A stretch of 64,000 nt of DNA from a bacterium. GTDB taxonomy: Bacteria; Fidelibacterota; Fidelibacteria; Fidelibacterales; Fidelibacteraceae. Location: contig OY781066.1 of the NCBI GenBank assembly GCA_963676395.1, positions 1,408,001-1,472,000 on the forward strand, written 5' to 3'. This document shows, one piece after another, positions 1 through 64,000 of the stretch. The notes beneath the pieces are model-generated. The model was not told the origin of the DNA, did not search any database, and worked only from the letters and a program-made list of their open reading frames with translations. The position numbers and the translations under genes are program-made. Position 1 is the first letter of the stretch, and each line of letters opens with the position of its first letter.

Positions 1-188
1 GTATTGCCGAGCTGGGTAAAACCGACGAAGGTGGCGGTGGAACTATTGCTAAATTTATGTCTTATTATTGCATGAATGTTATTGATGCCGGTGTTTCTGT
101 TCTTGATATGCATTCACCGTTTGAGATTACATCTAAAGCGGATATCTGGATGATGTATAAAGGATTTAAAGCCTTTTTAGAGGATTAA
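1..188 (+). CDS. M18 family aminopeptidase, C-terminal part (5' truncated by window)
   Basis: Own translation from nt 3: IAELGKTDEGGGGTIAKFMSYYCMNVIDAGVSVLDMHSPFEITSKADIWMMYKGFKAFLED*. The GGGGTIA and MHSPxE motifs are typical of M18 aminopeptidases. Confidence 0.85.
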   Translation, partial: IAELGKTDEGGGGTIAKFMSYYCMNVIDAGVSVLDMHSPFEITSKADIWMMYKGFKAFLED

Positions 189-231
189 ATATCAAAGTTT
201 GTTGCTCTGCTTATTGTTTCACTTTCCATTG

Positions 232-369
232 GTGGATGGAATTAACCTTACCGATATTAAAGACATTATATTAAAATGGAAGTAAGGTATGGTCATGAAG
301 TCTAAGTGTTGTTATGCTTATGTGCATTATGGCCAAGAAGGAAAGTATCGAGATCGGATCTTCTGGTGA
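232..369 (+). pseudogene. Decayed paralog of the downstream exported protein (463..825)
   Basis: Across two frameshifts it reads VDGINLTDI / RHYIKMEVRYG / KSKCCYAYVHYGQEG, versus VMGVDLDTIEKHYIKVSIGAGFTTKIFAYVDYGQGG in the intact neighbour. Confidence 0.6.
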
Positions 370-462
370 GACCGAAGGTGGTATCTTAAACAGATAAACC
401 AACTATTTGCTTGAAAGAAGAAAAGAGAAGTAGACTCAAAACTATTAAAACGAGGTTTGATA

Positions 463-825
463 ATGAAAAGAGCACTGGTAGTTTTACTTGTAATGTTTTC
501 GCTTGCATCCGCTGAAATTCTAGTAATGGGTGTTGATTTAGATACCATAGAAAAACACTATATTAAAGTTAGTATTGGTGCAGGGTTTACTACTAAGATC
601 TTTGCCTATGTCGATTATGGTCAAGGTGGCTTAGCACGAAACCACGCGGTTATTTCGCGTAGTGGTGGAAAAATGAAATTTGATTCTGAAATTCATGTTT
701 TAAACCATTTTTATGATCACGGCTGGGAACTTAAAGCAGCTGTTTCAGAACCTCATGGCGGTTCCGGAGAAAGTTCGATAAGCGCTAATACTTATTATAT
801 CCTTGAACGTATGGATAAGAAATAG
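463..825 (+). CDS. Small exported hypothetical protein
   Basis: ORF with GAGG RBS before ATG 463, signal peptide (MKRALVVLLVMFSLASA) and an LNxxxxxGWEL motif reminiscent of DUF4177-like proteins. Confidence 0.75.
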   Translation: MKRALVVLLVMFSLASAEILVMGVDLDTIEKHYIKVSIGAGFTTKIFAYVDYGQGGLARNHAVISRSGGKMKFDSEIHVLNHFYDHGWELKAAVSEPHGGSGESSISANTYYILERMDKK

Positions 826-837
826 AAAGGAGTAAAT

Positions 838-2301
838 ATGAAACGCTTCACGACTTTACTTCTGTTAATTCTGCTGGTTTTAGCCGGTTGTTCTTCGAAT
901 ACGGCGGATATAATAATTTTACATTGGAATGATTTTCATTCACATAACATTACTTGGAAACCTACGCATCACAATAAAGCCGGTCATACGGTTGGAGGTT
1001 ATGCCGTGCTTGATGCTTACTTGGATTCTTTAGTAAAAGTGTATCCGGGCGCGCTTAAGATAAATGCCGGTGATGATTTTCAGGGTTCACCTATTTCATC
1101 AATGACCAAGGGGTATTCGCAGATTGAACTGTTGAATGCCGTTCAGCCGGATTTTTTTACCATTGGAAATCATGAGTTTGATTATGGCTGGAAAAATCTT
1201 GATTCATTAAGAATGAATGAAGCAAAATTTATGATGTATGCCGCTAACTTGCTTGATAGTGAAACCGGAGAGTCTTTGGTTCCTCAGTTTCGTATTTTTA
1301 CGCGTGATGGCTATACGTTTGCCATGATCGGGATTACCACACCTCATTTAAGCGAGCTGACCCTTCCCAAGAATTTAGAAGGTCTTACTGTCGCTGATCC
1401 TGCCGAAACGGTCAAAAAGATCATGAAAAAACTTGAAGGTCGTAATATTGACTTGTTTGTGGTCGTATCACATATGGGTATTGGTTCGGATAAAAAACTG
1501 GCTAGAGAAGTTCCCGAAATTGATCTGATTATAGGTGGCCATTCTCATACCTATCTTAAAAAAGCTGTGAATGAGAATGGTGTTTGGATCGTGCAGGCAA
1601 ATGATCATGGACGCTATATTGGTGTGACCAACTTTCATGTTGAGCATGGTGAGATCACTGAGCTCGAAATGGATTACGTGGAAACCGTTATTGGAAACAT
1701 AAAACCGTCCAAAGATGTAGCCAAGATCGTTATCCGTCAGGAGGCTGCTTTGGTTGAAGTCATGGACGAAGTCATTGGTGAATTAAAAACACCATGGACA
1801 CGTAGAGGTGATGAAACTAATCTGGGTAATTGGATCGCAGATGCTTTTAAAGAAAAAACCGGTGCCGATATTGCTATGATGAATAATGGCGGTATCCGAA
1901 AAGATTTGGCGGCAGGACCTATTAAAGTGCGTGATATTTGGGAGATATCTCCTTTTGGAAATACACTGGTAACCTTTGAATGGACAGGTGAGGAATTGCT
2001 GGAAGCCTTGGATAATTTGGCTAAAGGTGGTCGCTCAATGCAAGTTTCGGGTATTAATATGGTACTTGAAAATCGTAAAGGACTGATTTCTGCTGATGTT
2101 GATGGTGAAGAGATTGATCCCTCCGCTATGTATACTATTTGCATGAACAATTATTCGGCTTCTCAGGGTAAAAAGTATTTTGGCTTAGAAATTAAGGATA
2201 TGACGATAACCGGATTGGTGGACAGAGATGTACTTCTTGAAGAGATTCGTAAAAACCCCAAGATTGACTCAAAAATCGAAGGAAGGCTAATAATTAAATG
2301 A
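838..2301 (+). CDS. 5'-nucleotidase / UDP-sugar hydrolase family lipoprotein
   Basis: Lipobox LAGC; metallophosphoesterase motifs NDFHS, AGD, GNHEFD, SHMG, GGHSH; C-terminal NNGGIR domain. Confidence 0.92.
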   Translation: MKRFTTLLLLILLVLAGCSSNTADIIILHWNDFHSHNITWKPTHHNKAGHTVGGYAVLDAYLDSLVKVYPGALKINAGDDFQGSPISSMTKGYSQIELLNAVQPDFFTIGNHEFDYGWKNLDSLRMNEAKFMMYAANLLDSETGESLVPQFRIFTRDGYTFAMIGITTPHLSELTLPKNLEGLTVADPAETVKKIMKKLEGRNIDLFVVVSHMGIGSDKKLAREVPEIDLIIGGHSHTYLKKAVNENGVWIVQANDHGRYIGVTNFHVEHGEITELEMDYVETVIGNIKPSKDVAKIVIRQEAALVEVMDEVIGELKTPWTRRGDETNLGNWIADAFKEKTGADIAMMNNGGIRKDLAAGPIKVRDIWEISPFGNTLVTFEWTGEELLEALDNLAKGGRSMQVSGINMVLENRKGLISADVDGEEIDPSAMYTICMNNYSASQGKKYFGLEIKDMTITGLVDRDVLLEEIRKNPKIDSKIEGRLIIK

Positions 2302-3147
2302 AAAAACTGATTATTTTGATCATAACATTGATGATATTGTTTTCTTGCCAGCAGATGATCATGGCACCCGAAACCGATACTGCGGATCTGAGGGATGATG
2401 TATTTTCATCAGAAGGTGATGAAGTACCCTTGTATGTTCTACCTAAGCGAATTTCATTCGATGAGTTCCATCGGGCGATTCCTATTCCTGAAACAACTGA
2501 GGTATTGCAAGGGACGTTTAATGAAGCCGCAGTGGGAACTTTTATTGCGAAATATACGCAACCCGATCTGCTGGATACGCTTGATGGTTATGTAACAGAC
2601 AATCAGGCTTTTTTTGATCAGGTCTTGGAGCCGGCTATTGCTCCTTATCTGGATTCTTTAAAATCTTTGCAGAAATATCAAGCTTTAAATGCTTTAGCTT
2701 TATTTATTTATGAAAGCTATCAGGATTTTATTGGCGATAGTTTCTATCGCTGGGGAGGTGATATTACAGATAGGGACCAACCACAGCCTTTAGGACATAC
2801 TCGTTCAAACAGACGCTATGGTATGGATTGCTCCGGTTTTGGAGCGTCACCTTATGAAGTTGCCGTGCAGTTGGAGATATTGGATTCGACAGATGTTGAA
2901 GCGGCTTTTTCATGGATGGGGTTTAAGTATATCTGTGATCATAATGAGTCGGTTTCCGATGGTGGAGGTCGAAATAAACGGAGATCTGTATTTTCTTGAA
3001 TCAGGTGGTTCGACCGTAAACGAAGATGGATTATATACACCTTATCGGGCAAAGGAAGCCTTGACTGATTTTGCCGGTGGACGCACAACAACTATTCTGA
3101 GATGTTTGCCTGATAAAGTGGAAACATCCGGAATTGTTCATTATTAA
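2298..3147 (+). pseudogene. NlpC/P60-like lipoprotein disrupted by a frameshift near 2970
   Basis: Lipobox LFSC and YRWGG...GMDCSGF motif in the 2298 frame, which stops at 2999. A protein-like tail (VEINGDLYFLESGG...) continues in another frame to 3147. Confidence 0.6.
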
Positions 3148-3152
3148 TTATT

Positions 3153-3180
3153 GTAAAGACGCAAGATTTTATGTTTTTAT
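3153..3180. repeat. Degenerate GTAG-type REP-like palindrome
   Basis: GTAAAGACGCAAGATTTTATGTTTTTAT resembles GTAGAGACGCAA-N-TTGCGTCTCTAC at 20868. Confidence 0.4.
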
Positions 3181-3209
3181 AGATCCAATATTAAAATACG
3201 AGGTAAAAT

Positions 3210-5084
3210 ATGAATAATGCTTTCCGCAATCGGTCTTTGTTTGGTACAGGGCTGATATTGATCATTCTTTTGTTAATTTCTTCTTGCTCAACTCCGCAAA
3301 CTCAAAACATTAAGTTTGCTTTTCTTGCAGATACGCATATCGGTACTTCTACGGGAGCAAGTGATCTTCGGAATTCTGTTAAAGATATTAACGCTATGGA
3401 TAATATTGATTTTGTTGTGTTGGCTGGTGATGCAACTGAATACGATCTTGCGAGTGAACTGGATACGGTCAAGGCGATCATGAGTCAGCTTGATATACCG
3501 TATCATATTATTCCCGGAAATCATGAGCTTAAATGGTCAGCATCCGGAGGTGAAAAATTTAAAAAGTTATTTGGTGATGATAAATTTAATATCGAGTACG
3601 GCGGATATCGATTTATTGGTGTCAATCAGGGACCACTTATGCGTATGGGAGAAGGCTTTATTGCTCGAGAAGATCTGGATTGGGTGCAAACACAGCTAAA
3701 GGAAATGCCAAAAGGCCAACCTGTGTTTTTTATAACACATTATCCTATTAATAATACTGTAACGAACTCTTATGACTTTCTTGAGATTATAAAGCATTAT
3801 AATGTTCAAGGCATATTTCATGGTCATGGTCACAGTAATCAGCACAATGATTATTCGGATGTGACCGGGATCATGGGGCGCTCAAATTTGAGTCGTAGTA
3901 AAGCCGGTGGATATAATATCGTTAGTATCTTTCAAGATACGATGACCTGGGCTGAACGTCGTCCTGTAGAAAAAGAAACACTTGAAACATGGCTGACTAT
4001 ACCTTTAGAGAAATTTACATACACCGATTCACATGATAAACTTATGCCTGATATGTCAGTAAATGATGAATACACGCAGATAGAAAAAGCGTGGGAATAT
4101 GATTCGCATTTTTCTATTACCGCGGCAGTGGCTAAGTCCGGAGATATGATCATATTCGGGAACCGCTCAGGAAAAGTGATAGCACTTGATTCTGAGACAG
4201 GTAAAAAAGTATGGATGTTCGAAAGTCGGGGCCCTGTATTTACAGAACCTGAGGTCGTTGGTGATAAGGTTTATGTGACATCGACAGATTCAAGTATTTA
4301 TTGTTTAAATGTCCAAACCGGAGAAAAGATTTGGAAGCACAAAACAAAAGCTGCCTTGGTTTCACATCCCATGGTTTATGATAATACGGTGTATTTTGGT
4401 GGTTCGGACATGAAATTCCGTGCGCTTAATGCTACAAACGGAAAGCTTGTTTGGGATTTTATGCCGATTAAAAAATATGTGGAATCGAAACCATTATATG
4501 CTGAGGGAAAGGTTATATTTGGGTCATGGGATACTTATCTTTATGCTTTGGATGCCAAAACCGGAGCACTTGCCTGGATGTGGCAGGGACCTAAAAAATG
4601 GACCATGTATTCTCCGGCAGTTGTTGAGCCGGTTTACGCAAACGGTAAGGTATTTGTGGTTGCACCGGATCGCGTTATGTCAGCTATTGATATCGAAACC
4701 GGTCAAACCGTTTGGCGTTCAGATAATTTTAAAGTACGTGAAAATATCAGTTTATCCGAAGACGGCAGTACGGTTTTTGCAAAAACCATGTGGGATATTG
4801 TTTGTGCGGTTAGCACCGAAGGCGATAAAGCGGAGACCGTTTGGAGTAGCGAAATTGGTTATGGCTTTGATATCGATCCCTCTTTCCCTGTTGATGTTGA
4901 TGGAGTCGTCTATGTAACCACCCAATTTGGCTATGTATTTGGACTGGATCGTGAAACGGGAAAGATTCTGTGGAAACATCGCATAGGGGCTAATTTATTG
5001 AATACACCCGTCATTGATGGCGATGCGATGTATATTTCGGGTATGGATGGCAAGGTGACAAAACTTGTGAGATCTAAGATCTAA
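3210..5084 (+). CDS. Metallophosphoesterase fused to a PQQ-like (BamB-type) beta-propeller, probable lipoprotein
   Basis: ADTHIG, AGD, PGNHE, THYP and GHGH motifs, followed by repeated (L)DxxTGxxxW blades; ISSC lipobox-like site. Confidence 0.88.
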   Translation: MNNAFRNRSLFGTGLILIILLLISSCSTPQTQNIKFAFLADTHIGTSTGASDLRNSVKDINAMDNIDFVVLAGDATEYDLASELDTVKAIMSQLDIPYHIIPGNHELKWSASGGEKFKKLFGDDKFNIEYGGYRFIGVNQGPLMRMGEGFIAREDLDWVQTQLKEMPKGQPVFFITHYPINNTVTNSYDFLEIIKHYNVQGIFHGHGHSNQHNDYSDVTGIMGRSNLSRSKAGGYNIVSIFQDTMTWAERRPVEKETLETWLTIPLEKFTYTDSHDKLMPDMSVNDEYTQIEKAWEYDSHFSITAAVAKSGDMIIFGNRSGKVIALDSETGKKVWMFESRGPVFTEPEVVGDKVYVTSTDSSIYCLNVQTGEKIWKHKTKAALVSHPMVYDNTVYFGGSDMKFRALNATNGKLVWDFMPIKKYVESKPLYAEGKVIFGSWDTYLYALDAKTGALAWMWQGPKKWTMYSPAVVEPVYANGKVFVVAPDRVMSAIDIETGQTVWRSDNFKVRENISLSEDGSTVFAKTMWDIVCAVSTEGDKAETVWSSEIGYGFDIDPSFPVDVDGVVYVTTQFGYVFGLDRETGKILWKHRIGANLLNTPVIDGDAMYISGMDGKVTKLVRSKI

Positions 5085-5117
5085 GTAGCGCGTAACGAAT
5101 AAATAATAGCAGTATAT

Positions 5118-5148
5118 GGGGAGCGGCCACGACCGCTCCCTTTTTTTT
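5118..5148 (+). terminator. Intrinsic terminator
   Basis: GGGAGCGG-ccacga-CCGCTCCC followed by T8. Confidence 0.9.
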
Positions 5149-5379
5149 GTGTGTCTGTAAAAACAAAAATATGTGTAAAAAATATGATGTTTCACTCTTC
5201 TATAAATAGAAAGCGTATTGTCAATTATTAAGCAATAATGCGCCATAAAATAACGAAAAACAGTACAATACTGTTATGTAAAACCAATCAATTGCATGTT
5301 TATGCATTTTGTAACACTAATAAAAACAATAAGTTAAATTATTTATTATAAAAAAAGATGATTTAATTTATTTTTTTTC

Positions 5380-5420
5380 TTGTAAGTATTCCGTATTGGT
5401 GTTATACTTATGTAGAACAC
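5380..5420 (+). promoter_or_regulatory. Sigma70-type promoter overlapped by a YtrA-type operator palindrome
   Basis: TTGTAA (5380)-17 bp-TATACT (5403) with extended TG. Palindrome GTGTTATAC-ttat-GTAGAACAC (5399-5420) covers the -10. Confidence 0.75.
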
Positions 5421-5456
5421 TGGAATAGAAGTGTTATAAAACCAGAAAGAGAACAC

Positions 5457-5825
5457 ATGAGTATTAACTTCAACAGTTCAAAACCTATATACCTCCAATT
5501 GGCCGATCTCATTAGAGAATCGATCATGTCCGGGGCGCTCAAAAGCGGAGAAGCTATCCCCTCCGTGCGCCAGCTGTCCGCTGAGTATAGATTAAACCCC
5601 CAGACTATTTTAAACGCCACACAGCTTCTTGTTAATGAGGGTTTACTCGAAAAGCAGCGCGGACGGGGTTACTTCGTCACCGATCCGGCACAGGATGTCT
5701 TAACCGAATCCGCTGTTATCGAATTTGAAGATGTGACCATCCCGGACATGATCAAACAGGCCAAAATGCTAAACATAACAGAAGATCAACTGTGTAAAAT
5801 GATCAAAAAACAATTTATTAAATAG
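5457..5825 (+). CDS. GntR family transcriptional regulator, YtrA subfamily
   Basis: 122 aa, PIYLQ...PSVRQLS...NPQT...RGRGYFV winged HTH with short C-terminus; precedes ABC transporter genes. Confidence 0.93.
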   Translation: MSINFNSSKPIYLQLADLIRESIMSGALKSGEAIPSVRQLSAEYRLNPQTILNATQLLVNEGLLEKQRGRGYFVTDPAQDVLTESAVIEFEDVTIPDMIKQAKMLNITEDQLCKMIKKQFIK

Positions 5826-5844
5826 TCAACGGAGAGACATAATA

Positions 5845-5901
5845 ATGAAAACCACTATCAACTATCGTCATCATCTATCCATTCGTGCTATTCGTGGATA
5901 A
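5845..5901 (+). CDS. Putative small ORF MKTTINYRHHLSIRAIRG (possibly a frameshifted remnant)
   Basis: GGAG RBS at 5831 just after the GntR stop. Confidence 0.35.
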   Translation: MKTTINYRHHLSIRAIRG

Positions 5902-5969
5902 AAGGGATGAAGGGAGTGAGTTGAAGCGCATCATGGGACGAAAAAAGAAAAAGAATGAAAGGGACTAAA

Positions 5970-6059
5970 ATGAATAACAACAATCTTATTAAACGCCATA
6001 ATCGCTCAATGACCTATGTAAGAGCCATGTCAATTCGAATTGTTAAACCTGTTAAATAA
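5970..6059 (+). CDS. Putative small ORF MNNNNLIKRHNRSMTYVRAMSIRIVKPVK
   Basis: AAGGGA RBS before ATG 5970; lies inside the operon. Confidence 0.35.
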   Translation: MNNNNLIKRHNRSMTYVRAMSIRIVKPVK

Positions 6060-6178
6060 ACTTATGTCGTCAATTGGTGTTCTGTAATCAAATACGATTG
6101 TTTATGGCGATGTAGGGAATGCTTGAGACTACTCCATAAAATGAGAATTACCTAAGCTAAATAAAGAAGCAAAGAGAA

Positions 6179-6415
6179 ATGAAAACGATAACAAATCCCA
6201 AAGCAATGATGAGCAACTGTCTGCCGGCAGAAATTCCGTGTATGCGCGTGTTGCGCCCGGGAATGGATCAAATGGGTAAAGAATTGGAAAAGCAGATCGA
6301 GGCTCACAAAAATACACTGTATTTTGCTGGCCAAATGATTGCAGAGGGGAAACGTACAAGAACTACACATAAGAAAGAAAGCTTTACTCAAATTACAATG
6401 ATGAGCTATTTATAA
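6179..6415 (+). CDS. Small hypothetical protein (78 aa)
   Basis: Purine-rich RBS; ends 13 nt before the ABC ATPase start. Confidence 0.55.
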   Translation: MKTITNPKAMMSNCLPAEIPCMRVLRPGMDQMGKELEKQIEAHKNTLYFAGQMIAEGKRTRTTHKKESFTQITMMSYL

Positions 6416-6428
6416 ACAAGGACGAGAA

Positions 6429-7277
6429 ATGGAAAATTATATCTCAATTAAGAATTTATCAAAAAATTACAAACATGTCGAAGCCCTCAGAAATGTGGAT
6501 TTGGATATTCCCAAGGGAAGGATTGTCGGACTCATGGGTAAAAATGGTGCCGGAAAATCTACTCTTTTGAAATGTATGTTGGGGATGCTGAAATATGAAG
6601 GTGAAGTGGATATGTTTGGAAAAGATATTCGCGAATGGCAACATGAATTATATGGTCGTGTGGCTTTTATTCCGGACGTAAGCGGTTTGGATCCACGCCT
6701 GACAGTTAATGAAACGATAGATTATGTCGCAGCTGTGAACGAAAGTTGGAACTGGAATAAATCCAAGCGACTTTTTGCTCAAAGCGAATTGCCTTGCGAT
6801 CAGAAAGTCGGTACTTTGTCTAAAGGTATGAAAACAAAGCTTTATCTTTTATTAACGCTTTCGAAAGATGTTGATATTTTACTTCTTGATGAGCCGACAT
6901 TGGGTTTAGATATTGTTTTTCGCAAAGAATTTTATGACCTGCTTTTGGGTGAGTTTTACAATGAAGATAAAACTGTGATTATATCAACTCATCAGGTTGC
7001 CGAAGTTGAGAATATTCTTCAGGATGTGATTTTTATTGACGAAGGTCGTGTTCTTTTAAATTCATCGGTTGAAGAATTGAAAAGCAAATGGCAGGTATAT
7101 GAAGTGCCCGGTGATAAAGAAGAACAACTAAAAGCATGTAATCCTGCAGTAATTACAAAATCTCTAGGACATTTTCGAGCATTGCTTGAAGGAGAAGTTA
7201 AAATTGAGGGTGCAAAAGCGACCGTACCCGGATTGGCAGATATTTTTATTGCACTAACTCAGGGGAAAAAGGGATAA
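6429..7277 (+). CDS. ABC transporter ATP-binding protein (YtrB-like)
   Basis: Walker A GKNGAGKS, signature LSKGM, Walker B ILLLDE, STH. Confidence 0.95.
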   Translation: MENYISIKNLSKNYKHVEALRNVDLDIPKGRIVGLMGKNGAGKSTLLKCMLGMLKYEGEVDMFGKDIREWQHELYGRVAFIPDVSGLDPRLTVNETIDYVAAVNESWNWNKSKRLFAQSELPCDQKVGTLSKGMKTKLYLLLTLSKDVDILLLDEPTLGLDIVFRKEFYDLLLGEFYNEDKTVIISTHQVAEVENILQDVIFIDEGRVLLNSSVEELKSKWQVYEVPGDKEEQLKACNPAVITKSLGHFRALLEGEVKIEGAKATVPGLADIFIALTQGKKG

Positions 7278-7280
7278 AAA

Positions 7281-8108
7281 ATGATAACTTTATTAACATT
7301 GTTAAAAACAGAATATCTTAAACGTAAAAAGTCATACTGGACACCGGTTTGGGTCATCGCGGGAATCGTTGGCGGCGCACTATTGATCGGATTAATTGCA
7401 TCACTTGTCAATACGACAGACATTCAAGTAAATTTGATGGACTTTTCTTTTGATTACGAAGATATGCAAGAAGGAATGAGAGTGGGGGCGTTCGGATCAA
7501 TGATCCTTGTGTTGTTTGTGTTTTGGATAGCTATGCTTGTTAATGCTCCCAGTTCACTTTCTAAAGAAAAACAACTTGGATGTGATCTTTTTTATCGTTG
7601 TCAGTCGGTAAATATTTGGTTAAGTACCTTAGCAAAATATATCATGCATGTTTATGCCAGTATTATTTTGGTAATAGGTGTTGGAATAATTTATGTTTTT
7701 ATCGTGGCTGTTGTTTCGTCATTGACAATGGGTGGATTTTACCTGGGTTCTTCAATGCTGGGATTACTGATGTCCATTGTAATTTATCTAAAGGTTTGTC
7801 TTGTTTTTGGTTCTCTCTTTTTTCTATTCTCATCCATATTTAAGAACAATGGTTTGTTAAAAGGCTTGATCTTTCTTGGCTTAATTGATGGTGTTTTCTT
7901 TTTGATTGAACAACTTTTTAGAAATACCGTTGACATGCCAAGTGTTTATAAATTCTTAGGCTCTTTGCTTGGAAACGTAAACATGGAAGATGCTCCAAGA
8001 TTGGGAGAAATGATCTGGGATGTTAAATTTCTTGTCGCTTTCCTATTCGCAGGTGCGTGCTATGTGGGAGCTACTTTAATCTATAAAAAACAAACGACGG
8101 AAGCTTAG
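7281..8108 (+). CDS. ABC-2 type permease
   Basis: About six hydrophobic helices; directly follows the ATPase. Confidence 0.8.
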   Translation: MITLLTLLKTEYLKRKKSYWTPVWVIAGIVGGALLIGLIASLVNTTDIQVNLMDFSFDYEDMQEGMRVGAFGSMILVLFVFWIAMLVNAPSSLSKEKQLGCDLFYRCQSVNIWLSTLAKYIMHVYASIILVIGVGIIYVFIVAVVSSLTMGGFYLGSSMLGLLMSIVIYLKVCLVFGSLFFLFSSIFKNNGLLKGLIFLGLIDGVFFLIEQLFRNTVDMPSVYKFLGSLLGNVNMEDAPRLGEMIWDVKFLVAFLFAGACYVGATLIYKKQTTEA

Positions 8109-8117
8109 GAGAATAAA

Positions 8118-9020
8118 ATGAAAAAGAGTAAAATTATTTTAGCTTTATTATTGGTATTGATTGGTAGGGCTTTTGCAAAGTATATTGTTGCAACAGGTCC
8201 CGAAGTAATGGAAGAGTTTAATGTTAAAAATATTGATGTTCTTGATGTACGCTCACAGATTGATGTTTATTTGACGCAAGGTAACAAAGAAGAAGTTGTT
8301 ATTGAGACTTATAAAGGCATTATGCCTTATGTAAAAGTTGAAAAAGTGGGTGGTCGTTTAAATATTTTTCTTGATCGTAAAGTTCATAAGATTAAATGGA
8401 ATGGAAAAGATGAAGTGATCAATGCCTATGTGACCGTTAAGAATCTTGAAAAATTATCGTTATCAGGTGCTTGCGATCTATATATGGATTCTCCGTTCAA
8501 AACAGATGAAATTAAGATAAGTGCCAGTGGCGCTTCAGATTTGGATATTGATAAGATCGTGGGAGAAAGTATTAAGATCATCACCTCTGGTGCATCCGAT
8601 ATTGATAATGCCGATCTGGAAGCTCTTAAAGTATATATTAATGCGAGTGGCGCCAGTGATGGTGACATTAAGGTCGTAGCAGATGTTCTTGATATTATTG
8701 CCTCGGGGGCATCAGATTTTGATATTGATGTAGATGTAAAAGATCTTACCGTTAAAGCTCATGGTGCATCAGATTTTGATGCAACGGGAAGCAGCAAAAC
8801 ATTTGTTATAAATGTGTCTGGTTCTTCTGATATGAGTGCATATGACTTGATAAGTGATACGGTTATCGTAGATGCGTCCGGCTCATCGAATTGTAAGGTA
8901 AATGTTGTAAAGGTAATTGATGCAAACAGCTCAGGCACCTCAACAATCTATTATAAAGGAAAACCCGAAAAGGTCAAGGTTGATGTTTCCGGTGTTTCAT
9001 CAATACGATTTAAGAAATAA
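8118..9020 (+). CDS. DUF2807 (head GIN domain) exported protein
   Basis: Signal peptide, about ten SGASD-like repeats at roughly 19-20 aa period, IYYKGKP terminal motif. Confidence 0.85.
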   Translation: MKKSKIILALLLVLIGRAFAKYIVATGPEVMEEFNVKNIDVLDVRSQIDVYLTQGNKEEVVIETYKGIMPYVKVEKVGGRLNIFLDRKVHKIKWNGKDEVINAYVTVKNLEKLSLSGACDLYMDSPFKTDEIKISASGASDLDIDKIVGESIKIITSGASDIDNADLEALKVYINASGASDGDIKVVADVLDIIASGASDFDIDVDVKDLTVKAHGASDFDATGSSKTFVINVSGSSDMSAYDLISDTVIVDASGSSNCKVNVVKVIDANSSGTSTIYYKGKPEKVKVDVSGVSSIRFKK

Positions 9021-9046
9021 GGATAAATGTCTGAAAGGGAACAAAA

Positions 9047-9868
9047 ATGAAGAAAATAGTATTAGTGTTATCGGTATTGCTGTTATTTGCCGGATGTGAT
9101 TTTGATAGCAATCGCCTGGAAAGGATCAAAGTAAGTGGAGAAGTGATAAGTATCGAAGATACATTTACCGAATTTAACCAGATTATGGTAGCAGGACCTT
9201 TTGATATCATGCTTGACCCCAATATGTCGCATGGCATTGAGCTTGAAAGTTATGAAAGTCTAATTGACTTATTTAGAGCAGAGGTTCATAATGATATCCT
9301 TATGGTATATATCTTAGATACAACTCGTGCAGATTCTTTTAACTACGGTGAAAGTGATATTTCGGAGTGCGCAATTATGACAGGCGCACGCTTGAAATGG
9401 CCGGAAAACAAAAAAAATCTCAATCTAAAAGTATCATATGAAATGCTTGAAAAAATCACAGCCATCGGTGAATGTTCCATTAAAAGCAAACAAGTTCTCG
9501 AAGGTGATGAATTAGATCTTGAAGTTGCCGGCGCTTTAGATTTTGAAGCGGAATTACTCATGAATACCTTTAATGCTGAAATTGCCGGAGCAGGTAATTT
9601 AAAACTGAAAGGTACAGTAGATACTTTTAATTTAGATTGTGCAGGAGCCGGTACAATAAAAGCATATGAGCTTATTGCGGATCATGTTGATCTTGAGATC
9701 GCAGGTGTATGTAATGCTAAAGTACACGCTCTTGAGCGTCTTGATGCCGAGGTTGCCGGTGTGGGAACTATAAAATATAAAGGATCTCCTTCAATCATAA
9801 ATTATGATAAAGCAGGTTTGGGTTCGCTTAAACCCGCAGAAGATGAAGAAGATAATACAGAAATATGA
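9047..9868 (+). CDS. DUF2807 (head GIN domain) lipoprotein
   Basis: Lipobox FAGC, AGAG/AGVG repeats, IKYKGSP motif. Confidence 0.85.
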   Translation: MKKIVLVLSVLLLFAGCDFDSNRLERIKVSGEVISIEDTFTEFNQIMVAGPFDIMLDPNMSHGIELESYESLIDLFRAEVHNDILMVYILDTTRADSFNYGESDISECAIMTGARLKWPENKKNLNLKVSYEMLEKITAIGECSIKSKQVLEGDELDLEVAGALDFEAELLMNTFNAEIAGAGNLKLKGTVDTFNLDCAGAGTIKAYELIADHVDLEIAGVCNAKVHALERLDAEVAGVGTIKYKGSPSIINYDKAGLGSLKPAEDEEDNTEI

Positions 9869-9947
9869 CCATAATTGAAGTAGTGTCGTGGAAGACTTAA
9901 CCTTTACTTTAATTAAAATTGTTAATTTATAATTTTGAGAGGTGACA

Positions 9948-11174
9948 ATGAAGATCAAGTCAATTTTGATCTGTATGGCGATTCTTAGCATTGCATTTTT
10001 AAGCGCAGAGACGCTTTCGCTTGAAGAGTGCATTGATATTGCAAGAACAAACAACCCCAGTATACAAAATACTGACCTGAATTCTCAAATTGGGAAATCA
10101 AAGGTTCGTCAGGCTTATTCAGCGGTTTTGCCGTCTGTATCGGTAAACTCAGGGTTGTCTTCCAGCAGTCAAACAAGCTGGGATTTAGGTAAAAGTGTAG
10201 GCTTGAGTGCCGGGATGACATTTTATGCGCCCGGGATGTACTCAGGTATTAAATCGGCCAATCTAAATTCAAAAGCCAATAAGTTGAGTGCCGTTGATAA
10301 TCGCAATGATGTCGTATCACAAGTATCAGGGCTCTATTATCAAATATTAAGTACACGTAGACTAATTGAAGTATATGAGGGCAATATTGCGGTTGCCGAA
10401 GAAAGTCTTAAGAAGACACGTTCAATGTATGAAGAGCATGTGATCACAGAATCTGATGTATTAAAATCAGAAGCACAGAAAGGTGATTTTGAATCACAAC
10501 TTCTAGGGCAAAAACAACTATATACATCATATCTTCGTTCAATGAATTTGCTATTGGGTCGTTCAGCATTGTCGGATTTAGATGTGGTTGATGTGGATGT
10601 TGAAAATATTTCGGTACCCGAATACAAAAATGCTCGTGAGATCATGATGAATGATAACCCGGCCTATGGCGCAGCTCAGCTTCGAGAAAAGATGTCCAAA
10701 ACTATGGTAAATGCCGCTAAAGAATCTTTTCTTCCCTCAATTAATGGTGGGTATTCTTATGCGAACACTATGGAAGCCGGGATCGATCCTGTAAACTCTG
10801 TGTCTTTATCGGCATCCTGGACTTTGTTTAATGGACTTTCAAGAAAAGAGAATCTGTATCAAAGTAAGCTCCAGCATAAGCAGGCAGAGATCAATGTTGA
10901 TAACACAGTACGTTTATTAGATCAAGCGTTGGGTAATCTTTATACACAACTTGAAACATACACCAGTATGATTGAGATCAATGAACGGCGTTTGGTTTCC
11001 GCAAAGCGTGATTTTGATATCGTGCAACAGCAGTATGAACTGGGAAAAAGTACCATTCTTGATAGAATGACTGCTCAGTTAAGTGTATTAAGTGCAGAAA
11101 GCACGCTTGTGGAAGCAAAATATTCGCGAAAAGCGGTTGAAGCCGAAATTTTAAAATTAATCAACAAAATATAG
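9948..11174 (+). CDS. TolC family outer membrane efflux protein
   Basis: Signal peptide, LSLEECIDIARTNNP, two OEP halves, YELGKST; precedes the adaptor gene. Confidence 0.9.
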   Translation: MKIKSILICMAILSIAFLSAETLSLEECIDIARTNNPSIQNTDLNSQIGKSKVRQAYSAVLPSVSVNSGLSSSSQTSWDLGKSVGLSAGMTFYAPGMYSGIKSANLNSKANKLSAVDNRNDVVSQVSGLYYQILSTRRLIEVYEGNIAVAEESLKKTRSMYEEHVITESDVLKSEAQKGDFESQLLGQKQLYTSYLRSMNLLLGRSALSDLDVVDVDVENISVPEYKNAREIMMNDNPAYGAAQLREKMSKTMVNAAKESFLPSINGGYSYANTMEAGIDPVNSVSLSASWTLFNGLSRKENLYQSKLQHKQAEINVDNTVRLLDQALGNLYTQLETYTSMIEINERRLVSAKRDFDIVQQQYELGKSTILDRMTAQLSVLSAESTLVEAKYSRKAVEAEILKLINKI

Positions 11175-11184
11175 GATAATAGAG

Positions 11185-12378
11185 ATGAAAAAAACGCTTA
11201 TCATTATTTCAGCTGTTGTTGTATTGGCGGTATTTATGTTCTTTACAATGAAACAGGATAATAAAAAAACCGTTCCGGTGCAGATGGAAAAAGTCCGTTT
11301 ACACACGGTTGAATCAAAAGTATACGCAGCGGGTTATGTGCAACCGGTTGTAAAAGTTAACATTTCTGCAAATGTTGCCGGTGAGATCGTTTCTTTGAAC
11401 GTAAAAGAGGGACAGAAGGTCAAAAAAGGACAACTTCTTGCACAGCTGGATAAGGTTCGGTATGCCGCTGCGGTTGATCAGTCTAAATCACTTTATAAAT
11501 CTGCCAAATCAGCCAAAGACGTTGCAGAAAAAGAGTTTAAACGCGTAAAAAAATTATATAAAAATAATAATTACAGTGAATCTCAATATGATCAGGCAAA
11601 GGCCGCGTATGAACAAGCTGCTGCCGGACTTGAACAGGCAAAAGCGGGTTTGGAGCAATCTGAAGATAACTTGAGAAAAACAACACTTGTTGCTCCGATT
11701 GATGGAACTGTTATCGGTCTTCAGAAAGAACAAGGTGAAATGGCTTTGGGTTCAACGTTCTCTGCTGATATTGTGATGACAATTGCAGATTTGAGCGGTA
11801 TGGAAGTGGAAGTGGATGTAAATGAGAACGATATTGTTAAGGTTGAGCTTGGTGATTCTGTAGATATTGAGATCGATGCTTTAGCAGAGAAGACATTTAA
11901 TGGTGTTGTGACTGAAATATCACAATTGGCTACAACTATGGGCGCCGGAACTCAGAATGCGATCACGAACTTCAAAGTAACCGTAAAAATGTTAAACAAT
12001 CCTCCCGAGATACGCTCCGGTATGAATGCAACCGTTGAGATCCTTACAGATAAAGAAGTTGATGTTGTTGCAATTCCTATTCGTTCGGTCACCGTTCGTC
12101 CGGCTGACAAAGTTAGAAAATCTGAACCGGGTAAAATGGGTGAATTAGGTAAACCCGAGCTTTTGGAAGTTGCATTCGTTGTTGAAGAAGACACGGTAAG
12201 AGCTGTTCCTTTGGAAATAGGAATTAACTCAGAAGATTATTTTGCCATTACCAGCGGATTAGATACATCCATGACCATTGTAACGGGAAATCATCAGGCT
12301 TTGACTTTCGATCTTCAGAACGGTACTGCCGTAATGGACGTGAAGGATGCCAAAAAAAAGGCTAAAAATAAACGGTAA
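11185..12378 (+). CDS. Periplasmic adaptor subunit (MacA/HlyD family)
   Basis: N-terminal TM, VKEGQKVKKGQLL, APIDG, VNENDI, GMNATVEI. Confidence 0.93.
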   Translation: MKKTLIIISAVVVLAVFMFFTMKQDNKKTVPVQMEKVRLHTVESKVYAAGYVQPVVKVNISANVAGEIVSLNVKEGQKVKKGQLLAQLDKVRYAAAVDQSKSLYKSAKSAKDVAEKEFKRVKKLYKNNNYSESQYDQAKAAYEQAAAGLEQAKAGLEQSEDNLRKTTLVAPIDGTVIGLQKEQGEMALGSTFSADIVMTIADLSGMEVEVDVNENDIVKVELGDSVDIEIDALAEKTFNGVVTEISQLATTMGAGTQNAITNFKVTVKMLNNPPEIRSGMNATVEILTDKEVDVVAIPIRSVTVRPADKVRKSEPGKMGELGKPELLEVAFVVEEDTVRAVPLEIGINSEDYFAITSGLDTSMTIVTGNHQALTFDLQNGTAVMDVKDAKKKAKNKR

Positions 12379-12396
12379 AGAGCAAAAGGACAGATC

Positions 12397-13104
12397 ATGT
12401 CATTATTAAAACTAAGAAATATCTACCGTATATATCAGATCGGTGACATTGAGGTGCGAGCTTTGAATGGTGTCGATGTGGACGTGGAAAAAAATGAGTA
12501 TCTTTCTATTATGGGTCCTTCCGGAAGTGGTAAATCAACCCTGATGAACATTATCGGCTGTCTTGATACGCCATCAAAAGGTAGCTATGAATTGGATGGC
12601 ACTGCGATCCATCAGGAAGTGAAAGAAGGTGATGGGATCGCAACCGATAATCAATTGGCTGTCATTCGAAATGAAAAGATCGGGTTTGTATTTCAAACCT
12701 TCAATCTTTTGCCAAGAATGAGTGCACTGCATAATGTTGAGCTTCCGCTTATATATGGTGGTGTCCCCCGAAATGAAAGAATAGAGCGAGCACAGCAGGC
12801 GCTTGAACGCGTTCAGTTAGCTGATCGTATGCATCATAAGCCAAATGAATTGTCAGGTGGTCAGCGACAGCGTGTAGCCGTTGCAAGAGCTTTGGTAAAC
12901 AATCCCTCCATTATTCTTGCTGATGAGCCAACCGGAAACCTTGATTCTAAAACTTCCCATGACATTATGGATTTGTTGGACAATCTTCATGAACAGGGAA
13001 ATACTATTATTCTTGTAACACATGAAAATGATATTGCCGAACGAGCACATCGTGTGATCCATATGTTAGATGGTAAGATAAACGAAGATAATAAAAAGAA
13101 GTAG
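12397..13104 (+). CDS. ABC ATP-binding protein, MacB/LolD type
   Basis: [30 protein letters not shown]. Confidence 0.95.
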
Positions 13105-13107
13105 GCT

Positions 13108-14331
13108 ATGTTTAAGCAATTATACAGTAGTGTTGTCATTGGATTCAAGGCGGTTTTTCAAAACAAAGGCCGGGCTTTGTTGACCATGCTTGGAATCATC
13201 ATCGGTATCTTATCGGTTTCACTTATGGGAACGGCTATCAATGGTATTGACAATGTATTTGATGATACACTGGGCATGTTTGGCGATGATGTTCTTTATG
13301 TGCAGCAATTTCCTTGGTTTATGGGCAATGCCGAATGGTGGGAATTCCGGAACAGACCTCGAATTAAAGAGGAGTATGCCGAAAAGATCTCCGAAAGAGC
13401 AAAGTCCATAACCTATGCCAGTCCTGAAACCAACCGGCGCGTAAGTTTATCTTATAGGGATAATACCAGCGAAGGTGTTGATTTAAGCGGGCGTGGTTGG
13501 CAGTCGGCATATATTGATGTTGCAAAGATCCAGAGCGGTCGATATTTCACTCAGCTTGAAGACAAAAGTGCGGCACGCGTAATTTTGATTGGTTCTGAAG
13601 TTCAAAAAGTACTTTTTCCAAATATTCAAGATCCTTGTGGCTTATATATTAAGGTCAATGGTTTAAAGTTTAGGGTGATCGGAGTTTTTGCCGAACAAGG
13701 CAAAGTTATGGGTCTTTTTAGTGTTGATAATATGGCTGTGATCCCGTTTCAAACCATGAAATCCGTTTTCGGTAGAGCTTGGTGGGTTTCGATATCTCTT
13801 AAGTTGACTGAAGGTGTGGATAAAAACTATGCCTTAGAAGAAGTTCGATCAATTACTCGTGGTTTAAGAGGTTTACGACCTCTGGATAAAGATAATTTTG
13901 CCATTAATCAGCAAGAGGCTATGGAAGATGAATTGGGTAAGATCAAATCTAGTATTTCCATTGTAGGTATTGGTATTGCTGCTTTATCTCTGCTTGTTGG
14001 TGGTATCGGCATTATGAATATTATGTTCGTTAGCGTAAAAGAACGGACCAAAGAGATAGGCATCCGAAAAGCTCTAGGCGCCAAGCGTTGGGTGATCATG
14101 ATCCAATTCTTGTTTGAGGCGATTATTATTGCCATGATTGGAGGTGTTATTGGTCTTGGCCTCACCTCGCTTCTTGTAGGGGTGGTTAATAAATTCTTTG
14201 TTGCATCAATGTCCCTTGGATTGGTAATGACAGCTTTAGGTGTTTCCATTAGCGTGGGTATTATTTCGGGTATTGTACCGGCAAGTCAGGCAGCTAAATT
14301 AGATCCCATCGAGGCAATGAGATACGAATAA
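13108..14331 (+). CDS. MacB/FtsX-type ABC permease
   Basis: LTMLGIIIG, large periplasmic domain, GGIGIMNIM.VSV.ERTKEIGIRKALGA, LDPIEAMRYE. Confidence 0.93.
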   Translation: MFKQLYSSVVIGFKAVFQNKGRALLTMLGIIIGILSVSLMGTAINGIDNVFDDTLGMFGDDVLYVQQFPWFMGNAEWWEFRNRPRIKEEYAEKISERAKSITYASPETNRRVSLSYRDNTSEGVDLSGRGWQSAYIDVAKIQSGRYFTQLEDKSAARVILIGSEVQKVLFPNIQDPCGLYIKVNGLKFRVIGVFAEQGKVMGLFSVDNMAVIPFQTMKSVFGRAWWVSISLKLTEGVDKNYALEEVRSITRGLRGLRPLDKDNFAINQQEAMEDELGKIKSSISIVGIGIAALSLLVGGIGIMNIMFVSVKERTKEIGIRKALGAKRWVIMIQFLFEAIIIAMIGGVIGLGLTSLLVGVVNKFFVASMSLGLVMTALGVSISVGIISGIVPASQAAKLDPIEAMRYE

Positions 14332-14340
14332 GGAATTGAA

Positions 14341-15570
14341 ATGAATTTTAAAGAAATATGGCGTTCGGCACGTACTTCAATACGGCAAAATAAACTTCGA
14401 TCATTTCTCACATTACTTGGGGTTGTGATTGGTATATTCTCGATCATTGGTGTTATGACAGCGATCAATGTATTGCAGCAAAGTATTGAGGACAATATAA
14501 ATGGGTTGGGCGCCGGCACATTTCAAATTCAGAAATATCCCAATATGAATATGGGAAATAGTAATTGGAAATATCACAATCGCAAGAATTTGGATTATCG
14601 TGATTTTAAACGATTGAAAGAAAAGTTGACAATCGTGGATTATGCAACAGCGGAAGACTGGAATTGGAATAAAACCATCCGCTATAAAGATAAAGAAACT
14701 AAACCTAATATGGTTGTTGCGGGTATTACGCATAACTGGGAATTTACAAATAACCTTATGGTGGATCATGGAAGAATGATCTCTGAGATTGATGAAAAGA
14801 ACGCATCGCATGTTGTTGTATTGGGTGCAGACGCAATAGATATCCTGTTTGCAAATATTGATCCGATCGGCAAAGACGTAAAGATTGATGGCATTAAGTA
14901 TCGCGTTATCGGTGTTGCCGAAAGGCGTGGCGAACGCTATGGGGATTCAATGGATAATAGAGCATATATGCCGTTGACCACTTATTTTAAATACTATGGT
15001 AAAGCAAGTTTTACATCTTTAAATTATTGTTTTACGGTATTGGATCAAGATCAATTTGATGAAGGTATGCGTGAGGTTATTCACGAGCTTCGATTGATCA
15101 GAGGTGATAAGCCCGGTGATGAAAATAGTTTTGAAACATGGACAAATGCATCTTTATTAGATAGTTTTAATAAAATGACAAGTGCTGTGAAAATTGCGGC
15201 TATGATTATTGCCTCCATTGCTCTTCTTGCATCGGGTATTGGAATAATGAATATTATGCTTGTGACGGTCTCAGAAAGGACACGAGAGATCGGTGTGAGA
15301 AAAAGCATGGGTGCAAAACGCAAAGATGTATTGTTTCAGTTTATGTTCGAAGCATTGATTTTAACCGAGATCGGAGGTGTGATCGGTATCGTGCTGGGAA
15401 TCGCTGCCGGAAATATCGTGGCGTTAATTTCCGATATGTCTTTTGTGTTTCCCTGGGACTGGGCAATTATTGGTATTGTAGTGTGTTCGGCGATCGCATT
15501 GATCTTCGGATCATACCCCGCCTATAAAGCAGCATCTTTAGATCCGATAGAGGCATTGAGGTATGAATAA
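14341..15570 (+). CDS. MacB/FtsX-type ABC permease (paralog 2)
   Basis: RSFLTLLG, GIGIMNIML...ERTREIGVRKS.GA, LDPIEALRYE. Confidence 0.93.
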   Translation: MNFKEIWRSARTSIRQNKLRSFLTLLGVVIGIFSIIGVMTAINVLQQSIEDNINGLGAGTFQIQKYPNMNMGNSNWKYHNRKNLDYRDFKRLKEKLTIVDYATAEDWNWNKTIRYKDKETKPNMVVAGITHNWEFTNNLMVDHGRMISEIDEKNASHVVVLGADAIDILFANIDPIGKDVKIDGIKYRVIGVAERRGERYGDSMDNRAYMPLTTYFKYYGKASFTSLNYCFTVLDQDQFDEGMREVIHELRLIRGDKPGDENSFETWTNASLLDSFNKMTSAVKIAAMIIASIALLASGIGIMNIMLVTVSERTREIGVRKSMGAKRKDVLFQFMFEALILTEIGGVIGIVLGIAAGNIVALISDMSFVFPWDWAIIGIVVCSAIALIFGSYPAYKAASLDPIEALRYE

Positions 15571-15580
15571 GGGATAGTAC

Positions 15581-16810
15581 ATGAATTTTAATGAAATTTG
15601 GCGATCGGCAGTTGATTCGATCAAACAAAATAAACTACGGTCATTTTTGACCCTGCTAGGTGTGGTCATTGGTATCTTCTCCATTATTGGAGTGATGACG
15701 GCGATTAATGTTCTTCAGCAAACCGTAGAGGATAATATGGGTGGTTTGGGTACTGGTACTTTTCAAGTTCAGAAATATCCAAGCATGAATATGGGGAATA
15801 GACGTTGGCAATATTACAATAGAAAAAATTTGAACTACAGAGATTTTAAACGTCTTTCAGAGCGTTTGAAAATTGTTGATTATGCCACAGCCGAAGATGC
15901 AAATTATGGAAAGATCGTTAAGTATAAAGATAAAGAGACCAAACCTAATATTGTTGTTATCGGTGTCACTCATAACTGGGAATTTACAAATAACTTAAAG
16001 ATCGATATGGGAAGAATGATCACACAAATCGATGAAAAGAATGGTTCTCATGTTATCGTGTTGGGCTATGATGTTGTTGATGTGCTTTTTCCTAATCGTA
16101 ATCCCGTGGGAGAAAATGTAAAGATAGATGGTGTGAAATATCGAGTGATAGGTGTTTCCGAAAGAAAGGGTCAACAGTTTGGACAATCTCAGGATAATCG
16201 AACGGTCATTCCATTAACAACTTATTTTAAATATTATGGTAAGGCTAGCTATACCTCTCTAAACTACTGTTTTACAGTCGTTGACCAAGATCAATTCGAG
16301 GAAGGTAGGCAAGAAGTCATTAATGAATTACGTTTAATTCGCGGTGATGAATTTGGTCAGGAGAATAGCTTTGAAATATGGACCAATGCTTCTTTGATTG
16401 ATAATTTCAATATGATGACAGCGGCTATTAAAATAGCGGCGGCTATTATTGCTTCGATAGCTCTCTTGGCATCGGGTATAGGCATTATGAATATTATGCT
16501 GGTCACGGTTAGCGAAAGAACACGTGAAATAGGTGTAAGAAAAAGTCTTGGTGCAAAACGAAGAGATATACTTCTACAGTTTATGATCGAAGCCATGATT
16601 CTTACCGAAATGGGAGGTGTGATCGGTATTGCATTCGGTGTGTTGGCCGGTAATATTGTTGCATTGATGCTGAAGATCTCAGTGGTTTTTCCCTGGGATT
16701 GGACAATTATCGGTATTGTCGTTTGTTCGGCTATTGCTTTGATCTTTGGATCTTATCCTGCTTATAAAGCAGCAAAACTTGACCCAATTGAAGCACTAAG
16801 ATATGAATAA
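15581..16810 (+). CDS. MacB/FtsX-type ABC permease (paralog 3, close duplicate of paralog 2)
   Basis: Same 409 aa length and colinear with 14341..15570. Confidence 0.93.
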   Translation: MNFNEIWRSAVDSIKQNKLRSFLTLLGVVIGIFSIIGVMTAINVLQQTVEDNMGGLGTGTFQVQKYPSMNMGNRRWQYYNRKNLNYRDFKRLSERLKIVDYATAEDANYGKIVKYKDKETKPNIVVIGVTHNWEFTNNLKIDMGRMITQIDEKNGSHVIVLGYDVVDVLFPNRNPVGENVKIDGVKYRVIGVSERKGQQFGQSQDNRTVIPLTTYFKYYGKASYTSLNYCFTVVDQDQFEEGRQEVINELRLIRGDEFGQENSFEIWTNASLIDNFNMMTAAIKIAAAIIASIALLASGIGIMNIMLVTVSERTREIGVRKSLGAKRRDILLQFMIEAMILTEMGGVIGIAFGVLAGNIVALMLKISVVFPWDWTIIGIVVCSAIALIFGSYPAYKAAKLDPIEALRYE

Positions 16811-16811
16811 A

Positions 16812-16839
16812 GTACCGACGAAATGCATTGCGTTGACAC
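16812..16839. repeat. Degenerate GTAG-type REP-like element
   Basis: GTACCGACGAAATGCATTGCGTTGACAC shares the GTAxxGACGxAATGC..TTGCGT core with the 20868 copy. Confidence 0.4.
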
Positions 16840-16899
16840 AATATTAAACATTCCTTAAATATTTAGGTTTTGAAAAATTTGTCACCTTTCAGGCAATAG

Positions 16900-16936
16900 G
16901 AAAACCCTTGGCGGAAACGCGGGGGTTTTCTGTTTT
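16900..16936 (+). terminator. Intrinsic terminator of the ABC operon
   Basis: GAAAACCCT..GCG-gaaa-CGC.GGGGTTTTC followed by TGTTTT. Confidence 0.75.
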
Positions 16937-17130
16937 ATAACGTAAAAGAAAAATATAATTGAGAATAAATATAAGATTATGGACATGAATTAATGCTTCA
17001 TTGTGGAGAAAAATCCATGTCTGCTAAAAATTAATATTTTATTAATTTTTTAAAGACGATAAAAAATCGCTTGTAAATGATTCGATAAGAATTTAACTTG
17101 CTGATAATAAATAAAATAGAGGAAATAAAT

Positions 17131-19086
17131 ATGGGTAATTTAAAGAAATATTTTATTTTGTGTATGATCTTTATAATTCCGGCTTTAGCCCAAGAATATG
17201 CTTTTGCTTACATAGAAAATGGCAGCGGAACGAATACGGTTGGAACAACTTGGGTCAATATTGGTGCGGGAGGTGCTCAAGATTTGACATTAGCAATGGC
17301 TTCAACTCACTGGTCTTTAAATACAAATCAACTATTAGCAGCAGACAATCCTGCTGTTGAAGGAGTTTATTGTATTAAGTATTCTCTTAGTTTTAATGCA
17401 GATGCTGCGGATTGGTACATCGGTATTTCAATAGATGGAGCTAATCCCGTGGAACCAGTTTTTATGAGATCTATTGGAAATTCAAGAAAAGATGCGGGGA
17501 ATATTTCGGGTATATTTGTGGCGACAATTTCTCAAGGTCAAACAATAGAATTAGTCGTTAAATCTGATGGTAGTAACAACGACTTTACACCAATATATTC
17601 TCAGCTTTCTGTTTGCCCCGCAGCAATGATGTCTGTAAATAGTTTTGCAGGAATGCATATATCCAACGATGCTACATATAATAATATTGGGACAACGATA
17701 ACTAAAATTACAAATTTTATAGCAGTTCCTGAGATGAATGGCTGGACTTCTAGTGGAGGTGAGCTGACTGCGGGAACGGGTGCAGGTGGCTTGTATTATC
17801 TTTCATATAGTGTCAGCTTTACAGGTGACGGAAATGAAAGCAGTCCGATTGAATATATTTTTGATGTGTTAAAAAATGATAATGAGGGTGTTAGTCATAT
17901 TTTAGCAAATCGCTCAAGCAGCTCATTGGATATTGGTAATATATCTGGAGGCGGTTTGATAAATATTAGTGATGGAGATGTAATTGCTTTGGGAGTTAAA
18001 GCAAATCTAAATAATAATTCATTAATAATTCGTAAAGCTAACATATCTATGTTTAGACTTGGAGACACAACTCCGAATAGTATAGGGGGTATGACTATTA
18101 CATCAGATCAAACTATAACAATTCCCGCACAAAATTCTTGGGTAACTGTAGGTAATTATGGTTTGGAAGCTGCAAATAACTGGTCTTTGGGTTCAAATGT
18201 TTTTACACCGACATCTGCTGACGCAGTTGGATATTATTATCTAGAATATACAACATCACTTACAACAACCAACAGTGGGGGTGATGATATAGAATTAGCT
18301 GTTTTTATTGATGGAGTACAAAGTTCTGAGCTTACAACTTCCCGAAGATTATCAAGTTCATCTGATGTTGGTGCTGATTGTGGAGTAGGCTTGCTAAGCA
18401 TTGAGGATCAAAGTCAATCCATAGAAATTAAAATTCGTAATACAACGAGTGGAAGTAATTTAACGATTAAAAAATCAATGCTGGGATTTTCACAAATTCA
18501 ATTAGGTTTGTCAGAGTTTGCTACAGCTATTAGTCTTGATAAATTTACAGCAAACATGAAACAAAGATATGTGGAATTAACTTGGAGTACAAAATCAGAG
18601 AGTAACAATGCCGCATTTTTGATTTATAGAAATGGAAAACTTATCACATCGATCGAAGGAGCCGGTAATAGCAGTGAAACAAAAGATTATTATTATTTTG
18701 ACAAAACCGTTATTCCGGGGAATACATATACATATGTTTTAGCTGACCTGGATTATGCCAATTATGAAACAAAACATCTATCAAAAAGTCAGACAATCAC
18801 AGTGGACGATAATGTTGTTGAAACGGATTTTCATATTGATTCCGTCTATCCAAATCCTTTTAATCCAATAACTACATGTAGCATTCATGTACATAATAGT
18901 ACTCATGTTAATGTCAGTATTTACGATTCCAAAGCAAACTTGGTTAAGGTCATAAACGATGCTCCCCTAAGTGCGGGAACTCATAATTTAATTTGGAATG
19001 CAGCTGATAATCCATCCGGCATATATTTTATAGTCGTTAGCACGGATAACGCTTATCAGAATCAAAAACTTGTTTTAATAAAATAA
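17131..19086 (+). CDS. Secreted protein with three C1q/BclA-like repeats and a C-terminal sorting (T9SS type A-like) domain
   Basis: Signal peptide; GxYxxxYSxSF-type motif three times; VELTWSTKSESNNAAFLIYR; YPNPFNP...SGIYF...KLVLIK. Start moved to ATG 17131 because of the GAGGA RBS. Confidence 0.75.
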   Translation: MGNLKKYFILCMIFIIPALAQEYAFAYIENGSGTNTVGTTWVNIGAGGAQDLTLAMASTHWSLNTNQLLAADNPAVEGVYCIKYSLSFNADAADWYIGISIDGANPVEPVFMRSIGNSRKDAGNISGIFVATISQGQTIELVVKSDGSNNDFTPIYSQLSVCPAAMMSVNSFAGMHISNDATYNNIGTTITKITNFIAVPEMNGWTSSGGELTAGTGAGGLYYLSYSVSFTGDGNESSPIEYIFDVLKNDNEGVSHILANRSSSSLDIGNISGGGLINISDGDVIALGVKANLNNNSLIIRKANISMFRLGDTTPNSIGGMTITSDQTITIPAQNSWVTVGNYGLEAANNWSLGSNVFTPTSADAVGYYYLEYTTSLTTTNSGGDDIELAVFIDGVQSSELTTSRRLSSSSDVGADCGVGLLSIEDQSQSIEIKIRNTTSGSNLTIKKSMLGFSQIQLGLSEFATAISLDKFTANMKQRYVELTWSTKSESNNAAFLIYRNGKLITSIEGAGNSSETKDYYYFDKTVIPGNTYTYVLADLDYANYETKHLSKSQTITVDDNVVETDFHIDSVYPNPFNPITTCSIHVHNSTHVNVSIYDSKANLVKVINDAPLSAGTHNLIWNAADNPSGIYFIVVSTDNAYQNQKLVLIK

Positions 19087-19102
19087 AACCGGCGAATAAT
19101 AG

Positions 19103-19134
19103 AAACAGCCTTCATGAGATATGAGGGCTGTTTT
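19103..19134. terminator. Probably bidirectional terminator
   Basis: AAACAGCCTTCAT-gagat-ATGAGGGCTGTTTT between convergent genes. Confidence 0.8.
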
Positions 19135-19289
19135 ATTATTTAAGGCTAATTTAAATATTAAGGCTATTGATATCGTATAGATTACAAGATATTGGCAAAC
19201 CATAAACCCCAATCATCTTGTATAGGTTATAATTTTGTCTAAAGATATCCTATTAATCTTGTAATCCTGTTAGAAGAATTTTATCAGGA

Positions 19290-20591
19290 TCAGCCTTTTA
19301 ATCTCAAAAACGCAAGATCTCCCGGGTCATCCGGTAGCCTGATCCAAACATTTCGGGCACCGCCATGAGCGGCTTCGAGTTTACTACCATGTTTATCCAT
19401 AATGGCATCAAGAGTAAAAATCGTATCTTTATCGGGAGTGATCAAGGTGATCTCCTGACCGGGTAAGAAGCGATTTTTGACTTCGATCTCGGCGATGTTC
19501 GATTGAGGGTTGTAATCTTTGATCACACCGCAGACCGATTCACCCAACCCTGCCGAATAACCGTCTTCGCGATTTTCACCCAGCTGGCGAGGATTTCGCA
19601 CATAGAACCCCGAGGTATAAGTACGATTGCTCAAACGCATCAGGTCACGCAGGTTTTCGGGATCGAATGCTTTGCCGGCCAAATGATCATCCAATGCCCG
19701 TTTGTATGAGCGGGATGTGATGGCGGCATAATAAGCCGATTTGGTGCGACCTTCGATCTTTAGACTGCAAACTCCGGCACTAATGATCTGTGGGATCAAT
19801 TCGATGGCACAGAGATCTTTAGAGTTCATGAGATAGGTGCCATGCTCATCTTCGGTAATGGGGAATTTATCATTGGGACGATGATTCTCTTTGACATAAA
19901 ATCCCTCGGATGGTGGAGTGGTGTATTCATAAGTCTCGTGCTTGTTTTCCTGCTCAAGAATGGAACCGTTCTCGAAACCCATTTTGTATTCCCAGCGACA
20001 GGAATTCGTGCAGGTACCTTGATTGGCGTCACGGTTATGGAGATAGTTTGATATTAGGCAACGACCGGAATAAGAAATACAGATGGCACCGTGAACAAAG
20101 GTTTCCAGCTCAATGCCGGGGACGCGATTGTGCATTTCGGCGATCTCGTCAAGACGAAGTTCACGACTCAGAATCGCACGACGCACACCAAGATCATGCC
20201 AGAATTCTACCGAAGCCCAGTTAACCGTGTTGGACTGTGTCGATAAGTGAATAGGCATATCGGGATAGCGCTTTCTTGCAATAGAGATCATTCCGGGGTC
20301 TGCCATGATCAGGGCATCGGGCCCCATGGGAACGACCAAGTCCAGTTCTTTAAGAAAAGCATCCACTTTAAGATTGTGTGGATAAATATTTAATGTCAGG
20401 TAGATCTTTTTGCCGATCGAATGTGCATAATCGATGGCGATCTGTAAATTTTCGGGAGTAAAACCGGCTTCACGCGTTCTGAGTGAAAACTTTGGTATAC
20501 CGGCATATACCGCATCGGCGCCAAAGGCATAGGCGGTCTTGAGTTTGAACATATCTCCCGCGGGAGCGAGTATTTCTGGTGTTTGTTTCAT
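19290..20591 (-). CDS. trhP: Peptidase U32 family protein, probably tRNA hydroxylation protein TrhP (YegQ)
   Basis: PEILAPAG, GADAVY, HLSTQ, HGAICISYSGRCLIS, CTNSCRW, MNSKDL, LKIEGRTKS and a C-terminal U32 domain. Confidence 0.8.
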   Translation of the reverse strand: MKQTPEILAPAGDMFKLKTAYAFGADAVYAGIPKFSLRTREAGFTPENLQIAIDYAHSIGKKIYLTLNIYPHNLKVDAFLKELDLVVPMGPDALIMADPGMISIARKRYPDMPIHLSTQSNTVNWASVEFWHDLGVRRAILSRELRLDEIAEMHNRVPGIELETFVHGAICISYSGRCLISNYLHNRDANQGTCTNSCRWEYKMGFENGSILEQENKHETYEYTTPPSEGFYVKENHRPNDKFPITEDEHGTYLMNSKDLCAIELIPQIISAGVCSLKIEGRTKSAYYAAITSRSYKRALDDHLAGKAFDPENLRDLMRLSNRTYTSGFYVRNPRQLGENREDGYSAGLGESVCGVIKDYNPQSNIAEIEVKNRFLPGQEITLITPDKDTIFTLDAIMDKHGSKLEAAHGGARNVWIRLPDDPGDLAFLRLKG

Positions 20592-20867
20592 GATTATAAT
20601 TTACTTGATTGTAAGATAATCGCAAGATAAATCAGTGATGATCGAATGTTGCCAGTGGTATTTATCTTGTGAGATTTGTCGCTGAGGCCAGTGATGGATC
20701 TGAGACCTCTGTTGAAATAGCCTCACACAAAGGCACTAACATTTTAAGATACAAAGAAGCCCCAGAGTGTACCTGGGATTAAAATCCTAAGCAAAGAATT
20801 TGTTTTGCAAGCTCTGGTTTTTGGGGTTACGATGCGCAGACCGGAGACAGATTAGTTTAATATCATA

Positions 20868-20942
20868 GTAGAGACGCAATGCTTGCGTCTCTATTTTTAA
20901 ATTAAATCCTAGTTTTCTGAGACGCAAACATTGCGTCTCTAC
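20868..20942. repeat. Inverted REP doublet (REPIN-like)
   Basis: GTAGAGACGCAATGCTTGCGTCTCTA (20868-20893) and an inverted copy GAGACGCAAACATTGCGTCTCTAC (20919-20942). Confidence 0.8.
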
Positions 20943-21057
20943 ACCGATATGTTTTTTACACTCTTCCACACATATCAATTTTCAACTTATCATTTGTCAT
21001 CCTTCTTCTTACATCTTACCAGTTTAGCTGGCAGGCGACTTACGAGCGTATATTCGC

Positions 21058-21086
21058 TTGACATTCGAGCGTTTATCATCTATTTT
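21058..21086 (+). promoter_or_regulatory. Putative sigma70 promoter of the uppS operon
   Basis: TTGACA-17 bp-TATTTT, about 30 nt before the ATG. Confidence 0.6.
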
Positions 21087-21117
21087 TACAAGCTGTATTG
21101 TAATTAATAGGTGAACT

Positions 21118-21867
21118 ATGGAAATACGTGCCGAAGAGATAAAAAGTAATCCCAATCACCCAAAGCATGTTGCGATCATTTTAGATGGTAACGGTCGTTG
21201 GGCAAAGAAACGCGGATTACCCAGAATGATGGGGCATAATGAAGGTGTAAAGACGGTTAAAGAGATCGTAACCGCTTCGGCCGAGGCCGGTGTGGAATAC
21301 CTGACTATCTATGCTTTTTCTAAACAGAACTGGGGACGCCCCGGGGAAGAAGTTTCGGCCTTGATGAAGCTCTTATTAATTACGGCACAGAAAGAAATTC
21401 AGGAATTACATCGGAACAATGTCCGCCTTCTTGTCATAGGAGACAAGAACGATCTTCCTAATGACGTACGAATCGTTCTTGAAGAGGGTGAGAAGTTGAC
21501 AAAAGATAATAAATTGTTAACTTTGATCGTTGCTTTGAGCTATGGAAGTCGTAATGAGATCCTTCGTGCTACCCGCACTCTTGCAGAAGAAGTGAAACGA
21601 GGTGATTTGGATCTCAATGACATCGACGAAACGCTGTTTTCATCTAAGTTGGATACGGCAGACGTTCCCGACCCTGACCTTTTGATCAGAACCAGTGGTG
21701 AATATCGGATCAGCAACTATTTGTTATGGCAAATGGCTTACGCTGAATTCTTTTTTGCCGAAGAATTGTGGCCTGATTTTCATCGACAGGAATATTATCG
21801 GGCACTTATGTCCTACATGAACAGAGAACGACGTTTCGGAAAAACCAGCGAACAGGTAAGCACATAA
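21118..21867 (+). CDS. uppS: Undecaprenyl diphosphate synthase
   Basis: HVAIILDGNGRWA, YAFSxxNWxRP, PDLLIRTSGEYRISNYLLWQ, RERRFG. Confidence 0.97.
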   Translation: MEIRAEEIKSNPNHPKHVAIILDGNGRWAKKRGLPRMMGHNEGVKTVKEIVTASAEAGVEYLTIYAFSKQNWGRPGEEVSALMKLLLITAQKEIQELHRNNVRLLVIGDKNDLPNDVRIVLEEGEKLTKDNKLLTLIVALSYGSRNEILRATRTLAEEVKRGDLDLNDIDETLFSSKLDTADVPDPDLLIRTSGEYRISNYLLWQMAYAEFFFAEELWPDFHRQEYYRALMSYMNRERRFGKTSEQVST

Positions 21868-21869
21868 AC

Positions 21870-24233
21870 ATGAAAAAAATCACGCTTTCTTTTTTACTCA
21901 TTTTTACACTTGGTATATCCATTCTTTTTGCGCAACAACAGAATTTGCGTATTGCGTCGGTATCAATAGATGGAAATGAAACGGCATCAGATAGGATTAT
22001 TAAACTTTCAATGGGCCTTGTTGAAGGTTCAGAAGTAAATAATACCGACATCCAAAATGGCATTAAAAAATTATATAATCTACGACTGTTTTCGGATATC
22101 AAAGTTTTGGCTTCGGAAGAAAGCGACGCCGGTGTTCATGTTGTGATTAAGGTCGAAGAATATCCTCGTATAGATGACATTATCTTTGAGGGGAATCAAA
22201 AATTTAAAGATGAAAAATTGCGCGAAGAGATCAATTTGATTCGCGGTCAGGTGTTTACACCTCATTTGGTAAATAAAGCAAAGTTAAGTATTGAAAAGAA
22301 ATATAAAGACGCAGGTTTTTATAATGTATTTATTGATATAACCGCGGAACCTTCAGAAAAAAAAGAGGGTCGTATTGATCTTTCTTTTATTATTGATGAG
22401 GGACGACGAGTATTTATTGATGAGATCGTTTTTAATACGAAAAAAGATTTATTCAAACCCTGGCGCCTGCGTTGGCAAATGAAAGATACCAAACAGCGTG
22501 ATTGGTATACTTTCTTCCGACCTGCAAAATATGATCATGATAAATTTGTTGATGATAAAAACAATGTGATTCAATTTTATCGAGATAACGGGTACCGTGA
22601 TGCACGAATTTTAAGTGAAGAATTAAAGCTTGATTCTTTAGGCAAGAAAATGACCCTGATAGTTAATGTGGACGAAGGACCGCAATATGTATATCGTAAT
22701 ATAAAGATAGAAGGTCCCCAATCTTATCCGATTGATTTTTTCCGTTATAATCTAGAATTGGCGGGTGTAAAAAAGGGTGAACCTTTTAAAGAAAAATATT
22801 TTGAAATGGCCGTGGATGGAAAGATCCGTTCCCTGTATATGGATACAGGTTATTTATATGCACAGGTAACCCCCGAAGTGACACCGGTGGGAGAAGATTC
22901 ACTGGATGTCGTAATTAAGGTGAATGAAAATTATAAAGTCCATGTACGCCGGATCAAGTTTACTGGAAATACAAGAACTCGCGAATATGTTATGCGTCGA
23001 GAATTAAAAATTATGCCGGGTGATGTGTTCAACCGTGAAAAACTTATGCGTTCGCAACGCGAAATTTTTATGTTGAACTATTTTGCCGATGTAGTTCCCG
23101 ATGTTATCCCCGTTGATGATGAGACTATTGATCTCGAGGTATCTGTTGAAGAAAAATCATCCGATAGAGCAAATGCATCGATCGGTTATAGTGAATATGA
23201 CGGTTTAACCGGGTCGGTTGGAGTTGATATCAATAACCTGGGTGGACGAGGACAGCGTTTGTCGGTTTCTTATCAAAAAAGTCGCGGGACTGATTATGTC
23301 AGTCTCGGATTTACCGAACCTTGGTTAATGGGTCGTCCTAATACTGTTGGTGTAAACCTTTATTATTCAAAACGTGAAATGGTAGAGGACAGTTACTATT
23401 ACAATTATGAGTATTATGATCGTGAAACAATTGGTGTCACCAGTTCATTCGGTCGCCGCTTCCGTTGGCCGGATTCATATTTTAGTGGCTCTTGGGGACT
23501 GACTTTTGCTTACAAACATTTTTATAATATCAATGACGAAGCATATTTCTTGCGATATAATCCCTCAGGTATTAAAGAATTAATGGCTAATAGTTTTACA
23601 CAAGTCATAAGTCGCGATAGTCGTGATAAACCTGAGTTTCCAACCAAAGGATCAAAGCTGATTTGGAAAACAAAATTATCAGGTGGTATTCTTGGTGGAA
23701 AAGAAGAATATGTAAAAACACGGGTGACGTTTGATACCTATACTCCCATTGTTGATAAATTGGTATTTTATCAAACATTAGATATGGGTGTAGTATTGCC
23801 TTACGGTAAATATGGTGTTGTGCCTTATGAAGAGCTTTTTCATCTTGGCGGTGCGAATGCAATGAGTTATATTACTCCCTTGCGTGGATATACCGATGGA
23901 AGTATTGCTCCTCCAAATTCTTCATTTCAATCCGGTAATGCGCTGTTGAAATATTCTTGTGAATTGCGATTCCTCATTTCACCGAATCCAACCTTGTATT
24001 TATTGGCTTTCGCCGAAGCGGGAAGAATTTGGGATGATTTGGGAGATATTAAGATACCTGAAATGGCACGTTCCGCCGGTGTTGGTGCACGTGTTTACAT
24101 GCCGATGATGGGTATGCTGGGTGTTGATTTTGGTTATGGCTTTGATGAACTTTACTATTATAACAGTTCGGGAAAACAGGTTTATAAATCACCGGGTTGG
24201 GAAACACACTTTGTTTTCGGAATGCCCTTTTAA
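21870..24233 (+). CDS. bamA: Outer membrane protein assembly factor BamA
   Basis: Signal peptide, POTRA repeats (GN..T...VMRRE), LRGY loop motif, terminal Phe. Confidence 0.95.
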   Translation: MKKITLSFLLIFTLGISILFAQQQNLRIASVSIDGNETASDRIIKLSMGLVEGSEVNNTDIQNGIKKLYNLRLFSDIKVLASEESDAGVHVVIKVEEYPRIDDIIFEGNQKFKDEKLREEINLIRGQVFTPHLVNKAKLSIEKKYKDAGFYNVFIDITAEPSEKKEGRIDLSFIIDEGRRVFIDEIVFNTKKDLFKPWRLRWQMKDTKQRDWYTFFRPAKYDHDKFVDDKNNVIQFYRDNGYRDARILSEELKLDSLGKKMTLIVNVDEGPQYVYRNIKIEGPQSYPIDFFRYNLELAGVKKGEPFKEKYFEMAVDGKIRSLYMDTGYLYAQVTPEVTPVGEDSLDVVIKVNENYKVHVRRIKFTGNTRTREYVMRRELKIMPGDVFNREKLMRSQREIFMLNYFADVVPDVIPVDDETIDLEVSVEEKSSDRANASIGYSEYDGLTGSVGVDINNLGGRGQRLSVSYQKSRGTDYVSLGFTEPWLMGRPNTVGVNLYYSKREMVEDSYYYNYEYYDRETIGVTSSFGRRFRWPDSYFSGSWGLTFAYKHFYNINDEAYFLRYNPSGIKELMANSFTQVISRDSRDKPEFPTKGSKLIWKTKLSGGILGGKEEYVKTRVTFDTYTPIVDKLVFYQTLDMGVVLPYGKYGVVPYEELFHLGGANAMSYITPLRGYTDGSIAPPNSSFQSGNALLKYSCELRFLISPNPTLYLLAFAEAGRIWDDLGDIKIPEMARSAGVGARVYMPMMGMLGVDFGYGFDELYYYNSSGKQVYKSPGWETHFVFGMPF

Positions 24234-24251
24234 TTAATAAGGAGATAAGTT

Positions 24252-24773
24252 GTGAAAAACTGGACGAAACTACTGGTTTTACTAACAATTACATTAGCCG
24301 TTGTGTTTGCTGCCGATGGCATGAAGATCGGTTATATTTACTCAGAACAGATCATGAGTGAATATCAAGAAGCTATTGATGCAATGAAAAAGCTCGAAGC
24401 TGAGGCGGTAGAATTACAAAAAGTACATGAAGAAATGAAACAAGAATACCAAAAGCTCATTGAAGATTACGAAAAGAGAAAAATGGTGAGTTCAGAGGCG
24501 TGGAAGAAACAAAAACAAAAAGATATTATTAATAAAGAACAACAGTTACAACAATATCAGATGGAAAATTTTGGTCAAAATGGTGAGATTTATAAAAAAG
24601 AAGAAGCCTATCTAGCTCCCGTTTTGGATAAGATTAATGAAACCTTAAAGCGAATTGGTGATGAACAGGGTTATAGTTATATCATCGATGCTTCTAAAGG
24701 TACCATTGTTTTTGCCGATGAAGAATTAGATATAACTAAACTTGTGTTGGAAGAACTGAAAAAATCCAACTAG
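24252..24773 (+). CDS. skp: OmpH/Skp periplasmic chaperone
   Basis: KIGYI, long coiled coil, GYSYIID, DITKLVL; follows bamA. Confidence 0.9.
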   Translation: MKNWTKLLVLLTITLAVVFAADGMKIGYIYSEQIMSEYQEAIDAMKKLEAEAVELQKVHEEMKQEYQKLIEDYEKRKMVSSEAWKKQKQKDIINKEQQLQQYQMENFGQNGEIYKKEEAYLAPVLDKINETLKRIGDEQGYSYIIDASKGTIVFADEELDITKLVLEELKKSN

Positions 24774-24788
24774 AGCTTTATGATGAAT

Positions 24789-24830
24789 AACCGGCATAAA
24801 TGATATGATAGCATTTGCGCCGGTTTTTTT
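24789..24830 (+). terminator. Probable terminator after skp
   Basis: AACCGGC...GCCGGTT followed by a T run. Confidence 0.6.
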
Positions 24831-24843
24831 ATTTGTGCTAAAT

Positions 24844-25479
24844 ATGAAGAAAATCCTTTTAATAATTATATGTATAATGCTCTCAATACCGCTGCTTTTC
24901 GCAGATGATAGTGAAAATGCCAATAAAATTATAAAGGGTTTTATTTATAAATATCCTGCCATTCCTCATCTATACAATAGTATTCATCCTTCGCTTAGTC
25001 TTGGGAAAGGTCGCGATTTGCTTCCTATGTTTGCAGGGAATATTACTCTCGGTGGTCCATATTTTTTGGAAGTTTGTGTTGGAGCGGGAGAAAGCAGTGA
25101 GGTAAGTGCTGCGTTAACCCAATATTCTTTTGGCTTGGGTATTTATGAAGCACTAAAGAATAGGGAAGACCATTATTATTCACTTTCACTTTCTTTAAGG
25201 AATGTGCAAAGCGCATTCCTGCGTACATCCTCTTTGGTAATGGAAGCACTTGTTGAACAAAAAGTTAACAATATTTATGTTGGAGTTGGACTTGATCTCA
25301 TTTCACAAGACTATACAATACTGGAAGGTTCACGATTTTCCGCCGGAAGTGATCGTATTTATCATGTAGGACTTATTGCTTATGCAAGAGCCGGAATATT
25401 GGGTTTGCGCATTTCGGGGGTACCCGAAGAATTTAACATTAATTTTTCTGTGGCTTTAAATATGGAGAAGACACAATGA
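24844..25479 (+). CDS. Exported hypothetical protein, possible small beta-barrel
   Basis: Signal peptide MKKILLIIICIMLSIPLLFA, alternating beta-strand pattern; stop overlaps the dxr start. Confidence 0.65.
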   Translation: MKKILLIIICIMLSIPLLFADDSENANKIIKGFIYKYPAIPHLYNSIHPSLSLGKGRDLLPMFAGNITLGGPYFLEVCVGAGESSEVSAALTQYSFGLGIYEALKNREDHYYSLSLSLRNVQSAFLRTSSLVMEALVEQKVNNIYVGVGLDLISQDYTILEGSRFSAGSDRIYHVGLIAYARAGILGLRISGVPEEFNINFSVALNMEKTQ

Positions 25480-26591
25480 AGTCCATCGCATTGCTTGGCT
25501 CTACCGGTTCGATTGGGAAGAATTCTCTTCAGGTGATATCTGAACATCCGGAAGAATTTTCTTTAAGTTTAATTACCGCAAATACTCAAGTTGATCTTCT
25601 AATTGAACAGGCTATTCGATACAAACCCAAAGCCGTTTGTATTGTGGACTCTCAGTATTATTCTCATCTCAAGAATGCTTTAAGATCTCTGGATATTGAT
25701 TGTTATGCAGGAGAGGAAGCCTTATTGGATCTGGTTAGAGAAGGTGAATACGATGTGCTTTTAAATGCTATTGTAGGTGCTGCCGGATTAAGGTCAACAA
25801 TAGAAGCTGTAAAGCTTGGCAAGGATGTTGCTTTGAGCAATAAAGAAAGTCTTGTCATGGCGGGTGAGCTGATTACATCTATTTGTAACAAGAGCGGAGC
25901 AAAATTATTTCCGGTAGATAGTGAACATTCCGCAATGTGGCAATGTTTGGCGGGCGAAAATGATAAAGATGTTGAAAAATTAATCTTAACGGGATCTGGC
26001 GGTCCATTTTTAAATCGCGATATAAGCAGTTTTAAGGATATTACGGTAGACGAAGCCTTAAAACATCCTAATTGGTCAATGGGAAAAAAGATCACGATTG
26101 ATTCTGCCACCATGTTCAATAAAGGTTTGGAGCTGATAGAAGCGGTTCATCTTTTTCAATTAGATGAATCAAAAATCGATATTTTAATACATCCCGGTTC
26201 AATTGTTCATTCCTTAGTCCAGTTTGTCGATGGTTCTGTAAAAGCTCAGTTGGGTGTGCCTGACATGAAAGTACCCATAATGTATGCTTTGGCATATCCT
26301 CGTCATTTAGAAAGTAATTGGCCAAGATTGGATCTTGCGGAACTTGGGACCTTGCAATTCCTGAAACCTGATTATGAAAAATTTCCTTCTTTAAGTATGG
26401 CAAGAAACGCCCTGCGTCAAGGCGGTACTTATCCGGCTGTATTGAATATGACAAACGAAAAAGCGGTCGCAGATTTTATTGCAGGAAAGATATCCTTCAC
26501 CGGAATATTCGATAGGGTAGAAAAAGCTCTTGAAGAACATAGAAGCTTGGATCCATTAAATGTGGATGATCTGCTGTCATTGATGGTTTAA
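25476..26591 (+). CDS. dxr: 1-deoxy-D-xylulose-5-phosphate reductoisomerase
   Basis: LGSTGSIG, NKES, PVDSEH, HPNWSMGKKITIDSAT, PDMK. Confidence 0.97.
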   Translation: MKSIALLGSTGSIGKNSLQVISEHPEEFSLSLITANTQVDLLIEQAIRYKPKAVCIVDSQYYSHLKNALRSLDIDCYAGEEALLDLVREGEYDVLLNAIVGAAGLRSTIEAVKLGKDVALSNKESLVMAGELITSICNKSGAKLFPVDSEHSAMWQCLAGENDKDVEKLILTGSGGPFLNRDISSFKDITVDEALKHPNWSMGKKITIDSATMFNKGLELIEAVHLFQLDESKIDILIHPGSIVHSLVQFVDGSVKAQLGVPDMKVPIMYALAYPRHLESNWPRLDLAELGTLQFLKPDYEKFPSLSMARNALRQGGTYPAVLNMTNEKAVADFIAGKISFTGIFDRVEKALEEHRSLDPLNVDDLLSLMV

Positions 26592-26843
26592 TATATTAAT
26601 TAATTTTTGTGAGATCTATGGGAGACAGGTATGCCTGTTCCATATGTTATTAGATGATAATTATTAAACAAAACTCTCATATTGATGAGATACTTCGAAG
26701 AAAAATACAGCCTGACGACATAAATCATTGCTTATAGGTGGTGAAAAGACATTTTTAAGCTTTAGTTAATTTTCTCTTAAAAATCATTTTAATTTTTATC
26801 AGTTTACTTTATATTAAAATCGAATAAAACTAATAGGGATAAT

Positions 26844-27536
26844 ATGAATGAGTTAATTGCAGTCGTCGATGACGAAAAAAGTATTTTAGAGTTAACGAGC
26901 ATACATTTGAAAAAATCAGGATTTAAGGTTGCTACGTTTCTAAACGGCGCCGATTATCTCGATTTTATTAGAACGACCACACCGGATTTAACCATTTTAG
27001 ATCTTACTTTACCGGATGCGGATGGAATGGAAATATGTAAAGTATTAAGGCGAGAAGAAAAATTTGATAATATGTCAATTATTATTCTTTCCGGTCGTGT
27101 TGAAGAAACAGATACTGTTTTGGGCTTAGAACTTGGCGCTGACGATTATGTTAAAAAGCCGTTTTCTCCTAAAGAACTGGCTGCCCGAGTAAAAACAGTA
27201 CTTCGTAGAAAAGCATCAACCGTTACACCAAAGCAGTCTGAGAACAAGATTAACATTAATAATAAAGTTATCATTGATGTGGATAGATACGAAGTATATG
27301 TTGATGGGAAGTTGGCAAATCTTACTCCGACCGAATATCGCATTTTAAAAATGTTAGCTGAAAAGAACGGTAATGTTCTTAAACGTGAAGAAATTCTTTA
27401 TAACCTCTGGGGTAACGAAAAGATCGTTGTAGATCATACGGTAGATGTTCATATCAAACATTTACGTGAAAAATTGGGCCCCTATGCGGACATGGTAAAG
27501 AACGTTCGTGGAGTGGGTTATAAGTTGGGAATGTAA
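26844..27536 (+). CDS. OmpR/PhoB family response regulator
   Basis: VVDDE, ILDLTLP, GADDYVKKPF, LTPTEY, TVDVHIKHLREKL, VRGVGYK; precedes the phosphate cluster. Confidence 0.92.
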   Translation: MNELIAVVDDEKSILELTSIHLKKSGFKVATFLNGADYLDFIRTTTPDLTILDLTLPDADGMEICKVLRREEKFDNMSIIILSGRVEETDTVLGLELGADDYVKKPFSPKELAARVKTVLRRKASTVTPKQSENKININNKVIIDVDRYEVYVDGKLANLTPTEYRILKMLAEKNGNVLKREEILYNLWGNEKIVVDHTVDVHIKHLREKLGPYADMVKNVRGVGYKLGM

Positions 27537-27556
27537 GTACAAGAAAATCATAGATT

Positions 27557-27582
27557 AAGGCCGGGTTTACCCGGTCTTTTTT
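27557..27582 (+). terminator. Intrinsic terminator
   Basis: AAGGCCGGG-ttta-CCCGGTCTT followed by a T run. Confidence 0.85.
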
Positions 27583-27710
27583 GTTTAATAATAAAAATTA
27601 ATGAAATTGTAAACACAATAAAAACAACTGCTTAAGTTTATCTGTGTTAGGGAAATAAAAAATCATTAAATAAACTATTGCATTTTAAGAAATTTGGACT
27701 AAATTCTGTC

Positions 27711-27908
27711 AGTTTAAATATGGATTGGGTCAAGAAAAAGTGAAAACAGTGCAAGGCAGTGCTATGTCTAAAAAGCTAAAACAAGTGGGCAATCGAAAGC
27801 AATTCAATGGGCGATCGTCGAAAGCATCGTCGTTGATCTCGTTGTCGATTTCGACTCTATTTTGATTTATATATTTGCCGTCATGTGTTGACGGCTTTTT
27901 TATATGTG
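27711..27908 (+). promoter_or_regulatory. Candidate cis-regulatory leader/attenuator, copy A
   Basis: Leader with uORFs ending in GCCGTCA-tgtgt-TGACGGC-T6 (27877-27901), upstream of the TonB receptor; related to 28033 and 34955. Confidence 0.55.
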
Positions 27909-27942
27909 TTAAGAAAAACTGAAAACAAGGAGAGCAATAAAA

Positions 27943-30909
27943 ATGTGGCAGAAAGTTAAAACAGTCGTGGGGAAACTTGATCGAGGATCGTTGTTAGGAT
28001 CGGCCAAGATCAAATCGCTGTTTATTTTATTTGTCGTTATGTGTTTAACGACTTTTTTGTACGCGAACGAAAATATGGGCAAGCTTGGTGGTACGGTTGT
28101 CGATGCTAAAACCGGTGAAGCTCTCATCGGTGCAAATGTTATTCTTAAAGGTACCTCCTATGGAGCGGCGACCGATCTGGATGGAAACTACTATATATCC
28201 GGTGTCCCGATTGGTGTTTATAATTTGGTTGTATCATATGTTGGTTATGAATCACAAGAGATTACCAGTGTATCAGTGGTTGCCAGTAATCAAAACAAAG
28301 TGAATATCACTTTGGTATCATCGGTAATGAATTTAAATGAAGTGGTTGTCAGGGCACAGGTTAAAGGGAATTCGGATATTTATATTCTCGCAGAGCAGAA
28401 GAAATCAGATAAGATCCAGGATGGTGTATCAGCCGATCAGATGTCTCGTGCCGGTGACGGTAACGCTGCTGATGCTGTAAAACGGATCACAGGTGTTTCG
28501 GTCCAAGATGGTAAATATGTTTCAGTTCGTGGTTTAAGTGACCGTTATGTATCTACCGCTATGAACGGTGTTCCTGTTCCTTCACCTGAACCTGAAAAAA
28601 AATCAGTTCCGCTAGATCTTTTTACAACAGGCATTCTTGAAAGTATTACAGCTTATAAAACTTATACTCCCGACCTTCCCGGTGTTTTTGCAGGTGGCGC
28701 CTTAAATATTAAAACAAAAGCTTATCCCGATGAACGTATTATGAATGTGAAATTCGGTCTCAACGGAAAATCAACTTTTTTTGGTGCAAACTATATGTTG
28801 GGATCTACCGGTTCACTTGATCTCTTAGGTTTCGATGATGGAACACGTGATTTAGCCGATAATATACCGGAAGACAGAATGTTAAGCTTATTGGTTCCTC
28901 CTACAGGTGTATCATTTGATGACTGGAAAGTTCAACTTGGCGAAATGGGTAAGGGATTTAATACCGGATTTACTATTCAAAATGCTCGTATTGGGCAGCC
29001 TCTTTCATTGGGCTTGAATTACGGTAATCGCTACGTTGTTAATGAGGATCTTGAATATGGGTTTTACACCAATGTATCTTTTGGAAACAGCTATTCTTAT
29101 AAAGAAGAATTATACAGACGCTATTCTGTATCGGATGCAGGTATTGAAGCGCGCACCGACCTTGTAAATGATAAAAGCAAATATGCAACCAACTTGAGTG
29201 TTTCGGGTTCAACCGGTTTGAAATATCGTGGACAGCATAAACTAAAACTCTACGGTATCTATACTCATAATTCGGAACAATCTTTAACTTTTGGCCGAGG
29301 TGATACTCCTAATTTAGATGAAGATGGTGTGTTTATCAGAGAATACTTTGTAGAAAAAAGCATCTTGAACTTTACCCTTACCGGTGAGCATGCATTGAAC
29401 TCATATTATGAATCTCGCCTGGAATGGGCTGCCAATGTTGGATCATCATTTTTGAGTGAGCCTGATGTGAAGAGTCACAATTATCAGTATAATGAAACCA
29501 GTGATTCATATGAGATCGCTAGATCTTCGGCAAAAGCCGGTCAGCGTTATTATACCGATGGTTATGATCGCAATGCGAACATTGATGTAAACTATAAACT
29601 AAATATTGATGACTACTTTGCAGATCTGAATAAGTTTAAGGTCGGGTCCCGTCTTCAGTTTAAAGATCGAAATTTTGGTAAGCGCGATTTTTTTCATGAA
29701 TATTCCGATGGTGCATGGCCGGCAAGTATAGTTCGAGTAAATGGCGATGACTGGGGAGCGGTTTTTAATGATGAAAATTATGTGACCGATCCTGACGAAG
29801 AAGGTCTTATTCTTCAGGAAGCTACTGATATGGGCTCGCGTAATGCTTATCAGGCAACTGAAGCGATCGCAGCCGGTTATTTAATGGCTGACATCCCTTT
29901 GGGTTTTGGACGTTCTTACTTTATGAATCAGTTCCGTTTCATTGGCGGTCTTCGTTATGAATATTACTTTTTATATCTTGTGCCTCATAATCCCGTAACA
30001 CACGATTATTATTATACACCTTTGATCAATAATGGCTTGGATCCGGTTGTTGCCAATATTTCAGAGCATGAGATCCTGCCTTCATTGAACTTACAGTATT
30101 CTACATCGAATGATATGAAGCTAAGAATGTCATTTTCAAAAACAGCGGCTCGTCCCGAGTTTCGCGAAGTGGCTCCCTTTGAGTTTCAGCAGTTTTATGG
30201 TGGGTCTGCCATTGTCGGTTATCCATTTTTAAAAACAACAGATATTTATAATTACGATTTTCGCTACGAATGGCATTACGGTGCCGGTGAACTTTTTGCT
30301 ATTGGCGTGTTTTATAAAAACTTTATAAACCCTATCGAAGTTTCACAGATTGAAACGGCGGATGAATCCTACTTGACATATCAGAATGCTTTATGGGCAA
30401 ATACAGAAGGTGTCGAAGTTGACTATCGACAGTCTTTACCTTTCATAGATCCTCATAAAGGTAAATTAATGCTGATGATGAACGGTACTTTTTCATTATC
30501 ACAGGTTGAAGCCGATGATATGATCACATTATTTAATGGTGTAAAAATCGCAAATTCTTCAACAACACTTCAACGTCCTTTACAGGGACAATCGAATATT
30601 ATGGCCAACGCAACACTTTCTTACTCTGATATCAAGGGTTGGAATGCGGCATTGGTTTACAATACATTCAGCAAACGCTTGTCTGCACTTGGTTCGGGAT
30701 CTATACCTAACGAATACGAGCTTCCCTTCCATTCATTAAATTTCACGGTAAGTAAAAAAGTGAATAGTATGAAAATATCAGCTAAGGTCAACAACCTGTT
30801 GAATTCACCTGTCCGTTTTGGTATCTATGACGAAGACGGCACTTTCTATGCCTCAAGGGAATACACCCCCGGAATGGGCTACTCGGTTAGTATACAGTAT
30901 GTATTTTAA
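27943..30909 (+). CDS. TonB-dependent receptor with an N-terminal carboxypeptidase-regulatory-like domain
   Basis: TGEALIGANV, SYVGY, plug motif VRGLSDRY...NG, barrel strands, NNLLN, terminal YxF. Confidence 0.93.
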   Translation: MWQKVKTVVGKLDRGSLLGSAKIKSLFILFVVMCLTTFLYANENMGKLGGTVVDAKTGEALIGANVILKGTSYGAATDLDGNYYISGVPIGVYNLVVSYVGYESQEITSVSVVASNQNKVNITLVSSVMNLNEVVVRAQVKGNSDIYILAEQKKSDKIQDGVSADQMSRAGDGNAADAVKRITGVSVQDGKYVSVRGLSDRYVSTAMNGVPVPSPEPEKKSVPLDLFTTGILESITAYKTYTPDLPGVFAGGALNIKTKAYPDERIMNVKFGLNGKSTFFGANYMLGSTGSLDLLGFDDGTRDLADNIPEDRMLSLLVPPTGVSFDDWKVQLGEMGKGFNTGFTIQNARIGQPLSLGLNYGNRYVVNEDLEYGFYTNVSFGNSYSYKEELYRRYSVSDAGIEARTDLVNDKSKYATNLSVSGSTGLKYRGQHKLKLYGIYTHNSEQSLTFGRGDTPNLDEDGVFIREYFVEKSILNFTLTGEHALNSYYESRLEWAANVGSSFLSEPDVKSHNYQYNETSDSYEIARSSAKAGQRYYTDGYDRNANIDVNYKLNIDDYFADLNKFKVGSRLQFKDRNFGKRDFFHEYSDGAWPASIVRVNGDDWGAVFNDENYVTDPDEEGLILQEATDMGSRNAYQATEAIAAGYLMADIPLGFGRSYFMNQFRFIGGLRYEYYFLYLVPHNPVTHDYYYTPLINNGLDPVVANISEHEILPSLNLQYSTSNDMKLRMSFSKTAARPEFREVAPFEFQQFYGGSAIVGYPFLKTTDIYNYDFRYEWHYGAGELFAIGVFYKNFINPIEVSQIETADESYLTYQNALWANTEGVEVDYRQSLPFIDPHKGKLMLMMNGTFSLSQVEADDMITLFNGVKIANSSTTLQRPLQGQSNIMANATLSYSDIKGWNAALVYNTFSKRLSALGSGSIPNEYELPFHSLNFTVSKKVNSMKISAKVNNLLNSPVRFGIYDEDGTFYASREYTPGMGYSVSIQYVF

Positions 30910-30940
30910 TAAACTTAACTCAAAGCTTAAGGAGAGCGAA

Positions 30941-32272
30941 ATGAAAAAAACATACGCTGTAGTTCTAGTTGCATTGGCGGCACTACTTACATTAACAGGA
31001 TGTTTCAATCCTGTCGGCCCGATTGATCCCATTGTTGTTCCGGGTTATTCAATGGCCCTTTCGGGCAACATCACTGAAGATCTTCATATTACTATGGAAG
31101 ATACAGTGATTCTTGCCGGCCAAACGTTTGTTGATTCAGGCGTTACATTAACTATCGATGCCGGTGTTACAATTGACGCCCTTCCCGATGACGGTAAAGG
31201 TCTTGCACCTTGTCTGGTTATCAAAAAAGGTGCTACCATCATTGCTGATGGTACAGCAACGGCTCCTATCACTTTTACTTCATATCTTCCTGAAGACATG
31301 AAAGATCGCGGTTCATGGGGCGGTTTGATTATTCTTGGTAAAGCTCCTATCAACAAAGACGGTGGTTCTGCTTTCGTTGAAGGTATTGTTGGCGTTCCCT
31401 ACGGTGGAACAGATGCTGATGATAACTCAGGTATTCTTCGTTACGTTCGCGTTTGGTATGGTGGTCGTTCAATCGGTCAGGATAATGAGATCAATGGTAT
31501 TACATTGGCCGGTGTTGGTCGTGGTACTACAGTTGACCACTGTGAAGTTGCTTTCAACCTTGATGATGGTTTTGAAATGTTCGGTGGTACGGTAGATCTT
31601 AAATACTGTTCAGTCCTTTTTGTTGGTGATGATGCTTTTGATACGGATCTTGGCTACCAGGGTCGCGGTCAGTATCTTTTCGCTTTGATCGGTGAAGATG
31701 ATGGTAATCGTGGATTTGAAATGGATAACGATGGTTCATCAATGGATAAACAACCTCGTTCACTTCCTAAATTTTCAAACGTAACGCTGATTGGTTCAGG
31801 CGACACTTCAGCTGTTGCTAAAAATGATCAGGTTATCCGTCTTCGTGAAGGAAGCGGCGGTGATTTTCGCAACTTGATAATTGTAGACGGCAAAGAATAT
31901 GGCGTACGCGTAACGGACGATCCTACAAAGAATATCGTTGTTACTGCTGCTCCTGCTACAGGTACGGAAAACTACTTGTACTTCTCAGAGAACAACATCG
32001 TTTATAATTGTAAAACAGCCCAGTTCAAAGAAGACTACGGTTGGACAGCTCTTGACTTAGATGCCGGTGTTTATGCTGACGGTCGTGAAGATGCTGATTC
32101 GGCTTCAGTTAATGTTATTCCCACACCTTCAGGTGCTGCATTTCAGAATGTTGATGCAGTGATCGCTGATGACTTCTTTGAAGCGGCTACTTTTAAAGGT
32201 GCTTTTGGTTCAGTCAACTGGTTGGATGGTTGGTCATGGTTATCCGAAAACGATCGTTTGGTCGCTGAATAA
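30941..32272 (+). CDS. Surface lipoprotein with a predicted beta-helix (pectin lyase-like) fold
   Basis: AAGGAG RBS before ATG 30941, lipobox LTGC, WGGLIILG, DDNSG.LRYVR, EINGIT, DDGFEMFGG. Confidence 0.8.
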   Translation: MKKTYAVVLVALAALLTLTGCFNPVGPIDPIVVPGYSMALSGNITEDLHITMEDTVILAGQTFVDSGVTLTIDAGVTIDALPDDGKGLAPCLVIKKGATIIADGTATAPITFTSYLPEDMKDRGSWGGLIILGKAPINKDGGSAFVEGIVGVPYGGTDADDNSGILRYVRVWYGGRSIGQDNEINGITLAGVGRGTTVDHCEVAFNLDDGFEMFGGTVDLKYCSVLFVGDDAFDTDLGYQGRGQYLFALIGEDDGNRGFEMDNDGSSMDKQPRSLPKFSNVTLIGSGDTSAVAKNDQVIRLREGSGGDFRNLIIVDGKEYGVRVTDDPTKNIVVTAAPATGTENYLYFSENNIVYNCKTAQFKEDYGWTALDLDAGVYADGREDADSASVNVIPTPSGAAFQNVDAVIADDFFEAATFKGAFGSVNWLDGWSWLSENDRLVAE

Positions 32273-32302
32273 ATAATTAGACTGTCATAACAGTTTTTCT
32301 TG

Positions 32303-32334
32303 AAGAAGCGTTATTCCCACGGCGCTTCTTTTTT
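32303..32334 (+). terminator. Intrinsic terminator
   Basis: AAGAAGCGTT-attcccac-GGCGCTTCTT followed by a T run. Confidence 0.75.
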
Positions 32335-32405
32335 ATTCTATCAAAAAAACAGCTTTGTCAAATATAATCTAGATAGTATATTCTTTTTTATATTTGGGAA
32401 AAATA

Positions 32406-34685
32406 ATGTCAGTATATTTATTAATGGTCATAGTTCTTTTCTTTCTTGCGATTTCCGGATTGATCGTGGGTGTAACTAATGATGCAGTGAATTTCTTAAA
32501 TTCTGCTCGAGGGGCAAAAGCTGCAAAAAATTGGATTATTATGATCATTGCCAGTCTTGGCATATTGATCGGAACCACTTTTTCAAGCGGTATGATGGAG
32601 GTGGCAAGAAAGGGTATTTTTCACCCCGAAGAATTTTGCTTTTCTGAAGTAATGATCATATATCTTGCTGTAATGTTAACGAATGTTATTTTGCTGGATG
32701 TATACAATACTCTGGCATTACCTACATCAACAACCGTATCTGTGGTATTTTCTTTGTTGGGTGCGGCTTTGGCGGTTTCTTTGGTAAAGATCGGTCGTTC
32801 TGCCGATACAGGCTTGTCTCATCTTACTCATTATATTAATTCCGATAAAGCGTTATTGATCATGGCGGGCATCCTGCTCTCGGTGGTAATTGCGTTTACT
32901 GTGGGGACCATTGTACAATTTCTTACTCGCTTGTTGTTTACATTTAAATATGAAAAAGGCTTAGCACGATACGGGGCCATTTGGGGTGGTTTTTGTATAG
33001 CGATCATTACATATTTTATTTTGGTCAAAGGAGCTAAGGGCTCTTCATTTATGACCGCAGACGTTAAGCAGTGGATCACAGATAATACGTTGTTGATTTT
33101 AGGACTTTCGTTTATTGGTTGGACAATTATTATTCAACTGTTTAAGTGGCTGTTTAAAGTAAATATTCCAAGAATGATTATTTTGATCGGTACCTTTTCT
33201 TTGGCATTTGCATTTGCCGGTAATGATTTGGTTAATTTTATTGGTGTGCCTCTCGCCGGTTATAAAGCATTTCAAGCATTTTCTGCAGTTCCCGGGGCTG
33301 ACCCACACACCTTTTCAATGGGATTTATGTCCGGAGCCGTCAAAACAGAAACTTATCTGTTATTGATCGCAGGTGCTATTATGATCACGACGTTATGGGT
33401 TTCAAAAAAATCCCGCCATGTTAGTCAAACAGAGTTAAGTATTGCCAGACAAGGAATAGGTGAAGAACGTTTTGCTTCAACAGGAATCTCCCGGATTGTC
33501 GTACACTCTTTAGTTGTGATTAATGAATCTTTTAGGAAAATAACCCCCAATCGAATTCGAGAATTTGTTGGAAAACGATTTACCAGGCCCGAAGAGGTAT
33601 CCGGAAGCGAAGCTCAATCTTTTGATATGATCCGCGCGTCAATGAATCTTACTGTGGCCAGTTGTTTGATCGCACTCGGGACTTCTTTGGAACTGCCATT
33701 ATCTACAACCTATGTAACATTTATGGTTTCAATGGGTACGTCTTTGGCAGATAAGGCCTGGGGAAGAGAAAGTGCTGTATATCGTATGTCAGGCGTGTTT
33801 ACTGTTGTTGGCGGTTGGTTTTTAACGGCAATTATTGCTTTAATTGTTTCAATGCTTTTTGCATTACTTGTTAACTGGGGTGGTATTGTAGCTGCCATAT
33901 TGTTATTTGCTTTTGCTGTTTTTGTTTTGGTTAGAACTTTTTTGAGCCACAGAAAAAGTGAAAAAGAAAAAGAAGAAAAGATTCAAGAAGATGATGACAA
34001 TGATATCTTTAAAAAATGCAATGCACATACGGTTAAAATATTAAAGATCATTCCCGACATTCTTGAAAAGAGTATAAAATCCTGTTATAAAGAAGATCGC
34101 AAACATATTAAGGAATTACACGAAAAGACAAAAGAATTATTATTAGATACAAAAAACAGAAAGAATTGTTTTACCCTTCAATTGCGTAATATAGAAGATG
34201 AATCTCTGGAATTTGGACACTTTTATCTTCAAATGTTACATTACATCCGTGAGTTTTCACACAGTTTGAATTATATTGTAGATGCCAGTTACGAGCATAT
34301 TTACAACAATCATCGTGGGCTTAATAAAGAACAATATGAAGAGTTAGAGGTCCTGTGTGACAGTTTGGAAGATATTTTCAAAGATATTAGAAAAGCGGTT
34401 GAGCAACAAGATTTTGATAAAAAGACAAAGATCAAGCATCGCCAGGAGAAACTGCTGGACAAGATTAGTGATTTTCAAAGTAATCAGGTTAAGCGCATTA
34501 AACATGGAAAAACCAATACCCGTAATTCTATTTTATATATGACAGTTATCTTTGGCATTAGAGATCTATTGATCCATGTTGTGCGTCTATTGAAAGTTCA
34601 AAGTAAGTTTGTTCCGTCTCATACTTTACAAGATAAATACGATGATAAATCGATTGATGCTCAAATCAATCTTAACTTAGAATAA
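32406..34685 (+). CDS. PiT (PHO4) family inorganic phosphate transporter with a C-terminal PhoU-like helical domain
   Basis: GVTNDAVN, LPTSTT, AGNDLVN, LPLSTTY signature repeats and a soluble helical tail. Confidence 0.88.
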   Translation: MSVYLLMVIVLFFLAISGLIVGVTNDAVNFLNSARGAKAAKNWIIMIIASLGILIGTTFSSGMMEVARKGIFHPEEFCFSEVMIIYLAVMLTNVILLDVYNTLALPTSTTVSVVFSLLGAALAVSLVKIGRSADTGLSHLTHYINSDKALLIMAGILLSVVIAFTVGTIVQFLTRLLFTFKYEKGLARYGAIWGGFCIAIITYFILVKGAKGSSFMTADVKQWITDNTLLILGLSFIGWTIIIQLFKWLFKVNIPRMIILIGTFSLAFAFAGNDLVNFIGVPLAGYKAFQAFSAVPGADPHTFSMGFMSGAVKTETYLLLIAGAIMITTLWVSKKSRHVSQTELSIARQGIGEERFASTGISRIVVHSLVVINESFRKITPNRIREFVGKRFTRPEEVSGSEAQSFDMIRASMNLTVASCLIALGTSLELPLSTTYVTFMVSMGTSLADKAWGRESAVYRMSGVFTVVGGWFLTAIIALIVSMLFALLVNWGGIVAAILLFAFAVFVLVRTFLSHRKSEKEKEEKIQEDDDNDIFKKCNAHTVKILKIIPDILEKSIKSCYKEDRKHIKELHEKTKELLLDTKNRKNCFTLQLRNIEDESLEFGHFYLQMLHYIREFSHSLNYIVDASYEHIYNNHRGLNKEQYEELEVLCDSLEDIFKDIRKAVEQQDFDKKTKIKHRQEKLLDKISDFQSNQVKRIKHGKTNTRNSILYMTVIFGIRDLLIHVVRLLKVQSKFVPSHTLQDKYDDKSIDAQINLNLE

Positions 34686-34793
34686 TATTTCGCTTAAATT
34701 TAATTTAATTAACAGGTTAGCTTAAAGAAATATTTAAATAAAATTATTTGATATTTTTTATTGTTATCAACAATTTCCTTATTATATTCATTT

Positions 34794-34986
34794 AGTTTAA
34801 TCATGGTTTTTACTATAAAAAGTAAAAGAAAATTTACCTAAATCACATTTGAAAGTACCATGGATCGAAGCTTAGAAAACATACAACAGAGTTGGGAGAA
34901 ACAGAGCTCATCAACCACATCGTTATTGATGTTAAACTGTTGTAATTATTATTTGCCGTTACATGTTAACGGCATTTTTATTTGTG
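34794..34986 (+). promoter_or_regulatory. Candidate cis-regulatory leader/attenuator, copy C
   Basis: CATCGTTATTGAT followed by TGCCGTTA-catgt-TAACGGCA-T5 (34954-34979); matches copy A. Confidence 0.55.
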
Positions 34987-35054
34987 AAAGAAATACTGCT
35001 GTGTAGCTGAGACGAGCTTTATTATATTCAATAACATATAGGAGTGTACAAATA

Positions 35055-37280
35055 ATGTCAATCTATCTCGTTATGGTGATCGTGTTGTTCTTTCTTGCCG
35101 CAACTGATCTAATTGTGGGTGTTACGAATGATGCTGTAAATTTCTTGAATTCCGCACGTGGAGCAAGGGCGGCGAAGAATTGGGTGATTATGTTGATTGC
35201 CTCAATCGGTGTATTTATTGGTGCGACCTTCTCTTCCGGAATGATGGAAGTTGCAAGAAAGGGAATTTTTCATCCTCAGGAATTCATGTTTTCGGAGATC
35301 ATGATTATTTATTTAGCGGTAATGTTAACGGATGTTATTCTTTTAGACGCATATAATTCACTGGCTTTACCAACGTCAACCACAGTTTCAATCGTTTTTG
35401 AATTGTTGGGTTCCGCTGTGGCCATTTCCTTACTGAAGATTGGTCGCAATCCAATGGAAACACTTTCTGATTTACCAAAATACATTAACTCGGATAGAGC
35501 TTTATTGATCATATCGGGTATTTTGCTCTCGGTAATTATTGCATTTTCGGTTGGTGCTATTGTTCAATTTTTAACAAGATTGCTATTTACATTTAAATAT
35601 CAAAAGAATCTTGATCGCTTTGGCGCTATTTGGGGTGGATTGTGTATTGCGATCATTACTTTTTTTATTTTGATCAAAGGTGCTAATGGTTCATCATTTA
35701 TGACAGCCGATCTTAAGGCATGGATCAGTGCAAATACATGGTTGATCTTAGGCGCCTCATTTATAGGTTGGACGATCATTATTCAGTTGGCAAAATGGTT
35801 ATTTAAAGTAAATGTACCAAGAATGGTAATTCTTTTCGGTACCTTTGCTTTAGCTTTTGCTTTTGCCGGAAACGATTTGGTGAACTTTATTGGTGTTCCT
35901 TTAGCCGGGTTTAAATCTTTTCAGCTGTTCCAAGCTTCCGGTGCTAGTGATCCTTCGACTTTCTCTATGGTAGCGTTATCGGGAAAAGTCCAGACCGAAA
36001 CATATATGCTGTTGATCGCCGGAGCCATTATGGTTATTACCTTATGGACGTCCAAAAAATCCCGCCACGTTTCTAAAACAGAATTGAATATTGCCAGTAA
36101 AGATGCTACGGATGAACGTTTTGGTTCTACCGGTTTTTCTCGTTCAGTTGTTAGGATGGCTGTAAGTTTTAATCAAGGTATGCGCAAGATTTTTCCCTCA
36201 GCAATGCGCAATAAAGTTAACGAACGTTTTTCTCGTCCGGTTATGAATTCCGAAGCTGAAGCCCAATCTTTTGATATGATACGTGCTTCAATGAATCTAA
36301 CCGTTGCATCGTCTTTGATCGCACTTGGCACCTCATTGGGATTGCCCTTGTCAACTACTTATGTGACTTTCATGGTTTCAATGGGCACCAGTTTGGCCGA
36401 TAGAGCCTGGGGTCGTGAATCTGCGGTTTACCGTATTACCGGTGTGTTTACCGTGATCGGTGGTTGGTTCTTGACGGCGATCATTGCTTTTACTGTTTCT
36501 TTGATCTTTGCTACGCTTCTTGATCTAGGCGGTATTTTCTCGGTGTTGGGTTTGTCGGTATTGGCGATTTTCTTGATCGTGCGCACACTTCTGACTTTTA
36601 GAAAAAAAGAAGTTGCACGCGAAGAAGCACAGAATGAAGAAGAAGGTAATGACATTATGGAGATCTGTAATGCTTACACCAAGAAAATCCTAACGACTAT
36701 TCCTCAGATTTATAGTGATATGATCGAGGCGCTTCATAAAGAAGATCGCAAGACATTGCGTGAGTTAAGAAAGCAAACGGCAGAGCTCTTGGAAAAAACC
36801 AAGAATCGCAAAAATCATTTTACGGTTCGTTTGCGTGATATTGAAGAAGATTCATTGCAGTATGGACATTTTTATTTACAGATGCTTCACTATATACGTG
36901 AATTCGCTCGTTCAATTGATGATATGGTTTCAGCTTGTTCGGTACATATTGAGAATACACACTGCGGTACGAACAATGCTCAGCAAGCTGAATTGATAAA
37001 GCTTTCAGAAGAAATTGAAACAATATATTCAGCGATATCTCGTATGGTAGAGGAACAGAATTTTAATGAAAAAGAGAACATTAAAGCTGAACATGAAGAG
37101 CTTCTGGATATTATTGTTGAATATCAGAAAAATGAAGTTCGACGTGTGAAAAATGAGCAATCACAGACAAGGAACTCGGTTCTTTTTATGTCGGTATTGT
37201 CCGGATCTAAAGATTTAACTGTTGATGTGATCCGTCTTTTGAAAGTTCAAAGTAAATTTACACCGGACCTATCGGACTAG
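35055..37280 (+). CDS. PiT (PHO4) family phosphate transporter with PhoU-like tail, second paralog
   Basis: Colinear paralog of 32406..34685 with the same signature motifs. Confidence 0.88.
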   Translation: MSIYLVMVIVLFFLAATDLIVGVTNDAVNFLNSARGARAAKNWVIMLIASIGVFIGATFSSGMMEVARKGIFHPQEFMFSEIMIIYLAVMLTDVILLDAYNSLALPTSTTVSIVFELLGSAVAISLLKIGRNPMETLSDLPKYINSDRALLIISGILLSVIIAFSVGAIVQFLTRLLFTFKYQKNLDRFGAIWGGLCIAIITFFILIKGANGSSFMTADLKAWISANTWLILGASFIGWTIIIQLAKWLFKVNVPRMVILFGTFALAFAFAGNDLVNFIGVPLAGFKSFQLFQASGASDPSTFSMVALSGKVQTETYMLLIAGAIMVITLWTSKKSRHVSKTELNIASKDATDERFGSTGFSRSVVRMAVSFNQGMRKIFPSAMRNKVNERFSRPVMNSEAEAQSFDMIRASMNLTVASSLIALGTSLGLPLSTTYVTFMVSMGTSLADRAWGRESAVYRITGVFTVIGGWFLTAIIAFTVSLIFATLLDLGGIFSVLGLSVLAIFLIVRTLLTFRKKEVAREEAQNEEEGNDIMEICNAYTKKILTTIPQIYSDMIEALHKEDRKTLRELRKQTAELLEKTKNRKNHFTVRLRDIEEDSLQYGHFYLQMLHYIREFARSIDDMVSACSVHIENTHCGTNNAQQAELIKLSEEIETIYSAISRMVEEQNFNEKENIKAEHEELLDIIVEYQKNEVRRVKNEQSQTRNSVLFMSVLSGSKDLTVDVIRLLKVQSKFTPDLSD

Positions 37281-37295
37281 GGTTTTCGATTATTC

Positions 37296-37324
37296 TTGTG
37301 TGCAATGGCAGTTATGCTTATAAT
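37296..37324 (+). promoter_or_regulatory. Putative sigma70 promoter of hppA
   Basis: TTGTGT-17 bp-TATAAT, followed by an AGGAGG RBS. Confidence 0.55.
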
Positions 37325-37367
37325 TCGCCTTAAATGAATTGACATGTGAAACAAAATAGGAGGAAGC

Positions 37368-39575
37368 ATGTTAGGAGTTCAAAACGCACTATTCTGGATC
37401 GTGCCCGCAACAGCGGTAATCGCATTGGTCTTTGCTTGGGTATTCTTCAAACAAATGATGAAAAATAGCGAAGGCACACCCAGAATGGCAGAAATTGCCG
37501 AGCACGTACGTAAAGGTGCTATGGCATATCTTAAACAACAGTACAAAGTTGTTATCATTGTCTTTATTGTTCTAACTATACTCTTTGCCTTAATGGCATA
37601 TGTATGGAAGGTACAGAACCCTTGGGTTCCTTTTGCCTTCTTGACCGGTGGATTTTTCTCGGGTCTTGCAGGTTTTTTTGGCATGAAAACAGCTACTTAC
37701 GCTTCAGCTCGAACAGCAAATGCTGCTCGCGAATCTTTGAACAAAGGTTTGCAGGTCGCTTTCCGCTCCGGTGCCGTTATGGGATTGGTTGTGGTTGGTT
37801 TGGCATTGCTTGATATCTCCATCTGGTACGTTGTGCTGAACGCATTTGTAGATCCCCATAATACTATGGATGCCGTACATAAAATGGCTATTATCACTAC
37901 AACCATGCTGACTTTCGGTATGGGTGCTTCTACTCAGGCTCTTTTTGCTCGTGTTGGTGGCGGTATCTACACTAAAGCTGCTGACGTCGGCGCCGACCTT
38001 GTTGGTAAAGTTGAAGCCGGTATTCCCGAAGATGATCCTCGTAACCCTGCAACCATTGCTGATAACGTTGGTGACAACGTGGGTGATGTTGCCGGTATGG
38101 GTGCCGATCTTTATGAATCATACGCCGGTTCTATTCTTGCAACAGCCGCCTTGGGTGCTGCTGCATTCATGACTGATCCAGGTAAACAGGTTTCAGCCGT
38201 ATTTGCTCCGATGATCATCGGTGCGGTTGGTACATTGCTTTCCATTATCGGTATCTTTGCTGTGCGTACAAAAGAAAACGCTTCGCAAAAATCACTTCTT
38301 GGTGCTTTGAGTCGCGGTACAAACCTTTCATCAGTTCTCATTATGGTTTTGTCTTTCTTCATTTTGAAGATCCTGAACATTGAAAACTATGTTGGTGTTT
38401 GGTTCTCTATTGTTATCGGTTTGATCACCGGTTGGGCAATTGGTAAAGAAACGGAATACTTTACATCAGAAGCATATAAACCTACTCAAAATATTGCAAA
38501 GCATGCAGAAACAGGTCCTGCCACTGTTATTATTAACGGTATTGGAACCGGTATGCTTTCAACCGCTTTTCCGGTATTGACTATCGTTGTCGGTACCATT
38601 CTTGCCTATCTTACCGCATCAGGGTGGGATTTCGCAAATATGAGTATGGGTCTTTACGGTATCGGTATTGCAGCTGTTGGTATGCTTTCAACACTTGGTA
38701 TTACACTTGCAACCGATGCTTACGGTCCTATCGCCGACAATGCCGGCGGTAATGCCGAAATGTCAGGCTTGGGAGAAGAAGTTCGCAAAAGAACTGACGC
38801 TCTTGATTCACTTGGTAATACAACCGCAGCAACCGGTAAAGGTTTTGCTATCGGTTCGGCAGCGTTAACGGCTCTTGCATTGCTTGCTTCTTACATTGAA
38901 GAAATTAAGATCGGTTTGATCCGTATTGGTGAAACTACGCTAACTATCGGTTCAAGAGTTGTTGAAACTACAACAGCATCTCTTTCGGATTTCATGGCTT
39001 ATTACGATGTGACTCTGATGAACCCCAAGGTTCTTATGGGCATGTTCATCGGTGCTATGATGGCTTTTATGTTCTGTGGTTTGACCATGAATGCTGTTGG
39101 TCGCGCAGCCGGTGCCATGGTTGATGAAGTTCGTCGTCAGTTCCGTGAAATTAAAGGAATTCTTACCGGTGAAACCGAACCCGATTACGCATCATGTGTT
39201 GAGATTTCAACGAAAGGCGCACAGAAAGAAATGCTTGTACCTTCATTACTTGCCATTGTTGCTCCGATCGTTGTTGGTTTGGTCTTTGGTGTTTCCGGAG
39301 TTATGGGTTTATTGACCGGTGGTTTGGCAGCCGGATTTTCATTGGCTATCTTTATGGCTAATGCCGGTGGTTCTTGGGACAATGCTAAAAAATACATTGA
39401 ATCGGGTGCACACGGTGGAAAAGGTTCCGAAGCTCATAAAGCTGCAGTTACCGGTGATACCGTTGGTGATCCTTTTAAAGATACCTCAGGTCCAAGTTTG
39501 AACATTCTTATCAAACTCATGACTATGGTTGCTATCGTAATGGCAGGCTTGACCGCTTCTTGGTCGCTTCTGTAA
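37368..39575 (+). CDS. hppA: Membrane ion-translocating pyrophosphatase, K+-dependent type
   Basis: [40 protein letters not shown] (Ala at the K+-dependence position), [14 protein letters not shown]. Confidence 0.97.
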
Positions 39576-39623
39576 ATCGTGAGATGTAAAATGTAAGTCA
39601 TGAGACGGACATTTGATATAATC

Positions 39624-39657
39624 AAACCCTCTTGGTGTTAAGCTGAGAGGGTTTTTT
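39624..39657 (+). terminator. Intrinsic terminator
   Basis: AAACCCTCT...AGAGGGTTT followed by a T run. Confidence 0.85.
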
Positions 39658-39725
39658 GTTTCTTGTCTCTTGCATTTATATAGGGCTTTAATTAATATCT
39701 CACATCAATAAATAACAGAGGTCCT

Positions 39726-40646
39726 ATGCAAAACAACGACTATATTTCTCGTATTAATAAAGTTATGGATTTTATCGAAGCTAATTATGAAGAGGAATTG
39801 ACACTCGAAAAATTGGCATCTGTAGCGTGTTTTTCCAAGTATCATTTTTCAAGAATATTTCATGCCATGACCGGCGAAAGCTTATTTCAATTTATCTCAC
39901 GAGTTAGACTTGAGAAGTCAGCATCTTTATTGCTAGGGGATCCCAATAAGAGTATTACAGATGTCGCATTTCAATGCGGATTTAGTGATCTGTCGGTTTT
40001 TTCAAGAAACTTTAAGTCGTATTTTAATGTTTCTGCCGCCGAATACAGAAAAAATAAATATAGCAATAATCGTCAAACGCTTAGCAACGAGGGTCAAAAA
40101 AATGAGCGCGTTATTCCTTATTATTGTTCTGAAACGCAACAATTAAAATGGAGGAGTAGCATGAAGCTCAACAAAAGTATTGAAGTGAAAACCTTGCCAG
40201 ATATGACCGTAGCCTATGTCCGCTATGTTGGACCCTATGCCGGAGATGGCGCCCTGTTTGAACGATTATTCGGACAGCTGTTTGGATGGGCCGGTCCAAA
40301 AGGTTTGGCAGGTGGACCGGATGTCAAAACCTTGATTATCTATCACGATAACCCGGAGATCACAGATGATGCTAAATTGAGAACATCAGTGTGTTTAACG
40401 GTTCCCGAAGGCACTAAAGTTGATGGCGAAATTGGAAAAATGAAGCTTGATGGTGGTTTGTATGCCATTGGTCGCTTTAAGGTAAAAACCGATGAGTTCG
40501 GAGAAGCCTGGGATTTAATGTGTGGTAAATGGCTGCCTGAGAGCGGCTATCTGCCGGATGATCGCCCCAGCTTTGAAATGTATCCCGAAGAAATGAAGGA
40601 TGGAGTACATACGGTGGATATTTGTGTGCCGGTCAAAGCTAAATAA
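39726..40646 (+). CDS. AraC family regulator with a C-terminal GyrI-like effector-binding domain
   Basis: N-terminal SKYHFSRIF...CGFSD...FSRNFK double HTH; C-terminal YHDNPEIT, WLPESGY, FEMY. Confidence 0.93.
   Translation: MQNNDYISRINKVMDFIEANYEEELTLEKLASVACFSKYHFSRIFHAMTGESLFQFISRVRLEKSASLLLGDPNKSITDVAFQCGFSDLSVFSRNFKSYFNVSAAEYRKNKYSNNRQTLSNEGQKNERVIPYYCSETQQLKWRSSMKLNKSIEVKTLPDMTVAYVRYVGPYAGDGALFERLFGQLFGWAGPKGLAGGPDVKTLIIYHDNPEITDDAKLRTSVCLTVPEGTKVDGEIGKMKLDGGLYAIGRFKVKTDEFGEAWDLMCGKWLPESGYLPDDRPSFEMYPEEMKDGVHTVDICVPVKAK
40061..40163 (+). promoter_or_regulatory. Candidate intragenic AraC-type operator, promoter and RBS
   Basis: TAGCAA-N5-GTCAAA twice at 21-bp period (40061, 40082), TATTAT at 40119, GGAGGAG at 40150, in-frame ATG at 40161. 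Confidence 0.55.
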
Positions 40647-40680
40647 TAATTAAAATTCAATATTGAATGCTTAATGGAAT

Positions 40681-40713
40681 AAAGAGCCCTTGCTGTAAAT
40701 GCGGGGCTCTTTT
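40681..40713 (+). terminator. Intrinsic terminator
   Basis: AAAGAGCCCT...GGGGCTCTTT(T). Confidence 0.8.
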
Positions 40714-40900
40714 GGGTTGATCGAATAACGAACATTCGAGTGCTTGTTCTTTAGCAAATCATAAATCATTTTCATTCATTTGCTCACGTAAATTGATTGC
40801 TTTTTTGTTTCTGGGGATTTGTCTCTTGTCTCTTGTTTTCAAAGGCTATATTTATTACATTTTGGTGCTATTATCGAAACTAATTATGAAGGATTTTAAG

Positions 40901-42052
40901 ATGGCTGAATCAAAACGACTAGTTGCATTAGATGTATTCAGAGGAGCCACTGTTGCCCTGATGATCCTTGTAAATAATCCCGGTTCATGGGGTGCTCAGT
41001 ATCCTGCATTAAAACATGCAGCATGGCATGGCTGGACACCTACAGACTTTGTTTTTCCATTTTTCTTATTTATCGTTGGTGTTGCGATGGCTTTTGCTTT
41101 TCGTAAATATGATTATGAATTGAATAAGGATGCCAAAAAAAAGATCATTAAAAGAACACTGATCTTATATGGAATTGGAATATTTTTGGCCTTGTTAAGG
41201 CCGGTAAGCGGCGCGAATTTCGGTGAAGTTATTCATAATCTTTTTGCAAATTGGCGATTGGTTGGTGTGTTCCCCCGAATTGCCTTGTGTTATCTATTTG
41301 CTTCGTTGATCGTCCTGAAATTCAGTCATAAAACCGTTATTTGGATATCTGTCTCAATTTTAGTCGGCTATTGGGTATTGTTAGCCGCCACCGGTGGATA
41401 TGGTATCGAAGATGTTTTGGTAAGAAAATTTGATCTTGCAATATTGGGTGATGGTCATATGTATCACGGGTATCGTGATTCACTGGGTAATCGTATTGCT
41501 TTTGATCCAGAAGGTCTATTAAGCACTCTTCCCGCAATTGTTACCACCATACTTGGTTATTTTACCGGTATGCTTATTTTAAAAACACCGGATAAAAAAG
41601 AATTGGTGAAAAAGATCCTTATTCGTGGAGCTGCTTTTCTTGCCTTAGGTTTGGTTTGGGGTCTGTTTTTTCCAATCAATAAACCTATCTGGTCTTCATC
41701 TTATGTTGTATTAATGGGTGGTTGGGCCATGATATTCTTAGGCCTGTCAATTCTAGTTATTGATGTGCTCGGATGGAAGGGTGCAACTGAGCCTTTTGTT
41801 GTATTTGGTTCAAATCCACTATTTATATTTGTATTATCAGCGCTTTATGCAAAAACGATCGCCTTTTTTAAATTTATTCCTATGGGTGATAAGCTTGTAG
41901 GTATTAAAACATGGGTGTTTTATAACTGGTTTATGCCAATGGCAAATTATTCCAAGATAGATGCTTCTTTGTTATTTGCTTTAACAACGATTACGATCTT
42001 TTGGGCAATTTCATTAGTCCTTTATAAGAAAAAAATATTTATCAAAATATAG
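40901..42052 (+). CDS. HGSNAT/NagX-like membrane acyltransferase-family protein
   Basis: RLVALDVFRG, LVNNPG, HAAWHG, DFVFPFFLFIVG, DPEGLLST, PINKPIWSSSY; start moved to ATG 40901. Confidence 0.85.
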   Translation: MAESKRLVALDVFRGATVALMILVNNPGSWGAQYPALKHAAWHGWTPTDFVFPFFLFIVGVAMAFAFRKYDYELNKDAKKKIIKRTLILYGIGIFLALLRPVSGANFGEVIHNLFANWRLVGVFPRIALCYLFASLIVLKFSHKTVIWISVSILVGYWVLLAATGGYGIEDVLVRKFDLAILGDGHMYHGYRDSLGNRIAFDPEGLLSTLPAIVTTILGYFTGMLILKTPDKKELVKKILIRGAAFLALGLVWGLFFPINKPIWSSSYVVLMGGWAMIFLGLSILVIDVLGWKGATEPFVVFGSNPLFIFVLSALYAKTIAFFKFIPMGDKLVGIKTWVFYNWFMPMANYSKIDASLLFALTTITIFWAISLVLYKKKIFIKI

Positions 42053-42061
42053 GAGAAGATC

Positions 42062-43297
42062 ATGAAAAAGAAACTAAATGTAATATTACTATGTATTTTA
42101 GCTGTCTCCATATTGATTGCAAAGCCGAAAGTCAAGCTGGGTATTGATGTGCTGGAAGATCGTGGATTTGATCTTTTAAAAGGGAAAAAAGTTGCCTTGA
42201 TCACCAATCCCACGGGTGTAAGTCAGGATCTTCGTTCTACGGTTGATATCCTTTTTGAAGCACCTGAAGTTGAACTCGTTGCTCTTTTTGGTCCCGAACA
42301 TGGTGTTCGTGGAAATTTCTTTGCCGGCGATAAAGTTGATGATGATATAGATCCACTCACAGGAGTTCCTGTTTATTCATTATATGGTAAACGTAAACGA
42401 CCCACTCCAGAGTCACTCAAAGATGTAGATGTATTGATTTTTGATATTCAGGATATTGGCTGTCGTTCTTATACCTATATTAGTACAATGGGTCGTTGCA
42501 TGGAAGCTGCGGCAGAAAACGATGTTGAGTTTATGGTCCTCGATCGTCCCAATCCTTTAACCGGAAATATTGTTGAAGGTGCTACGGTAAAAGATGGTTT
42601 CCATTCAGGTGTTTCGGCCTATAAAATTCCCTATGTTCATGGCTTGACTATCGGTGAATTGGCTCAAGTTTATAATGAAGAGGGTTTGCTTAGAAATGGT
42701 GATAAATGCAAGCTGACCGTAGTGCCTATGAAGGGTTGGAAACGTAAAATGGCATTTGATGATACCGGTCTTCAGTGGGTACCTTCATCACCTCATATTC
42801 CAGAAGGTAATACACCACCATATTATGTTTCTACAGGTGTTATTGGTGAATTCTATCAATTGAATATTGGTGTTGGCTATACGATTCCTTTTAAATGTTA
42901 TGCGGCTGAATGGATAGATGGCAATGAGCTGGCTAAAGAAATGAATGCTCTTGGTTTAGAAGGAGTAACGTTCAGACCGATCGCTTATGACCCATTTTAC
43001 GGTGCAGACAAAGGGAAGCATGTACAAGGTGTACAGATTCATATTACAGATTTTAAAAAAGTGGAACTCATGTACTTGCAATTCCGTTTCTTAGAAGTAC
43101 ACTATCGCTTGTATCCCGAACATGATCTGTTTGAAATGAGTAAGAATCGCTGGAGAATGTTCGACTTGGTTTGTGGAACTGATGAAATTAGAACTGAATT
43201 TATGAAAAACCACAAATTTGAAGATATTAAGCCCATATTTGAAAGGGATGTAAACGAATTTAAAGAAATGTCTAAGAAATATTATCTTTATAGATAG
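42062..43297 (+). CDS. namZ: Exo-beta-N-acetylmuramidase NamZ family (DUF1343)
   Basis: Signal peptide, LFGPEHG, VYSLYG, FDIQDIGCRSYTY, LDRPNP, HGLTIGE, WVPSSPHIP. Confidence 0.9.
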   Translation: MKKKLNVILLCILAVSILIAKPKVKLGIDVLEDRGFDLLKGKKVALITNPTGVSQDLRSTVDILFEAPEVELVALFGPEHGVRGNFFAGDKVDDDIDPLTGVPVYSLYGKRKRPTPESLKDVDVLIFDIQDIGCRSYTYISTMGRCMEAAAENDVEFMVLDRPNPLTGNIVEGATVKDGFHSGVSAYKIPYVHGLTIGELAQVYNEEGLLRNGDKCKLTVVPMKGWKRKMAFDDTGLQWVPSSPHIPEGNTPPYYVSTGVIGEFYQLNIGVGYTIPFKCYAAEWIDGNELAKEMNALGLEGVTFRPIAYDPFYGADKGKHVQGVQIHITDFKKVELMYLQFRFLEVHYRLYPEHDLFEMSKNRWRMFDLVCGTDEIRTEFMKNHKFEDIKPIFERDVNEFKEMSKKYYLYR

Positions 43298-43305
43298 GAG
43301 TTAAA

Positions 43306-46300
43306 ATGAAAAAAGTGTTGAGTGTATTATTGCTTTTTTGCCTGATGGCAGGAATGCTTTTTGCTACGGAAAACAGAGAGTTTCGTGCAACCTGGTCTAG
43401 GACTTGGGACCAATATTCAAGTTCATTGGGTGCTGAAGCTTTAAAGGCAAGAACAGATGCTATTCTTGATAAACATGTGGAAGCCGGTATGAATGCCGTG
43501 TTATGGCATGTGCGTCAGGGTGGAACGGTTTATTATCCTTCTGCTATTGAACCATGGGGTCCATATTTGGGGTACTCTGATCCAGGTTACGATCCTTTGG
43601 AATATGCTATTAAAGAAGCGCATAAGCGTGGGCTTGAGGTGCATGTATGGTTTAATACTTTTCATTGCTCAAGTACACATACCGGAGCCCCTGCGGAAGA
43701 ACATCCCGAGTGGGTATGTCGGGATGGTGATGGCAATCCAATGGGATCATCCAAATCTTTATCTCCGGGCTTGAAAGACGTTAGAGATTATACCATCAAT
43801 CTGGTAGTAGAGATTGTTAGTAATTATGATATTGATGGTATCCATTTTGATTATGTTCGTTGGAATGAGTATGATAATACCGAAGCTGGTATTATGTTTG
43901 CGAAACAGGCTGAAGAACTTGAACTCGGTGATGGTGAATATACACCTGAAATGCAATCGTATTTCGAAGATCGTGACAGAAAAGAACATGAAAATTCATT
44001 AAATAAATCAACGGTAAATACTGCAAGTAATAAGTATTTATTTGATATTGAACATCCTGAAAGCGGTGGAATTCCGGACAGTACGGATTTGTACCCCAAT
44101 GCAACGCCTGGTGTTAAATTTGCTTCTTGGGGAGATTGGCGTCGAGGTGCTACAAGTGTATTTGTTAAAGCAGCCCATGATACTGTACAACAAATTAAGC
44201 CTTGGGTTAAAGTTTCTCCCGCCGCATTAGGTCGTTATAAAGAAGCCAGTTGGAATGGATATTACTCTGTATTCCAGGATGCAGCTAAGTGGTTTAATGA
44301 GGGGTGGATTGATCTATTGACACCTATGTGCTATCATTGGTATTCCGGAAGCACTATGAAGAGTCATTTGATAAGTGACTGGCAATCAAATTTATCAGGT
44401 GGTAGATCCGTTGGTCGCCCATTTTCTGTTGGACCGGGTTCATATCTTATGGAAAATAATTGGAGTGCTCATAAAAGTATTGTAGATGCATGCCGTACAC
44501 TGGATTGGGTTAAAGGTTTTCAATTTTATTCCTACGGAGAGTGGAAATATTCAATTTTTCCGACAGAAAGTTCACATTCGGTTTTTGCATATTTATCAAA
44601 ACATCCCGAGTATGCATTTTTGAATGCTACGGTACCTCCTACACCTTCTGTAGCCATTGTACCACAATCGGGCAATGACTCGTTATATACTTTAAATATC
44701 ACGCCTGATCCCAGTATCTCAGATGATCAGTGGTTTGTGATCTATCGTTCAAATGATAGTAATATTGATGTTAATAGCGATGAAATCATTCAAATTGTAT
44801 TTGCTGATTCTGCCTTTTCATTGCAAGAATACTTTAATGGTCTGCAGAAAAATGCAGGTCGTTATTATTATGGTGTAACACAGTGTTCACGTTATTGGGT
44901 CGAATCACCTGTATCAAATATTGTATCAACCGCTGACCTACCCAGCGATCTTCCTATTATTGTGGTAAATGATCCTGTGGATGGCGCTGTTAATGTTCCT
45001 AATAACAAAGTTGTTGAAATCAACTTTAATAAAAGTATGGATGCAGCATCTGTTGAAGCAAACTTAACGATTAGTCCTGAACCTGTAAATAAAGTAATAT
45101 CCTGGGATAACCCCAGTTGGGTAAAAGACGATCATTTGGTTTTATATATTTCAGCATCATGGGCTTTTGATACAGAATATACCATTACCGTTGGTGGCAG
45201 CACTTTAGATCAGGCTGGCTTGAACTTGGATGCTAATGTTGACGGCACTGCCGGTGATGATTATACTTTTTCATTTACAATTTCAAGTGCAGATTCTGAA
45301 CCACCTGTCATTTCCTTTGCGTACCCCGATGAAGGAGAGTCTATGGTTGATACAGACTTGCCTGTAACATTGATTTTCAATGAAAGATTAAATACATCTA
45401 CATTGGCAGGTAAATTCCTATTTCAATATACCGATTTGGAAATTGAACCATCCTATACGGTATTTACCGGTAGCGATGATCTCACCTATATTAATGTGAA
45501 ACCGGCTTCTTATTTTCCTGCATCTTCAAGTATTACATTGCAAATGTTAGCGGGAATTGCCGATACTGCCGGAAATGAAATGGGTGCAGAAAGTATTACA
45601 TTCGAAACGGATAGTACTCACTACGTGAGAAGAAAATTGGTAGATTATTTTCTTTCCGAAAATGCTTGGTGGGGAGCAACTAACTCAGGTTCTACCAGTG
45701 GTTTAAATGGTAGCGGCTCAACGACGAATATTCAGAGTACAAATCGTGTTTCCGGTTTTGCTCCTGACTACAAAGCCTTGAAAATTGTATTGGACCCGGT
45801 TTCCGATACGTGGTTTGCTCGAATACATAATCCTGACTTGAAAAATAATTCTAATATTGATACATCCATGAACATGCAAGCTTATGTTTATGGTGACGGA
45901 AGTGGATATAAATTTAGATTTAGCTTAGCTGAACGATCAGGCGCTAATTTGTTTGAAGTGTCACCATGGTTTACGGTTGATTGGATTGGTTGGAAACTTG
46001 TTGAGTGGGATATCAGCGATACCAAGAACTTTGGTGATTGGGGTGGTATGACCGGTAAAACGCTTGATGGAACTTCTTATGGTTTAGAATCATTGCAGTT
46101 TGCTTCGGGTGATATTGATCCTCAGCACACTGTTACATGTTATGTTGATCAGATAAGGACAGTTGATAAACTTGAAGGTCCTTATCCCGAAAACCATCGT
46201 CCAACGATCGAGGCGATTGCTGATACGACAGTTAAACCGGCAACTTCCGTATATTATTATGCTGAATATAGTGATCCTGATCCTTCGGATGCTTTAACTC

Positions 46301-46767
46301 TATTCGTTATTCCCGATACTTCTGCTGTATCAATTAGACATTATAGCAGTCCGGCGAATAAGGTCAGATTAAAAGCGGCATCCGATTATACAGGTGCTTG
46401 TGATGTTCTGTTTGTTATCAAAGATAACGGTATCGGTGAATTGTCTGATACGGCAAAATTTACATTTAATGTTTCTATGAACCCTGCCGTAGTAGATGTA
46501 CCGGAAAGCTTTAAACTGCATGCTAATTATCCCAATCCTTTTAATCCGGTGACTACCTTGCGTTTCGATCTGCCTAAAGCAGATAATGTAAAGGTTGAGA
46601 TCTTTAATACTGTTGGACGACTTGTTTCAGTATTGACAGATCGTTATATGGAAGCCGGATCATGGGAAGTCAATTTTGATGCCTCATTCTTGAGCTCGGG
46701 TGTTTATTTATATAAGGTAACAGCCGGAACGGATGTAGCTGTTGATAAGATGACCTTGCTTAAGTAA
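43306..46767 (+). CDS. Secreted GHL10 (DUF187) glycoside hydrolase with Ig-like domains and a C-terminal sorting domain
   Basis: REFRATW, YDPLEYAIKEAHKRGLEVHVW, YDIDGIHFDY, QDAAKW; two SbsA/Big_5-like domains (INFNKSMD, IFNERLN); YPNPFNP...KMTLLK. Confidence 0.85.
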   Translation: MKKVLSVLLLFCLMAGMLFATENREFRATWSRTWDQYSSSLGAEALKARTDAILDKHVEAGMNAVLWHVRQGGTVYYPSAIEPWGPYLGYSDPGYDPLEYAIKEAHKRGLEVHVWFNTFHCSSTHTGAPAEEHPEWVCRDGDGNPMGSSKSLSPGLKDVRDYTINLVVEIVSNYDIDGIHFDYVRWNEYDNTEAGIMFAKQAEELELGDGEYTPEMQSYFEDRDRKEHENSLNKSTVNTASNKYLFDIEHPESGGIPDSTDLYPNATPGVKFASWGDWRRGATSVFVKAAHDTVQQIKPWVKVSPAALGRYKEASWNGYYSVFQDAAKWFNEGWIDLLTPMCYHWYSGSTMKSHLISDWQSNLSGGRSVGRPFSVGPGSYLMENNWSAHKSIVDACRTLDWVKGFQFYSYGEWKYSIFPTESSHSVFAYLSKHPEYAFLNATVPPTPSVAIVPQSGNDSLYTLNITPDPSISDDQWFVIYRSNDSNIDVNSDEIIQIVFADSAFSLQEYFNGLQKNAGRYYYGVTQCSRYWVESPVSNIVSTADLPSDLPIIVVNDPVDGAVNVPNNKVVEINFNKSMDAASVEANLTISPEPVNKVISWDNPSWVKDDHLVLYISASWAFDTEYTITVGGSTLDQAGLNLDANVDGTAGDDYTFSFTISSADSEPPVISFAYPDEGESMVDTDLPVTLIFNERLNTSTLAGKFLFQYTDLEIEPSYTVFTGSDDLTYINVKPASYFPASSSITLQMLAGIADTAGNEMGAESITFETDSTHYVRRKLVDYFLSENAWWGATNSGSTSGLNGSGSTTNIQSTNRVSGFAPDYKALKIVLDPVSDTWFARIHNPDLKNNSNIDTSMNMQAYVYGDGSGYKFRFSLAERSGANLFEVSPWFTVDWIGWKLVEWDISDTKNFGDWGGMTGKTLDGTSYGLESLQFASGDIDPQHTVTCYVDQIRTVDKLEGPYPENHRPTIEAIADTTVKPATSVYYYAEYSDPDPSDALTLFVIPDTSAVSIRHYSSPANKVRLKAASDYTGACDVLFVIKDNGIGELSDTAKFTFNVSMNPAVVDVPESFKLHANYPNPFNPVTTLRFDLPKADNVKVEIFNTVGRLVSVLTDRYMEAGSWEVNFDASFLSSGVYLYKVTAGTDVAVDKMTLLK

Positions 46768-46794
46768 AAGGAAAAAAATTAATAGTAAAAAAGT

Positions 46795-46822
46795 AGGGCG
46801 ACTGTTTAGTCGCCCTTTTTTT
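46795..46822 (+). terminator. Intrinsic terminator
   Basis: AGGGCGACT-gttt-AGTCGCCCT followed by T6. Confidence 0.9.
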
Positions 46823-46990
46823 ATGGGGTACATTCATACGATCGCATTAATATATGTTCAATAGACTTTGTCTTATTTACTATGACTTCTTTTTCAAAAA
46901 AAACCCCATGTTTTTCCATCTTTGAATTGTTATATTATGCCATTGTAAAATAGGCTAATCATACTATTATTGTTCAATGGGAGATTTACA

Positions 46991-48328
46991 TTGAAGCTAT
47001 CTACATTTAAGAAAGGTCTTCACGCAGAAGACTACAAGTATTTCAGTCAAGATAAGGCGATTGAAACATTGCCTTTACCTGATGATGTTTACATTCCTTT
47101 ACAACAGCATATCGGTGCGCCATGTGAGGTAATCGTTGCTAAAGGAGATAAAGTAAAAACCGGCCAGATTATTGCGAATACTGATGCCTTCGTCGCGGCA
47201 CCGATCCATTCAACAGTAACAGGCGTGGTAAAGGATATTCAAAAATATTATCACCCTCTCGGCATGCGTGCGACCATGATCCACATTAAACGAGAAGCTG
47301 AAGATGAATGGGTAAAGTTAGATAAGATCGATGACTGGAAATGGGCGAAGAAAGAAGATGTCATCAAGGTGATCCGTCAGGCCGGTATTGTCGGTTTAGG
47401 CGGCGCCACTTTCCCAACTCATGTTAAACTTTCACCTCCAGATGATAAAACCATTGATTCTTTTATTTTGAATGGTGTTGAATGTGAGCCTTATCTGACT
47501 TCAGATGATCGTATGATGATCGAACAGACAGATAAGATACTTGAAGGTATGGCCATCATGATGCACATTCTTGATGTGAAAAGAGGGTACATCGGTATAG
47601 AAAACAATAAACCCGAAGCTATTGCGCAAATGAAAAAACGTGTGGTGGAATTGGGCTACCCTTTTAAAGTTGTTCCGTTGAAGGTTAAGTATCCTCAGGG
47701 TGCAGAAAAGATGTTGATTTATTCCGTGTTGAAACGCAATGTACCTGCCAATAAATTACCAATGGATGTTGGTGTTGTTGTAAATAATGTTGGTACGGCT
47801 TTGGCTGTTCAGCAGGCCATTATTGACCAAAAACCTTTGGTCGAACGCGTTGTTACTGTTACCGGTGATGGTGTGAATGAACCTAAGAACTTGATGGCTC
47901 GTATTGGTACACCTTTTGCAAATCTTTTTGAAGCCTGCAATGGTGTGAAAGATGAAGTACATAAAATATTTATGGGCGGCCCTATGATGGGTATGACCCA
48001 ATATCATTTAGAATCACCAGTGGTAAAAGGCAGCTCGGGTATTGTTGCCGTAACAGGTGATCTGATAGAAGAAATTTCACAATTCCCTTGTATTCGCTGT
48101 GGAGCATGTGTTGATGTATGTCCTATGAGTTTGATGCCTCTTCGATTGTCTAAGTTTTCACAGGCAAGAGAAGTTGATAAGCTTGAAGACTTCGGTGCAA
48201 TGAGCTGTATTGAATGCGGTTCTTGTTCCTTTATTTGTCCCGCGCATATTCCAATTGTTCAATGGATCAAAGTGGGTAAAGTCAGAGTCCGGGAAGCGGC
48301 AGCGAAAAAGGCAAAGGAGACAAAATGA
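46991..48328 (+). CDS. rnfC: Rnf complex subunit C
   Basis: PLQQHIGAP, GLGGATFPTHVKL, ECEPYLT, KYPQGAEK, two CxxCxxCxxxCP clusters; TTG start inferred from the RBS. Confidence 0.95.
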   Translation: MKLSTFKKGLHAEDYKYFSQDKAIETLPLPDDVYIPLQQHIGAPCEVIVAKGDKVKTGQIIANTDAFVAAPIHSTVTGVVKDIQKYYHPLGMRATMIHIKREAEDEWVKLDKIDDWKWAKKEDVIKVIRQAGIVGLGGATFPTHVKLSPPDDKTIDSFILNGVECEPYLTSDDRMMIEQTDKILEGMAIMMHILDVKRGYIGIENNKPEAIAQMKKRVVELGYPFKVVPLKVKYPQGAEKMLIYSVLKRNVPANKLPMDVGVVVNNVGTALAVQQAIIDQKPLVERVVTVTGDGVNEPKNLMARIGTPFANLFEACNGVKDEVHKIFMGGPMMGMTQYHLESPVVKGSSGIVAVTGDLIEEISQFPCIRCGACVDVCPMSLMPLRLSKFSQAREVDKLEDFGAMSCIECGSCSFICPAHIPIVQWIKVGKVRVREAAAKKAKETK

Positions 48329-49416
48329 CAGATACAAAGAAAAGTCCCGAAGAAGTCAAAGCGACTCCTGTGGCTCCCGAAAAAGAAGTAAAAAAAGTAG
48401 AAGAAAAACCCCCTGTAAAACCAAAACCGGATCCTCGTCGCCGTTTGTTTAAATCAGATCGTATGACGATTGTAGCTCCGGCTCCTCATAATAAGGGTCG
48501 TCATTCGGTGCCTCGTATCATGTATACGGTCATCGCTGCGTTGATCCCTGCTGTTGTGATGGCACTGCTTTTCTTTGGCACACAAGCTATGGTAACCATT
48601 ATGGTTGCAATATTTGCAGCTATTGTTGCTGAATATGCTTGCAATCGTATAATGAAAACCGGTTTGACCATTGATGATGGTTCAGCTATTTTGACAGGTT
48701 TATTGCTGGCATTGACTTTACCGCCGACGTTCCCGATTTGGGCGACTGCACTGGGTGCCGTTGTAGCTATTGTTTTTGGTAAACAGGTTTTTGGCGGTTT
48801 GGGTGGGAATATATTTAACCCTGCTTTATTGGGTCGTGCTTTTTTACAAGCTTCTTTTCCCGTTCAGATCACAACATGGACTGCCCCCCAGTTTGGTCAA
48901 TTGGATGCCGTAACGGGAGCAACTCCCTTGGCCGCATTTTTCTCGGGTAACGGTGAAACACCTTTTGTTGATCTTCTTTTCGGTAATGTTGGTGGATGTA
49001 TTGGCGAAACCTCGGCATTGGCTATTTTGATCCCTGGAATTGTACTATTATTTATGCGTTATGCAGATTGGCGCATTCCCGTTTCATATCTTGGTACGGT
49101 GTTTGTCTTTTCCGGAATTTTATTTTGGATAGACCCTGTTGCTTATCCTCATCCTGTATTTATGTTATTGTCCGGTGGTTTATTACTGGGTGCTTTCTTT
49201 ATGGCAACCGATATGGTATCTTCACCGGTTACACCGAAAGGAACATGGATTTACGGTATCGGTATGGGTATTGTACTGGTACTTATCAGGGTCTGGGGTG
49301 GTTTACCCGAAGGTGTCATGTACTCCATTCTATTCATGAATGGTTTAGTACCGTTGTTGAATCGTTGGACGCGACCAAAATACTTTGGCGAGATTCAACA
49401 GGATACAAGGAAATAG
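48325..49416 (+). CDS. rnfD: Rnf complex subunit D
   Basis: GKQVFGGLGGNIFNPA, FMN site TGATPL, FMATD. Confidence 0.95.
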   Translation: MTDTKKSPEEVKATPVAPEKEVKKVEEKPPVKPKPDPRRRLFKSDRMTIVAPAPHNKGRHSVPRIMYTVIAALIPAVVMALLFFGTQAMVTIMVAIFAAIVAEYACNRIMKTGLTIDDGSAILTGLLLALTLPPTFPIWATALGAVVAIVFGKQVFGGLGGNIFNPALLGRAFLQASFPVQITTWTAPQFGQLDAVTGATPLAAFFSGNGETPFVDLLFGNVGGCIGETSALAILIPGIVLLFMRYADWRIPVSYLGTVFVFSGILFWIDPVAYPHPVFMLLSGGLLLGAFFMATDMVSSPVTPKGTWIYGIGMGIVLVLIRVWGGLPEGVMYSILFMNGLVPLLNRWTRPKYFGEIQQDTRK

Positions 49417-49425
49417 GAGGGGAGT

Positions 49426-50001
49426 ATGAATAGTACAGCAAAGATTATTATTGTTTTAACGATCATTACCATTATATCCGGTGCCGTTCTGGCTGTGTTG
49501 GATTCATTTACAGCACCCAGAATTGAAGCATATCAAAATAATCTCAAGAATGAGGCCGTCGCACAGGTATTGCCAAAAGGTGTGAAGGTAGAAGAGATCA
49601 CGAAAGATGGTACAACTATTTACAAGGCTACAAAAAAGGATAAAGAAGTCGGTTATGCTTTTCAGGTTTCCGGTGGTGGATACCAGAGTGAGCTTGTGAT
49701 TATGGTGGGAGTAACACCTGATTTTAAAAAGATCATTGGTACAAAGATGATTACTCAGGTGGAAACACCCGGATTGGGTACCAAGATCGAAGACGATCCT
49801 TCAAATAAAGACAATGCCGGGTGGTTTATGGCGCAGTTTGCCGGTGTAGCTTTAAGTCCGGAGATCACATATGTCAAGAATGCTAAACCTTCAAAAGCCA
49901 ATGAGATCGAAGCTATTACCGGGGCGACAATTTCATCGGCCGCGGTTGTGGATATCCTGAATAACGGTATTAAAGAGGCGAAAGCCTTGCTAAATAAATA
50001 A
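49426..50001 (+). CDS. rnfG: Rnf complex subunit G
   Basis: N-terminal TM, ETPGLG, ITGATISS FMN site. Confidence 0.95.
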   Translation: MNSTAKIIIVLTIITIISGAVLAVLDSFTAPRIEAYQNNLKNEAVAQVLPKGVKVEEITKDGTTIYKATKKDKEVGYAFQVSGGGYQSELVIMVGVTPDFKKIIGTKMITQVETPGLGTKIEDDPSNKDNAGWFMAQFAGVALSPEITYVKNAKPSKANEIEAITGATISSAAVVDILNNGIKEAKALLNK

Positions 50002-50022
50002 TTGATGTGTTGGAGTATGATT

Positions 50023-50625
50023 ATGAATAAAAAACCCGCAATTCAAGAATTTTTAAAAGGGCTTTGGGATGAAAATCCGGTACTCGTACAGCTACTGGGT
50101 TTGTGTCCGACCCTTGCGGTGACCGCCACTGCGGAAAATGGGTTGGCCATGGGGCTTGCCGCGACCTTCGTTCTGGTATGTTCATCTTTTCTTGTCTCAA
50201 TGTTTCGCAAAGTGATTCCCTCACAAGTTCGTATCGCAGCTTTTATTGTGATCATTGCAACTTTTGTGACCATTGCCGATAGATTTTTAGCCGCCTTTGT
50301 TCCAGACATCTCAAAAAGTCTCGGCCCCTTTATTCCCCTCATCATTGTAAACTGTATGATCCTCGGTCGCCAAGAAGCCTTTGCTTCCAAGAATGGCATT
50401 GGTCGTTCACTTTTAGATGCGCTGGGAATGGGACTTGGTTTTACGGCAACCTTGCTTGTGCTTTCTTCAATCCGTGAAATATTAGGAGCTGGCACATGGT
50501 TTGGTTTGACCCTCTTCCCAAGTGAATATGCATGGGGAGCTATGGCACTTGCGCCAGGTGCTTTTATTACTTTGGGTTGTTTGATCGCTGCCGCGAATTT
50601 GATCAATGAAAGGAGAAAAGCATGA
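50023..50625 (+). CDS. rnfE: Rnf complex subunit E
   Basis: ENPVLVQLLGLCPTLAV, PLIIVNC, APGAF; start moved to ATG 50023. Confidence 0.93.
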   Translation: MNKKPAIQEFLKGLWDENPVLVQLLGLCPTLAVTATAENGLAMGLAATFVLVCSSFLVSMFRKVIPSQVRIAAFIVIIATFVTIADRFLAAFVPDISKSLGPFIPLIIVNCMILGRQEAFASKNGIGRSLLDALGMGLGFTATLLVLSSIREILGAGTWFGLTLFPSEYAWGAMALAPGAFITLGCLIAAANLINERRKA

Positions 50626-51194
50626 ATCTTTTAGTTATCTTTATTTCAGCCGCATTGATCAATAACTTTGTATTGCAGCAGTTTTTGGGTATTTGTCCTT
50701 TTGTTGGTGTGTCCAAGAAAGTTGATTCGTCTTTTTCAATGGGACTGGCTACAACCTTTGTGATGATCATTGCCGCTATGGTAACTTGGTTGATCTACCA
50801 TCTTATCTTAGTACCTTTCAATTTACAGATCCTACAATATGTGGCTTTTATTCTTGTGATCGCATCACTGGTGCAGTTTGTGGAAATGTTCATTAAGAAA
50901 GTTTCTAAACCGCTTTATGATGCCTTGGGTATTTTCTTGCCTTTGATTACAACAAACTGTGCTATTCTTGGTTTGGCTTTAACGGCTGTTCTAAAAGAAT
51001 ACAGTTTTATGGAAACATTGGTTTATGGTATCGGTGCCGGTGTTGGTTTTACCATGGCACTGGTTATTATGGCCGGTATTCGTGAAGAATTGGAATTGGT
51101 AGATGTACCAAAATCATTTCAGGGTGCTGCCATAACCATGGTCATCGCCGGCTCACTCGCTCTTGCCTTTATGGGCTTTGCAGGAATAATCTAA
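50622..51194 (+). CDS. rnfA: Rnf complex subunit A
   Basis: NNFVL..FLGICPFVGVSK, PLITTNCAILG. Confidence 0.93.
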   Translation: MNLLVIFISAALINNFVLQQFLGICPFVGVSKKVDSSFSMGLATTFVMIIAAMVTWLIYHLILVPFNLQILQYVAFILVIASLVQFVEMFIKKVSKPLYDALGIFLPLITTNCAILGLALTAVLKEYSFMETLVYGIGAGVGFTMALVIMAGIREELELVDVPKSFQGAAITMVIAGSLALAFMGFAGII

Positions 51195-51207
51195 GGAAGT
51201 AGTAGAA

Positions 51208-52056
51208 ATGGATATACAATCAATATTAATAGCAGCCTTATCAATGGGTGGATTGGGCTTGATCTTTGCCGTGATTCTGGCTATTGCAAACATTAAATTG
51301 CATGTAGAAGAAGACCCTCGTGTAACTCAGATCATGGAAGTGATCCCCGGCGCCAATTGTGGTGGATGTGGTTATCCCGGTTGCTCGGCATTTGCGGATG
51401 CGGTAGTCAAAGGTAATGCGCCGGTGAACGGTTGCCCTGTGGGTGGCGATGAATTTGCTGAACAGGTTGCCAAGATTATGGGTGTTGAAGTTGCTAAAGG
51501 CGAAAAGGTGGTCGCTCAATGTCAGTGCCAGGGTGGCATGGCAGAGATCGCTTACCAGGGCGAGTATCAAGGTGCTCAGTCTTGTATTGCTGCAACTTTG
51601 GTATCCGGTGGAAAGAAATTATGTGAATTCGGTTGTCTTGGACTTGGTGATTGTGCCGCTATTTGTCCTTTTGATGCTATCACTATCTCAGAAAATCGTT
51701 TGCCGATTGTGGATAAAGAAAAATGTGTTGCTTGTGGTAAATGTGTAGATGTTTGTCCTCGTGACCTGATGGAAATGCATCCAATTTCACATCGCGTGAA
51801 AGTGCTGTGTAAAAATCATGATATTGGTCGCTACGCCATGAAGGTCTGCACTCGCTCATGTATCGCTTGCGGACTTTGTGTTAAAAAATGTCCTTTTGAT
51901 GCCATTCATGTTATTGATGATTTGGCAACTATTGATTATGAAAAATGTAAGCAATGCGGACTTTGTGCAACGGTTTGCCCTCAAAATGCAATTGAACACG
52001 TAAAGAAACCACGAAAAGCAAAACCCAAACCTGCTCTCGAAGCAGATGAAACATAA
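51208..52056 (+). CDS. rnfB: Rnf complex subunit B
   Basis: PGANCGGCGYPGC and several 4Fe-4S motifs. Confidence 0.95.
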   Translation: MDIQSILIAALSMGGLGLIFAVILAIANIKLHVEEDPRVTQIMEVIPGANCGGCGYPGCSAFADAVVKGNAPVNGCPVGGDEFAEQVAKIMGVEVAKGEKVVAQCQCQGGMAEIAYQGEYQGAQSCIAATLVSGGKKLCEFGCLGLGDCAAICPFDAITISENRLPIVDKEKCVACGKCVDVCPRDLMEMHPISHRVKVLCKNHDIGRYAMKVCTRSCIACGLCVKKCPFDAIHVIDDLATIDYEKCKQCGLCATVCPQNAIEHVKKPRKAKPKPALEADET

Positions 52057-52068
52057 AATATTGGAGGT

Positions 52069-52096
52069 GTAGAGATGTAAAATATTGCATTTCTAC
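52069..52096. repeat. GTAG-type REP-like palindrome
   Basis: GTAGAGATGTAAAATATTGCATTTCTAC between rnfB and rseC. Confidence 0.6.
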
Positions 52097-52107
52097 ACTA
52101 TTTATTT

Positions 52108-52533
52108 ATGCCTACAAATGGAATAATATCAGAAAAACAAAACGGAAAGATCCATATAAAGATCGCTGATAATATGGACGCCTGTAAAGGCTGTGCCGCA
52201 CATGCGCTGTGTGGTAAAAAAGATTGTGATGATGCACAGATCATTTTGAATGATAGAGATGATCTGCAACTGAATGATAAAGTCGTGGTTGAAGAAGCGG
52301 GTGGATTGTTGATTAAAACATCACTGATCGCTTATGGTATCCCTATGCTTTTTTTTGCAGCTGGTATTTTTCTTGGCTTACTGATCCCAGAGATAGCGAT
52401 ACCAAAAGAATTGGTTCAATTCTTTTGTGGAATTATAACGCTCATCATCGGTGGTTTTGTTGGGCGATGGATAGCAAATATTGTTTCCCGACAAGTCGAT
52501 AAAAATATGATCGTGGAAAAAGTGGTAACTTGA
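52108..52533 (+). CDS. rseC: RseC family protein
   Basis: ACKGCAAHALCG cysteine motif, AYGIP, two C-terminal TMs; adjacent to rnf. Confidence 0.85.
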   Translation: MPTNGIISEKQNGKIHIKIADNMDACKGCAAHALCGKKDCDDAQIILNDRDDLQLNDKVVVEEAGGLLIKTSLIAYGIPMLFFAAGIFLGLLIPEIAIPKELVQFFCGIITLIIGGFVGRWIANIVSRQVDKNMIVEKVVT

Positions 52534-52600
52534 TTTGTCTAATTGACTAGGCGAGTAGGGAAACCAACTGATCTAAAGAATAAAGAATTAAAATTGCAGA

Positions 52601-52631
52601 GGCAGACTCTAGTGTCTGCTTTTTTATTTTT
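52601..52631 (+). terminator. Intrinsic terminator of the rnf operon
   Basis: GGCAGAC-tctagt-GTCTGCT followed by a T run. Confidence 0.8.
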
Positions 52632-52644
52632 AAGCTAAAAATTA

Positions 52645-52712
52645 TTCAACGAGTCGGTTCGCTTGTTATTCAACCGACTCGGTTCAAGTAATACCCAACC
52701 GAGTCGGTTGAA
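52645..52712. repeat. Three CAACCGASTCGGTT palindromes at 25-bp period
   Basis: Centres at 52653, 52678 and 52703. Confidence 0.85.
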
Positions 52713-52946
52713 AAATCACGACAATCTAGGTCCCAAAACCAGCTCCGAATGACACGATAAAATCATTGAATAGGTTAAGGATGTTTGGTAAAACCTTGTA
52801 TAATCTTGCGATAATTCGAATAATCATCGAAAATAGACGTAAATAATAATAATAAATCAAAATTCAATAAAATATGTTTGTTTTTTATAAATTCAGTTCC
52901 TATCTTAGCGCAGGTTTTTGAACAACAAAATGCAAAGGAAGAACTG

Positions 52947-55040
52947 ATGAAGCACACAGACTCCGATATTATGAAAGTATTTGGCGTCAATGTATTTGGC
53001 GATGCAGTGATGCGCGCGCGTTTGCCTAGAAATGTTTATGAAGAGCTTAAAGAGGTGATGGCTGGCCATAAAAAGCTTGAACCAAATGTAGCTGAAATTG
53101 TTGCCAATGCTATGAAGGATTGGGCGATTGAAAAAGGTGCTACTCACTATACGCATTGGTTTCAACCACTTACAGGTATTACGGCTGAAAAACACGAGTC
53201 CTTTGTATCACCTATCGGTAATGGTTCTATTACTATGGAATTTTCCGGTAAGGAATTGATTCAGGGTGAGCCGGATGCATCTTCTTTTCCCTCGGGTGGT
53301 TTGCGTGCAACATTTGAAGCACGCGGCTATACTATTTGGGATGTAACCTCACCGGCTTTTATTAAAGATGATGAGAACGGTAAAACGCTCTATATTCCTA
53401 CAGCATTTTCATCGTATACAGGTGAAGCCCTCGATAAAAAAACACCTCTTCTTCGATCAGCTGAAGCACTATCGAAACAAGTGATCCGCGTATTGAGATT
53501 GCTGGGTAATACAACGTCAGAATATGCGGTTCCCGAAGTGGGTCCTGAACAGGAATATTTTTTGGTTGATGAGGAATTATATAATAAACGCCTGGATCTT
53601 CAGATGACCGGTCGTACTCTTTTCGGTGCGCCTGCACCGAAGGGGCATGAGCTTGATGATCACTATTTTGGTTCGATCAAGGATAGGGTCTCTGAATTTA
53701 TGAATGACCTTGATATGGAGTGTTGGAAACTTGGTGTAACTGCTAAGACCCGTCATAACGAAGTAGCTCCCAATCAGTACGAATTAGCGGTTGTCTATGG
53801 TGAATGTAATATGACCATTGATCAGAATCATCTGGTTATGGATATTATGAAGCGAGTTGCCCGTCGTCATGGTTTGGTTTGTCTTCTACACGAAAAACCT
53901 TTTGCGCGTGTAAATGGTTCAGGAAAACATAACAACTGGTCAGTTGCTACTAATGATGGCATTAACTGTTTACGTCCCGGTAAAACTGCCGATGAAAATA
54001 AGCGATTCCTGCTTTTTATAGCGGCAGTGTTAAAAGCGGTTGACGAATATTCGGATCTTTTACGTCTTGCCGCTTCAACTCCGGGTAACGATCACCGTCT
54101 AGGTGGAAATGAAGCGCCACCGGCGATCATTTCTGCTTATTTGGGTCACACTCTGACTCGCTTATTAGATGGTTTGGAAGCAGGTGAAGTGCTGGAAATT
54201 ACAGAAAAAGAAATTTTTAAATCAAGTGTTTCGGCTTTACCTGATATTACAAAAGATGATACCGATCGTAACAGAACATCACCGTTTGCCTTTACGGCGA
54301 ATAAGTTTGAATTCCGTATGACATCTTCTAAGGGGTCGTTGGCCAGACCCAATATGATCCTCAATGCGATCATGGCAGATTCTTTATCTGATATTGCTGA
54401 TATGCTTGAAGAAAAGAAAGATGTCGAAGCTGTGATCAAGGAAGTATATTCCAAACATAAACGTATTGTTTTTAATGGTGACGGCTATTCCGCAGCATGG
54501 CATAAAGAAGCTGCAGAGCGTGGCTTGCCTCGTTTTGATAAGAGTGTTGATGTTTACCCCGAATTAACTTCGGCGAAAAATGTTGCTATGTTTGCGCGAC
54601 AAGGTGTAATGACCGAGAAGGAATTAATCGCTCGTCAGCATATATTTTTGGAAGACTATGTACTGAAAAACCGCATTGAAGCTAACACTATGATCATGAT
54701 GGCTCAGCGTCAGATCTTACCTGCAGTATTAAAATATCAGCGTATGGTAGCAGAAGATGCTCGACTTTTGGCTGAGGTTGCAGGAGATAATAAAGTAGCT
54801 CGTGATACTTTGAAAGTCCTTAATAAAAACCTAAGAGCATTTGCTGACGGTATTGAAGCCTTGAAAGCTGATCTTGAAAAACTGAGCGTTATGAGTGAAG
54901 AGGAAGCTCCGCTTTTCACCGGAGAAACACTCTTGGCGGATATGGAAACATTGAGAAAAGCCGGAGATGCACTTGAAGAGATTTGTGGTGAAGAGTACTG
55001 GCCTATGCCGACATATTCTGATCTATTATTCTATATCTAA
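52947..55040 (+). CDS. glnA: Glutamine synthetase type III
   Basis: [63 protein letters not shown]; start moved to ATG 52947. Confidence 0.95.
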
Positions 55041-55063
55041 AATAAGAAATACGCCTAATAGAA

Positions 55064-55098
55064 GAGAAAGCCTTTGACTTTTAGTCGAGGGCTTTCTC
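55064..55098 (+). terminator. Terminator-like hairpin after glnA
   Basis: GAGAAAGCCTTTGACT-ttt-AGTCGAGGGCTTTCTC. Confidence 0.75.
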
Positions 55099-55249
55099 GA
55101 TTATGTGTGTAAAATTGTTCGACCGCTTAATGATGGTTTAAGCTACTTAAAAGTAAATATTCGTTTATTCCGTAATTCCTTCTAAAACAATCTTGATTAT
55201 TTCGTTGTTATATTAGCGGAAAAAGTCGTGTGATCTTGTTAATGATATA

Positions 55250-55267
55250 ATGTGAAAAACATCACAT
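55250..55267. promoter_or_regulatory. Rex operator
   Basis: ATGTGAAAAACATCACAT matches the TTGTGAA-N4-TTCACAA consensus and lies upstream of rex. Confidence 0.75.
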
Positions 55268-55323
55268 AAATCTTGCTTGAGCAAAAAAAACATAATACAT
55301 TAAGGTGTTAAAGGAGAAGACAC

Positions 55324-55959
55324 ATGAATTTTAAGAATCACGTAACACGACTCTCACAGTACAAAGCAGCGCTTGAAAGAATGGATAATGAAGGAAATGA
55401 AAAAACGCATGCGGAAACCATTTCCAGCTTTATTGGTATTCCTGCAACCCAAATAAGAAAAGACTTTTCTCTTTTTGGAATTCGCGGAAATAAACGCGGA
55501 GGTTACGTTGTGAAAGATTTATTGGCAGAGTTAAAGGGTATTCTTGGAATTGACGAAAAGATCCCCGTGGTTCTGATCGGATATGGCCATCTTGGTAAGG
55601 CTTTAACCAGATATCCGGGTTTTCATAAAGGTTCTATCCGTATTATTGCCGCCTTTGATCCTGCCGTGGGTGCACTTTCAAATCAACCCACAGTTCCGGT
55701 TTTTCCTCCTGCAAGTATTCCGACCTTCCTAAAGAAAAATGGTGTAAAACATGCTATTCTTGCCGTGCCCGATGACGTAGCACAGGAAATGTTTGATAAG
55801 CTTTATATGCATGGTATTAGAGGATTTATAAATTTTTCTTCCATTCCATTGAATGTTCCCGCAGACGCGTATGTAAATAATGTGGATCTTGAATTGGAAT
55901 TGGAAACCGTAGTATTTTATACCAGAGAGTCGGAAAAAAATGAGCAAAAAGAAACTTAA
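55324..55959 (+). CDS. rex: Redox-sensing transcriptional repressor Rex
   Basis: QIRKDFSLFG...GY.V winged helix, GYGHLGKAL Rossmann motif, AFD, AILAVP, INF. Confidence 0.9.
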   Translation: MNFKNHVTRLSQYKAALERMDNEGNEKTHAETISSFIGIPATQIRKDFSLFGIRGNKRGGYVVKDLLAELKGILGIDEKIPVVLIGYGHLGKALTRYPGFHKGSIRIIAAFDPAVGALSNQPTVPVFPPASIPTFLKKNGVKHAILAVPDDVAQEMFDKLYMHGIRGFINFSSIPLNVPADAYVNNVDLELELETVVFYTRESEKNEQKET

Positions 55960-56203
55960 AGTCGAAATTTGCATGGGTTCTTCCTGCTTTAGCAGAGGGA
56001 ACAAACTTATTCTACCTATTTTACAGACTATGGTTAATAATAATGAGGTAAATGCTGAGCTTGTATTGACAGGTAGTCTTTGCAGTGAAAATTGCTCAAA
56101 AGGTCCGGTTCTTTTTGTTAATGATAAAATGTACGACCGGGTTCATCCCGATTCCGTAAAAGATCTATTGCTTCATTTGGCAGATGGAGCTGGCAATGAA
56201 TAA
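55940..56203 (+). CDS. Thioredoxin-like [2Fe-2S] ferredoxin (HfsA-like)
   Basis: ICMGSSCFSRG and CSENCSKGP. Confidence 0.9.
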   Translation: MSKKKLKVEICMGSSCFSRGNKLILPILQTMVNNNEVNAELVLTGSLCSENCSKGPVLFVNDKMYDRVHPDSVKDLLLHLADGAGNE

Positions 56204-57926
56204 TACTTATCCAATTTATACGGGTACGGCCGATTGCCAGGATTGCTATAAGTGTGTCCGTCATTGTCCCGTAAAAGCGATCCACATAGAGAATGGTAAA
56301 GCTTCTGTGATACCCGAAGATTGTATTCTTTGTGGTAAATGCGTATTGTTTTGTCCTTCGGGTGCGAAAAAGATCCGCGATGATTTAGAGAGAGTTAAGC
56401 AGTTATTGCGAATAAAAGATAGGGTTATTGTTTCTTTAGCTCCTTCATTTATCAATGAATTTGATAATGTATCAAAACAGCAATTGATCGCTGCTTTTAA
56501 AACTCTGGGTTTTTGGGGTGTTTCTGAAACTGCTTTAGGAGCTCAGGAAGTTTCTGCTCATGTAGCCGATTTATTATCAAATAGCAAAAAAGGGATATTT
56601 TTGTCTTCTGCTTGTCCTTCTGCTGTAGAGTTGGTTCGCAAACATTATTCGGAATTTCATTCTGTTGTTACAACATTAAAATCACCTATGCAGGCACATG
56701 CCACTCGTTTATTAAGGGAATATGGTACTAATATTACGATTGTTTTTGTAGGACCTTGTATTGCCAAGAAAGAAGAATCTGATCTTCATCCTGAGTTGGT
56801 ATCGGCATCTTTGACTTTTAAAGATATTCAGAAATGGTTTGATCAGGAGGGTATTGATCCTTCGAAACTTGATGCCGGTGCTGATGATATGTTTATTCCT
56901 GAAGATGCCAAAGAAGGTTCTTTATATCCCGTCGAAGGTGGGATGATCGCAGGTATTAAGGCTGAATGTTCTGTTGATGACCCCGCATTTATGAGTTTCT
57001 CGGGTGTAGGTGATATTCAAATGGCTTTAAGAGGTTTAGAAGAATTTGATCCGGATAAACCGGTTTTTATTGAATTATTGGCTTGTAAGGGTGGTTGTAT
57101 CAACGGACCGGCCAAATTAAGCGATAAATCCACTGTGCTGAAACGTTTTACCGTGTTGGAGGAGGGACAGCAACACAATAAAGCGCAAATCCCTCGTAAA
57201 CCACTGGAAGCGATCAATGAAGAATATATTCGTATTGTAAATGATGATGGTCATATTTGCGAAGCGGATATTCAGGAAGCTTTACATAAAATTGGTAAAT
57301 ATTCTAAAGATGATGAGATCAATTGCGGTGGATGTGGTTATTATTCCTGTCGGGATTTTGCTCGCGCTTTGATCAATGGAAGAGCTGAACGAGAAATGTG
57401 TGTAACTCGTATGCGTAAATTGGCATATAAGAAAGCCAATGCACTTTTAAAAGCGATTCCATCGGGTGTTGTGATTGTAAATGAAGATCTTAAGATCGTG
57501 GAATGTAATAAAAAATTCTCAAAACTTTTAGGTGAAGCGGAAGAACAGATATTTGATGCCAAACCCGGTATGGAAGGCGCAAGTCTGAAAAAGATCATTC
57601 CTTTTCATCACAATTTTTCAACCGTTCTTGAAAGCGGTGAAGACATTCTTGAAAAAGATTTTAAAATAGGTGAACAGATCATTCACGGTTCGATATTCAG
57701 TATCGAAAAAGGTCGCATTGTAGGGGGTGTATTTCAGGATATTACCAATCCTGCAATGCAACGTGACCAAATTATTGGTAAAACAAAAGAAGTGATCGAA
57801 AAGAATCTTGAAACAGTACAAAAGATCGCCTATCTCCTGGGTGAAAATGCTTCCGAAACACAGGTTGTGTTAGATTCTATCATCAACTCGTTTTCTATGG
57901 AACTGAAAGACAATGAAAGCAAGTAA
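56196..57926 (+). CDS. Sensory (group C, HydS/HfsB-like) [FeFe]-hydrogenase with PAS domain
   Basis: 2[4Fe-4S] N-terminus; H-cluster motifs SSACP, GPCIAKKEE, ELLACKGGCING; CGGCGYYSC; C-terminal PAS. Confidence 0.9.
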   Translation: MNNTYPIYTGTADCQDCYKCVRHCPVKAIHIENGKASVIPEDCILCGKCVLFCPSGAKKIRDDLERVKQLLRIKDRVIVSLAPSFINEFDNVSKQQLIAAFKTLGFWGVSETALGAQEVSAHVADLLSNSKKGIFLSSACPSAVELVRKHYSEFHSVVTTLKSPMQAHATRLLREYGTNITIVFVGPCIAKKEESDLHPELVSASLTFKDIQKWFDQEGIDPSKLDAGADDMFIPEDAKEGSLYPVEGGMIAGIKAECSVDDPAFMSFSGVGDIQMALRGLEEFDPDKPVFIELLACKGGCINGPAKLSDKSTVLKRFTVLEEGQQHNKAQIPRKPLEAINEEYIRIVNDDGHICEADIQEALHKIGKYSKDDEINCGGCGYYSCRDFARALINGRAEREMCVTRMRKLAYKKANALLKAIPSGVVIVNEDLKIVECNKKFSKLLGEAEEQIFDAKPGMEGASLKKIIPFHHNFSTVLESGEDILEKDFKIGEQIIHGSIFSIEKGRIVGGVFQDITNPAMQRDQIIGKTKEVIEKNLETVQKIAYLLGENASETQVVLDSIINSFSMELKDNESK

Positions 57927-59100
57927 GACATTTGTTGAAATTGATCATACACATGTCAATAAGAAACAACAACTTCTTTGTGGTGATGCTTTCATGTCTA
58001 AAAAATTGAAAGCAGATCAACGCGTGATCACAGTGCTTTCCGATGGATTGGGTTCCGGTGTAAAAGCAAATGTTTTATCGACTATGACGGCAACGATGGT
58101 TTTGAATTATTTGAGCAAGAATTATGATCTAAAGAAAACCGCAAAAGCCATTATGCAAACTTTGCCTGTATGTTCTGTCCGTAAAATTTCTTATGCAACT
58201 TTCAGTATTGCAGATATTGATCATGAGGGGAACGTAAATCTGATCGAATACGGAAATCCCCCAGCTTTAATTTTTCGGGATGGCGAAAGAATTGAGCCTG
58301 AGCGTCAGCTATATGAATTGGTAAAAACCGATCAACTCCATGACAAAATGTATTTCTCTCAGTTTAAAGCTGAGCTGAATGATAAAATAATTCTAATGTC
58401 CGATGGCGTGTCCCAAAGCGGTCTTGGCCCAAAGCTTTATCCTTTCGGTTGGGGTGAAAATAATGTGGGTGCCTATGTGGGTGATATTCTTTCGAAGCAC
58501 CCTTCTGTTTCTGCAAGATATTTATCGCGCCTTATCACCGACAAGGCACTTGAGAATGATAATAGCACTCCTTATGATGACATATCCTGTGGTGTGATCT
58601 CTTTTCGGGAACCGCGAGAAACTTTATTAATATCCGGTCCACCCATTCATCGCGAAAATGATGTAGAGATGGGGCAGATATTTAAAGATTTTAAAGGCAA
58701 GAAAGTGATTTGCGGCGGGACCACAGCCAATATTATTGCACGCGAAACTAATGAGAATATTTCAGTAGAATTAAAGATATATGATAAAGAGATCCCGACT
58801 GTTTCCAAAATGAAGGGTGCCGATCTTATCACGGAAGGAAGCATTACTCTGGGTAAGGTGCTTGAGATTTTAGAAAATGGAATTTCACCGGAAGTACTTC
58901 CTCCTCACGGAGCGGCTCAATTGGTAGATTTTTTATTAAATTCCGACAAAATACATTTTTTGATAGGGACCAAGATTAATGAAGCGCATCAAGATCCAAA
59001 TGTACCTGTTGAGCTTGAAATTAGGCGTTCATTAATCAAGCAGATCATGAGACAATTAGAAGAAAAGTATTTAAAAGAAACGAGTTTGAAATTTATTTAG
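57913..59100 (+). CDS. SpoIIE/PP2C family phosphatase (HfsC-like)
   Basis: LSDGLGSGVKAN, YATF, MSDGV, DDIS, CGGTTA. Confidence 0.9.
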   Translation: MKASKTFVEIDHTHVNKKQQLLCGDAFMSKKLKADQRVITVLSDGLGSGVKANVLSTMTATMVLNYLSKNYDLKKTAKAIMQTLPVCSVRKISYATFSIADIDHEGNVNLIEYGNPPALIFRDGERIEPERQLYELVKTDQLHDKMYFSQFKAELNDKIILMSDGVSQSGLGPKLYPFGWGENNVGAYVGDILSKHPSVSARYLSRLITDKALENDNSTPYDDISCGVISFREPRETLLISGPPIHRENDVEMGQIFKDFKGKKVICGGTTANIIARETNENISVELKIYDKEIPTVSKMKGADLITEGSITLGKVLEILENGISPEVLPPHGAAQLVDFLLNSDKIHFLIGTKINEAHQDPNVPVELEIRRSLIKQIMRQLEEKYLKETSLKFI

Positions 59101-59111
59101 AGGTAGTATAT

Positions 59112-59360
59112 ATGTCCGAAGAAATTAAAATCATTATTTGTACCGGCACTCATTGTTTTGTCATGGGTGGTTCGGATCTTTTACTTTTGGAAGACCATAT
59201 TCCCGAAGAATTAAAGGATAAGGTCAGTATCGAAGGTTCTTCTTGTTTGAACTACTGTGAGGACAGAACAAAGGGTAAAGCTCCATTTGTCAGGATCAAT
59301 GGCAATTTGATGGAGCAGGCAACAATCCCGAAGATTCTCAAATATATTGAAACTTTATAA
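59112..59360 (+). CDS. Thioredoxin-like [2Fe-2S] ferredoxin
   Basis: ICTGTHCFVMG, CLNYC, APFV. Confidence 0.85.
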   Translation: MSEEIKIIICTGTHCFVMGGSDLLLLEDHIPEELKDKVSIEGSSCLNYCEDRTKGKAPFVRINGNLMEQATIPKILKYIETL

Positions 59361-59375
59361 GTTTGAGGACGAGAG

Positions 59376-60788
59376 ATGAATTACGTTAATAATGCAACAT
59401 TAATACGAAGAGAATTGCTGGCAAAGCTTTCCGGATTACTATTAAAGAAAGATTTTTCAGCAATAGATAGAGTTCCTCTGGAAATGTTTCCCAAGAATTC
59501 TCAGTCTGTGCGTTGTTGTATTTATAAAGATCGAGCGATGATTCGCTATCGATTAATGGCTTTGTTGGGTTACGGATTGGAAAATGAGGAAGACGAGCTA
59601 AAACGACTAGAGACATATGCCGAAGAAGCTCAGGAACGTAAAAAACCAGAAGCGCCATTTTTAACGGTTATAGATGAAGCTTGTTCTTCATGTGTGAAAG
59701 TGAATTATGTAGTAACCGATGCCTGTCAGGGTTGTGTTGCTCGTCCATGTATGATGAACTGTCCTAAAGACGCCATTGAATTTATAAACGGTAAGGCACA
59801 TATCAAGCATGATACCTGTATCAATTGTGGTATCTGTTTGAAGGAATGTCCTTATCATGCAATTATATATATGCCGGTGCCTTGTGAAGAGGCCTGTCCT
59901 GTTGATGCGATCAGTAAGGATCAATTTGGCAAAGAAAAGATCGATTTTACTAAATGTATTTATTGTGGTAAATGTATGAGATCATGTCCCTTTGGTGCCA
60001 TTATGGAACGCTCACAGGTTACCGACTTAATAAAGCATTTACTTTCTGATAAGAAGACCGTTGCGATGGTAGCTCCTTCGATCGTTGGTCAATTTTCGGC
60101 ATCTTTGGGTCAAATGGTTAGTGCTTTGAAACAACTTGGCTTTGATGAAGTTCTTGAGGTTGCCGAGGGGGCGGAAGTTACCACAAAGAAAGAAACGGCA
60201 GAGTGGGTAGAGCGCATGGAAGACGGTAAATCTTTTATGACAACATCTTGTTGCCCTGCTTGGGTAGAAACTGTCGAAAAACATTTGCCTGAGCTTAAGC
60301 TATATATGTCAGATACACGCTCTCCTATGCGATATACGGGTGAAATAGCTCGCAAGGTATGTCATGGTGCGGTAAATGTATTTATTGGCCCCTGTATCGC
60401 TAAACGTCAAGAAGCCTTCAAAGATGATACGGTTGATCTGGTTATGTCAATTGAGGAGCTTGGTGCGTTATTTATAGCAGCAAAGATCGACGTTCAGAAA
60501 ATGGAAGAAAGTCAATTGAAAGATATTTCTCCGGAAAGTCGCGGTTATGCTATGAGTGGTGGAGTTGCCAATGCAGTTGCCACCGAAGCAAAAAGCGATG
60601 ATTTGAATGTTTATCAAATAGATGGATTAAGTAAACAAAGTATAAAAGAAATAAAACGATTTCCTAAAAAATGCCCCGGTAATTTTGTAGAGGTTATGTC
60701 TTGTGAAGGTGGTTGTATCGCCGGACCAAGTGTGATCTCGAATCCTAAGTTGGCATCACGTCAGTTAAATAAAATGCTGGGACGTTAA
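59376..60788 (+). CDS. Monomeric [FeFe]-hydrogenase (group B / HfsD-like)
   Basis: RCCIYK, several 4Fe-4S motifs, TSCCPAW, GPCIAKRQE, EVMSCEGGCIAG. Confidence 0.9.
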   Translation: MNYVNNATLIRRELLAKLSGLLLKKDFSAIDRVPLEMFPKNSQSVRCCIYKDRAMIRYRLMALLGYGLENEEDELKRLETYAEEAQERKKPEAPFLTVIDEACSSCVKVNYVVTDACQGCVARPCMMNCPKDAIEFINGKAHIKHDTCINCGICLKECPYHAIIYMPVPCEEACPVDAISKDQFGKEKIDFTKCIYCGKCMRSCPFGAIMERSQVTDLIKHLLSDKKTVAMVAPSIVGQFSASLGQMVSALKQLGFDEVLEVAEGAEVTTKKETAEWVERMEDGKSFMTTSCCPAWVETVEKHLPELKLYMSDTRSPMRYTGEIARKVCHGAVNVFIGPCIAKRQEAFKDDTVDLVMSIEELGALFIAAKIDVQKMEESQLKDISPESRGYAMSGGVANAVATEAKSDDLNVYQIDGLSKQSIKEIKRFPKKCPGNFVEVMSCEGGCIAGPSVISNPKLASRQLNKMLGR

Positions 60789-60815
60789 ACACGCACTTCA
60801 TATCCTTTTCATACA

Positions 60816-60846
60816 GGAGCCCTTTATGTTAACCATAAGGGGCTCT
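60816..60846. terminator. Hairpin between convergent genes
   Basis: GGAGCCCTTTATG-ttaac-CATAAGGGGCTCT. Confidence 0.75.
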
Positions 60847-60849
60847 GTC

Positions 60850-62994
60850 TCATTTCTTTAGATATTTATCAATACATTGAAGAAGTATTTCTTCATTAAT
60901 AGGTTTTGAAATAAAATCATCACATCCGGACGTTAAAGCCTTTTCTTTGTCTTCAGAAAACGCATGTGCCGTAAGTGCAATAATAGGGATATTAAATCCG
61001 GCATTTCTGATTTTTGTACTTGCTTCCAATCCGTTCATTTTTGGCATTTTTATATCCATGAGTATGAGATCGATGTTTATACCGTTATTGTTAACAACAT
61101 CAATAGCATCTTGTCCATTTTTCGCTCTAATTAGATTAATTCCTTTCGGTTTAAGCAACTCTGAAATGTAGAGATAATTAATATCTTCATCTTCTGCTAT
61201 TAATATGCTTACTTCATTGTAATCGTTTTTTTTATTTTTAAGTATAGATTCTTTTTTGTTCAATTTTATTACAGGCTCGTATGGAAGTGTAAAATAGAAT
61301 GTCGAACCTTTATTAAGTTCTGATTCTACCCAGATTTTGCCTTTCATGATCGTGATTAAACCTTTACAGATTGCCAGGCCTAAGCCCGTGCCACTGTGTT
61401 GATTGCTTTCAATGTCTGCTTGTTGGAAGCGGTCAAATATGCTTTCGTGAAATTCATCCTTTATTCCTATTCCGGAATCACGTACTGAAAACAGAAGTTG
61501 TTTTTTCTTTTTTAAACAAGATATTTCAATACTTCCGCTGTCGGTAAATTTAATAGCATTGCTTAGTAAATTATTTATGATCTGTTGTAATTTGTGTTTA
61601 TCGGCAATAATGGTTTCCTGTACCAGATCTGATTTTTCAGCTTTTAGCTTCAATCCTTTATTTTCAGCTTGAAGTGAGTATAATGACATGATTTCTTTGC
61701 AGAAATCTTGCATGTTTATTTCTTCTTCATGCAATTTAATTTCGTTTGCTTCGATCTTGGCTATATCTAGGATATCATTTACTAATTGTAGAAGTTGTTC
61801 ACTGCTTTTGACAATGATATTAGAAAATTGCTTCTTTTCTTCCTGGCTTCTGTTAGGATCTGTTAGCATTTTTGAAAATCCGATAATTCCGTTCATTGGT
61901 GTACGAATTTCATGGGACATATTATTTAAGAAGGCTGTTTTGAGCTTATCACTTTTTTCGGCATGTTCTTTTGCAAGAAGTAATTCATGCTCGGTATTTT
62001 TTAGGATCGTAATATCACGACCTATAACGGCAAGACCTTTTCTTTCACCGTTTTCATAAAAAAGTGGAATTTTATATATTTCATAGGTTTTATCTTGCCC
62101 CGATTCCGTAGGAACCACTTCAATACCCCGACTAAGTTTTTTATTTTTCCATGCATTTTCATCACTGACTATGCAGCGTTCAAAGGCTTCTCTATATATC
62201 GAGTGGGTATATTTAGCCAATTCTTTGTCGGTTTTTCCAACATAGTCAACACCCTCCAGAGAGAACAATTTAAGGTCTGCTTCATTAGCTAGCAACCAGC
62301 GACCCTGTCCATCCTTATAGCACACAATATCCGGTATGGAATTAATGAAAGTTAGTAAGCGATGTTCATTCTCTTCAGCATACTGAATAGCTTTAAAATA
62401 CTCAGTGTTTTGACGAATCAATTCAGCTTCAATTTTTGACTTGTCGTCAATTGTTTTAAGCAATTCAGTATAATAGCGTTTGAACCCACCGATAAAGATA
62501 ATGATAAATGATAGTAAACTCAGGCTGTGGGTAATCCACTGTGTAAAACTATGTGAAAATAAAGTAAGGTTAACTTGTGTGTTAATTCTTCCGGTGATGT
62601 ATCCTATGGCAATCAAAATAAAGCATATAAGAAATATACTGATATATAAAAGGGATAATTTTCTATTTGAAAGAATTGTTAAAAAGGAAATGGACAAGAC
62701 AATAAAAATATAAACGCCACTAAAAGCGGAAGAATATAAACCGGTTAAACCGGTTATCGCATATATAATAATTAAGCCATTAAGCTTAACATTTGTGCTA
62801 AGTTTTTTTCTAAAGATAAAAATCAAAAGAACGAGATTATATAATATTATATGGGGGATATAGATTTGTTGCCAACCAATTTCTATCCACTTGCTTAATG
62901 CAGCAAGCAAAGGCAATAGCATTAATATTGCCGATAGAGTTGTGATCCTGTTTACAATATCACTTTGTATTCTTTTTATCTTGTTGTCAGACAC
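60850..62994 (-). CDS. Hybrid sensor histidine kinase (TM-PAS-HisKA-HATPase-REC)
   Basis: N-terminal TMs, PAS, MSHEIRTPMN, NAIKFT, DSGIGI, GTGLGL, LILMDIKMP. Confidence 0.93.
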   Translation of the reverse strand: MSDNKIKRIQSDIVNRITTLSAILMLLPLLAALSKWIEIGWQQIYIPHIILYNLVLLIFIFRKKLSTNVKLNGLIIIYAITGLTGLYSSAFSGVYIFIVLSISFLTILSNRKLSLLYISIFLICFILIAIGYITGRINTQVNLTLFSHSFTQWITHSLSLLSFIIIFIGGFKRYYTELLKTIDDKSKIEAELIRQNTEYFKAIQYAEENEHRLLTFINSIPDIVCYKDGQGRWLLANEADLKLFSLEGVDYVGKTDKELAKYTHSIYREAFERCIVSDENAWKNKKLSRGIEVVPTESGQDKTYEIYKIPLFYENGERKGLAVIGRDITILKNTEHELLLAKEHAEKSDKLKTAFLNNMSHEIRTPMNGIIGFSKMLTDPNRSQEEKKQFSNIIVKSSEQLLQLVNDILDIAKIEANEIKLHEEEINMQDFCKEIMSLYSLQAENKGLKLKAEKSDLVQETIIADKHKLQQIINNLLSNAIKFTDSGSIEISCLKKKKQLLFSVRDSGIGIKDEFHESIFDRFQQADIESNQHSGTGLGLAICKGLITIMKGKIWVESELNKGSTFYFTLPYEPVIKLNKKESILKNKKNDYNEVSILIAEDEDINYLYISELLKPKGINLIRAKNGQDAIDVVNNNGINIDLILMDIKMPKMNGLEASTKIRNAGFNIPIIALTAHAFSEDKEKALTSGCDDFISKPINEEILLQCIDKYLKK

Positions 62995-63130
62995 TTGTTG
63001 AAATTAGATAAGCTTTTAATAGAAAGCAAGATGTAAAATACTCTTCACTTAATTTTAATTAAGTTAGGCGTTGTAGCAATACGTACAATATAAAATATGA
63101 ATAAACCTGTTAAAAACTTTTGAGTTTATG

Positions 63131-64000
63131 TTATAGATTGTTGAAATAATTATCTAAAAATGTTAAGCGGTTTTTAGTCCAGTAAAAAATAAATTCTTGT
63201 TCATCACTAAGATTAATTTGTGTACCCCAAATATCATTGTCTATGTCAATGATATTAGAATTATTAAGAAATGAAAAATTATTAATAAATAATGTTTTTA
63301 TGTTTTCTTCTGTGAGTGTCTCAGCCCTCAACTCAAACCATCTGCTTTTTAATCGGGCTCTAAAATTATCAGGATTTAAGGCCATTAATTTATCAAAAAG
63401 TCTATCAGAAAATAAATGGCAATGATCAATTCTGCTTCCGTCCCAATATAAACCCCATGTCGGATCTAAATCCCATGGGATAAATTGAAATTTTCCTTCA
63501 TGTTCTTTTAATAAGATAGTATTCTTACCAATACAATCATCAGCTGAAGAGACATACAAGAAAATATAAAAGTCAATGTACTCTGAAATGTTAATTGTAG
63601 ATGAAATATTTGAGCAAAAATGACTACTGTCCGATACTACAATCACATAACTTAAATTTTGTAAGGGGCCCCAATTTAACTCTCGTTCCGGATCCGGATA
63701 TATGTGTTCCCAACCATTCCATTCTGAGGTTAATGATTCGTTTTCCAGATAGGTATCAAATGTGGTAGCTCCAGCATAAAAAGAAATAGATTTGTATAAA
63801 ACACTATTATAGTTGCTTAGAGAAAAAAATTCACCATTATACTTTTCCCTAAGGCAGTATAAACCTTGATGTTCATTATTTATAAAGAGCTCTACAAATT
63901 GAGAATGGATACTTAATTTCGATTGTTGGGTTATTTCTTCCCATACCTTATAAGAAACAGTAGATCTTGAATTTGATTTGTCTTTATATACTGCATCAAG
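63131..64000 (-). CDS. CotH kinase family protein (5' end beyond the window)
   Basis: The frame is open from 64000: LDAVYKDKS...FVELFINNEHQGLYCLRE...GKN...IPWDLDPTWG...LFDKL. It is longer than the ORF-track call. Confidence 0.8.
   Translation of the reverse strand, partial: LDAVYKDKSNSRSTVSYKVWEEITQQSKLSIHSQFVELFINNEHQGLYCLREKYNGEFFSLSNYNSVLYKSISFYAGATTFDTYLENESLTSEWNGWEHIYPDPERELNWGPLQNLSYVIVVSDSSHFCSNISSTINISEYIDFYIFLYVSSADDCIGKNTILLKEHEGKFQFIPWDLDPTWGLYWDGSRIDHCHLFSDRLFDKLMALNPDNFRARLKSRWFELRAETLTEENIKTLFINNFSFLNNSNIIDIDNDIWGTQINLSDEQEFIFYWTKNRLTFLDNYFNNL

Follow-up and report, generated by a model that had tools for sequence, protein, structure and literature searches.

Tandem terminator-like hairpins at a TonB receptor operon: a candidate translation-coupled attenuator in one genus of Fidelibacteraceae

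Genes and hairpins at the locus

The window analysed here is a stretch of 64,000 nucleotides of contig OY781066.1 (assembly GCA_963676395.1), in which a response regulator, a TonB-dependent receptor, a lipoprotein and two PiT transporters are encoded in that order on one strand (Table 1). The top NCBIfam model for the regulator is PhoB, at 208 bits against a model cut-off of 296. The signal peptide of the receptor has an unusually long basic first part. The lipoprotein, a putative co-transcribed partner of the receptor, has no match in Pfam or NCBIfam, and its neighbours in the ESM Atlas bear Beta_helix_4 with a score of 0.98. The gene upstream of the receptor unit is the regulator in this genome and a PiT gene in two others (G006 and G016).

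Table 1. Features of the locus, with the basis for each assignment
Feature	Position	Strand	Basis
OmpR/PhoB-type response regulator	26844..27536	+	Pfam Response_reg and Trans_reg_C
Terminator of the response-regulator gene	27557-27578	+	Terminator scan
Leader A promoter-like site, TTGCAT-16 nt-TAAATTC	27678..27706	+	ATTG and TAWATTC columns conserved, 13/13 loci
Leader A, putative transcript of about 190 nt	27711..27901	+	Alignments; conserved AGTTTAAA to end of U tract
Upstream reading frame, 33 codons and TGA	27764..27865	+	AAGG (27753-27756) 7 nt before ATG
Hairpin A, GCCGTCA/TGACGGC, loop 5, then TTTTTT	27877..27901 (stem 27877-27883 / 27889-27895)	+	Motif and terminator scans
Receptor Shine-Dalgarno, AAGGAG	27927-27932	+	ATG with Shine-Dalgarno kept in 13 loci (alignments)
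TonB-dependent receptor gene	27943..30909	+	Pfam CarbopepD_reg_2, CarboxypepD_reg, Plug; NCBIfam TonB-Xanth-Caul
Hairpin B, GTCGTTA/TAACGAC, loop 6, then TTTTTT	28033..28058 (stem 28033-28039 / 28046-28052)	+	Motif and terminator scans
Lipoprotein gene, lipobox LTGC, beta-helix-like	30941..32272	+	Translation; ESM Atlas neighbours
Terminator after lipoprotein gene	32302-32331	+	Terminator scan
First PiT gene's own promoter, TTGTCA-16 nt-TATATT	32355-32382	+	Promoter scan
First PiT (PHO4) transporter gene	32394..34685	+	Pfam
Unit C promoter-like site, TTGTTA-16 nt-TATATTC	34761..34789	+	Promoter scan; same build as promoter A
Unit C, diverged paralog of leader A	34794..34979	+	Global alignment
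Hairpin C, GCCGTTA/TAACGGC, loop 5, then TTTTT	34954..34979 (7-pair core 34955-34973)	+	Motif and terminator scans
Second PiT gene's own promoter, TGTGTA-17 nt-TATATT, weakened -35	35000..35028	+	Comparison with PiT promoters of the genus
Second PiT (PHO4) transporter gene	35055..37280	+	Pfam

A first-pass annotation of this DNA had described three hairpins, each with TATTT before it and a T run after it, in which stem pairs 2 and 6 change jointly from C-G to T-A; all of this was found as described. The joint pattern matches three times in the window and never in 100 shuffles, and these are its only sites in the genome of 2,335,625 bases (reversed control, 0). An Rfam scan gave no match with E < 0.2 and none near the gathering score, in keeping with the earlier view that this is not a named family. 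A, B and C each have the build of an intrinsic terminator, with a short-loop, G+C-rich stem (5-14 pairs in the criterion used) and a U tract directly after it. Their predicted stabilities (A -12.5, B -8.4, C about -10 kcal/mol) are close to those of nearby gene-end terminators (-14.8 and -13.3 kcal/mol); among 14 copies of each, A spans -9.1 to -13.3 and B spans -8.4 to -13.5 kcal/mol. From this build we infer that hairpins A and B terminate transcription.

The three were initially taken as equivalent leaders. A does precede the receptor gene and C the second PiT gene, but that equivalence does not hold: B sits within the coding sequence of the receptor, a point that had been overlooked, and C, known in this genome only, comes before the promoter of the second PiT gene. 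Unit C is strongly diverged, although it aligns to the A copies of its own clade with scores of 35-44, where shuffles give 9.7 +/- 3.2 and at most 21. Its frame of 48 codons (34860-35006) runs through hairpin C, the full stem of which has 8 pairs (34954-34961 / 34967-34974) and which is the sole terminator-like site that the terminator scan found after the first PiT gene. The promoter of the second PiT gene, downstream of hairpin C, has a weakened -35 relative to the PiT promoters conserved in other genomes of the genus (AAAAAACTGCTTTGTC, about 17 nt, TAWATTC).

Distribution and pairing across the genus

Every receptor ortholog in the genus, 13 in all, carries both hairpin A and hairpin B, as does one metagenome contig, and the pair was found nowhere else among the sequences searched. 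Among 22 genomes of the genus, the receptor and the pair of hairpins coincide without exception, in that 13 genomes have the receptor with A and B and 9 have none of the three, although the 13 are kin and the counts overstate their independence. A model, R1, recovered only the 27 known sites in 33 genomes of the family (E<=0.1), with none in the 11 family genomes outside the genus. Other genomes of the phylum gave 3 chance-level hits, in 2 of 279 genomes, as against 9 hits for the control. In a search of 185,579 species genomes, all 8 paired hits came from this lineage. The lineage is uncultured and of marine type, and the paired hits belong to MAGs assigned to Marinimicrobia, Neomarinimicrobiota or Fidelibacterota. 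A dispersed repeat (REP/MITE-like), which had been raised as a counter-explanation, was rejected: the 2.34 Mb genome holds three copies, all within this cluster, and R1 finds only its known sites in the family.

The first-pass annotation had proposed a test for enrichment of the motif at pit, pst or phoU genes. No such enrichment was seen, since in the 22 genus genomes the motif stands at this one receptor gene only; PiT genes elsewhere in the genus have plain promoters. Phosphate-linked regulation, as proposed at first, gained no support beyond gene order, with the receptor and a PiT gene sharing one contig in 9 of the 9 genomes that allow judgement, and a link of the hairpin locus to phosphate would be read from that order only.

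Pairing was analysed on 27 hairpins and then on 29. In the larger set 94.4% of cells pair, 2 cells are U-G, and 0 of 500 shuffles reach the score, whereas controls slid out of register pair at 19-54%. Four of the eight stem pairs change on both sides (CG in 18 and UA in 11 copies; GC to AU; CG to UA; UA, AU or CG at the base). Nearly all copies share the same base pair at five of the seven core positions, and pairs 1-4 are near-fixed in A and B alike (GC 28/29, CG 28/29, CG 29/29, GC 29/29); hairpin A of locus L180 differs at both basal pairs and carries a U-G. The loop is not conserved; species vary between 4 and 5 nt in A, and B has 6 nt, while the four T directly after the stem are invariant (29/29). 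These compensatory changes, G-U pairs, variable loops and the invariant U tract bear out the description of the hairpins as conserved RNA terminator stems. Five near-identical stem pairs could instead point to a sequence-specific factor. The spacing between A and B is 137-159 bp in 13 loci.

Two sequence blocks, ATCGTYRTTR and AAAACA...TGGG, had been reported upstream of each hairpin. They reflect a likeness between A and B that is significant in this genome (z 4.2, 1 of 300 shuffles). Outside the hairpin, this likeness reaches significance in 3 of 13 genomes overall: besides this one, two genomes show it (z 4.4 and 2.9), and 10 of the 12 others do not.

The leader frame and the signal-peptide code

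The shared start AGTTTAA(A/T)YATGG, which the first-pass annotation placed just after a plausible -10, is present behind a -10-like TAWATTC (27700-27723 and 34783-34806). Against the E. coli consensus the leader A promoter reaches 8 of 12, below the scan threshold of 9, and hence it is absent from the scan list. Reading of the sequence and alignment by eye revealed no promoter-like site between hairpin A and the receptor start codon, so the receptor must be read through A. The first 100 nt of the leader are A-rich (0.39-0.49 vs 0.31 for the genome). In the 25 nt before the stems the T fraction is 0.24-0.68 (genome, 0.31), raised in most copies but not all. A U-rich stretch that is not universal may count against a reading on the pattern of the pyrBI attenuator.

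An ATG frame of 31-46 codons that ends between -14 and +12 nt from hairpin A is found at 13/13 loci, compared with 3-9% of shuffles at each. Locus L180 fits too, with 41 codons and a stop at +12, and CAAGG stands 8-9 nt before the ATG in 10/13 loci. The stop codon falls in the loop or 3' arm in 9/14 loci, 4-6 nt before the stem in 3/14 and 13-14 nt before it in 2/14, namely in this genome (14 nt) and in G012 (13 nt). Given the size of the ribosome footprint, a ribosome terminating 13-14 nt before the stem would only abut it, and direct occlusion at A is therefore doubtful in these 2 of 14 loci. Early in the frame, the larger gaps of the alignment span 3, 6 or 9 columns and keep the frame, and third codon positions are the most variable (0.43 vs 0.37 and 0.31), although the differences between positions are weak.

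The frame in this genome is rich in the rare codons TCG and CGA, and leader frames are enriched in Arg, Lys and Ser and in the rare codons CGG and TCG, an excess that may merely reflect CG-rich local stems. Codon counts revealed no regulatory-codon logic linking the frame to phosphate. The leader peptide ends in 19-20 mostly hydrophobic residues at L180, L005 and L021. This tail is not conserved, being read in different frames and cut short in 5/14 loci, and in two lineages (L026/L010 and L019/L011) it is not membrane-like. Where a species does have a plausible membrane-spanning tail, as at L180, this fits a small-protein gene.

RNAalifold applied to 13 leaders returned the terminator as the sole consensus structure, with almost no invariant columns in the middle of the leader; by eye, local stems between start codon and terminator recur in several species. 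With the 3' arm left out, folds of the 13 leaders showed no conserved antiterminator, and the partners of the 5' arm were different and non-homologous, or missing. An attenuator of the trp/his type was rejected on this ground, as no mutually exclusive antiterminator and terminator folds were found, and on the absence of regulatory codons, the operon having no known link to the enriched Arg, Lys and Ser.

Hairpin B lies 90 nt into the receptor frame, at codons 31-37 of the signal peptide, and the frame runs through it. The start codon is 78-93 nt before B throughout the genus. Of 289 terminator-like motifs in the genome, 7 (at 6 places) fall inside same-strand frames of >=150 codons; all 7, with hairpin B among them, are <=90 nt from the first possible start. 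The third bases of both four-fold codons in stem B (GCC and ACG) are identical in 13/13 loci, whereas 0 of 54 four-fold columns for invariant residues in the first 300 receptor codons keep theirs, and a Val codon (GTY) covaries with a Leu codon (TTR) across the stem. Silent sites in stem B are thus under selection beyond the protein. The long run-up goes together with B, in that receptor orthologs from outside the genus, at 44-57% identity, have a short signal peptide and lack the hairpin (6 loci and 4 loci in two surveys). An in-gene terminator with frozen silent sites that is kept across a genus is unusual, because hairpins of this type hardly occur within the genes of this genome.

Proposed attenuation by coupling, its rivals and its relatives

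The reading that we favour, to which we give a probability of about one half, is that A and B are tandem intrinsic terminators acting as attenuators, and that read-through needs a closely following ribosome, as in pyrBI. A sigma-70-like promoter would start the leader, in which the small frame would be translated from its own Shine-Dalgarno as far as hairpin A or a point just short of it. A polymerase would have to pass A to reach the receptor start codon, and would then meet the near-identical hairpin B about 90 nt into the gene. The two hairpins would gate one operon, of the receptor and the beta-helix lipoprotein. At both, a ribosome close behind the polymerase would cover the 5' arm and prevent the stem from forming, such that the coupling would be kinetic, of the pyrBI type, and not a trp-type switch between two folds. 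We infer from the sequence that ribosomes relieve A and B. Of the controllers first suggested (ligand, protein or ribosome), the ribosome is favoured because the conserved upstream frame ends at hairpin A; no conserved core resembling a ligand pocket was found. Candidate signals would be translation capacity, or the speed of the polymerase (NTP supply) relative to the ribosome.

Hairpin A would probably be a tandem copy of the receptor gene's own 5' end, an origin that is weakly suggested, because the likeness of A and B outside the hairpin is significant in so few of the 13 genomes. C would be a later, diverged copy of A that either feeds read-through into the second PiT gene or merely ends the first PiT transcript. 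A bolder and doubtful extension of this scheme is that the signal-peptide code doubles as a terminator and, with the decoy copy of the 5' end, makes up a two-step kinetic gate that would read nucleotide (phosphorus) supply against translation capacity, without a dedicated sensor RNA or protein, at a phosphate-scavenging locus. Under such a gate, transcription would proceed only if the pioneer ribosome keeps pace with RNA polymerase.

Factor-dependent antitermination is an unlikely alternative in which an RNA-binding protein or small RNA recognises GCCGUYA...URACGGC and relieves A and B, the upstream frame being incidental or tuning RNA stability. It would explain why the stem sequence, and not pairing alone, is kept at pairs 1-4 where silent sites are saturated, why stem A is conserved even though it is read in different frames, such that coding is no explanation, and why C keeps the same stem. 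The frozen GC clamp, however, can also be explained by selection for stability with few mutational paths in a genome of 38% G+C. The loop is not conserved, hairpin A of L180 has both basal pairs changed and a U-G, and no RNA-binding gene is a constant neighbour, given the change from regulator to PiT gene upstream. The factor would also leave the conserved frame ending at the stem unexplained.

We likewise hold it improbable that A and C are stand-alone small genes, whose product would be a membrane peptide, small and basic, or else a small RNA, with B a relic of common ancestry kept for some other reason at the mRNA level, for instance stability or a translation pause. Each unit does have a promoter, Shine-Dalgarno, frame and terminator, C lies upstream of an intact-looking promoter of the second PiT gene, and three loci have the hydrophobic C-terminal residues described above. 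Against this, the shifting, truncated and in two lineages non-membrane-like tail is joined by the weak differences between codon positions and by the lack, as judged by eye, of a promoter-like site between A and the receptor start, and B's frozen silent sites and U tract would need a separate reason.

A pair of palindromic DNA operators about 150 bp apart, bound by a dimeric regulator, perhaps the PhoB-like neighbour, that loops the DNA as at the gal operators, is very unlikely. The half-site sequence and the two-site spacing in 13 loci are conserved as operators would be, and CCGTCAT resembles the E. coli Pho-box half-site, CTGTCAT. The gap between half-sites is not fixed, however, A having 4 or 5 nt depending on the species and B 6 nt; U-G pairs would be mismatches in DNA; the half-sites differ within one genome (A CGTCA, B CGTTA) yet co-change within each hairpin; the T run is strand-specific and invariant; and PhoB-family proteins bind direct repeats. 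A riboswitch for phosphate, pyrophosphate or another small molecule, with the terminator as its expression platform, is equally far from probable. A long leader that ends in a terminator beside phosphate transporters, and the local stems seen by eye, are suggestive of one, but the leader has neither an Rfam match at E values up to 10 nor a conserved aptamer-like core, its consensus structure is the terminator only with no conserved antiterminator, its middle is an open reading frame, and B is inside coding sequence. Finally, that the hairpins have no regulatory role and are leftovers of local duplication, C being no more than the terminator at the 3' end of the first PiT gene, would suit the divergence of C, its restriction to this genome and its position as the only such site there, but is highly improbable given that A and B each keep a diagnostic loop length and 3' flank across 14 loci at which silent sites are saturated, and that a terminator without a role would do harm within a gene, such motifs being almost absent from genes here.

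Read as tandem attenuators relieved by ribosomes, the locus would be a new form of leader-peptide attenuation confined to a single genus; a literature search found neither a terminator described within signal-peptide code nor a leader-peptide attenuator reported for a phosphate locus. It would offer a natural case of transcription-translation coupling as a regulatory input outside model bacteria, and possibly, though the indication is weak, of an attenuator that arose by tandem duplication of a gene's own 5' end. For an uncultured lineage, any handle on the control of nutrient uptake is new.

The pyrBI attenuator of Escherichia coli is based on UTP-sensitive coupling of transcription with translation of the leader peptide, with NTP-sensitive pausing in a U-rich tract ahead of the terminator. 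The locus resembles it in that a leader frame of some 30-45 codons extends as far as an intrinsic terminator or through it, a U-rich tract lies ahead of the hairpin in most copies, and no antiterminator fold would be needed, since a ribosome tracking the polymerase closely would keep the stem from forming. The likeness is drawn from sequence here, and UTP sensing is a feature of pyrBI. Unlike pyrBI, the controlled genes are a receptor and a lipoprotein beside phosphate transporters instead of genes for pyrimidine synthesis, a second terminator lies inside the signal-peptide code of the structural gene, and the leader frame stops before the stem in 5/14 loci. With the trp, his, leu, thr and pheA attenuators the locus shares a short leader frame with its own ribosome-binding site and an intrinsic terminator ahead of the structural gene, but it has no run of cognate codons and no exclusive antiterminator, and its stop codon is at the terminator and not well before it. 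SecM, MifM and VemP work through an arrest motif that controls how a downstream Sec or YidC gene is translated. The upstream peptide here resembles theirs as an export signal, with a basic start and then a hydrophobic stretch, but the downstream genes are not export factors and the read-out is a terminator; we know of no arrest motif for this leader peptide.

Another relative is bmrB-bmrCD of Bacillus subtilis, a non-biosynthetic transporter operon under ribosome-mediated attenuation, in which translation of a leader frame is coupled to termination (PMC4191407). The comparison is at the level of general description, and phylum and sequence differ. In Mycobacterium tuberculosis, conditional termination has been linked to translated upstream frames (bioRxiv 10.1101/2022.06.01.494293), and premature termination in translated regions is presented there as a regulatory layer, as is suggested here. 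The title of that work stresses Rho, whereas the present case is one of canonical hairpin-plus-U terminators at one conserved locus.

Three related hairpins and the genes around them

Three related terminator-like hairpins (A, B and C) were found on re-reading of the sequence at the exact places reported by the first-pass annotation. A joint pattern for the hairpins gives three matches in the window, compared with none in 100 shuffles, and no other match in the genome, a single contig with 38% G+C. Hairpin A lies within a 5' leader, 47 nt ahead of the start codon of a TonB-dependent receptor. Hairpin B lies within the receptor reading frame. It codes for a portion of the signal peptide's hydrophobic core, and the T run codes for Phe-Leu directly ahead of the cleavage site. 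Hairpin C is in the 369-nt gap between two PHO4/PiT transporter genes, upstream of the promoter of the second (PiT2). The receptor start codon is kept in all orthologs; a later ATG at 28085 is unconserved, and a protein begun there would have no export signal.

Features of the locus, in positions of the window (1,408,001-1,472,000 of the 2.34-Mb contig)
Feature	Position	Strand	Remarks
Reading frame of 224 residues	24805-25479		between an OmpH-like gene and dxr; no Pfam match
OmpR/PhoB-type response regulator	26844-27536	+	own terminator at 27557-27578
Promoter-like site A	27678-27706		putative; followed by AGTTTAA
Leader frame	27764-27865	+	small frame upstream of the receptor
Hairpin A	27877-27895		
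TonB-dependent receptor	27943-30909	+	start codon 27943 with AAGGAG
Hairpin B	28033-28052		
Lipoprotein	30941-32272	+	beta-helix-like by ESM Atlas; terminator follows
PiT promoter block	32340-32382	+	block also at loci L034-L062
PHO4/PiT transporter, first	32394-34685	+	
Promoter-like site C	34761-34789		putative; followed by AGTTTAA
Hairpin C	34955-34973		
PiT promoter block	34990-35028	+	-35 weakened to TGTGTA at 35000-35005
PHO4/PiT transporter, second	35055-37280	+	
H+-pyrophosphatase		+	last in the gene series, after the PiT genes

The lipoprotein has no Pfam or NCBIfam match, and its closest ESM Atlas clusters (score 0.98) bear Beta_helix_4. Its conserved C-terminal motif, FKGAFG..NWL.GWSWLDE, is seen again ahead of PiT promoters in other genomes of the genus. 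At 763 and 741 residues, both PiT proteins are long; the best PHO4 stretch is confined to residues ~25-333, and for the large remainder no best match is reported.

Conservation, copy C and the phosphate genes

Of the 21 other genomes in the genus, 12 have a receptor ortholog, with 66-76% protein identity; the set consists of related MAGs, of which many are incomplete. In each of the 12, two hairpins of the same sequence flank the start codon, one 55-69 nt upstream and the other 78-93 nt downstream. A strict pattern finds 25 matches in 13 of the 22 genus genomes, all at the receptor except C, and none in a reversed control. A covariance model built from 27 hairpins recovers those 27 sites and nothing further (E<=0.1) in 33 family genomes, which disposes of a dispersed repeat. 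An Rfam scan of 26000-36500 at E<=10 returned only chance-level snoRNA and sRNA matches, all far below gathering scores, so that the earlier impression of an unnamed family held. Both hairpins are also present on a metagenome contig (L180, 78% identity), which brings the number of loci to fourteen.

A further 279 phylum genomes yield three matches, in two genomes, as compared to nine control matches. Among 185,579 species genomes scanned, 65 loci emerge, of which eight carry a match pair 146-155 nt apart. These eight and three single matches come from MAGs titled Neomarinimicrobiota, Marinimicrobia or Fidelibacterota, and by contig coordinates the three singles are known genus loci; the remaining 54 are lone matches in unrelated taxa. 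Apart from C, no further copies beyond the receptor locus were found in the genus, the 301 phylum genomes searched in total, the 33 family genomes or the 185,579 species genomes.

Outside the genus, receptor orthologs with 44-57% identity (six genome and four metagenome loci) have short, ordinary signal peptides, and leader A and hairpin B are absent from all ten. Six of them (L014, L022, L015, L182, L183 and L250) share a 5'-UTR motif, YGTGAYA(A)nCGR, located 15-25 nt upstream of the receptor start. At several loci the Shine-Dalgarno GAGGG pairs with a CCCUC-like stretch, and the motif lies within the loop that this stem closes. Here the gene family would seem to be controlled in a different way, at the level of translation. 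The 3' half of the motif (GATAACGG) is similar to the 3' arm of hairpin A. In two genus assemblies, G005:C2 and G021:C1 (L018, L019, L026, L028 and L031), the receptor ortholog is broken by in-frame TGA stops or frame changes, through either pseudogenization or assembly errors; both retain hairpins A and B.

Hairpins A and B have in common a 44-nt block, with 78% mean column identity over all 29 hairpins, and also their layout. Likeness beyond this block is significant in just 3 of 13 genomes, so that a tandem duplication of the 5' end of the gene is plausible at most. Marks specific to each copy, namely loop length and TATATCT or TATGC after the U tract, are kept across species, suggesting that A and B are old and have not been homogenized. 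Alignments of copy C with A copies from its own clade score 35-44, as compared to 9.7 +/- 3.2 for shuffles, and C differs more from the A orthologs than these differ from one another. C was seen in no other genome searched, whether in the 33 family genomes by covariance model or in the PiT upstream regions of the genus.

The phosphate linkage proposed in the first-pass annotation survives in part. A PiT gene stands one gene away from the receptor, on the same contig, in 9 of 9 judgeable genomes, the other four loci being on short contigs. PiT genes elsewhere in the genus lack these hairpins: no C homolog was seen in the ~30 upstream regions from other genus genomes, and enrichment at pit, pst or phoU genes was not observed. 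The tie between hairpins and phosphate is gene order and nothing else.

Promoters were called by conservation. Putative sites A and C are of the same build. Every PiT start codon of the genus is preceded, at ~25 nt, by a promoter of AAAAAACTGCTTTGTC, ~17 nt and TAWATTC; this block could be a candidate binding region for the adjacent PhoB-like regulator. The A tract and TTG box of promoter A are similar to the block.

Probable RNA stems, and constraint on hairpin B in addition to that on the protein

Across 29 hairpins, 94.4% of cells are paired, and double-sided changes occur at four of eight stem pairs. Pair 6 is CG in 18 hairpins and UA in 11, pair 1 changes from GC to AU and pair 2 from CG to UA once each, and the basal pair is UA in 12, AU in four and CG in one. 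Pair 6 differs between A and B in this genome, G006 and G016, and both arms always switch together. Neither the pairing nor the covariation is reached in any of 500 shuffles; in slid registers, pairing is 19-54%. The hairpins could instead be a palindromic DNA operator, but the spacing of the half-sites varies, with a loop of 4 or 5 nt in A and 6 nt in B. In addition, G-U pairs occur in the stems (two U-G cells among the 29 hairpins), and the U tract, with four invariant T after the stem, is strand-specific. RNA is therefore favored over an operator, and the sequence comparisons speak for hairpins that act as RNA stems.

Hairpin B is under selection beyond that on the protein. The third bases of its GCC and ACG codons are the same in 13 of 13 orthologs, and a Val GTY codon covaries with a Leu TTR codon. 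By comparison, codons 1-300 of the 13 orthologs include 54 four-fold columns with invariant residues, and the third base is kept in none of these. Terminator-like motifs, defined as a perfect 7-pair stem with >=3 G-C pairs that encloses a loop of 3-8 nt and is followed by 7 bases of which >=6 are T, number 289 in the genome. Only seven, at six places and including B, fall in same-strand frames of >=150 codons, all <=90 nt from the first possible start, a stretch in which the assignment of starts is uncertain. When >=4 G-C pairs are required, the motifs number 242, and the masked interior of long same-strand frames contains only one of them. This rarity suggests that such motifs are selected against within the genes of this genome, so the conserved hairpin B stands out.

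Predicted energies of A and B range from -9.1 to -13.5 kcal/mol, except for B of this genome (-8.4), and would make both as strong as real terminators. The receptor operon appears to be reachable only via read-through of A and then B. A further promoter, downstream of hairpin A and ahead of the receptor start, was rejected, since by eye the conserved TATAT that follows the stem has no acceptable -35 at 16-20 nt.

The upstream reading frame and a proposed relief of termination

An ATG frame of 31-46 codons is present in 13 of 13 leaders, with its stop between -14 and +12 nt relative to where hairpin A begins. In trials with shuffled leaders, such a frame arises in 3-9% of cases per leader. The L180 frame has 41 codons and stops at +12. 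CAAGG is found 8-9 nt ahead of the ATG in 10 of 13 leaders, and the larger alignment gaps early in the frame are of 3, 6 or 9 columns. Third codon positions are the most variable, albeit weakly (0.43 vs 0.37 and 0.31, close clade). The peptide has a conserved basic center, RKK-RRR, and a Ser/Leu-rich end, a composition similar to that of the receptor signal peptide with its long, basic first part. Its tail varies in frame relative to the stem and is truncated in 5 of 14 loci. Arg makes up 13.6% as compared to 4.0% of the proteome, and Lys, Ser and Cys are also high. Rare codons are frequent: CGG accounts for 21 of 65 Arg codons (4.7% genome-wide) and TCG for 31 of 53 Ser codons (10.6%). The leader frame of this genome has seven TCG in 33 codons, as compared to 6.9 per thousand genome-wide. 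The ATCGTYRTTR blocks described in the first-pass annotation belong to this TCG run.

Three other mechanisms were rejected. In an antiterminator, another segment would pair with the 5' arm; no common partner emerged when 13 leaders were folded without the 3' arm, and the consensus fold is the terminator alone, with no conserved alternative that hides it. Cross-pairing of the A 3' arm with the B 5' arm would include two G-U pairs here; at loci L012 and L009 it would leave an A-C mismatch, as the difference between A and B there is in the opposite sense to this genome. UTP-sensitive stuttering at the AGTTTAAA start was dismissed, as the T run is only 1-4 nt across species.

The conserved feature is a putatively translated frame that would bring a ribosome to the foot of each stem or into it. 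At A, the ribosome would be supplied by the leader frame, and at B by the receptor's own frame, following a run-up of 26-31 codons, which is missing from the orthologs outside the genus. A first ribosome close behind the polymerase would cover the 5' arm, such that no stem forms, and with a lagging first ribosome transcription would stop. Their distance may be set by translation capacity, by the tRNA supply for rare codons or by polymerase speed through NTP supply. The main weakness of this kinetic model is the early leader stop in this genome and in G012, which lies 14 and 13 nt, respectively, before stem A. Given the usual ribosome footprint, a terminating ribosome at 13-14 nt would be too distant to cover the stem.

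In the portions of the literature reached by full-text search, no account was found of a phosphate locus with a leader-peptide attenuator, or of a terminator within the code for a signal peptide. Kinetic coupling of ribosome and polymerase would be the simplest mechanism for the putative tandem terminators A and B. The pyrBI attenuator is understood to work by the same kinetic coupling, and the likeness proposed here is that a close ribosome keeps the terminator stem from forming.

Follow-up and report, generated by a model that had tools for sequence, protein, structure and literature searches.

Why should the linker between two domains of a transcriptional regulator, a peptide predicted to be disordered, be conserved so closely, and in its codons as well as its residues? 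The gene that raises this question lies at 39726..40646 on the + strand of the window, the 64,000-nucleotide stretch of bacterial DNA analysed here, and encodes a 306-residue protein, recognised from the ORF list, from Pfam and from PDB sequence and fold matches. Homologs of BamA mark the source bacterium as Marinimicrobia-like. Its linker is encoded by two direct repeats, with a -10-like hexamer, a Shine-Dalgarno-like (SD-like) sequence and an in-frame ATG downstream, from which a sequence-only reading had proposed that an internal promoter yields the ligand-binding domain alone. Our analysis supports that interpretation at the level of sequence. We put at about 0.62 the probability that the linker DNA carries an activator-dependent intragenic promoter which, together with the SD and the ATG of Met146, would yield the GyrI-like domain alone, in a sense-and-sequester circuit driven by the gene's own full-length activator.

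The 306-residue protein belongs to the AraC/XylS family and comprises a MarA/Rob-like DNA-binding domain of two helix-turn-helix (HTH) motifs, a linker and a GyrI-like small-molecule-binding domain. Pfam places the AraC-type, MarA/Rob-type two-HTH domain at residues 30-109 (PF12833, HTH_18, 74.8 bits with a cut-off of 33.6; PF00165, 67.5 bits with a cut-off of 26.6) and the GyrI-like domain at residues 152-304 (PF06445, 109.3 bits with a cut-off of 26). AraC-type HTH and GyrI-like/Cass2 are the only domains it assigns to this protein; the DNA-binding domain stands at the N-terminus, and Pfam detects no AraC_binding (N-terminal arabinose-binding/dimerisation) domain. The top PDB match by both sequence and fold is STM3175 (7R3W; phmmer E-value 1.7e-20), followed by Rob (2.3e-10), MarA (7e-15) and SbmC. 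A duplicated SHS2 fold is supported by a Foldseek comparison with SbmC (1JYH; TM 0.85, target-normalised; rmsd 2.3), and residue 3 of SbmC aligns with residue 152 of the 306-residue protein. The recognition helices are near-invariant in the family (F36, S37, H40, F41 and R43; F92, S93 and R94). AlphaFold predicts the repeat-encoded residues 113-126 to be disordered (pLDDT < 50) and a β-hairpin at 130-134/139-143, with pLDDT of about 60.

The repeats, TAGCAAtaatcGTCAAA (40061-40077) and TAGCAAcgaggGTCAAA (40082-40098), are spaced 21 bp apart and code for the inter-domain stretch SNNRQTLSNEGQK, residues 113-125. The two Pfam domains flank these residues, so that the repeats do encode the AraC-GyrI linker, as first claimed; the positions given in the sequence-only reading for the repeats, TATTAT, GGAGGAG, the in-frame ATG (Met146) and the 161-residue ORF were likewise each confirmed. 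The distal 21-nt unit, box 1 (40062..40082, + strand), has GCAA at 40063-40066 and GTCAA at 40072-40076 and codes for S113-L119; the proximal unit, box 2 (40083..40103, + strand), has GCAA at 40084-40087 and GTCAA at 40093-40097 and codes for S120-N126. From the predicted transcription start they would span about -69 to -49 and -48 to -28, respectively, placing box 2 over the -35 position. Longer linkers in homologs contain a third 21-nt unit, and linker length changes by whole 21-nt units. A position weight matrix (PWM) trained on 160 units from 80 homolog loci, with the window left out, gives box 1 the highest score on either strand of the window (20.2 bits) and box 2 the second (17.6 bits). 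Among the 160 training units, GCAA is kept in 155-160 and CAA in 136-159.

Could the DNA repeat be no more than a by-product of a peptide repeat, SNxxQ, or of codon bias or chance? The repeat recurs in frame every seven codons, and taken by itself it is only mildly unusual, since the 17-mer pattern (at most one mismatch) occurs three times on the two strands of the window where 0.61 occurrences are expected, a count reached by 3 of 100 shuffles. The composite GCAA-N7-CAA-N7-GCAA-N7-CAA-N21-TAnnnT, by comparison, has a single occurrence in the window, at 40063-40124, and none of 100 shuffles contains it; of 80 homolog loci, 59 carry it exactly once, without mismatches and at the same gene position.

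The codons themselves are more telling. We aligned the window gene by codon with 80 homologs from several phyla (49-61% amino acid identity), whose ORFs were picked by tblastn and ORF extension (80/80 recovered). One homolog that ends at a contig edge and lacks the first HTH (L077) was kept, and the closest relatives (P0001-P0008, 71-91% identity) are represented by protein sequences alone. The 81 genes are related, and the counts that follow are not independent events. Codon 113 is AGC in 69 genes, CGC in 8, CAC in 2 and GGC in 2, with TCN and AGT absent; codon 120 is AGC in 61, CGC in 11 and GGC in 6, with three others, and Ser120 is never encoded by TCN. Codon 117 is CAA in 75 genes, AAA in 5 and GAA in 1, and codon 124 is CAA in 63; CAG occurs at neither. 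Over the whole gene, AGC accounts for 24% of Ser codons and CAA for 55% of Gln codons. Thus, of the six codons for Ser and the two for Gln, a single one of each is used in 61-75 rows, the AGC, AAT and CAA codons of box 1 are conserved as nucleotides, and where the amino acid is replaced the nGC and nAA bases are preserved.

The same codon is used for the same degenerate residue with a frequency of 0.70 in codons 111-157 and 0.41 elsewhere in the gene; over 200 samplings of 40 disjoint pairs each, the minimum for the region (0.672) stays above the maximum for the rest (0.430). A sliding profile of synonymous constraint has a single peak, at codons 111-165. For the repeat, TAnnnT, GGAGG and the in-frame ATG, conservation extends beyond the amino acids to the nucleotides. 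The sequence-only reading had named this comparison as a check, with homologs that keep only the amino acids and lack the SD and ATG as the outcome that would count against it, and the alignment gave the opposite. An origin in codon bias, chance or a peptide repeat is barely credible in the face of these figures, the more so as the peptide concerned is predicted to be disordered; its invariance is better explained by the DNA that encodes it.

What, then, might bind this DNA? The repeats were initially likened to AraC half-sites. In araI1-araI2 the half-sites are direct repeats with a 21-bp period, the proximal one reaching the -35 region, and AraC binds as a dimer through its N-terminal sugar-binding domain. 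The 21-bp direct repeats and the position of the proximal one over -35 stand, but the half-site assignment gives way to an asymmetric 20-bp Rob/MarA box, which fits better: each linker unit, compared with araI, already contains a pair of recognition elements, as does a complete MarA/Rob box that serves one monomer, and the protein lacks an AraC-type dimerisation/sugar domain. The Rob/MarA box is described as asymmetric and 20 bp long, with an A site GCAC and a B site CAAA, the B element lying over -35 in class II promoters (PMC9178005). The linker has both A and B elements, with a -10 at the right distance, although the fourth base of its A element is A rather than C.

The likeness is to the class II promoter of E. 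coli micF, with whose Rob box and -10 the proximal repeat and TAnnnT align without gaps and in the same register, sharing AGCA, CAA and TA...T in common columns. The first T of the -10-like box follows the G of box 2 by 35 nt, as in micF. Rob is reported to contact G-47 and A-45 in the A site and G-38, T-37, -35 and -34 in the B site (PMC9178005), and these positions coincide with G, A, G, T, A and A of box 2. Like the linker element, micF has a 20-bp asymmetric box, with GCAm and GTCAAA elements one turn apart and the B element over -35, and its activator, Rob, combines AraC and GyrI modules as does the 306-residue protein. The two differ in that micF has one intergenic box whereas the linker has two or three in tandem, at a 21-bp period, within the codons of the activator. 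In its geometry the linker element matches a known class II, activator-dependent promoter, and promoter activity is the function that we infer from it. As judged from its resemblance to the Rob box, each asymmetric box of about 20 bp may be bound by a monomer, and the 306-residue protein would be the binder of its own repeats.

The distribution of the boxes gives no independent sign of such recognition, since outside the gene the motif is at chance level, with 12 PWM matches on both strands of 482 kb (3-kb flanks and the rest of the window) compared with 2-8 in five shuffles; upstream of the gene there is no match. The raw table for covariation between the second HTH and GTCAA reads 50/16/10/5, of which only two independent pairs fall on supported branches.

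The -10-like hexamer, TATTAT, is at 40119..40124 on the + strand (40119..40126 with the next two bases) and codes for Y132-Y133-C134. With one mismatch, 40119..40126 is the Bacteroidota -7 box TAnnTTTG, for which a placement at -12 to -5 is given in PMC9723704. TAnnnT is present in all 81 genes even as residue 133 varies among F, Y, I, V, L, N and T, the third base of the codon always being T; where this residue is Phe it is encoded by TTT in 100% of rows, compared with 65% expected. Most homologs are from Bacteroidales, and their box is TAnnTTTG, the sigma-A -7 box, which 62 of the 81 genes carry; Firmicute-like and other homologs have TATATT, TATAAT or TATGTT, encoding different amino acids. 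Spacing is fixed, at 36 nt from box 2 to the TA and 42 nt from the TA to the ATG. A transcription start is predicted at 40129..40133 (about 40131, + strand), from the -10 position only, and the leader would then be about 30 nt long. Past the end of the gene, a hairpin and T run resembling a terminator (40688..40706, + strand) imply that an internal transcript would code only for the short protein. Some of this region may be constrained at the protein level also, at Y132, C134 and W142, given the hairpin predicted at 130-134/139-143.

The short protein would begin at Met146. The SD-like GGAGGAG (40150..40156, + strand) lies 4 nt before the ATG at 40161, over codons W142-R143-S144 (TGG AGG AGT), and the internal in-frame ORF (40161..40646, + strand) encodes 161 residues, the GyrI-like domain alone. 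Twenty-four of 41 ORFs in the window have an SD, compared with a 7% background, so that this organism does use such signals. A second product need not be invoked if the boxes, with this or some other regulator bound to them, serve to repress or pause transcription of the gene and the W-R-x-x-M residues are kept for protein structure; W142, R143 and M146 do lie in or beside the predicted β-hairpin. We consider this decidedly improbable. Arg143 is encoded by AGG in 58 of 64 Arg rows (91%), by AGA in 5 and by CGA in 1, where 24% AGG is expected, and AGGAG is retained in two homologs (L065 and L067) although Trp142 has gone. Codon 146 is ATG in 78 genes, GTG in one and TTG in one, a start codon in 80 of 81; the single exception, TCA in L078, has lost the SD as well. 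Synonymous constraint of the kind seen at start regions runs on through codons 147-157. Stand-alone GyrI-like proteins (159-167 residues, on contigs of 5-74 kb) start at the same boundary, 6-11 and mostly 7-10 residues before the E/K-V-K/N strand motif; for Met146 the distance is 8.

The same structural reading draws some support from the expectation that an SD should matter little in Bacteroidia, for which one report describes an absence of SD use (PMC6847099). GGAGG is kept in most Bacteroidales homologs, and SD function does not explain its retention there. Of the 81 genes, 66 have an SD-like 4-mer, and 13 of the other 15 have a box of the Bacteroidota type; L007, for one, reads TGGAAA and has no SD, and L043 has GGAGG; in Bacteroidales homologs the SD is partly dispensable.

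If a short product is made, is a promoter needed to make it? Conservation of an SD and an ATG does not in itself call for one, and translation could start internally on the full-length mRNA, as in tipA, with the repeats and TAnnnT serving as an autoregulatory operator, an intragenic roadblock or an unstructured, A-rich standby region where ribosomes wait. TipAL and TipAS are described as arising from two start codons of one gene (PMC7762955), and of the pattern that defines such genes, a conserved in-frame internal start giving the effector domain alone, what is seen here is a start codon in 80 of 81 genes and an SD-like word in 66 of 81, the short product itself being predicted. A simple sigma-70 scan of the + strand from 39400 to 40900 calls no promoter, because a -35 hexamer is absent, and the region is without RNA structure, as a standby site would require. 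We nevertheless judge this route unlikely. Translation alone would not account for a TAnnnT kept in every gene despite amino acid changes, and in distinct lineage forms, TAnnTTTG and TATAAT-like; nor for a register between box and -10 equal to that of micF. The 21-nt period and the gain or loss of whole units point to a DNA-binding protein, and the real upstream sequence lowers the predicted accessibility of the SD in the long mRNA, to 0.43 from 0.52 with shuffled upstream sequence. The difference in accessibility is found in 62 of 81 genes, a count that rests on mononucleotide shuffles and related sequences.

Another reading is that the element acts as RNA: it might fold into a structure, give rise to a small RNA or be recognised by an RNA-binding protein. 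Synonymous constraint is by itself no guide to whether DNA or RNA is the functional form. A pyrimidine-rich, anti-SD-like stretch (40110..40119, + strand) can pair with 40151-40160 in the full-length mRNA; minimum free energy (MFE) and centroid folds of 40056-40205 form this pairing, and the SD is free in 40131-40205. Being upstream of the predicted start, the stretch would be missing from the short transcript. TCC, CTCC and CCTCC words are enriched at the corresponding place in homologs; the stability of the hairpin does not exceed that of shuffled sequence (z = -0.15). The internal SD may conceivably be masked in part in the full-length mRNA by this upstream stretch. As the primary function of the region, however, an RNA-level element is very improbable: RNAalifold finds 0 conserved pairs in a gap-free 150-nt alignment of 44 of the 81 sequences, near-duplicates having been removed by eye, Rfam has no family match within the window, and the motif content and spacing are those of a Rob box and a -10.

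On the promoter reading, the linker DNA would double as an activator-dependent, class II-type promoter, with a pair of 21-nt boxes in direct repeat, or three of them in some homologs, each offering GCAA and GTCAA one helical turn apart. The most likely activator would be the full-length protein with a small molecule bound in its GyrI-like domain. A short mRNA would start at about 40131, with a leader of some 30 nt, the strong SD GGAGGAG and the Met146 ATG, and its translation would produce the GyrI-like domain alone, a protein of 161 residues. That protein would soak up the small molecule, or act on it, and so damp the signal. The start site, the short product, the role of the full-length protein as binder and the sequestration of ligand by the short form are all what we infer from the arrangement of these elements.

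A bolder version is more doubtful, and we offer it tentatively: the linker peptide would be a by-product, its invariant residues set by the promoter and operator through which the regulator acts on itself; the DNA-binding domain would have its only conserved target within the gene, and the whole would be a horizontally mobile, inducible 'sponge' in which the bound activator fires the short transcript and stops the long one from reading through, while masking of the SD in the long mRNA keeps the two forms under separate control. At E <= 0.001 the family numbers 1648 protein clusters; tblastn confirmed 423 genome loci, of which 80 were examined for the element. No neighbour is conserved among these 80 loci, the largest neighbour family, a DUF4332 protein, occurring in 8; this fits a self-contained module.

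The logic has precedents. The TipAL/TipAS pair of Streptomyces lividans, a ligand-sensing activator and an in-frame ligand-binding domain that sequesters the inducer, counts among what are called 'minimal autoregulated multidrug-resistance systems' (PMC7762955). AlbA/AlbAS, from Klebsiella oxytoca, is likewise described as a single gene with a long activator and a short ligand-binding form. The proposed circuit would share with both the derivation of an activator and a sequestering domain from one gene. Both differ in being of the MerR family, with a TipAS-type domain, alternative start codons and an autoregulated promoter upstream of the gene. Here, in contrast to TipAL/TipAS, the protein is of AraC/Rob type with a GyrI-like domain, the operator and promoter would lie inside the coding sequence, and the short form would have its own transcript. 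Membership of the TipA class itself was considered and rejected, as Pfam finds neither a MerR-type DNA-binding domain nor a TipAS-type effector domain. In Shigella, the AraC-like gene virF is reported to have a gene-internal promoter and a second in-frame product, VirF21 beside VirF30, that feeds back (PMC5101355). According to the same source, VirF21 lacks the N-terminal segment, is made from a leaderless mRNA and regulates virF negatively. The linker circuit differs in that an SD and some 30 nt of leader are predicted, and in that the short form would be the ligand-binding domain without the DNA-binding domain. A literature search found no description of such a linker promoter in an AraC/Rob-GyrI gene.

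If the promoter reading is correct, the family would be a widespread case of a protein whose own codons contain the regulatory DNA that it reads; the invariance of a disordered linker would be explained, and the sense-and-sequester logic of TipA and AlbA would extend to the large AraC/Rob-GyrI class, to which drug-tolerance proteins such as STM3175 belong. Annotators would have to expect two proteins from each such gene, and synthetic biology would gain a compact, one-gene inducible part. The idea is also cleanly testable, since synonymous changes can abolish the boxes, the -10 and the SD without altering the long protein.

Finally, STM3175 of Salmonella, the closest solved structure (7R3W), has the same architecture of AraC-type DNA-binding and GyrI-like domains; the linker of the 306-residue protein does not align with the family of STM3175 and E. 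coli YgiV. For STM3175, the ligand-binding domain alone is reported to bind and neutralise the toxic ligand, giving albicidin tolerance; resistance arises through gene amplification, and homologs of one and of two domains occur side by side in nature (PMC10414762). An internal promoter or short isoform of STM3175 is not described in the available portion of that report. E. coli ygiV was considered as a case in which the DNA-binding domain had been lost and was set aside: in strain K-12 it follows ygiW after 52 nt, too short a gap for a relic of such a domain. In the GyrI-like domain of the family, E284 is invariant (34 sequences) and aligns with a Phe in the 'ffqy' stretch of STM3175, a position at which Glu is described as usual among GyrI-like domains (PMC10414762).

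The elements that the sequence-only reading had picked out within the linker of the regulator gene are all in place: a pair of 17-mers offset by 21 bp (40061 and 40082), TATTAT (40119), GGAGGAG (40150) and, at codon 146, an in-frame ATG (40161) that opens an ORF of 161 amino acids. The gene that contains them is a 306-residue ORF on the + strand (39726-40646, from the ORF list). According to Pfam, residues 30-109 of its product form an AraC-type two-HTH domain, and residues 152-304 a GyrI-like small-molecule-binding domain. The 17-mer repeat is by itself only mildly unusual, with 3 occurrences in the window at up to one mismatch against 0.61 expected, a number reached in 3 of 100 shuffles. The window contains a single match to the composite GCAA-N7-CAA-N7-GCAA-N7-CAA-N21-TAnnnT, and none of 100 shuffles contains one.

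Relatives of the window protein form 1648 clusters at E <= 0.001, the best named ones being Bacteroidales. An alignment of the window protein with 33 of the 120 listed matches shows that the supposed linker is not variable: S113, N114, Q117, Q124, Y132, C134, K141, W142 and M146 are invariant. DNA was obtained for 80 homologous loci (L001-L080; 49-61% identical at the protein level), mostly Bacteroidales, with others from Firmicutes, Ignavibacteria, Calditrichaeota, Lentisphaeria, Thermotogota and more, and a codon alignment of 81 genes, including the window gene, shows, on the test suggested by the sequence-only reading, that repeat, Shine-Dalgarno (SD) sequence and ATG are conserved as nucleotides. 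Codon 113 is AGC in 69 genes, CGC in 8, CAC in 2 and GGC in 2, never TCN or AGT, and codon 120 is AGC in 61, CGC in 11 and GGC in 6, with three others; gene-wide, AGC supplies 24% of Ser codons. CAA, 55% of Gln codons gene-wide, is found 75 times at codon 117 (AAA 5, GAA 1) and 63 times at codon 124, CAG at neither. Every Phe at codon 133 is TTT (65% gene-wide), Arg at codon 143 is AGG in 58 genes, AGA in 5 and CGA in 1 (AGG, 24% gene-wide), and codon 146 is ATG in 78, with single GTG, TTG and TCA. Replacements at the repeat codons preserve the bases nGC and nAA.

Taken over the 81 genes, the conservation of the linker region is thus seated in its nucleotides. Where two genes share the same degenerate residue, they share the codon with a frequency of 0.70 in codons 111-157 and 0.41 elsewhere; over 200 sets of 40 disjoint pairs, the minimum for codons 111-157 is 0.672 and the maximum for the rest is 0.430. 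A sliding profile of synonymous constraint has a single peak, at codons 111-165; strongly conserved residues outside it, G169 and P170 among them, show free codon choice. Codons 147-157 are also under synonymous constraint, as the starts of coding regions often are.

The nucleotide alignment resolves a repeated 21-nt unit, aGCAAt-N4-gtCAA-N6, in which the bases of GCAA are present in 155-160 of 160 units and those of CAA in 136-159. Most genes have two units, and those with longer linkers have three, in phase (for example L042, L056, L066, L070, L075, L079 and L080), so that linker length changes by whole units. There follows a spacer of seven codons, fixed in length and variable in sequence, and then a TAnnnT box in 81 of 81 genes. 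The box has the form TAnnTTTG in 62 of them, which is the -7 box of Bacteroidota sigma-A, occupying -12 to -5 (PMC9723704); Firmicute-like and other distant homologs have YIE, YVD, YLE or YNE here, encoded with TATATT, TATGTT, TATCTT or TATAAT. A run of seven A at 40095-40101, at the 3' end of the proximal unit, is not conserved in the homologs and is therefore probably not a slippage signal.

GGAGG comes next, and then the start codon, at 42 nt from the TA. Of the 81 genes, 66 have an SD-like 4-mer, and 13 of the 15 without it have the Bacteroidota-type box. Thirteen homologs (L007, L017, L019, L021, L023, L024, L029, L044, L047, L051, L059, L061 and L062) lack the SD because TGG AAA, AAG or AAT replaces TGG AGG at codons 142-143, and all thirteen carry TAnnTTTG. 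This pattern fits an SD that is dispensable in Bacteroidota, which PMC6847099 reports not to rely on SDs; against that expectation, most Bacteroidales homologs still keep GGAGG. In L065 and L067 AGGAG is kept though Trp142 is lost. The Calditrichaeota homolog L078 (about 3340-3501) has lost both SD and ATG, being the sole gene with CGA at Arg143 and the sole one without a start codon at 146 (TCA); AAGGA and then ATG stand a few codons downstream, and its internal start may have shifted there.

Sequence and fold comparisons give STM3175 (7R3W), MarA, RamA and Rob as the nearest matches to the DNA-binding domain. Cryo-EM of the activation complex that Rob forms on micF (PMC9178005) shows a 20-bp box with A site GCAC and B site CAAA overlapping the -35, Rob contacting G-47 and A-45 in the A site and G-38, T-37, -35 and -34 in the B site. 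If the numbering puts TAnnnT at -12 to -7, the bases of the proximal unit are G-47 C-46 A-45 A-44 ... G-38 T-37 C-36 A-35 A-34. The distance from box G to the first T of the -10 is 35 nt at micF of E. coli K-12 and likewise 35 nt in the window (G 40084 to T 40119), and when micF, the window and four homologs are aligned without gaps, AGCA, CAA and TA...T fall in identical columns. On this comparison, the internal element matches a known activator-dependent class II promoter in both content and geometry, which also explains why it has no -35 and why a consensus promoter scan called nothing there. The predicted transcription start lies near 40131, leaving a leader of ~30 nt. Whereas the micF promoter is intergenic, the one proposed here lies inside coding sequence.

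Does the constraint act on DNA or on RNA? No conserved base pair emerged when RNAalifold was applied to a 150-nt stretch in 44 of the 81 genes, and no Rfam family was found in the window. In an AlphaFold2 model (34-sequence alignment) the unit-encoded peptide, residues 113-126, has pLDDT <50, and a small hairpin at residues 130-143 has pLDDT ~60. An invariant yet disordered peptide is what constraint at the DNA level would produce. The simplest candidate for the protein that binds the boxes is the regulator itself, given its nearly invariant recognition helices in the protein alignment, the Rob-like boxes and the lack of conserved gene neighbours, the largest neighbour family being found in 8 of 80 loci. 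That family, the only recurrent neighbour, is a 239-residue DUF4332 ORF 3' of the regulator on the same strand (3929-4645 in L008). Outside the regulator gene the box motif is no more frequent than expected by chance, both elsewhere in the window and in the 3-kb flanks of the homolog loci; covariation of the second HTH with the GTCAA element gave 2 independent pairs on supported branches, too few for power.

The ORF from Met146 comprises the complete GyrI-like domain, SbmC residue 3 aligning with residue 152. Stand-alone relatives of 159-167 residues, on contigs of 5-74 kb, start 6-11 residues (most 7-10) before the E/K-V-K/N motif of the first strand, and Met146 lies 8 residues before it; further matches of ~161 residues on very short contigs were left uncounted as possible truncated gene calls. 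STM3175 offers a functional precedent, since its ligand-binding domain on its own increases albicidin tolerance, and single-domain homologs such as E. coli YgiV exist (PMC10414762). The window organism uses SD sequences (of 41 long ORFs, 24 have an SD-like word at -20 to -4, compared with 7% for random 17-nt windows), making GGAGGAG a meaningful signal here. Folding predictions weakly suggest SD masking in the long RNA as a possible extra layer. In the predicted fold of this RNA 40110-40119 pairs with the SD at 40151-40160, which is unpaired in an RNA starting at 40131; TCC, CTCC and CCTCC are enriched just 5' of the -10 in the homologs, CCTCC being found in 11 of 81 genes, whereas 34 control windows average 0.5. 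Over the 81 genes, the short transcript has a predicted unpaired probability from -14 to +3 of 0.62, compared with 0.43 for the long context and 0.52 with the upstream part shuffled, and in 62 of 81 genes the real context is less accessible than the shuffled one (mononucleotide shuffles of related sequences); the fold z-score is -0.15.

We conclude that the proposed intragenic promoter with its predicted short product, for which comparative support is strong, would be a variation on known systems. TipAL/TipAS and AlbA/AlbAS follow the same logic but are MerR-family proteins with two start codons; VirF30/VirF21 is likewise an AraC-like regulator with a gene-internal promoter but has a leaderless mRNA and a short form of another kind; and STM3175/YgiV are alike in protein architecture, with a ligand-binding domain that can sequester. 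In the literature collection searched, no paper joins a GyrI-like protein with an internal promoter, and the 15 best-ranked of 228 papers on isoforms and alternative start codons make no mention of GyrI-like proteins.

Terminator-like hairpins at 39624-39654, ending the upstream H+-pyrophosphatase gene, and at 40688-40706, 3' of the regulator gene, make the latter look monocistronic. The window is chromosomal (BamA, Dxr, Rnf complex, Fe-only hydrogenases, proteins with T9SS sorting tails), and its BamA is 76-80% identical to proteins named Candidatus Marinimicrobia at NCBI. The housekeeping proteins are Marinimicrobia-like; the named relatives of the regulator are mostly Bacteroidales, others being from Firmicutes, Ignavibacteria and elsewhere, and its gene context is not conserved. 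The module thus seems to be mobile by horizontal transfer. Three tandem MacB-type permease paralogs beside an ABC ATPase, a membrane-fusion protein and an outer-membrane factor, and two tandem PHO4-family transporters of ~750 residues directly 5' of the H+-pyrophosphatase gene, are also present (13108-16810 and 32406-37280). Finally, intergenic DNA 3' of the regulator gene (40801-40891) is a collapsed copy of its upstream region and first codons (39652-39792), sharing a 12-mer (100%), an 18-mer (94%), a 14-mer (86%) and a 21-mer (95%) in the same order with ~54 nt missing. The copied block, which includes ATG 40886 of the next gene (a membrane protein without a Pfam match), could be a relic of tandem duplication or a shared control region.
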